IMG/VR virus record: IMGVR_UViG_3300037089_000535
Reading direction: 5' to 3' (one strand)
Length of the DNA: 16,776 nucleotides
Origin: a virus
Lineage: Duplodnaviria; Heunggongvirae; Uroviricota; Caudoviricetes
Position numbers and translations under genes: made by a program. Positions 1-16,776 of this stretch are shown here, piece by piece. The notes under the pieces were generated by a model, which searched no databases, was not told the origin of the DNA, and saw nothing but the letters and a program-made list of their open reading frames with translations. The first letter of the stretch is position 1, and every line of letters starts with the position of its first letter.

Positions 1-132
1 GATCCTTTTGAATTTGAGAAATTCATAGACGATCAAATTGGAATAATAGAAAATGTGAATAAGAAATCTAGAGATAATAATGGCCTAATTAATCTAATGT
101 CATCATTATCATCAATTGGAAGGGTGTTATGA
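1..132 (+). CDS. 3' end of a hypothetical protein (partial)
   Basis: Frame 1 is open from base 1 (DPFEFEKFIDDQIGIIENVNKK...SIGRVL) to TGA 130-132, which overlaps ATG 129 (ATGA). Not in the ORF track. Confidence 0.75.
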   Translation, partial: DPFEFEKFIDDQIGIIENVNKKSRDNNGLINLMSSLSSIGRVL

Positions 133-659
133 GGGAATTTGCATTGTGCAGAGAATTATCACTAAAACTTGCAAAGGATCTTGGAGCGACTCCATTTTCA
201 ATTGGAAAGATTAGTTTGACTCACTCAGATCTGTTAACTAAAAAGATTCTAAATGTATCAGACGAAGATGGTGAGGTTAGGAAGGTTCCAATTTGGTACG
301 GAGAAGCAAGTGGTGCAGAGGGAACTGCCTGCTGTTTACTTGCTGCACTCGATGTTGATCCAGACAAGCTTGAGTTTGCTTGTGTCATTGGATTTAAAGA
401 TTTTAGTGGCGAATTCCAACCAGAATCAATTAGGATGTCTTTCCATTACGACTGGGCAAATGACGAAGATCCAGGAACTATGGTGATGAAAGCCGGAGAT
501 CAATGGTTGCCGATCAGTTTGGCCCAGCGGCTGCAGCTTATTTTGGGGTTTGAAACAATGGTGCAAGATGGAATTCTATGGCAACCTTCTTCGAATATAC
601 CGGAAGAACTTCAGAAAGATCTGGCTGAGATAATTGAGGTTGACGAAAAAAGTACCTAA
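129..659 (+). CDS. Hypothetical protein, 176 aa, acidic
   Basis: Long ORF coupled to the upstream stop; no recognisable motif. Confidence 0.85.
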   Translation: MREFALCRELSLKLAKDLGATPFSIGKISLTHSDLLTKKILNVSDEDGEVRKVPIWYGEASGAEGTACCLLAALDVDPDKLEFACVIGFKDFSGEFQPESIRMSFHYDWANDEDPGTMVMKAGDQWLPISLAQRLQLILGFETMVQDGILWQPSSNIPEELQKDLAEIIEVDEKST

Positions 660-681
660 TGGTACCATGCCGCGCTAGCTA

Positions 682-891
682 ATGAGCGGACACAACATGG
701 TATTCTGGATATTGACGCCTCACAAAATAGAGGCTCATAGCAGTAATCTATCTGATTTTATTGCTGATGATCTTTTGTGCTCCATTCAATTATCTTCAAC
801 AAAGATAGCCACAGATAAAATCTGTCTAGAGAATTTGCAGAAACAATATCCTTCATATCACAGATATGAGATAAGCATAGGTAAGTTGTAA
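682..891 (+). CDS. Small hypothetical protein, 69 aa (alternative start ATG 697)
   Basis: Fills the gap between flanking genes; its TAA (889-891) abuts ATG 892. Confidence 0.55.
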   Translation: MSGHNMVFWILTPHKIEAHSSNLSDFIADDLLCSIQLSSTKIATDKICLENLQKQYPSYHRYEISIGKL

Positions 892-1332
892 ATGTCTGAT
901 GTTGGATTTATTTCAAAGTTCATTGCTGAATCTGCGGCTAAGGGAATTGATGCCAAAGAGATTGCCAAGCAAGAAATACAAAGCATTGATGAAGCGCTTA
1001 ATAAAGCTGAAGAGTTGAAGGTTCGCAGAATGAAATTGTGTTCTGTGTTAGATCATTTGGGCGATGATACATATCGCCGCCGTAGAACTAGCACAACTCA
1101 AGCATCAGAAGATATAGATATCGAAAACAATGCAGAATTGTTGAAAAAGATTATCGACGTAGTTGGCGAACATTCGCCAATCGAGGTCAGGGATTTGATT
1201 AATAAGTCTGGTGGATATGATAAAGACATTCTAATCATGCGTGCCTTAAAATGGCTTGGCGATCAGGAAATTGTTTCACGAGATTCAGACAGGCGAGTTC
1301 AACCAGGAAAAAATTGGAAGAAGGAAATATAA
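892..1332 (+). CDS. Hypothetical protein with N-terminal coiled coil and possible C-terminal winged-helix
   Basis: Heptad-like IQSIDEALNKAEELKVRRMKL. The C-terminal IEVRDLINKSGG...IMRALKWLGDQEIVSRD segment has a wHTH-like pattern. TAA overlaps ATG 1332. Confidence 0.75.
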   Translation: MSDVGFISKFIAESAAKGIDAKEIAKQEIQSIDEALNKAEELKVRRMKLCSVLDHLGDDTYRRRRTSTTQASEDIDIENNAELLKKIIDVVGEHSPIEVRDLINKSGGYDKDILIMRALKWLGDQEIVSRDSDRRVQPGKNWKKEI

Positions 1333-2117
1333 TGGAAAAGATTATTATTGGTAATGTTGAGTGGCTAAGAAACGATTATCGAAAAGACATTACGATTGGC
1401 GGCATAACGTTTCCAACTCTTGAACACGCCTATCAAGCTTCGAAGACAAAGGATCGTGCAATCAAGCTGACGATTGCTACTGCAGAAAGTGTTCGAGAAG
1501 CCCGCAAGATTGGTCGCACTCTCAAGAAGAGCGACGATTTTGGTGCAGAGGCGGCAATGGCAGTTCTGTTACGTCAGAAGTTTTCTGACACAGATCTTGG
1601 TGAAATGCTTGCTAAAACAGGTTCTGTACCCATTACGATGGAAGGATACGATGAGTATTGGGGTACTGGGGATACTGGCCGTGGTGAGGATGTAATGGGA
1701 TCACTTATTCAGACATTGCGTAGTGATCTTCAATTCATATATGGAATTGATCCTGAAGATTCAAATGATGGTTCTGATGATGAAGAAGATGCCCCCACAT
1801 TGAAGCGGGCACTTCTTAATGGTGGAATTGACGAAACATTGGCAGTGGCCTGTCAAGATCTCCTAGAAGGAGCAAAGGCTGTTATGTCTTTGGTCGATGC
1901 CAATGATTATAATGCCGATTACATCGCTAAGAAGACCGGCGTTGATCGGGCTTCGGTTGAGGGCGCAATCAGGAAGGTTCAGGCCTTCAATGAGACCATC
2001 ACAAAGATAGAAGATCTGTTGGAGACGCCCAATGATGATGTTTCATCTGATGAAGATGAAGACGAAGACGAAGACGAAGATGATGAGGACCACGACGATC
2101 AGAGCACAATGGATTAA
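1332..2117 (+). CDS. NADAR (YbiA-like) domain protein with C-terminal HTH-like region and acidic tail, 261 aa
   Basis: NADAR motifs FPTLEHAYQASK, ARKIGR, LRQKF, KTG and DEYWGTG. The start is better placed at ATG 1332 (TAATG overlap) than at 1251. Confidence 0.85.
   Translation: MEKIIIGNVEWLRNDYRKDITIGGITFPTLEHAYQASKTKDRAIKLTIATAESVREARKIGRTLKKSDDFGAEAAMAVLLRQKFSDTDLGEMLAKTGSVPITMEGYDEYWGTGDTGRGEDVMGSLIQTLRSDLQFIYGIDPEDSNDGSDDEEDAPTLKRALLNGGIDETLAVACQDLLEGAKAVMSLVDANDYNADYIAKKTGVDRASVEGAIRKVQAFNETITKIEDLLETPNDDVSSDEDEDEDEDEDDEDHDDQSTMD
2052..2081 (+). repeat. (GAAGAY)x5 coding microsatellite encoding the poly-ED acidic tail
   Basis: GAAGAT GAAGAC GAAGAC GAAGAC GAAGAT read directly from the sequence. 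Confidence 0.9.
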
Positions 2118-2133
2118 TTCATCAAATTTTCTT

Positions 2134-2159
2134 CTGGGAGCCCTTAATCGGGCTCCTGG
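2134..2159 (+). terminator. GC-rich hairpin, probable intrinsic terminator
   Basis: CTGGGAGCCC-TTAATC-GGGCTCCTGG has 7 Watson-Crick bp extendable with G-U pairs and lies just after the NADAR stop. The U-tract is imperfect (CTATTT). Confidence 0.6.
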
Positions 2160-2164
2160 CTATT

Positions 2165-2195
2165 TAAAATGTCGAGTGTCCTGGTACAGCCATAT
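2165..2195 (+). promoter_or_regulatory. Copy 1 of intergenic motif TAAA-N-TGTCGAG-N12-GCC (candidate phage promoter)
   Basis: TAAA A TGTCGAG TGTCCTGGTACA GCCATAT; identical spacing to copy 2 at 3837. Confidence 0.5.
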
Positions 2196-2202
2196 CATTT
2201 GC

Positions 2203-2793
2203 ATGACTATGCATGAGGTAAAGCCAGAAATATATGGGAAGAATGCCAAGAGGCTTGGCATTACTCCGGCGGTGGCGATGGTGAACCCGAAGAACCCATA
2301 CAATGTTGGGGCCGCGTTGCGCGCAGCGTCTTGCTTTGGGGTTCCGCAGGTTTGGTTTACCGGCTCGCGGGTTGGGCTTGGTCTCAAGGGACAGAGTCGG
2401 TTGCCGCGCGAGGAGCGCATGAAGGGCTATCGTGATGTTGAGCTGCGACACTTCGACTACTTCTTTGATCAGTTCAATGACGATGTAGTTCCGGTGGCAA
2501 TCGAGTTGAGGCACAATGCAGAAGCGCTGCCTAGATTCAACCATCCAGAGAAGGCGCTGTACATCTTTGGGCCAGAGGATGGATCAATTCCACAATCTGT
2601 TCTGAAGGAGTGCCACAGGTTTGTTGTGATTCCGACACGTCATTGCGTTAATTTAGCTGCAGCTGTCTATCTTGTGCTATATGATCGGCAAGTAAAATCA
2701 TCACCGGATCTTACCATTGCTGATTGTCTGGCCGAACGGAGGTTTGATTTTCCAGAAAACGCTGAATTAGCTGCAGAACTTGGGTTGGCATGA
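2203..2793 (+). CDS. SpoU/TrmH-family (SPOUT) RNA 2'-O-methyltransferase
   Basis: SPOUT motifs NPKNPYNVGAALRAASCFG, YIFGPEDGSI and VVIPTRHCVNLAAAVYLVLYDR. Start at ATG 2203 or 2209; the ORF-track extension to 2032 runs through the NADAR tail and terminator. Confidence 0.88.
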   Translation: MTMHEVKPEIYGKNAKRLGITPAVAMVNPKNPYNVGAALRAASCFGVPQVWFTGSRVGLGLKGQSRLPREERMKGYRDVELRHFDYFFDQFNDDVVPVAIELRHNAEALPRFNHPEKALYIFGPEDGSIPQSVLKECHRFVVIPTRHCVNLAAAVYLVLYDRQVKSSPDLTIADCLAERRFDFPENAELAAELGLA

Positions 2794-3110
2794 ATCGAGT
2801 TGACTTAGCAAAAGCCATTCATGCCAGGCTTCATGGCAGCCTTCCGCATCGGAAAATTTACCAGGCCATAGGTATAATCGTTGAACAGATTGCCAGTGAT
2901 TTAGTGAATGATCAAGTTGTCACTGCGCGAAAGTTCGGTACTTTAAGTCCGCACATACGTGTAGCTCACTTTGCTCACAACGTATGCACTGGTATGATAA
3001 GGAAATTAGGCCAGGTAAAATCGGTCAAGTTTCATCCACACGAAGCATTCACCAGTCTTATTCATGATCGTCAAGAGCGTTTTAGGCAAAAGGTGATTGA
3101 TAAAACTTGA
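2790..3110 (+). CDS. Divergent HU/IHF-like DNA-binding protein
   Basis: Pattern MNRVDLAKAI...IVEQIASDL...V...FGTL...R...N.CTG...VKFHP matches the HU/IHF fold. ATGA overlap with the upstream gene. Confidence 0.75.
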   Translation: MNRVDLAKAIHARLHGSLPHRKIYQAIGIIVEQIASDLVNDQVVTARKFGTLSPHIRVAHFAHNVCTGMIRKLGQVKSVKFHPHEAFTSLIHDRQERFRQKVIDKT

Positions 3111-3135
3111 CTATAATCTTAGAATTTAGTAATAT
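3107..3135 (+). promoter_or_regulatory. Sigma70-type promoter TTGACT-N17-TAATAT
   Basis: -35 at 3107-3112 (overlapping the TGA of the HU-like gene), 17-nt spacer, -10 at 3130-3135, and a GGAG SD upstream of ATG 3184. Confidence 0.6.
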
Positions 3136-3183
3136 CACAATACCGGGCGATGAGCCTATTAAAAAGACAGAACGGAGTAGTGT

Positions 3184-3753
3184 ATGTCTAGCCATTCAGA
3201 TAATGCAGTTGATAACGCCGAACTTGACATGAGAGGTGAAAAAGGAACCCGTGGACCAAGGGCGAAGTTTATCGTCGTTGCGGCGCTATTAAACAAGAAG
3301 ATCATAATGGATAGCGTTCCGGCCGATGATGAAGAGTCAGCCAGCATAGCTTTCCTAAATAAGCATGATGGGGTTGATGTAAAGTCATTGACATTCGAAT
3401 ACGGCCAGAACTGCAAGGAAATTGGCGGTGGTCAGGGCTTCTATCTAGCCAAGGGTACTGGAGCGTCGGAGGCGGCCCGCCAAAGCGTCACTGTCCCAGC
3501 ATCGCAATTCCGCCCAACGCCCACTTCTGTCCGCGCCGAGTATCGCGGCTGGATTGTTTACGGCAACGGCATCCGAGCTTTCAGCGTCAATGGTCCCAAT
3601 GGTCCCGTGTCGTACGAAGATGATGAGCTTTTCTCCATTCTCTTCGATCAGCTTGCTGACAAGAACAACAAGGTGCCAAAGCCGAAGCTGAAGAAGAATG
3701 AAGCCGTAAGGGCTGAGGAACTCAAGATCCTCAAGTCGCACGCGGCTACGTAA
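3184..3753 (+). CDS. Hypothetical protein, 189 aa, apparently monocistronic
   Basis: GGAG SD, own promoter and terminator, and a visibly GC-richer second half. No recognisable domain. Confidence 0.85.
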   Translation: MSSHSDNAVDNAELDMRGEKGTRGPRAKFIVVAALLNKKIIMDSVPADDEESASIAFLNKHDGVDVKSLTFEYGQNCKEIGGGQGFYLAKGTGASEAARQSVTVPASQFRPTPTSVRAEYRGWIVYGNGIRAFSVNGPNGPVSYEDDELFSILFDQLADKNNKVPKPKLKKNEAVRAEELKILKSHAAT

Positions 3754-3776
3754 AATAACCAGGCCTCGCCCCCAAT

Positions 3777-3800
3777 AGCCGGAGTTCATCCGGCTTTTTT
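3777..3800 (+). terminator. Rho-independent terminator
   Basis: AGCCGGA-GTTCA-TCCGGCT with a T6 run at 3795-3800. Confidence 0.9.
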
Positions 3801-3836
3801 GGTTTAACGTATCGGCCCATTGGCCTATGCATATTC

Positions 3837-3868
3837 TAAAGTGTCGAGAGCTAATGTCACGCCGAATG
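3837..3868 (+). promoter_or_regulatory. Copy 2 of intergenic motif TAAA-N-TGTCGAG-N12-GCC (candidate phage promoter)
   Basis: TAAA G TGTCGAG AGCTAATGTCAC GCCGAATG; GCC lies 19 nt before ATG 3880. Confidence 0.5.
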
Positions 3869-3879
3869 CAGAAGGGAAC

Positions 3880-4215
3880 ATGAAAGTACGAGAAAAGAAA
3901 AACCTGTTGAAGAAATATTCAGAGCTTAGAGAACAGATTATTAGAACGCTTGATAACTCTGATTACGAAATAGATGTTGATGGAGATGCCGTTGATCAAA
4001 TTCAAGGGCATAGCCTATTAAACATTCAAAATAGCTTATCTAAAAACAATCTGATGAAACTTAGAGCCATTGATGAGGCTATTGAGCTGATATCAAAGGG
4101 CGAGTACGGGGATTGCTCAGAGTGCGGAGAACCAATTGAAGTGAAACGCCTGGAAGCTATGCCAGGCGTCATTACCTGCGTGCTCTGCGCCGAGCAATTA
4201 GAATTACGTAGATAA
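3880..4215 (+). CDS. dksA: DksA/TraR-family C4 zinc-finger protein, 111 aa
   Basis: Coiled coil with a DxxD tip (DAVD), then GEYGDCSECGEPIEVKRLEAMP and CVLC. ATG 3880 follows GAAGGGA and is preferred over TTG 3820. Confidence 0.9.
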   Translation: MKVREKKNLLKKYSELREQIIRTLDNSDYEIDVDGDAVDQIQGHSLLNIQNSLSKNNLMKLRAIDEAIELISKGEYGDCSECGEPIEVKRLEAMPGVITCVLCAEQLELRR

Positions 4216-4295
4216 TTACAGTATTATTGTAATATGTACGGTATGTGACGTCTTAAACCTACAGGTCAATAACGCAGTATTTCGTTGAGGCTAAT

Positions 4296-4979
4296 ATGCG
4301 GAAAACCAATCTTAATCCAATTTTTTTCGAGAAGACTAAGGACGGTGAACGGATATACGATGTGTCATCTCGGTTGATGAAGGACCGAGTAATTTATTTA
4401 GATTGTGAAATAGACGAGGAAGTTACAAGTGAAATAACATCTCTGATATTCTTACTAGACAGAGAAAATAGCGATCAAAAAATTAAGTTGTGGATTAATT
4501 GTCCAGGAGGAATCGCTCAGGGCTTCTTTGCTATTTACGACATGATTCAAAGGGTCAAGGCTCCTGTAGAGACGGTTTGTATTGGGGAGGCCAGCTCAGC
4601 GGCGGCAATACTTCTGGCGTCAGGATCTCAGGGCATGCGTTATGCAATGCCAAATTCTAGAATCATGATTCATCAGATTCAGGTTGAAGGCTTGGCTGGT
4701 TCAAATGCAGAAATAGAAATAGGAACCAAAGAACTCAAAGAGGTTCAAGATCGCCTTACCGAAATATTAGCAAGACATACCGGGCACACAAAGGCAAAGA
4801 TCAAAAGGGATACAAAGATGGATAAATTCCTTTCAGCTAATGGTGCTCTTGAATATGGGTTGATAGATAAAATTCTACCTACAGCAAAAAAACAACCAGA
4901 ATTACTAAAGAGGGAAGTCAAGAAAGGTAATAGTACTGATAGTGTAGAAGATGCGGATGATGATGACGAAAATGAATGA
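4296..4979 (+). CDS. clpP: ClpP protease proteolytic subunit with acidic C-terminal tail
   Basis: GERIYDVSSRLMKDRVIYL, INCPGG, CIGEASSAAA (Ser), NSRIMIHQ (His) and MDKFLSA (Asp); the triad appears intact. Confidence 0.95.
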   Translation: MRKTNLNPIFFEKTKDGERIYDVSSRLMKDRVIYLDCEIDEEVTSEITSLIFLLDRENSDQKIKLWINCPGGIAQGFFAIYDMIQRVKAPVETVCIGEASSAAAILLASGSQGMRYAMPNSRIMIHQIQVEGLAGSNAEIEIGTKELKEVQDRLTEILARHTGHTKAKIKRDTKMDKFLSANGALEYGLIDKILPTAKKQPELLKREVKKGNSTDSVEDADDDDENE

Positions 4980-5250
4980 TTGGCTGTCTCATAAAATTAG
5001 ATTTCTAGCAAATAGAGTTCGTTGTTCAAGATGTAATGCAGATTCTTCTTCAGCTGTTTTTGTAATAGGCGAAAACATAAAATTCAAAATACCAATAGAA
5101 ATCAAGGATGATTACAGTCCTATTTTCAAAAAGTCTGGAAGAATGACAATTAATAAATACTATCAATTGATATCAATTGAGGGTTTGAGCAGAATATGCA
5201 CGCGGTGCGGCAAATCTAGAAAGACAAGCATTCCAAATGGCTTTTCATAA
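4972..5250 (+). CDS. Zn-ribbon hypothetical protein, 92 aa
   Basis: Two CxxC pairs (CSRC, CTRC). ATG 4972 overlaps the end of clpP. Confidence 0.7.
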   Translation: MNDWLSHKIRFLANRVRCSRCNADSSSAVFVIGENIKFKIPIEIKDDYSPIFKKSGRMTINKYYQLISIEGLSRICTRCGKSRKTSIPNGFS

Positions 5251-5274
5251 GGGTGTATTTAAACATTAGTGTGT

Positions 5275-7161
5275 ATGATTGAAATCTATGCCAAAAGGCA
5301 GCGAGTCAAGAGGAAAAATCCTCAGCAAGAAGCTATTGTTAGCGAAAAGGATAAGCTCAACGAGAGAACGTCTAAGCTGATTGCTTTGATGAGGTCTATG
5401 AAGAGTGGGTGGAATGGCGGGCCATCTCCTGAAATTGGTGTTGAGAAATTCAATCTGACACAACCACTCCCAGATGTAGTTGTAGGAACAGGTGATGCGG
5501 CCCTGCACGAGCTGACAGATATCGTTCAAATACTTCGACAAGTTAAGACGATGCAGGATAACTATTCAGCAGCTCGTGCCCAAAGAGCTGAACAGTTGAA
5601 GCAAACCCAGCCAGCACCACAAGAGGCTCCGGCGCAATCGCCGCCACAACCATTGGCCACTGCGTCTGCAGTTGTTGATGAATTTCTGAAAACGGCAAGT
5701 AACCCGTTGACAAGAATATGGACGCACCTAATTGCGTACAATCCATTCGTAAGTGAAAAGGATCGTGGGCAGAGACTTTATCTATTGAGGGCACTAGCAA
5801 GAATAGATAATAACCTTAAGGTTGTCGAAGATCATGTTCTTAGCATGGGCGAAGCTTCATTGTTAGAATCTATATACATAGCGAAACAATTGTACAGTGA
5901 TGCTAAGTCTTCATTCTTTGGAGTCTTTCGAAAGAATATAGATGAAATGTTGGCGTCTGCTGATAATCAACTGGAAGATCTGAAAAAAGAACTGAAGAAT
6001 AAGTTGAATAAAAAACCAGAGAAAGGTCAACTTACAAATAATGTTGCTGTTATTCTTCGTGGTGTAGAGGATGCACAAGAGGCTATCAGTGGTGATTCTA
6101 TTACAAGCAATGATGGTTATTCGGCTCCAGAACCTAATGGTGAACAGCCTCCGTTGAAAACGGAGCCGGTTAGAATACCATCAGAAGAATTGCCAATACA
6201 GCCAGAAGGGCCTGTAAAGAGTAAAACACCATTGAGAAAGGTTCCTAGTAGGACTCGAAGAAAGAGAAGGGTCCCAATAGCTCAAGCCCCAGAGGTTCCA
6301 AATAGCGATTTTATCGATTCTGATTTTGAGCAATCGCAACAAGTTCGCTATCTAGAAATAGCCAAATATCTTTATGGAAATGTAGATGCTTTGGTTAAGC
6401 AAGCGCATGATGTTGTTCAGAGCAATTTGTCCGAACCATGGAACGCCAGGGTGAAGCTTGAGTATCGAAAGGTTTATAAGTTAGGAGAGTTAACTGTATC
6501 AAGGATTCGCAATGGTGAAGATTATGAATTTGATTATCTTGAATTCTTGAAGTCCGTTGGTGTAATTAAATCTATTGAATACATGGCATCTGTACAATCA
6601 CAAGATGATGTTACAACTACAATAGATGATGGTGATGTAAATTCTCAGGCTGATAATTTTGCAAAGTCAGAATTTTCAAAGTATCGAGATCTTGCGACAG
6701 CTAAGATTTCGCAGGCAAGTACATATGCTTCAAGATTTATAAAGCGCATGATTACACACATCATACCGAGACGTGATAGGAATCTTAGACTGTTGATTAG
6801 CCGTAATGTTCGTCAAGCGCGCAGTGGGCTTCAAGGCATGTTAGACACTCTTGAGGATAGGCATTTGAATTTCAGGCGTCTGTCAGCTAATAGCGAATTG
6901 TTTTATGATTCACTAATTAGTTGTTATGAGGCACTAGCTGATTTGGCAGATATGTATAACTCAAGTATGAGAATTGAGAAGTCTTATCGCAAACAAAAGC
7001 ATGACAGAATGCCATATGATCTAATTCCAACACTTGATATTAATGCTCTAAGAATGATGCAAAGATATTTGGAGGCTGACCGAATGAGTATTCAAAAGCT
7101 TCAGGAATTAGAAAATTCAATAACAGAAACCTCTAATGCATTAGAGGGAAATGATGGATGA
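5275..7161 (+). CDS. Large hypothetical helical protein (~628 aa) with Pro/Gln-rich linkers and a possible internal repeat
   Basis: Long ORF (start GTG 5269 or ATG 5275) with linkers QPAPQEAPAQSPPQP and PEPNGEQPP...PIAQAPEVP. Confidence 0.85.
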   Translation: MIEIYAKRQRVKRKNPQQEAIVSEKDKLNERTSKLIALMRSMKSGWNGGPSPEIGVEKFNLTQPLPDVVVGTGDAALHELTDIVQILRQVKTMQDNYSAARAQRAEQLKQTQPAPQEAPAQSPPQPLATASAVVDEFLKTASNPLTRIWTHLIAYNPFVSEKDRGQRLYLLRALARIDNNLKVVEDHVLSMGEASLLESIYIAKQLYSDAKSSFFGVFRKNIDEMLASADNQLEDLKKELKNKLNKKPEKGQLTNNVAVILRGVEDAQEAISGDSITSNDGYSAPEPNGEQPPLKTEPVRIPSEELPIQPEGPVKSKTPLRKVPSRTRRKRRVPIAQAPEVPNSDFIDSDFEQSQQVRYLEIAKYLYGNVDALVKQAHDVVQSNLSEPWNARVKLEYRKVYKLGELTVSRIRNGEDYEFDYLEFLKSVGVIKSIEYMASVQSQDDVTTTIDDGDVNSQADNFAKSEFSKYRDLATAKISQASTYASRFIKRMITHIIPRRDRNLRLLISRNVRQARSGLQGMLDTLEDRHLNFRRLSANSELFYDSLISCYEALADLADMYNSSMRIEKSYRKQKHDRMPYDLIPTLDINALRMMQRYLEADRMSIQKLQELENSITETSNALEGNDG

Positions 7162-7543
7162 TGTAATCAGTATTAAGGGACAGGTATTCTCAACTTTAGT
7201 AGCTGTTACAGAAACTGAACAGTGCCAAGGGTTGATGTATCAGAAATGGCCGCCTCCAATTATGTCATTTCCATATAGGCACGCAGCTCAAAGAAAATTT
7301 TGGATGAAGAATGTAATGACTCCATTAGACATTGTATTTTGTAGAGGCAATTGCGTTATTGGGATATTTAGAGGAGAACCATTTTCTACGAAATTGGTTG
7401 GTCCAAATGAGCCAGCAGACCTTGTGGTCGAGCTTCCTGCCGGGACTGCGTCCAATTTGGGCCTAAGTATCGGAGATTATGTAGGCTTCACCCCCACCAA
7501 AATTACGGCAGAACGTCAAAGAAAGTACGGTGTTTCTTTTTGA
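7151..7543 (+). CDS. DUF192 (UPF0127) family protein
   Basis: Motifs EQCQGLMY, FWMKNVMTPLDIVF and VVELPAG. Confidence 0.9.
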   Translation: MMDDVISIKGQVFSTLVAVTETEQCQGLMYQKWPPPIMSFPYRHAAQRKFWMKNVMTPLDIVFCRGNCVIGIFRGEPFSTKLVGPNEPADLVVELPAGTASNLGLSIGDYVGFTPTKITAERQRKYGVSF

Positions 7544-7737
7544 AAAAAGATTTGTGGTTGCCAAGCCTATGGGCTTGATCCAACGTGCAACAAGTTTCGA
7601 GATGTTTGTCCAGGCTGGATATCTGGCTTTTATATACTCGGAATATTGATGGCCTGAAGATGGCCGTCGAGAGGCGCTAGGCTCATGGGTTGAATTACTC
7701 ATACTGGCATCTCTATATATTTTATTTGGTGTGTAAT

Positions 7738-9195
7738 TTGGAAAGCAATCCAATCAATAACATTAATAGTAATGCATCTAAACTAGCTGAAGACGACATT
7801 AGATCATGGGAAAATGTTCCAGATTCGTTAGCTGATGAGTTGATGGATCATTTTTCGGCAAGGGTTCAAGCCCTTTCCTCTTATGTATATGGTGCTGGAC
7901 GAGGCGTAGCTTTATCTGCGTTTAAAGAATATGCATCAACGACTCTGAAGAAGGGTTTCTATACCTTTATATTCAAAAGTCAACACTGGAGATCTGGGAG
8001 AAGTATTGGCCCTTATCTTCTCACATGCCTTTCAAAGCTAGCCGATAGCTTGAAATCAGATGTAGATTTTATCAAAAAAATCTCTATTCCTATTTGCCCT
8101 GCCTGCAAGGCGCTTGGGGATCGCGAATATCTCGTCTATGACGGAAAGATGCTTCGATGCCAAACATGTTCTATAGAAAGCGTTCGACTTGAAGCAATCA
8201 AAAACAGAGCTTCAAATGATGAGTATGCTTATAGGCTTAGAAAGGTTTTCTCAATACATTCCAGAAGAGGCTGCAGATGTCCTAGCTGTGAAAGGTTTAT
8301 TCCAGAATCATTTTTGAAATCCAACGATTCAATTCGCGTTAGTTGCCCATACGATACCTGCTCTTGGTTTGGAATAATGCCCGAGCTTGAACCAATGGTA
8401 CATCCATTGGGCCAAAGTTCTGGTTCAACTGTTAGTCTGAACGCTCCGATTAGCAATTCGTACGGTTCGCGCGTTCCTGAATTTCAGGATAAATTGGATG
8501 CACAGGAGATTAATCCTGATATCAAAATTGAGCAAACTCAAAAATACAATAGGGAATTTAAGATTGCGAAGGCCGTTATATCAACCCAGAAAGAACGCTT
8601 TTCTAAAGAGCCAATGTCTAAGGTTATCAAAAAGTATTTGATGTACCAAGCATTCGAATCGCTTCTCAATCAAGATCCGGCTGGAATGATTGGCTATCTT
8701 ATTCATGGCAAATCGCTGGGTGAACGACCGATACAAAGTTTGATTTTTCAAAAGTATATTCAACTAATTGAAAGCCATCTTCCATTTGAAGTTGTGGATG
8801 ATGAGGGAAATCTCACCGAAGTATATTCGCTACTTGATCCGTGCCTGAACCTGTTCTTGGGAACTAGCGAATACAGCTCATACGTAAGGGAGAGCGGCCT
8901 TGTTTCAAACAATACGTACGAGATATTCGTGGGGGCGAAGTGCAACGGACCGTGCTTCATTGGTTTTCTTTGCGATATTACAGATGAGAACGGTAAGTCT
9001 CTGTTGTCTGAGGTTGAATATTATACATTTTCAAATATCAAAATGAAAAGTACCGTACCCCAGAATACTTCTGTTAGGGTAATTCATTTCAGGATACCGC
9101 CACATTATGAAATGTATTCTCTTGTGAATCTTCAACGCAGTAGGAAATGTATAGTTACCAGCATTCGTAAAAGGCTCGGCATAAAGTTCAAATAA
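7738..9195 (+). CDS. Hypothetical protein with sigma-70 region-2-like N-terminus and two Zn ribbons (~485 aa; start uncertain: TTG 7690/7726/7738 or GTG 7729)
   Basis: Cys motifs CPAC/CQTC and CRCPSC/CPYDTC. N-terminal helices resemble ECF sigma region 2, and SLNAP...EFQDKLD resembles sigma region 3.2. The ORF is secure; the sigma-like call is tentative. Confidence 0.7.
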   Translation: MESNPINNINSNASKLAEDDIRSWENVPDSLADELMDHFSARVQALSSYVYGAGRGVALSAFKEYASTTLKKGFYTFIFKSQHWRSGRSIGPYLLTCLSKLADSLKSDVDFIKKISIPICPACKALGDREYLVYDGKMLRCQTCSIESVRLEAIKNRASNDEYAYRLRKVFSIHSRRGCRCPSCERFIPESFLKSNDSIRVSCPYDTCSWFGIMPELEPMVHPLGQSSGSTVSLNAPISNSYGSRVPEFQDKLDAQEINPDIKIEQTQKYNREFKIAKAVISTQKERFSKEPMSKVIKKYLMYQAFESLLNQDPAGMIGYLIHGKSLGERPIQSLIFQKYIQLIESHLPFEVVDDEGNLTEVYSLLDPCLNLFLGTSEYSSYVRESGLVSNNTYEIFVGAKCNGPCFIGFLCDITDENGKSLLSEVEYYTFSNIKMKSTVPQNTSVRVIHFRIPPHYEMYSLVNLQRSRKCIVTSIRKRLGIKFK

Positions 9196-9315
9196 ATTAA
9201 GATACAGGCCAATAATAAAACTCACGCTTTTCAACGCAAGATTGAATCATTAGAAGATAGAATTAAAATTTTAGAAAGTAAGTTGATAGAAACATCTGCA
9301 GAGAGTGCCGCATAA
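9196..9315 (+). CDS. Unannotated 39-codon coiled-coil ORF in frame after the stop of the preceding gene (no ATG/GTG/TTG start at its 5' end)
   Basis: IKIQANNKTHAFQRKIESLEDRIKILESKLIETSAESAA*; its TAA 9313-9315 overlaps ATG 9315. Confidence 0.4.
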   Translation: MKIQANNKTHAFQRKIESLEDRIKILESKLIETSAESAA

Positions 9316-9620
9316 TGGAATCAGCAATAAACAAATTTCCTAAGTATCTAATAGACAGCGGATTGATATTTGAAATCAATCGCAAGGTTCTTCATCCGCT
9401 AGGCTTGGCCATGGTTGTGGATGTTGATCGTAATAACAAAAGACAACTTGCAATAACGGCCATCATCGAGACGGATGATCAAGAAGGATTTCTGTACGAC
9501 GAAGAGGGTTATAATATTGGCAAGGAAAAATATCAAAGGTTTCTAGATAAGGGTGGCCAGGAACGTCTGAATAGTAGAATGGCCAAGTACGGATTTATTG
9601 AACAGGATAAGGTTGAATAA
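9315..9620 (+). CDS. Hypothetical protein, 101 aa (EINRKVLHPLGLAM motif)
   Basis: TAATG overlap at its 3' end, and at its 5' end with the unannotated ORF; globular-like composition. Confidence 0.85.
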   Translation: MESAINKFPKYLIDSGLIFEINRKVLHPLGLAMVVDVDRNNKRQLAITAIIETDDQEGFLYDEEGYNIGKEKYQRFLDKGGQERLNSRMAKYGFIEQDKVE

Positions 9621-9955
9621 TGAAAAGTATAATAATTGCATTGTGTTTATTAGGATGTGCGTGCAATCAAAACACATCAGTGAACCCAACGCCAAAGCCA
9701 GATTCTGATGTTTGTTCAGCGATGTGTCAACATATCGGGCCAGCGGCGCAGGGCGGTCTAGGGTGTGAAGAGGGCAACCCAGTATACGATTCGGACAAGC
9801 CCGGACCAAATGGCGTTCCGAATGAGAGCTGCCCAGAGTTCTGTAAGCTTACTCAAGACAGTGGCATATCAATGAATCCTCGTTGTGTTTTGCGTGTCCA
9901 GAGTTGTGATCAAATAGAATTTGCCAGGACCAAGAATCCTAGCACTTGCAAATAA
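9620..9955 (+). CDS. Cys-rich predicted lipoprotein, 111 aa
   Basis: MK plus hydrophobic stretch plus lipobox LLG-C (C13, alternatively C15); eight further Cys (C32-C110) in the mature domain. Confidence 0.8.
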   Translation: MKSIIIALCLLGCACNQNTSVNPTPKPDSDVCSAMCQHIGPAAQGGLGCEEGNPVYDSDKPGPNGVPNESCPEFCKLTQDSGISMNPRCVLRVQSCDQIEFARTKNPSTCK

Positions 9956-9966
9956 GGAGAATTATC

Positions 9967-10788
9967 ATGGAAATTAAATATGGATACCAACCAGACCCAA
10001 AGCATGGAGACCTTCTTGCGCAAGACAAAAATTTCACACTTCAGTTGAAGCCTTACCTTGTTGAAGCTAGTAGTGGTGATATTGATCTATCTCCATTTTC
10101 AACCCCAACCGACCAGCTAAATCTGAGTGCCTGCGCCGGCAATTCTACCGCAGAATCTGTAGAGATTGTTTCTGCAATTGAAGAGGCAGATAGGGCTGCC
10201 AAAGAAGGGCGTGCACCAGTCCCGGTTGCAAAGCTGTCAAGGCTATTCGTATATTCGATGGCTCGTTCTATTATGGACGATGACGGAAGTGGGCAAGGGC
10301 AGATTGATAAAGACCAAGGAACCTTCATTCGTCTTTGCTTCGATACTTTGAGTAGATTTGGTATTTGTGATGAGGTAATTTGGCCCTATGATACCACCAA
10401 GGTATTTGTACAGCCAAGCATCAAGGCGATGCGTCAGGCTGTTGGGCACCGTATCCACAGCTACTATCGCATCAAGCAAACCGGCAAGGATCGCATTCCT
10501 GAGGTCATTGCTGCGCTTCGAGGCCGCCACCCAGTAGTGTTCGGAACCCAGATAAGCAAGACGTTTGGGGATATCAAAGCTCCGTATGTTTGCGGCATTC
10601 CAAAGGATACCGAAGGTGGGCATGCCCAAGTGATTGTTGGTTGGTTAGGGGGACTTTTCAAGGTGAAGAACTCTTGGGGATCTGGTTGGGCTGATGGAGG
10701 GTTTAGTTACTTCACCCCAGAATATATTGCCTGGGATCAGACTCAAGACATTTGGGTTCCAACTATGGGCACAGTGTTTGCGAGGTGA
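9967..10788 (+). CDS. Papain-like C1 cysteine peptidase (xylellain-like), 273 aa
   Basis: AGGAG SD before ATG 9967. Motifs YGYQPD, DQLNLSAC (Gln/Cys), LSRLFVY, GGHAQVIVGW (His) and KNSWGSGWADGG (Asn). Confidence 0.92.
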   Translation: MEIKYGYQPDPKHGDLLAQDKNFTLQLKPYLVEASSGDIDLSPFSTPTDQLNLSACAGNSTAESVEIVSAIEEADRAAKEGRAPVPVAKLSRLFVYSMARSIMDDDGSGQGQIDKDQGTFIRLCFDTLSRFGICDEVIWPYDTTKVFVQPSIKAMRQAVGHRIHSYYRIKQTGKDRIPEVIAALRGRHPVVFGTQISKTFGDIKAPYVCGIPKDTEGGHAQVIVGWLGGLFKVKNSWGSGWADGGFSYFTPEYIAWDQTQDIWVPTMGTVFAR

Positions 10789-10792
10789 TATT

Positions 10793-11017
10793 ATGAGTTG
10801 GCAAGGTGAAAGAGGAACACCAGGATGTCCTGGTTTAGATAAATCAGATTATGAATTGATAGTTTTGGCTTTGGAAAAATATACCTCAGATCAGAGCGTC
10901 ATTGGCAGCTTATCTCGTGATGATTTAAAGAATTTATATATCACACAGCATCTTGTTAAGCAAACGCTCTTGTGGTATGATTTGAAAACAAAGCTTGATT
11001 TATTGCAAAGAAAGTAA
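10793..11017 (+). CDS. Small hypothetical protein, 74 aa
   Basis: GAGGTG SD before ATG 10793; fills the gap between the protease and kinase genes. Confidence 0.7.
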   Translation: MSWQGERGTPGCPGLDKSDYELIVLALEKYTSDQSVIGSLSRDDLKNLYITQHLVKQTLLWYDLKTKLDLLQRK

Positions 11018-11019
11018 TT

Positions 11020-11751
11020 ATGAAAGTAATTATTATGATGGGCCTTCCCGGCTCGGGGAAGTCAACGTGGGCGAAGTCAGTCCAAGGTAGAAAAGTTATC
11101 GTATCATCTGATAACTACTTTACCGATCCTGATGGTAATTATAACTGGACAATTGAAGAGGCTCACAAAGGCCACGAAGATTGTTTGCGTAGATTTATAC
11201 ATGAATTTCAATCTGGGCCGCCAAGTGGAGATCCACCCAAACCGCCTGAAGTAATAATTGTAGATAATACAAATGTTAGAATTCATGACATTTCACCATA
11301 CATAAGAATAGCTCAGGCGTATGGTTGTGATGTTGAAGTGAAGTACATGGATACTAATGTTGATAACTCAAAGACTAGGAATATCCATGGAGTTCCAGAT
11401 GTTGCCTATGATAGGATGCAGAAGAATTTTGCATTCTTGCTTGAGACATGGCCCAAAGATTTCCCGCCGATTGAGTTTGTGACTGATACAGGATGGGGCT
11501 CAATAGCTCCTGCATATGGATGTCTATGGCCAGAAGAACAAACTGAATTCGATGTGATTCTTGTTGAGGCTGGACCAAGCAAGATTCGTATAGTGAAATG
11601 GTTTAGGGAAAATACAAAAATTACATTGAAGGGCGCTATAGAATTGGCAGAGAATAGCCCAAAGAAGATCTTGTCAGAAGTTTCTGAGTATGAAGCTAAT
11701 AAAGCAAAACAACAACTTGAAGCTCTTGGTGCCAAGATAGAAATTAGGTAA
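11020..11751 (+). CDS. AAA_33/N4BP2-like P-loop (polynucleotide) kinase fused to a ribosomal protein bL12 (L7/L12) C-terminal domain
   Basis: Kinase motifs GLPGSGKST, SSDNYF, IIVDNTN and RNIHGVP. Residues 172-243 (EEQTEFDVIL...KIRIVKWFR...LKGAIELAE...EALGAKIEIR) align without gaps to the remembered E. coli bL12 CTD (EEKTEFDVIL...KVAVIKAVR...LKEAKDLVE...EEAGAEVEVK). Confidence 0.9.
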   Translation: MKVIIMMGLPGSGKSTWAKSVQGRKVIVSSDNYFTDPDGNYNWTIEEAHKGHEDCLRRFIHEFQSGPPSGDPPKPPEVIIVDNTNVRIHDISPYIRIAQAYGCDVEVKYMDTNVDNSKTRNIHGVPDVAYDRMQKNFAFLLETWPKDFPPIEFVTDTGWGSIAPAYGCLWPEEQTEFDVILVEAGPSKIRIVKWFRENTKITLKGAIELAENSPKKILSEVSEYEANKAKQQLEALGAKIEIR

Positions 11752-11755
11752 TCAG

Positions 11756-12325
11756 ATGAAACTAAGTGATCTAAACATACTTGATTTTGGCAATTCAATC
11801 CAAATGTCAGGTGCCGTGTTTTCAGATGAAAACAAATCATATCTATGTATGTTTCCTGGAGAAACATTAAATGATATGAACACCATAATTATGGATAGTG
11901 AAGATTGGAAGTCTCTAATTCATCAAACAGATTTGTTGGAAACAGAGATTTTGGCCAAAGCTCCTGATGGTAGTTTGGTAAAGATTATCTATCGAAAGAG
12001 CCAGCGCAACATTGACCAAGTTATTTCCTGGAAGGTTTTCAGGAGAGACAGCTATAAGTGTAGATACTGTGGTGCTGACAATGTACCACTTACAGTTGAT
12101 CATCTTGTTTGTTGGGAAGATGGCGGCCCTAGCATTGAATCAAACTTATTAACATCGTGCAAAAAGTGCAATAAAATTCGTGGTAACAAATCGTACGCTG
12201 AGTGGTTGAGACATCCAAGATATCTAGAAACTAAGAAGAAACTATCATTGGAAATTCAGCGAGAGAATGAAGCCATCCTTGCTACACTTGATTCAATTCC
12301 AAGGCAGCACGTAAGGTCTAGGTAA
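11756..12325 (+). CDS. HNH endonuclease with ~85-aa N-terminal extension
   Basis: VFRRDSYKCRYCG...LTVDHL...GG...NLLTSCKKCNKIRGNK is a Zn-binding HNH motif. Confidence 0.92.
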   Translation: MKLSDLNILDFGNSIQMSGAVFSDENKSYLCMFPGETLNDMNTIIMDSEDWKSLIHQTDLLETEILAKAPDGSLVKIIYRKSQRNIDQVISWKVFRRDSYKCRYCGADNVPLTVDHLVCWEDGGPSIESNLLTSCKKCNKIRGNKSYAEWLRHPRYLETKKKLSLEIQRENEAILATLDSIPRQHVRSR

Positions 12326-12375
12326 TAATTACGGGTATGGCCCAACAGCCCCACAATCAAAAGTGGAGAATTTTG

Positions 12376-12403
12376 TTGCAAGCCATTCGCTTCGCCATAT
12401 AAT
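12376..12403 (+). promoter_or_regulatory. Sigma70-type promoter TTGCAA-N16-TATAAT upstream of the sigma gene
   Basis: Perfect -10 at 12398-12403 and -35 at 12376-12381, in an intergenic region. Confidence 0.65.
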
Positions 12404-12475
12404 AACATCACAACGCTTACGACAGGTTGAGGGGGACTTGTCTGCGTTTCAAAAGCGCTGAGAGTGAGTATTACG

Positions 12476-13015
12476 ATGAACGTTTATGAAAGATTCAAGA
12501 ACAACGAATATTTATTAAACCCAATTGTAAAAGGATTGCATAGGCGATTTAGCCGGTTTTTTCAGCTAAAAGAATTATATCAATGGGGCTCGATTGGTCT
12601 ATTTGATGCCAGCAAGAAATTTTCTGGCAATGAAGAAGAGTTTCATTTTTATGCAAATGTTCGTATCCGTGGAAGTATTATTGATGAGATACGAAAAGAG
12701 TCATTGTTTGTTAGGCGCGCAGGTGTAGATGAACAGCCAAAGTTCACGTACTGCGAAGAACCAGAATATGATCACGCATATTCCGATACTTCATTCGAAA
12801 ATAAGTTAATTGCAAGAGAAAAACTATCACAAATAATCAATGGCCTTGATCGTCTAACCCCACGACTACGAAATGTTTTTATATGGACATTCTTTGAAAA
12901 AATAGAACAGGCAGATATTGCACTGGTTATTGGGTTATCTGAGCCGCGCGTTTCCCAACTGAAGAAGAAGGCCATAAAAGCGCTCGCCAAGATGGGCGTC
13001 GAGATGGCAGCTTAG
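12476..13015 (+). CDS. Compact FliA/WhiG-like (sigma-28 family) RNA polymerase sigma factor, ~179 aa (start ATG 12476 or GTG 12464)
   Basis: Region 2: ELYQWGSIGLFDASKKF...FHFYANVRIRGSIIDEIRK. Region 4: LTPRLRNVF...DIALVIGLSEPRVSQLKKKAIKAL. Confidence 0.88.
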   Translation: MNVYERFKNNEYLLNPIVKGLHRRFSRFFQLKELYQWGSIGLFDASKKFSGNEEEFHFYANVRIRGSIIDEIRKESLFVRRAGVDEQPKFTYCEEPEYDHAYSDTSFENKLIAREKLSQIINGLDRLTPRLRNVFIWTFFEKIEQADIALVIGLSEPRVSQLKKKAIKALAKMGVEMAA

Positions 13016-13389
13016 GTCACCCTAATCCTCTTGGTTCTAGTTGGATTCGTCATTTTTGGTAGGGTTATTGTTAACTGTCCATTCTTCAAAGAGGCACTGA
13101 TAGTGTCTTTGTCTATATCTTTCGGTACGTAGAAAGTAAATGATTTGCTATTCTCAGCATTTTTTGCTTTGATGTTTAGAACAGATAATGTACTAGAAGT
13201 GTAGCCTATATCGATGTCTATTTCTTCTCTTTCGAATCCAGGTATGTCAATTTTTACAGAGTAGTTATCTCCATTATCCTTTACTTTATCGAGAATGTCC
13301 TTTGTCTTGCGTGTATGGGCTATTGCATTATCTATACCTTCGTTAATAGCCTTGTCAAACGCATCAAATATCTCAAATAACCTAATCAT
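13012..13389 (-). CDS. Hsp20/alpha-crystallin small heat-shock protein
   Basis: YSVKIDIPGFEREEIDI...IDKDTISASLKNGQLTITLPK...RIRV; AAGGAG SD. Confidence 0.9.
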   Translation of the reverse strand: MIRLFEIFDAFDKAINEGIDNAIAHTRKTKDILDKVKDNGDNYSVKIDIPGFEREEIDIDIGYTSSTLSVLNIKAKNAENSKSFTFYVPKDIDKDTISASLKNGQLTITLPKMTNPTRTKRIRVT

Positions 13390-13422
13390 AATATCTCCTT
13401 GTAGCGTTCAGCTGTGGCAAGC

Positions 13423-13450
13423 AATCTAAATACTCGAAATCGCAAGTCAA
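13423..13450 (-). promoter_or_regulatory. Possible sigma70-type promoter TTGACT-N16-TAGATT for the Hsp20 gene
   Basis: The -35 overlaps the helicase TGA stop; the -10 is TAnnnT-type. Confidence 0.4.
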
Positions 13451-14697
13451 GTGATAATCGTCAACTTGTCAGACGATCGAGTCGAAGCCGTATAGGCCCA
13501 TCTGCGATACGTGTCATCGTCCACCGGCACCGGCCTTTCATTGAACAAAATCACATTAGGGGCCTGTGACCCCTGAAACTTATGTACAGTGAGAGCGTAA
13601 CCATAGTCGAACAACAGCCCAACATCGTTCCAGCTCTTGACTTCCATTTTGAATTGCGCAAGCTCATCAAATAATCCGAATGTTTTTGGATATCCAAATT
13701 GGTGTTTGCAAATGTTATTTGCACTAATTTCAATATCCTCATATGGAAATTTTATTTTACCTGACCAGAAATGATCGTCAATCTCTTTGACGCTAGATTT
13801 GAAGTAGCCCCTATATCCATTGTACATAGGCGGCTGCTTTGAATTCTTGTTCTTAACGTTACGTAGGCAAATCACAAGATCATTAGATAAAGGAATGGCG
13901 CTAACACTGCCGAATACAAACTTCCTAACCATATTGTTAAAGCGTGTGCGCGTAGAATTTCTATAACATAGGATTGCGCTATCTAAAAGCTCTTCTGGTG
14001 TTTGCTTACACTGATATGTTTGTTTAATAAAGTCAACCGCGTCTCTCATTTTTACAAAAGATATATGTTTATTGTCAGAACATGATTTTGGAATTTCGCC
14101 GGTTTCTCTGATTATCATTGATAGGTTGATAATCGGATTGTCTTGTGCTTGGCGATGGATTTTTTCCAACCTCAATATCGGATCCTTCATCAATGAGAAT
14201 TTGCTTCCAATTGGTGGCAGTTGTCCATGATCACCAACGGCAAGAATATCAATTCCATATGAAGAAAGATCTCTAAATATATCTTCTGAGATCATACTGG
14301 CTTCATCAAGGACAATGATGTCGTAGTCTATTTTTGGGTTTCTTGCCCAACAGATAACTTCGCCGGTATTTTCATCTTCGATTGGGCGATAGATGAGGCT
14401 GTGGATGGTGCCGCAGTAGTGGTCATCCTTCCCGAATTGAAAGCCTTGCTGTCGAAGCTTTGTTCCAAGGATCGAGGCGGCACGCCCTGATAGAGCACAG
14501 AAGGCAAAGCGAATTGAGTTTGAAAATGACTTAGCCAGTTTCGAAGTAACGGTAGTTTTTCCAGTCCCGGCGAATCCTGCAAAAGTCAATAGATTTGGGG
14601 ACTTTTGATTTGGGTGGACAATTCCTCCATTGGCCAGCCACTTGGCCATTACTTCGTATGCGGAGCATTGGTCATCAGACAGAGTGATATCATTCAT
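13447..14697 (-). CDS. SF1B helicase (Dda/RecD2-like), 416 aa
   Basis: Motifs GFAGTGKTT, LDEASM, VGDHGQLPPI, HRQAQDNPII, YGYALTVHKFQGSQ and YTASTRS; GGAG SD. Confidence 0.93.
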   Translation of the reverse strand: MNDITLSDDQCSAYEVMAKWLANGGIVHPNQKSPNLLTFAGFAGTGKTTVTSKLAKSFSNSIRFAFCALSGRAASILGTKLRQQGFQFGKDDHYCGTIHSLIYRPIEDENTGEVICWARNPKIDYDIIVLDEASMISEDIFRDLSSYGIDILAVGDHGQLPPIGSKFSLMKDPILRLEKIHRQAQDNPIINLSMIIRETGEIPKSCSDNKHISFVKMRDAVDFIKQTYQCKQTPEELLDSAILCYRNSTRTRFNNMVRKFVFGSVSAIPLSNDLVICLRNVKNKNSKQPPMYNGYRGYFKSSVKEIDDHFWSGKIKFPYEDIEISANNICKHQFGYPKTFGLFDELAQFKMEVKSWNDVGLLFDYGYALTVHKFQGSQAPNVILFNERPVPVDDDTYRRWAYTASTRSSDKLTIIT

Positions 14698-14729
14698 GGA
14701 ATTTACTCCGCGCAGACTACACCGATCGA

Positions 14730-14743
14730 CTGGATATATCCAG
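14730..14743. promoter_or_regulatory. Perfect 14-bp palindrome CTGGATATATCCAG in the 50-bp divergent intergenic region
   Basis: Self-complementary as read; lies between helicase ATG (14697, -) and phosphoesterase ATG (14748, +). Function unknown. Confidence 0.5.
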
Positions 14744-14747
14744 GGTT

Positions 14748-15527
14748 ATGTCGTTTTGGAGGCCCTCAAATAATTGCCTGTACGTAATTTCCGATATTAA
14801 CGGACTTCATAGTGAGCTTGAATTAATACTTAGTCGTATTCTGCCTCTTAGAAAAACAGGCGGCCAAAAAGATACATTGATATTTCTTGGTAACTATATG
14901 GGAAGTACTAGGTCTCATGAGACATTAGACATTATGCTTAAGGTACATAATGATAACAAAGGCCAGGTAATTTGCCTTTGTGGCGATAATGACCTTAGTC
15001 TCTTGAACTCTATTGACTATTTCGGTCCATCAAAACCAGAAGAATACAAGTCTTGGCTTTCATCAGGTGGAGATAATTCATTAATAGGATATCTGAAAAG
15101 AATAAAATCAGATCATAGCAATCCATACCTGATACAGAGACAATATCTAAATAGATTTATTCCAAAGGAACACTTAGATTTTATTAGTTCGTTATTAATA
15201 TATTATGAAACTGAAGATTATATATTCGTACATGGAGGATGTGATCCAAATATACCACTGTACAAACATACTAATGAAGTACTGGTTAGAGATAGAAGTG
15301 TATTCAATTTAGTAAATAATTATGGTAGTAAGTTTAAATGTCCATGGAAAAAGACAATAATAACTGGTGGCGTTGGTAAATTAGATGGAAAACCATTGGT
15401 CAGTGATAAATTTATCACATTGGATGGAAGTTATGCCGAGAGATTGTACGTGCTTGAGCTTAATTCAAGGGAAATATTCTCGGCTCGTAAAGGAAAAGCT
15501 AGGTTAGTAAAAGAATCAATAACTTAG
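14748..15527 (+). CDS. Calcineurin-like metallophosphoesterase-fold protein with degenerate active site (probable pseudo-phosphatase)
   Basis: Layout matches Ser/Thr phosphatase (PrpA/lambda-PP) motifs, but they read SDING, GNYMG, GDND, FVHGG and TGGVG instead of GDIHG, GDYIDRG, GNHE, HAG and GHTP. Confidence 0.8.
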   Translation: MSFWRPSNNCLYVISDINGLHSELELILSRILPLRKTGGQKDTLIFLGNYMGSTRSHETLDIMLKVHNDNKGQVICLCGDNDLSLLNSIDYFGPSKPEEYKSWLSSGGDNSLIGYLKRIKSDHSNPYLIQRQYLNRFIPKEHLDFISSLLIYYETEDYIFVHGGCDPNIPLYKHTNEVLVRDRSVFNLVNNYGSKFKCPWKKTIITGGVGKLDGKPLVSDKFITLDGSYAERLYVLELNSREIFSARKGKARLVKESIT

Positions 15528-15536
15528 TATAGAAAC

Positions 15537-15722
15537 ATGTTTGCCAAATACGCATCTAATTTATTACAGAATGTCTCTAACGAGTGTATGCTTAGGTCAT
15601 TTGCTTGCGCAGATGATGATGCCGCTGCTCTTTATCGGAATATTTCAAGCCGAATTGATGGACTGATTCGAAGAATTGGTGTCGAGAATATTCTCGGGAA
15701 TGAGCTTATTGATAATGACTAA
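15537..15722 (+). CDS. Small hypothetical protein, 61 aa
   Basis: Fills the gap; overlaps the topA start by 8 nt (ATGACTAA). Confidence 0.55.
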   Translation: MFAKYASNLLQNVSNECMLRSFACADDDAAALYRNISSRIDGLIRRIGVENILGNELIDND

Positions 15723-16776
15723 CGCTCTAGTTATCGTAGAATCACCAGCGAAGAGCAAGACCATAAGCAAATACTTGGGAGCCGGCTATACAATTAGACC
15801 AACTGGCGGCCATATCATGGATTTGTCAAAAGGTCGTGGTGGAGATATAGGCGTAGATATTAAGAATGGTTTCAAGCCCAGATATGAAGTTAACCCAGAT
15901 AAACGAGATAAGATCAAGGCAATAGTTGATGCTGCTAGGACGGCTGATGAAATTTTTATTGCGTCCGATGACGATAGGGAAGGGGCCGCAATCTCGTTTC
16001 ATGTTGCAGATCAATTAAAAAGTCTAAATAAACCACTAAAGAGGATTGTTTTTAATGAAATTACCGAAAAAGCTATTAAGAAAGCTATTGCTAATCCGTG
16101 TGGATTTGATCAACATCTTTATGATGCTCAACAAGCTCGGAGAGTTTTGGATCGTATTGTTGGTTTCATGGTGTCTCCTTATATCTCTCAGAAGCTTGGG
16201 GATAAACTTAGCGCCGGACGTGTTCAATCTGTTGCCCTACGAATGATCGTCGATCGCGAGGCTGAAATTGAGGCCTTCGTTCCCGAATCTTTCTACAATA
16301 TTAGTGCAACCCTAGCCAAAACAGAAAAGTTCGTAGCGAAATACCCAACTAGAGTTGATAAAGAGGAAGACGCCAAACAAATCAAAGCTGATTTGGACGT
16401 ATCAACATACAAAATTGATGATGTTCAAGCCAAACAAATGCTGCGAAAGGCCCCGCCGCCTCTCATTACCTCTACATTACAGCAGCAAGCCTCGATCAAA
16501 TTGAAGTTTTCAGGCGAACGAACCATGAAGGCAGCCCAAGAATTATACGAGGCGGGCCATATTACATACCTTCGCACTGATTCAGTAAGGAATTCTGCAG
16601 ACTCTGTGCTTGAAGTTCGTGATTTCCTTTCCAAAAATGGGTTTTCAATTCCATCTGAGCCCAATGAATTCAAAAATAAAGACCAGGCACAGGATGCTCA
16701 TGAAGCTATTCGGCCCACTCATGTAGATAAACACCCAGATAAGATTGCTCTGACTGGAGATCAGCAGCAAATATAC
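15715..16776 (+). CDS. topA: DNA topoisomerase IA (5' part; runs off the window)
   Basis: Manual translation from ATG 15715: MTNALVIVESPAKSKTISKYLG...GHIMDL...ASDDDREG...FNEITEKAI...QQARRVLDRIVG...SAGRVQSVAL...TSTLQQ...AQELYE.GHITYLRTDS (catalytic Tyr at 16567-16569)...QDAHEAIRPT. Absent from the ORF track. Confidence 0.97.
   Translation, partial: MTNALVIVESPAKSKTISKYLGAGYTIRPTGGHIMDLSKGRGGDIGVDIKNGFKPRYEVNPDKRDKIKAIVDAARTADEIFIASDDDREGAAISFHVADQLKSLNKPLKRIVFNEITEKAIKKAIANPCGFDQHLYDAQQARRVLDRIVGFMVSPYISQKLGDKLSAGRVQSVALRMIVDREAEIEAFVPESFYNISATLAKTEKFVAKYPTRVDKEEDAKQIKADLDVSTYKIDDVQAKQMLRKAPPPLITSTLQQQASIKLKFSGERTMKAAQELYEAGHITYLRTDSVRNSADSVLEVRDFLSKNGFSIPSEPNEFKNKDQAQDAHEAIRPTHVDKHPDKIALTGDQQQIY

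Follow-up and report, generated by a model that had tools for sequence, protein, structure and literature searches.

The N-terminal domain of the ribosomal protein bL12 (L7/L12) anchors it to uL10, and its C-terminal domain (CTD) is the docking site for the translational GTPases EF-Tu, EF-G, IF2 and RF3. Phage polypeptides with an embedded bL12 domain, such as AGF88397 of Salmonella phage FSL SP-076 and AHI60108 of Erwinia phage Ea9-2, are already on record, as the preliminary description of the present locus had stated (Mizuno et al., 2019; PMC6375957), and the phage domains retain the EF-binding residues (PMC6375957). Like these proteins, the one analysed here (P0001) holds its bL12 domain within a larger phage protein and keeps the factor-contact residues; in both cases homologues specifically devoid of the domain exist and acquisition has been sporadic. 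The published proteins, however, have flanks with no assigned function and come mostly from podoviruses of <80 kb, whereas P0001 carries an N4BP2/PNK-type kinase and belongs to a jumbo-phage lineage. A kinase fusion is not mentioned by Mizuno et al. (2019; PMC6375957), but the prior publication of embedded phage bL12 domains tempers the novelty of the fusion.

On the kinase side, the best structural matches to P0001 are the kinase domains of N4BP2, N4BP2L1, N4BP2L2 and YLPM1. N4BP2 has 5'-polynucleotide kinase activity, and we take motifs of the SxDxYF, DNTN and RNxHGV type to be common to the kinases of its family and P0001. The N4BP2 family differs in being eukaryotic, in reaching the ribosome via CUE and Smr domains rather than bL12, and in its low identity to our protein (~20-27%); the N4BP2 PNK domain is part of a ribosome-collision nuclease family (PMC6598757). 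The Pnkp enzymes of phage T4 and Clostridium thermocellum resemble P0001 in kinase fold and in the match to phrog_505, and have an RNA repair role beside end-modifying and sealing enzymes; unlike them, P0001 has no fused phosphatase or ligase-like domain, and a ribosomal-protein domain stands in its place. PSTK and Kti12 share the kinase core but possess a C-terminal tRNA-binding domain that P0001 is missing. RlaP, which extends damaged 3' ends of RNA with nucleotides, is tied to RNA ligases (bioRxiv 10.64898/2025.12.29.696909; PMC7824862). The RlaP modules for RNA repair that jumbo phages and bacteria encode (Iyer et al., 2021, PMC7824862; Carruthers et al., 2025) have a counterpart in relatives of P0001, where kinase and RlaP genes lie side by side, but these relatives have no adjacent ligase (in one of them, G001, RtcB is encoded on the same fragment as the kinase), and none of the described modules includes a ribosomal-protein domain. 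The published bS21 phages (PMC9723584) have a bS21 context different from that of the lineage studied here, and no bL12.

A two-domain phage protein and its kinase

The window, i.e., the whole stretch of DNA that was analysed (16,776 nt), derives from peat and belongs to a large, uncultured phage of a jumbo-phage lineage; among cultured phages, the best tblastn match to the topoisomerase of this lineage reaches 43% identity. The features of the locus are collected in Table 1.

Table 1. Features of the kinase-bL12 CTD locus (positions in the window).
Feature	Position	Strand	Remarks
Upstream ORF	10793..11017	+	74 aa; ends 2 nt ahead of the fusion gene
Segment missing in a co-existing haplotype	10898..11717	.	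820 bp, replaced by TTA
Whole kinase-bL12 CTD fusion gene	11020..11751	+	243 aa; stop codon included
N4BP2/PNK-type P-loop kinase domain	11020..11487	+	residues 1-156; AAA_33
Walker A G8-T16	11041-11067	+	GLPGSGKST, residues 8-16
Conserved Asp31	11110-11112	+	
DNTN	11263-11274	+	residues 82-85
RNIHGVP	11377-11397	+	residues 120-126
Inter-domain linker	11488..11532	+	residues 157-171; pLDDT <50 from residue 159
bL12 C-terminal domain	11533..11748	+	residues 172-243, hinge end to C-terminus
HNH endonuclease gene	11756..12325	+	4 nt downstream of the fusion gene; PF01844 E 8e-10, many HNH PHROGs

The fusion gene is a single unbroken frame from ATG to TAA, as originally claimed, and it is not an assembly artefact, since contigs of three runs cross the junction unchanged and five diverged orthologues retain both domains. 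The identical protein is encoded on 5 contigs from separate assemblies, and an 880-nt contig covering 10868-11747 is free of differences in all 3 runs (3 studies) that have it, which rules out the chimera or misassembly that the preliminary description had asked to be checked. Five clusters of fusion orthologues, with 57-71% identity, all keep both domains, and the six fusion clusters align without a frameshift or internal stop. We conclude that the gene encodes a genuine two-domain phage protein. In three peat metatranscriptomes just two very short contigs matched the window, and only one RNA-library fragment, of 93 nt, maps to the fusion gene, in its kinase part.

The N-terminal part matches AAA_33 (Pfam; residues 3-121, 48.1 bits against a cut-off of 27, E 2e-12) and, among PHROGs, phrog_2071 (E 2e-23) and the 'polynucleotide kinase' family phrog_505 (E 2e-11). 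In the full-length AF2 model the domain has pLDDT >90, and a Foldseek comparison with Swiss-Prot models placed YLPM1, N4BP2L1, N4BP2 and N4BP2L2 first (E 1e-11 to 4e-10), in agreement with the earlier N4BP2-type call. The Foldseek probability was 1.0 for T4 Pnk, CthPnkp, PSTK and the N4BP2 family, the kinase domain of T4 Pnk and CthPnkp having the same fold as that of P0001 (E 6e-8 to 1e-7). All motifs quoted in the preliminary description are present, the three of the kinase as listed in Table 1 and EEQTEFDVIL at residues 172-181, and G11, G13, K14, D31, D82-N85 and R120 are conserved in at least 90% of cases among 66 sequences. D31, D82 and R120 are candidates for the acidic general-base residue after strand 2, the Walker-B-like Asp and the lid Arg, with putative equivalents of T4 Pnk D35 and R126 among them. 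Judged by fold and motifs, the domain is a P-loop kinase of the polynucleotide-kinase/N4BP2/PSTK-Kti12 clade with all nucleotide-binding and catalytic-type motifs intact, and a 5'-OH polynucleotide kinase activity is predicted for P0001. No fused 3'-phosphatase domain (HAD or metallophosphoesterase) was found in P0001 by the Pfam scan; the protein scored 16.6 bits with the Pnkp model TIGR04075 (cut-off 750) and far under the cut-off with TIGR03574.

An activity on another substrate, with the CTD bringing the kinase to EF-Tu or another GTPase where it would phosphorylate an aminoacyl-tRNA in a PSTK-like manner, a protein or a nucleotide, seems to us quite improbable. It is true that among solved structures the kinase core is matched best by PSTK in complex with tRNA(Sec), that models of Kti12 and PSTK come out near the top of the fold search as well, and that the kinase part has weak Pfam matches to KTI12. 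Among Swiss-Prot models, however, N4BP2-type kinases outrank PSTK by structure, the sequence families are those of polynucleotide kinases (phrog_505; TIGR04075 weakly and far under its cut-off), and the kinase part, of only ~156 aa, comes without the tRNA-binding domain found at the C-terminus of PSTK and Kti12. A parallel for a kinase aimed at translation factors is offered by P0145, a non-homologous Hanks protein kinase fused to three bL12 CTDs, but we know of no P-loop kinase of the clade discussed here that acts as a protein kinase.

The bL12 C-terminal domain

Residues 177-242 of P0001 match Ribosomal_L12 (Pfam PF00542) over profile positions 1-66 of 67, with 61.7 bits against a cut-off of 25.9 (E 8.6e-17); AAA_33 and Ribosomal_L12 thus both stand above their cut-offs, as had been expected. 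The Pfam scan did not detect the bL12 N-terminal domain PF16320 (dimerisation, uL10 binding) in P0001, whose residues 1-156 are the kinase, whereas cellular bL12 matches carry PF16320 together with PF00542. Since the domain that anchors bL12 to uL10 is absent, P0001 cannot be a stalk subunit, a point on which the preliminary description proved correct. The bL12 equivalog TIGR00855 was matched at positions 53-125 only, and its score of 61.6 bits falls short of the cut-off (84.4). P0001 further differs from ribosomal bL12 in the lack of an rplJ-rplL context and in W71 and other family-specific changes. A phmmer search against PDB sequences aligned residues 154/162-243 to the solved bL12s of D. 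radiodurans, T. thermophilus, M. tuberculosis and E. coli, from the hinge end on (E 1e-11 to 1e-9), and a homologue search with the CTD only returned 4 cellular bL12 proteins of 41-44% identity, one of them labelled Spirochaetia. In the full-length AF2 model the CTD has low confidence because the alignment is thin there; folded alone with a richer alignment, it reached pLDDT 86 and showed the beta-alpha-alpha-beta-alpha-beta order. The resulting model superposes on 8yeq and 1ctf with TM 0.8-0.94 and rmsd ~1 Å (39-45% identity to solved bL12 CTDs), so that the assignment to bL12 rather than to another fold stands. A ClpS-like fold was considered for the module and rejected, its structural match being far weaker. 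In alignments of the orthologues the flexible linker varies in length, and an A-Y-G-C-L motif directly before the CTD is conserved.

With residue numbers checked against E. coli K-12 rplL (NC_000913.3), P0001 retains K65, K70, R73 and K81 and carries V66I, I69V and K84I, exactly the pattern first reported (V66 and I69 conservatively changed, K84 lost). Further changes are A71W, E82G, G77K and G79T, of which W71 is invariant across the family. In the family, the factor face holds K/R65 in 6/7, K/R70 in 7/7, R73 in 6/7, L80 in 7/7 and K/R84 in 6/7; P0001 departs from the conserved E82 and K84 with G82 and I84, and neither K65 nor R73 survives in the P0007 copy. The alignment thus indicates that the helix 4-5 factor-binding face is largely retained in the fusion CTD. 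Docking of the CTD (165-243) to E. coli EF-G 1-300 gave a score of 0.03 (mark 0.34), a single job which carries no weight either way. The dN/dS of the CTD is 0.19-0.49 (dS 0.5-1.4, at least four lineages) and that of the kinase domain 0.09-0.16, the CTD evolving 2-3x faster than the kinase; these ratios indicate purifying selection on both domains of the fusion, within one lineage of large phages.

Each ribosome carries four to six stalk copies of bL12, and the nuclease Cami1 is captured through the stalk CTD. A free CTD might be a decoy which competes with the stalk, either titrating translational GTPases to slow host translation or absorbing stalk-captured defence nucleases (Cami1-type CARF-RelE), the kinase acting independently or being a mere stable carrier. 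The absence of the uL10-anchoring domain with a largely retained factor face would suit such a function, as would the ability of the CTD to stand alone (an 84-aa ORF in L009; see below), the existence of enzyme-free arrays in which 3-7 CTDs stand in tandem, and the CRISPR-associated nuclease Cami1 being seen on the 70S ribosome with bL12, according to the title of structure 8phj. We nevertheless consider a decoy distinctly unlikely. The kinase is the better-conserved half (dN/dS ~0.1) and its catalytic motifs are intact, hence it is not a passive carrier; its fusion or adjacency to the module recurs in two distant lineages, which a pure decoy would not need; and one low-affinity CTD per molecule would be a weak competitor of the stalk copies.

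Distribution and gene neighbourhood

The kinase-CTD architecture is rare, being represented by a single 50%-identity cluster out of 1.84 billion representatives. No member of the fusion clusters has an NCBI or UniRef source, no other AAA_33+CTD cluster occurs among the best 150 of an exhaustive search, and no described kinase-bL12 fusion was found in the literature, in keeping with the earlier remark that none was known. Matches with several stretches that were scanned with Pfam proved to be CTD arrays or other fusions (P0196, with two stretches in the kinase part, was left out). The two modules remain linked when they are unfused: in L009 a lone in-frame TAA is all that stands between the kinase and an 84-aa CTD ORF, and this split-off CTD has a dN/dS of 0.21 against L015. 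The CTD is missing from some close relatives, as in L006, where the same syntenic slot holds a kinase-only orthologue (P0013). The more distant L016 (21 contigs) encodes a kinase ~42% identical to that of P0001 over about half of the query, flanked by two coiled-coil ORFs which both end in a bL12 helix 4-5-like hairpin. These hairpins retain the K65/I69/K70/R73/L80/K81/A83/K84 pattern, and one of them scores above the PF00542 cut-off (E 1.3e-7); by these similarities, L016 appears to represent an independent association of this kinase family with bL12-like modules in a distant lineage. Proteins fused to bL12 CTDs in the wider set include TIR, a Hanks kinase, a dynamin-like GTPase and EF-Tu domains 2-3, which hints that the same address is perhaps used by both sides of phage-host conflicts.

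The fusion gene is not fixed in the sampled population. Runs X1, X2 and X3 each contain a 63-nt contig in which 10897 is linked to 11718, and the corresponding deletion removes the end of the upstream ORF and the fusion gene except for its last 34 nt. The depth of the deletion contig in X1/X2/X3 is 9/8.3/15.8 against 12.9/12.2/45.2 for the gene-bearing path, so the gene is absent from about 26-41% of the population. This haplotype, together with the loss of RlaP from the window, the in-frame stop in L009, the loss of the CTD in some close relatives and its faster evolution, could be read as near-neutral accretion: a CTD captured by chance beside a repair kinase and then fused to it, contributing little, with the gene now decaying in the window lineage. 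Phages have indeed gained bL12 domains sporadically, many times independently (Mizuno et al., 2019, PMC6375957). Such an origin is nonetheless highly improbable given that the dN/dS of the CTD stays far under 1 in at least four lineages (dS 0.5-1.4), that all six fusion clusters are free of frameshifts and internal stops, that the fold and most factor-face residues are retained, and that L016 independently sets bL12-like hairpins beside the same kinase.

RlaP (PF10127) lies directly downstream of the kinase gene, abutting it and in the same direction of transcription, in five related lineages (L004/5/7, L006, L009, L010 and the contig of P0003), and in Vibrio phage 11895-B1 a kinase homologue is followed in a row by a tRNA nucleotidyltransferase, a hydrolase and a weak RlaP-like gene. 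In the window itself RlaP is absent, its place being occupied by the HNH gene and a sigma-like gene. Among the loci compared, only the window and L001-L003 have the HNH gene, and tblastn matches to the upstream 74-aa ORF are likewise limited to them, which makes this ORF lineage-specific; the contig of P0010 has an HNH ORF of equal length after the kinase. The HNH gene is probably a mobile homing-type endonuclease rather than a conserved partner. A conserved 'cut-and-heal' module of the kinase and the adjacent HNH protein was rejected, since the HNH gene is confined to one lineage.

In the 78-kb fragment of the relative G001 (about 18% of its genome), RtcB (E 5e-120) is encoded ~30 kb from the kinase gene and is the only ligase found, a search for an ATP-dependent RNA ligase (PF09414) being negative there. 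RtcB seals 5'-OH ends and needs no 5'-kinase. The host RNases E, G and J are 5'-monophosphate-dependent. A tethered kinase that phosphorylates the 5'-OH ends of ribosome-cut mRNA or rRNA might trigger their degradation by RNase E, G or J, a reading that would fit both the nearby ligase, which does not use 5'-phosphate ends, and the retention of the kinase-CTD gene without RlaP in the window lineage. T4 PNK stimulates the endoribonucleases of the host and the decay of mRNA (Durand, 2012, via PMC9409239). Precedents come from T4 PNK, which acts in this manner on RegB-cut mRNAs, and from the N4BP2 PNK domain, a member of the family closest to our kinase, which was proposed to feed Xrn1 after ribosome-associated cleavage in no-go decay (PMC6598757). 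Still, we find a decay trigger improbable: tight coupling with RlaP, a repair-type 3'-end nucleotidyltransferase, recurs in five lineages, and the neighbouring genes did not yield an endoribonuclease of the phage that might act as partner.

A possible role in RNA end-healing

We tentatively propose that P0001 may be a kinase of RNA 5'-OH ends which is directed to the ribosome or to translational GTPases and serves RNA end-healing. The CTD would be the address module. In, or close to, the factor-binding site of the ribosome it would dock on the usual partners of the stalk CTD, the G domains of EF-Tu, EF-G, IF2 and RF3, and so concentrate the kinase at places where RNA is left with 5'-OH ends by host nucleases that are ribosome-associated or anticodon-directed. 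Phosphorylation by the kinase would turn these into 5'-phosphate ends, RlaP would restore lost 3' nucleotides, and a ligase encoded elsewhere might then seal the break, or else the 5'-phosphate might mark the fragment for decay. The overall role would be accessory, in counter-defence or translation maintenance, and not essential.

Such a role is favoured by the conservation of the catalytic-type residues and the factor face, the RlaP context, the L016 association and the selection acting on the split CTD of L009. Against it stand the lack of RlaP in the window, RtcB as the only ligase in G001, the faster evolution of the CTD, the loss of K65 and R73 in P0007, G82 and I84 in P0001, the relatives without the CTD and the gene-minus haplotype. 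The end-healing idea put forward in the preliminary description gains independent support: RlaP adjoins the gene in the five lineages and Vibrio phage 11895-B1 adds to this, although the window has none. Of that earlier reading as a whole, the domains, the missing stalk anchor and the kinase class hold, and the deletion of the gene in part of the population qualifies it. A bolder extension, possible but rather unlikely in our estimate, is that bL12 mimicry, by the CTD or by the helix 4-5 hairpin alone, is a delivery device that brings the RNA 5'-kinase to translational GTPases or to the ribosomal factor-binding site, where RNA cut by host defence nucleases would be healed on the spot.

Even if the CTD turns out not to be an address, P0001 neatly illustrates how a domain of a ribosomal protein can be reused as a module. 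It is the first case found of a phage bL12 domain on an enzyme with a predictable, assayable activity and a repair context (RlaP), and through it the function of viral bL12 domains becomes a direct experimental question. If the CTD does act as an address, phage RNA repair would be spatially targetable to the translation apparatus, and the domain would be a natural compact tag (~70 aa) for bringing enzymes to translational GTPases. Should delivery to sites of defence-inflicted damage also prove true, P0001 would represent the first instance of an RNA-repair enzyme that is directed by a domain of a ribosomal protein, and it would provide the first functional explanation of phage-encoded bL12 domains.

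Domain composition of the fusion protein

The window encodes, in one ATG-to-TAA frame of 243 codons, a protein (P0001) in which Pfam recognises AAA_33 at residues 3-121 (48.1 bits; cut-off 27) and the L7/L12 C-terminal domain (CTD; PF00542) at residues 177-242 (profile positions 1-66 of 67; 61.7 bits; cut-off 25.9). Both domains were thus obtained above their curated cut-offs, as expected in the preliminary description, which had proposed an uninterrupted ORF joining an AAA_33/N4BP2-type kinase to a bL12 module. The match of P0001 to the NCBIfam bL12 equivalog is limited to profile positions 53-125 and scores below the cut-off. Pfam found no bL12 N-terminal domain in P0001, whereas the cellular bL12 proteins found by searching with the CTD have both Pfam domains, and the CTD of the fusion cannot join the ribosomal stalk. 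No phosphatase or ligase domain is fused to P0001.

The kinase half was modelled with pLDDT > 90, and its closest Swiss-Prot models are YLPM1, N4BP2L1, N4BP2 and N4BP2L2, in agreement with the N4BP2 type assigned earlier, followed by PSTK and Kti12; the closest solved structures are PSTK-tRNA(Sec), T4 polynucleotide kinase and the C. thermocellum Pnkp kinase. Given these fold matches, the PHROGs assignments (phrog_2071, "ATPase", E 2e-23; phrog_505, "polynucleotide kinase", E 2e-11) and the conservation, at 90% or more in a 66-sequence alignment, of the Walker A residues, D31, the DNTN motif, R120, H123 and P126, this half belongs, as an N4BP2-type and catalytically plausible enzyme, to the clade of nucleic-acid/tRNA-directed P-loop kinases.

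Over its last 80-90 residues, P0001 aligns with PDB sequences of bL12 from four bacteria (E 1e-11 to 1e-9), starting exactly where the hinge ends. Alignment with E. coli K-12 rplL, taken from the genome record, bore out the residues listed earlier: K65, K70, R73 and K81 are kept, while V66, I69 and K84 are changed to I, V and I, respectively (E. coli numbering). Modelled alone from a 27-sequence alignment, the module (pLDDT 86) has the bL12 order beta-alpha-alpha-beta-alpha-beta, and solved bL12 CTDs head its list of structural matches (TM 0.8-0.94, rmsd ~1 Å); since the next-ranked fold, ClpS, is weaker by orders of magnitude, a better score as another fold is excluded. Across the fusion family, positions 65, 70, 73 and 84 mostly remain basic, L80 is mostly retained, and W71 is invariant and family-specific; the P0007 copy lacks K65 and R73. 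Most fusion copies, and a split copy, conserve both Trp186 of P0001 (at the bL12 A71 position) and an A-Y-G-C-L motif in the linker directly before the CTD, which possibly provide a new contact surface.

Authenticity, rarity and population variation

A protein identical to P0001 is encoded on five contigs of separate assemblies, the whole gene is present in six peat-metagenome runs (four studies), and in each of three runs compared one 880-nt contig spans 10868 to 11747, including the domain junction, with 0 differences. Moreover, P0002, P0003, P0004, P0006 and P0007, from five further 90%-identity clusters and 57-71% identical, share the architecture, one of them on an IMG/VR contig. The identical contigs and, more tellingly, the diverged clusters exclude a chimera or misassembly at the junction, for which a read-based check had been proposed.

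The preliminary description had also asked whether the architecture is a common or already known family. In an exhaustive HMMER pass over 1.84 billion 50%-identity representatives, P0001 was the sole one with both domains among the 150 best matches; all Pfam-scanned multi-stretch matches were bL12 CTD arrays or other kinds of fusion, and a further one, P0196, has its matched stretches in the kinase part alone. No fusion was found in cultured phages (none of 491 matching records covers at least 80% of the protein), no fusion cluster has an NCBI or UniRef source, and literature searches found no published kinase-bL12 CTD fusion. Phage proteins with bL12 domains have been described, together with homologues without them and repeated acquisition (Mizuno et al., 2019; PMC6375957); there, too, the domain lies within a larger phage protein, but that paper does not mention a kinase. 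Tandem arrays of 3-7 bL12 CTDs also exist, as do fusions to TIR_2, a Hanks Ser/Thr kinase, a dynamin-like GTPase, LRV/HEAT repeats and EF-Tu domains 2+3 (P0125, P0126, P0144, P0145, P0146, P0149, P0158, P0178, P0181, P0195, P0206, P0211, P0223 and P0224).

In all three peat DNA runs, position 10897 is connected to 11718 via TTA on a 63-nt contig that omits 820 bp, and with them nearly the whole fusion gene as well as the final part of the 74-aa ORF before it. Because the last 34 nt of the gene remain, this haplotype is a deletion derivative, and since it makes up ~26-41% of the population by contig depth, the fusion gene is accessory.

Genomic neighbourhood and evolution

The window is phage DNA, encoding a ClpP-type protease, DksA-like and HU-like proteins, SpoU methylase, NADAR, a Dda-like helicase, HSP20, a sigma-like factor and a topoisomerase; the CheckV completeness of the IMG/VR relative, a 78-kb fragment, is 18% and implies a jumbo phage. 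The kinase gene, with or without the CTD, occupies a fixed syntenic slot after a papain-like ORF and small ORF(s) and before RlaP, with HSP20 and helicase genes following on the opposite strand.

RlaP (PF10127), an RNA-repair nucleotidyltransferase, begins no more than a few bases away from the kinase(-CTD) stop in L004/5/7, L006, L009, L010 and the contig of P0003. It is named after its association with RNA ligases and extends damaged RNA 3' ends by one or two nucleotides (bioRxiv 10.64898/2025.12.29.696909), and is an established component, alongside polynucleotide kinases, of the RNA-repair kits of jumbo phages (PMC7824862). The relatives thereby place the fusion gene in an RNA-repair neighbourhood. 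RlaP was not found in the window itself, where its position is taken by two genes restricted to the window's lineage, one for an HNH endonuclease and one sigma-like; on this account the HNH gene more probably encodes a mobile endonuclease than a partner in function. On the contig of P0010, a kinase retaining part of the linker is followed by an HNH ORF equal in length to that of the window and then by an 83-aa ORF, which may be the CTD.

In the cultured Vibrio phage 11895-B1 (L013), a kinase homologue immediately precedes a tRNA nucleotidyltransferase gene broken up by an HNH gene, after which come a hydrolase gene and a weak RlaP-like ORF; the same kinase family is here part of a cluster of RNA-repair type. 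All relatives conserve, ~3 kb from the kinase, a 259-aa ORF with weak similarity to NinI/ApaH-like metallophosphoesterases (phrog_246, E 1e-11; NF001204, E 4e-5), a candidate phosphoesterase for an end-healing set. Elsewhere in the window, a NADAR-domain ORF and the first part of a SpoU-type RNA methyltransferase ORF overlap, the relatives having a radical-SAM and a SpoU ORF there; genes of this region (1251-2793) possibly serve anti-defence or RNA modification. A bS21 gene lies ~8 kb downstream of the fusion in relatives, and after it comes an ORF with a PheRS N-terminal-like domain; together with the CTD fusion, the lineage therefore has at least two ribosomal-protein-derived genes.

Coordinates of the features discussed
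Feature	Locus	Position
Kinase-bL12 CTD fusion gene	window	11020-11751 (+)
Linker motif (residues 162-167)	window	11503-11520
Segment absent from gene-minus haplotype	window	10898-11717
HNH endonuclease + sigma-70-like ORF replacing RlaP	window	11756-13015
259-aa metallophosphoesterase-like ORF	window	14748-15527 (+)
	L004	13599-14372
	L006	13207-13977
	L010	13642-14409
NADAR-domain ORF	window	1251-2117
SpoU-type RNA methyltransferase ORF	window	2032-2793
bS21 ORF	L004	18814-19140
	L006	18102-18434
	L010	18259-18588
Split kinase and linker + CTD	L009	1038-1817
RNA-repair-type cluster	L013	3983-8099
Kinase gene (P0038)	L016	5001-5483
Coiled-coil ORFs with terminal bL12 helix 4-5-like hairpin	L016	4081-4611 and 5755-6441

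Kinase-only orthologues, such as P0013 in L006, occupy this slot as well. In L009, the kinase (163 aa) and the linker + CTD share one frame broken by a single TAA, downstream of which an 84-aa stand-alone bL12-CTD ORF is called; this copy is a single 1.9-kb contig, and a sequencing error or read-through is possible. The kinase-domain tree is poorly resolved, with CTD-bearing genes in two or three sub-groups, and is hence compatible with a single gain of the CTD, which may later have been lost in some genes. Within the main group, the Nei-Gojobori dN/dS of the kinase is 0.09-0.16 and that of the CTD 0.19-0.49, the latter rising to 0.5-0.9 against the divergent L010 copy, figures that are rough because dS is high (0.5-1.4) and the CTD short (68 codons); the L009 CTD still looks constrained (0.21 against L015). 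We argue from these sequence comparisons that the CTD is maintained by selection, less tightly than the kinase, although a near-neutral fusion is possible.

Proposed role of the bL12 domain

The helix 4-5 face of bL12 is implicated in binding IF2, EF-Tu, EF-G and RF3 (Helgstrand 2007, Diaconu 2005). A distant kinase homologue, P0038 (on 21 contigs; ~42% identical to P0001 across about half of the query), is flanked in the phage locus L016 by two paralogous coiled-coil ORFs, both ending in a hairpin that matches the helix 4-5 part alone of the bL12 CTD profile, one above the Pfam cut-off (E 1.3e-7) and one below (E 1.6e-3), with the pattern K-x3-I-K-x2-R ... L-K-[DE]-A-K kept in both. No bL12-hairpin neighbour was found beside the other kinase homologues examined. 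Judged by sequence, L016 possibly represents an independent kinase-bL12 association, and its hairpin may be a minimal stalk-mimic motif.

The fusion of an N4BP2/PNK-type kinase to a bL12 CTD is conserved, selected and rare, and is also found split. We postulate that the CTD would direct the kinase to the binding partners of the stalk CTD, where the kinase would phosphorylate 5'-OH RNA ends arising at the translation apparatus. The observation of the fusion is borne out, and the earlier interpretation is supported in part: the domains, the non-stalk CTD and the N4BP2 type stand, and RlaP in relatives lends support to the RNA-repair context. As the outcome, RlaP favours RNA repair. RNA decay is a possible alternative: RtcB was the only ligase found in the 78-kb fragment of the relative, T4 PNK offers a precedent (Durand 2012, as cited in PMC9409239), and decay has been proposed for N4BP2 (PMC6598757). 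Possibly, too, the CTD acts as a decoy, or the kinase has an alternative substrate. What is new is the combination of a phage bL12-domain fusion with a phage RNA-repair kinase, each kind being known separately; it is valuable chiefly for bringing the role of viral bL12 domains within reach of experiment.
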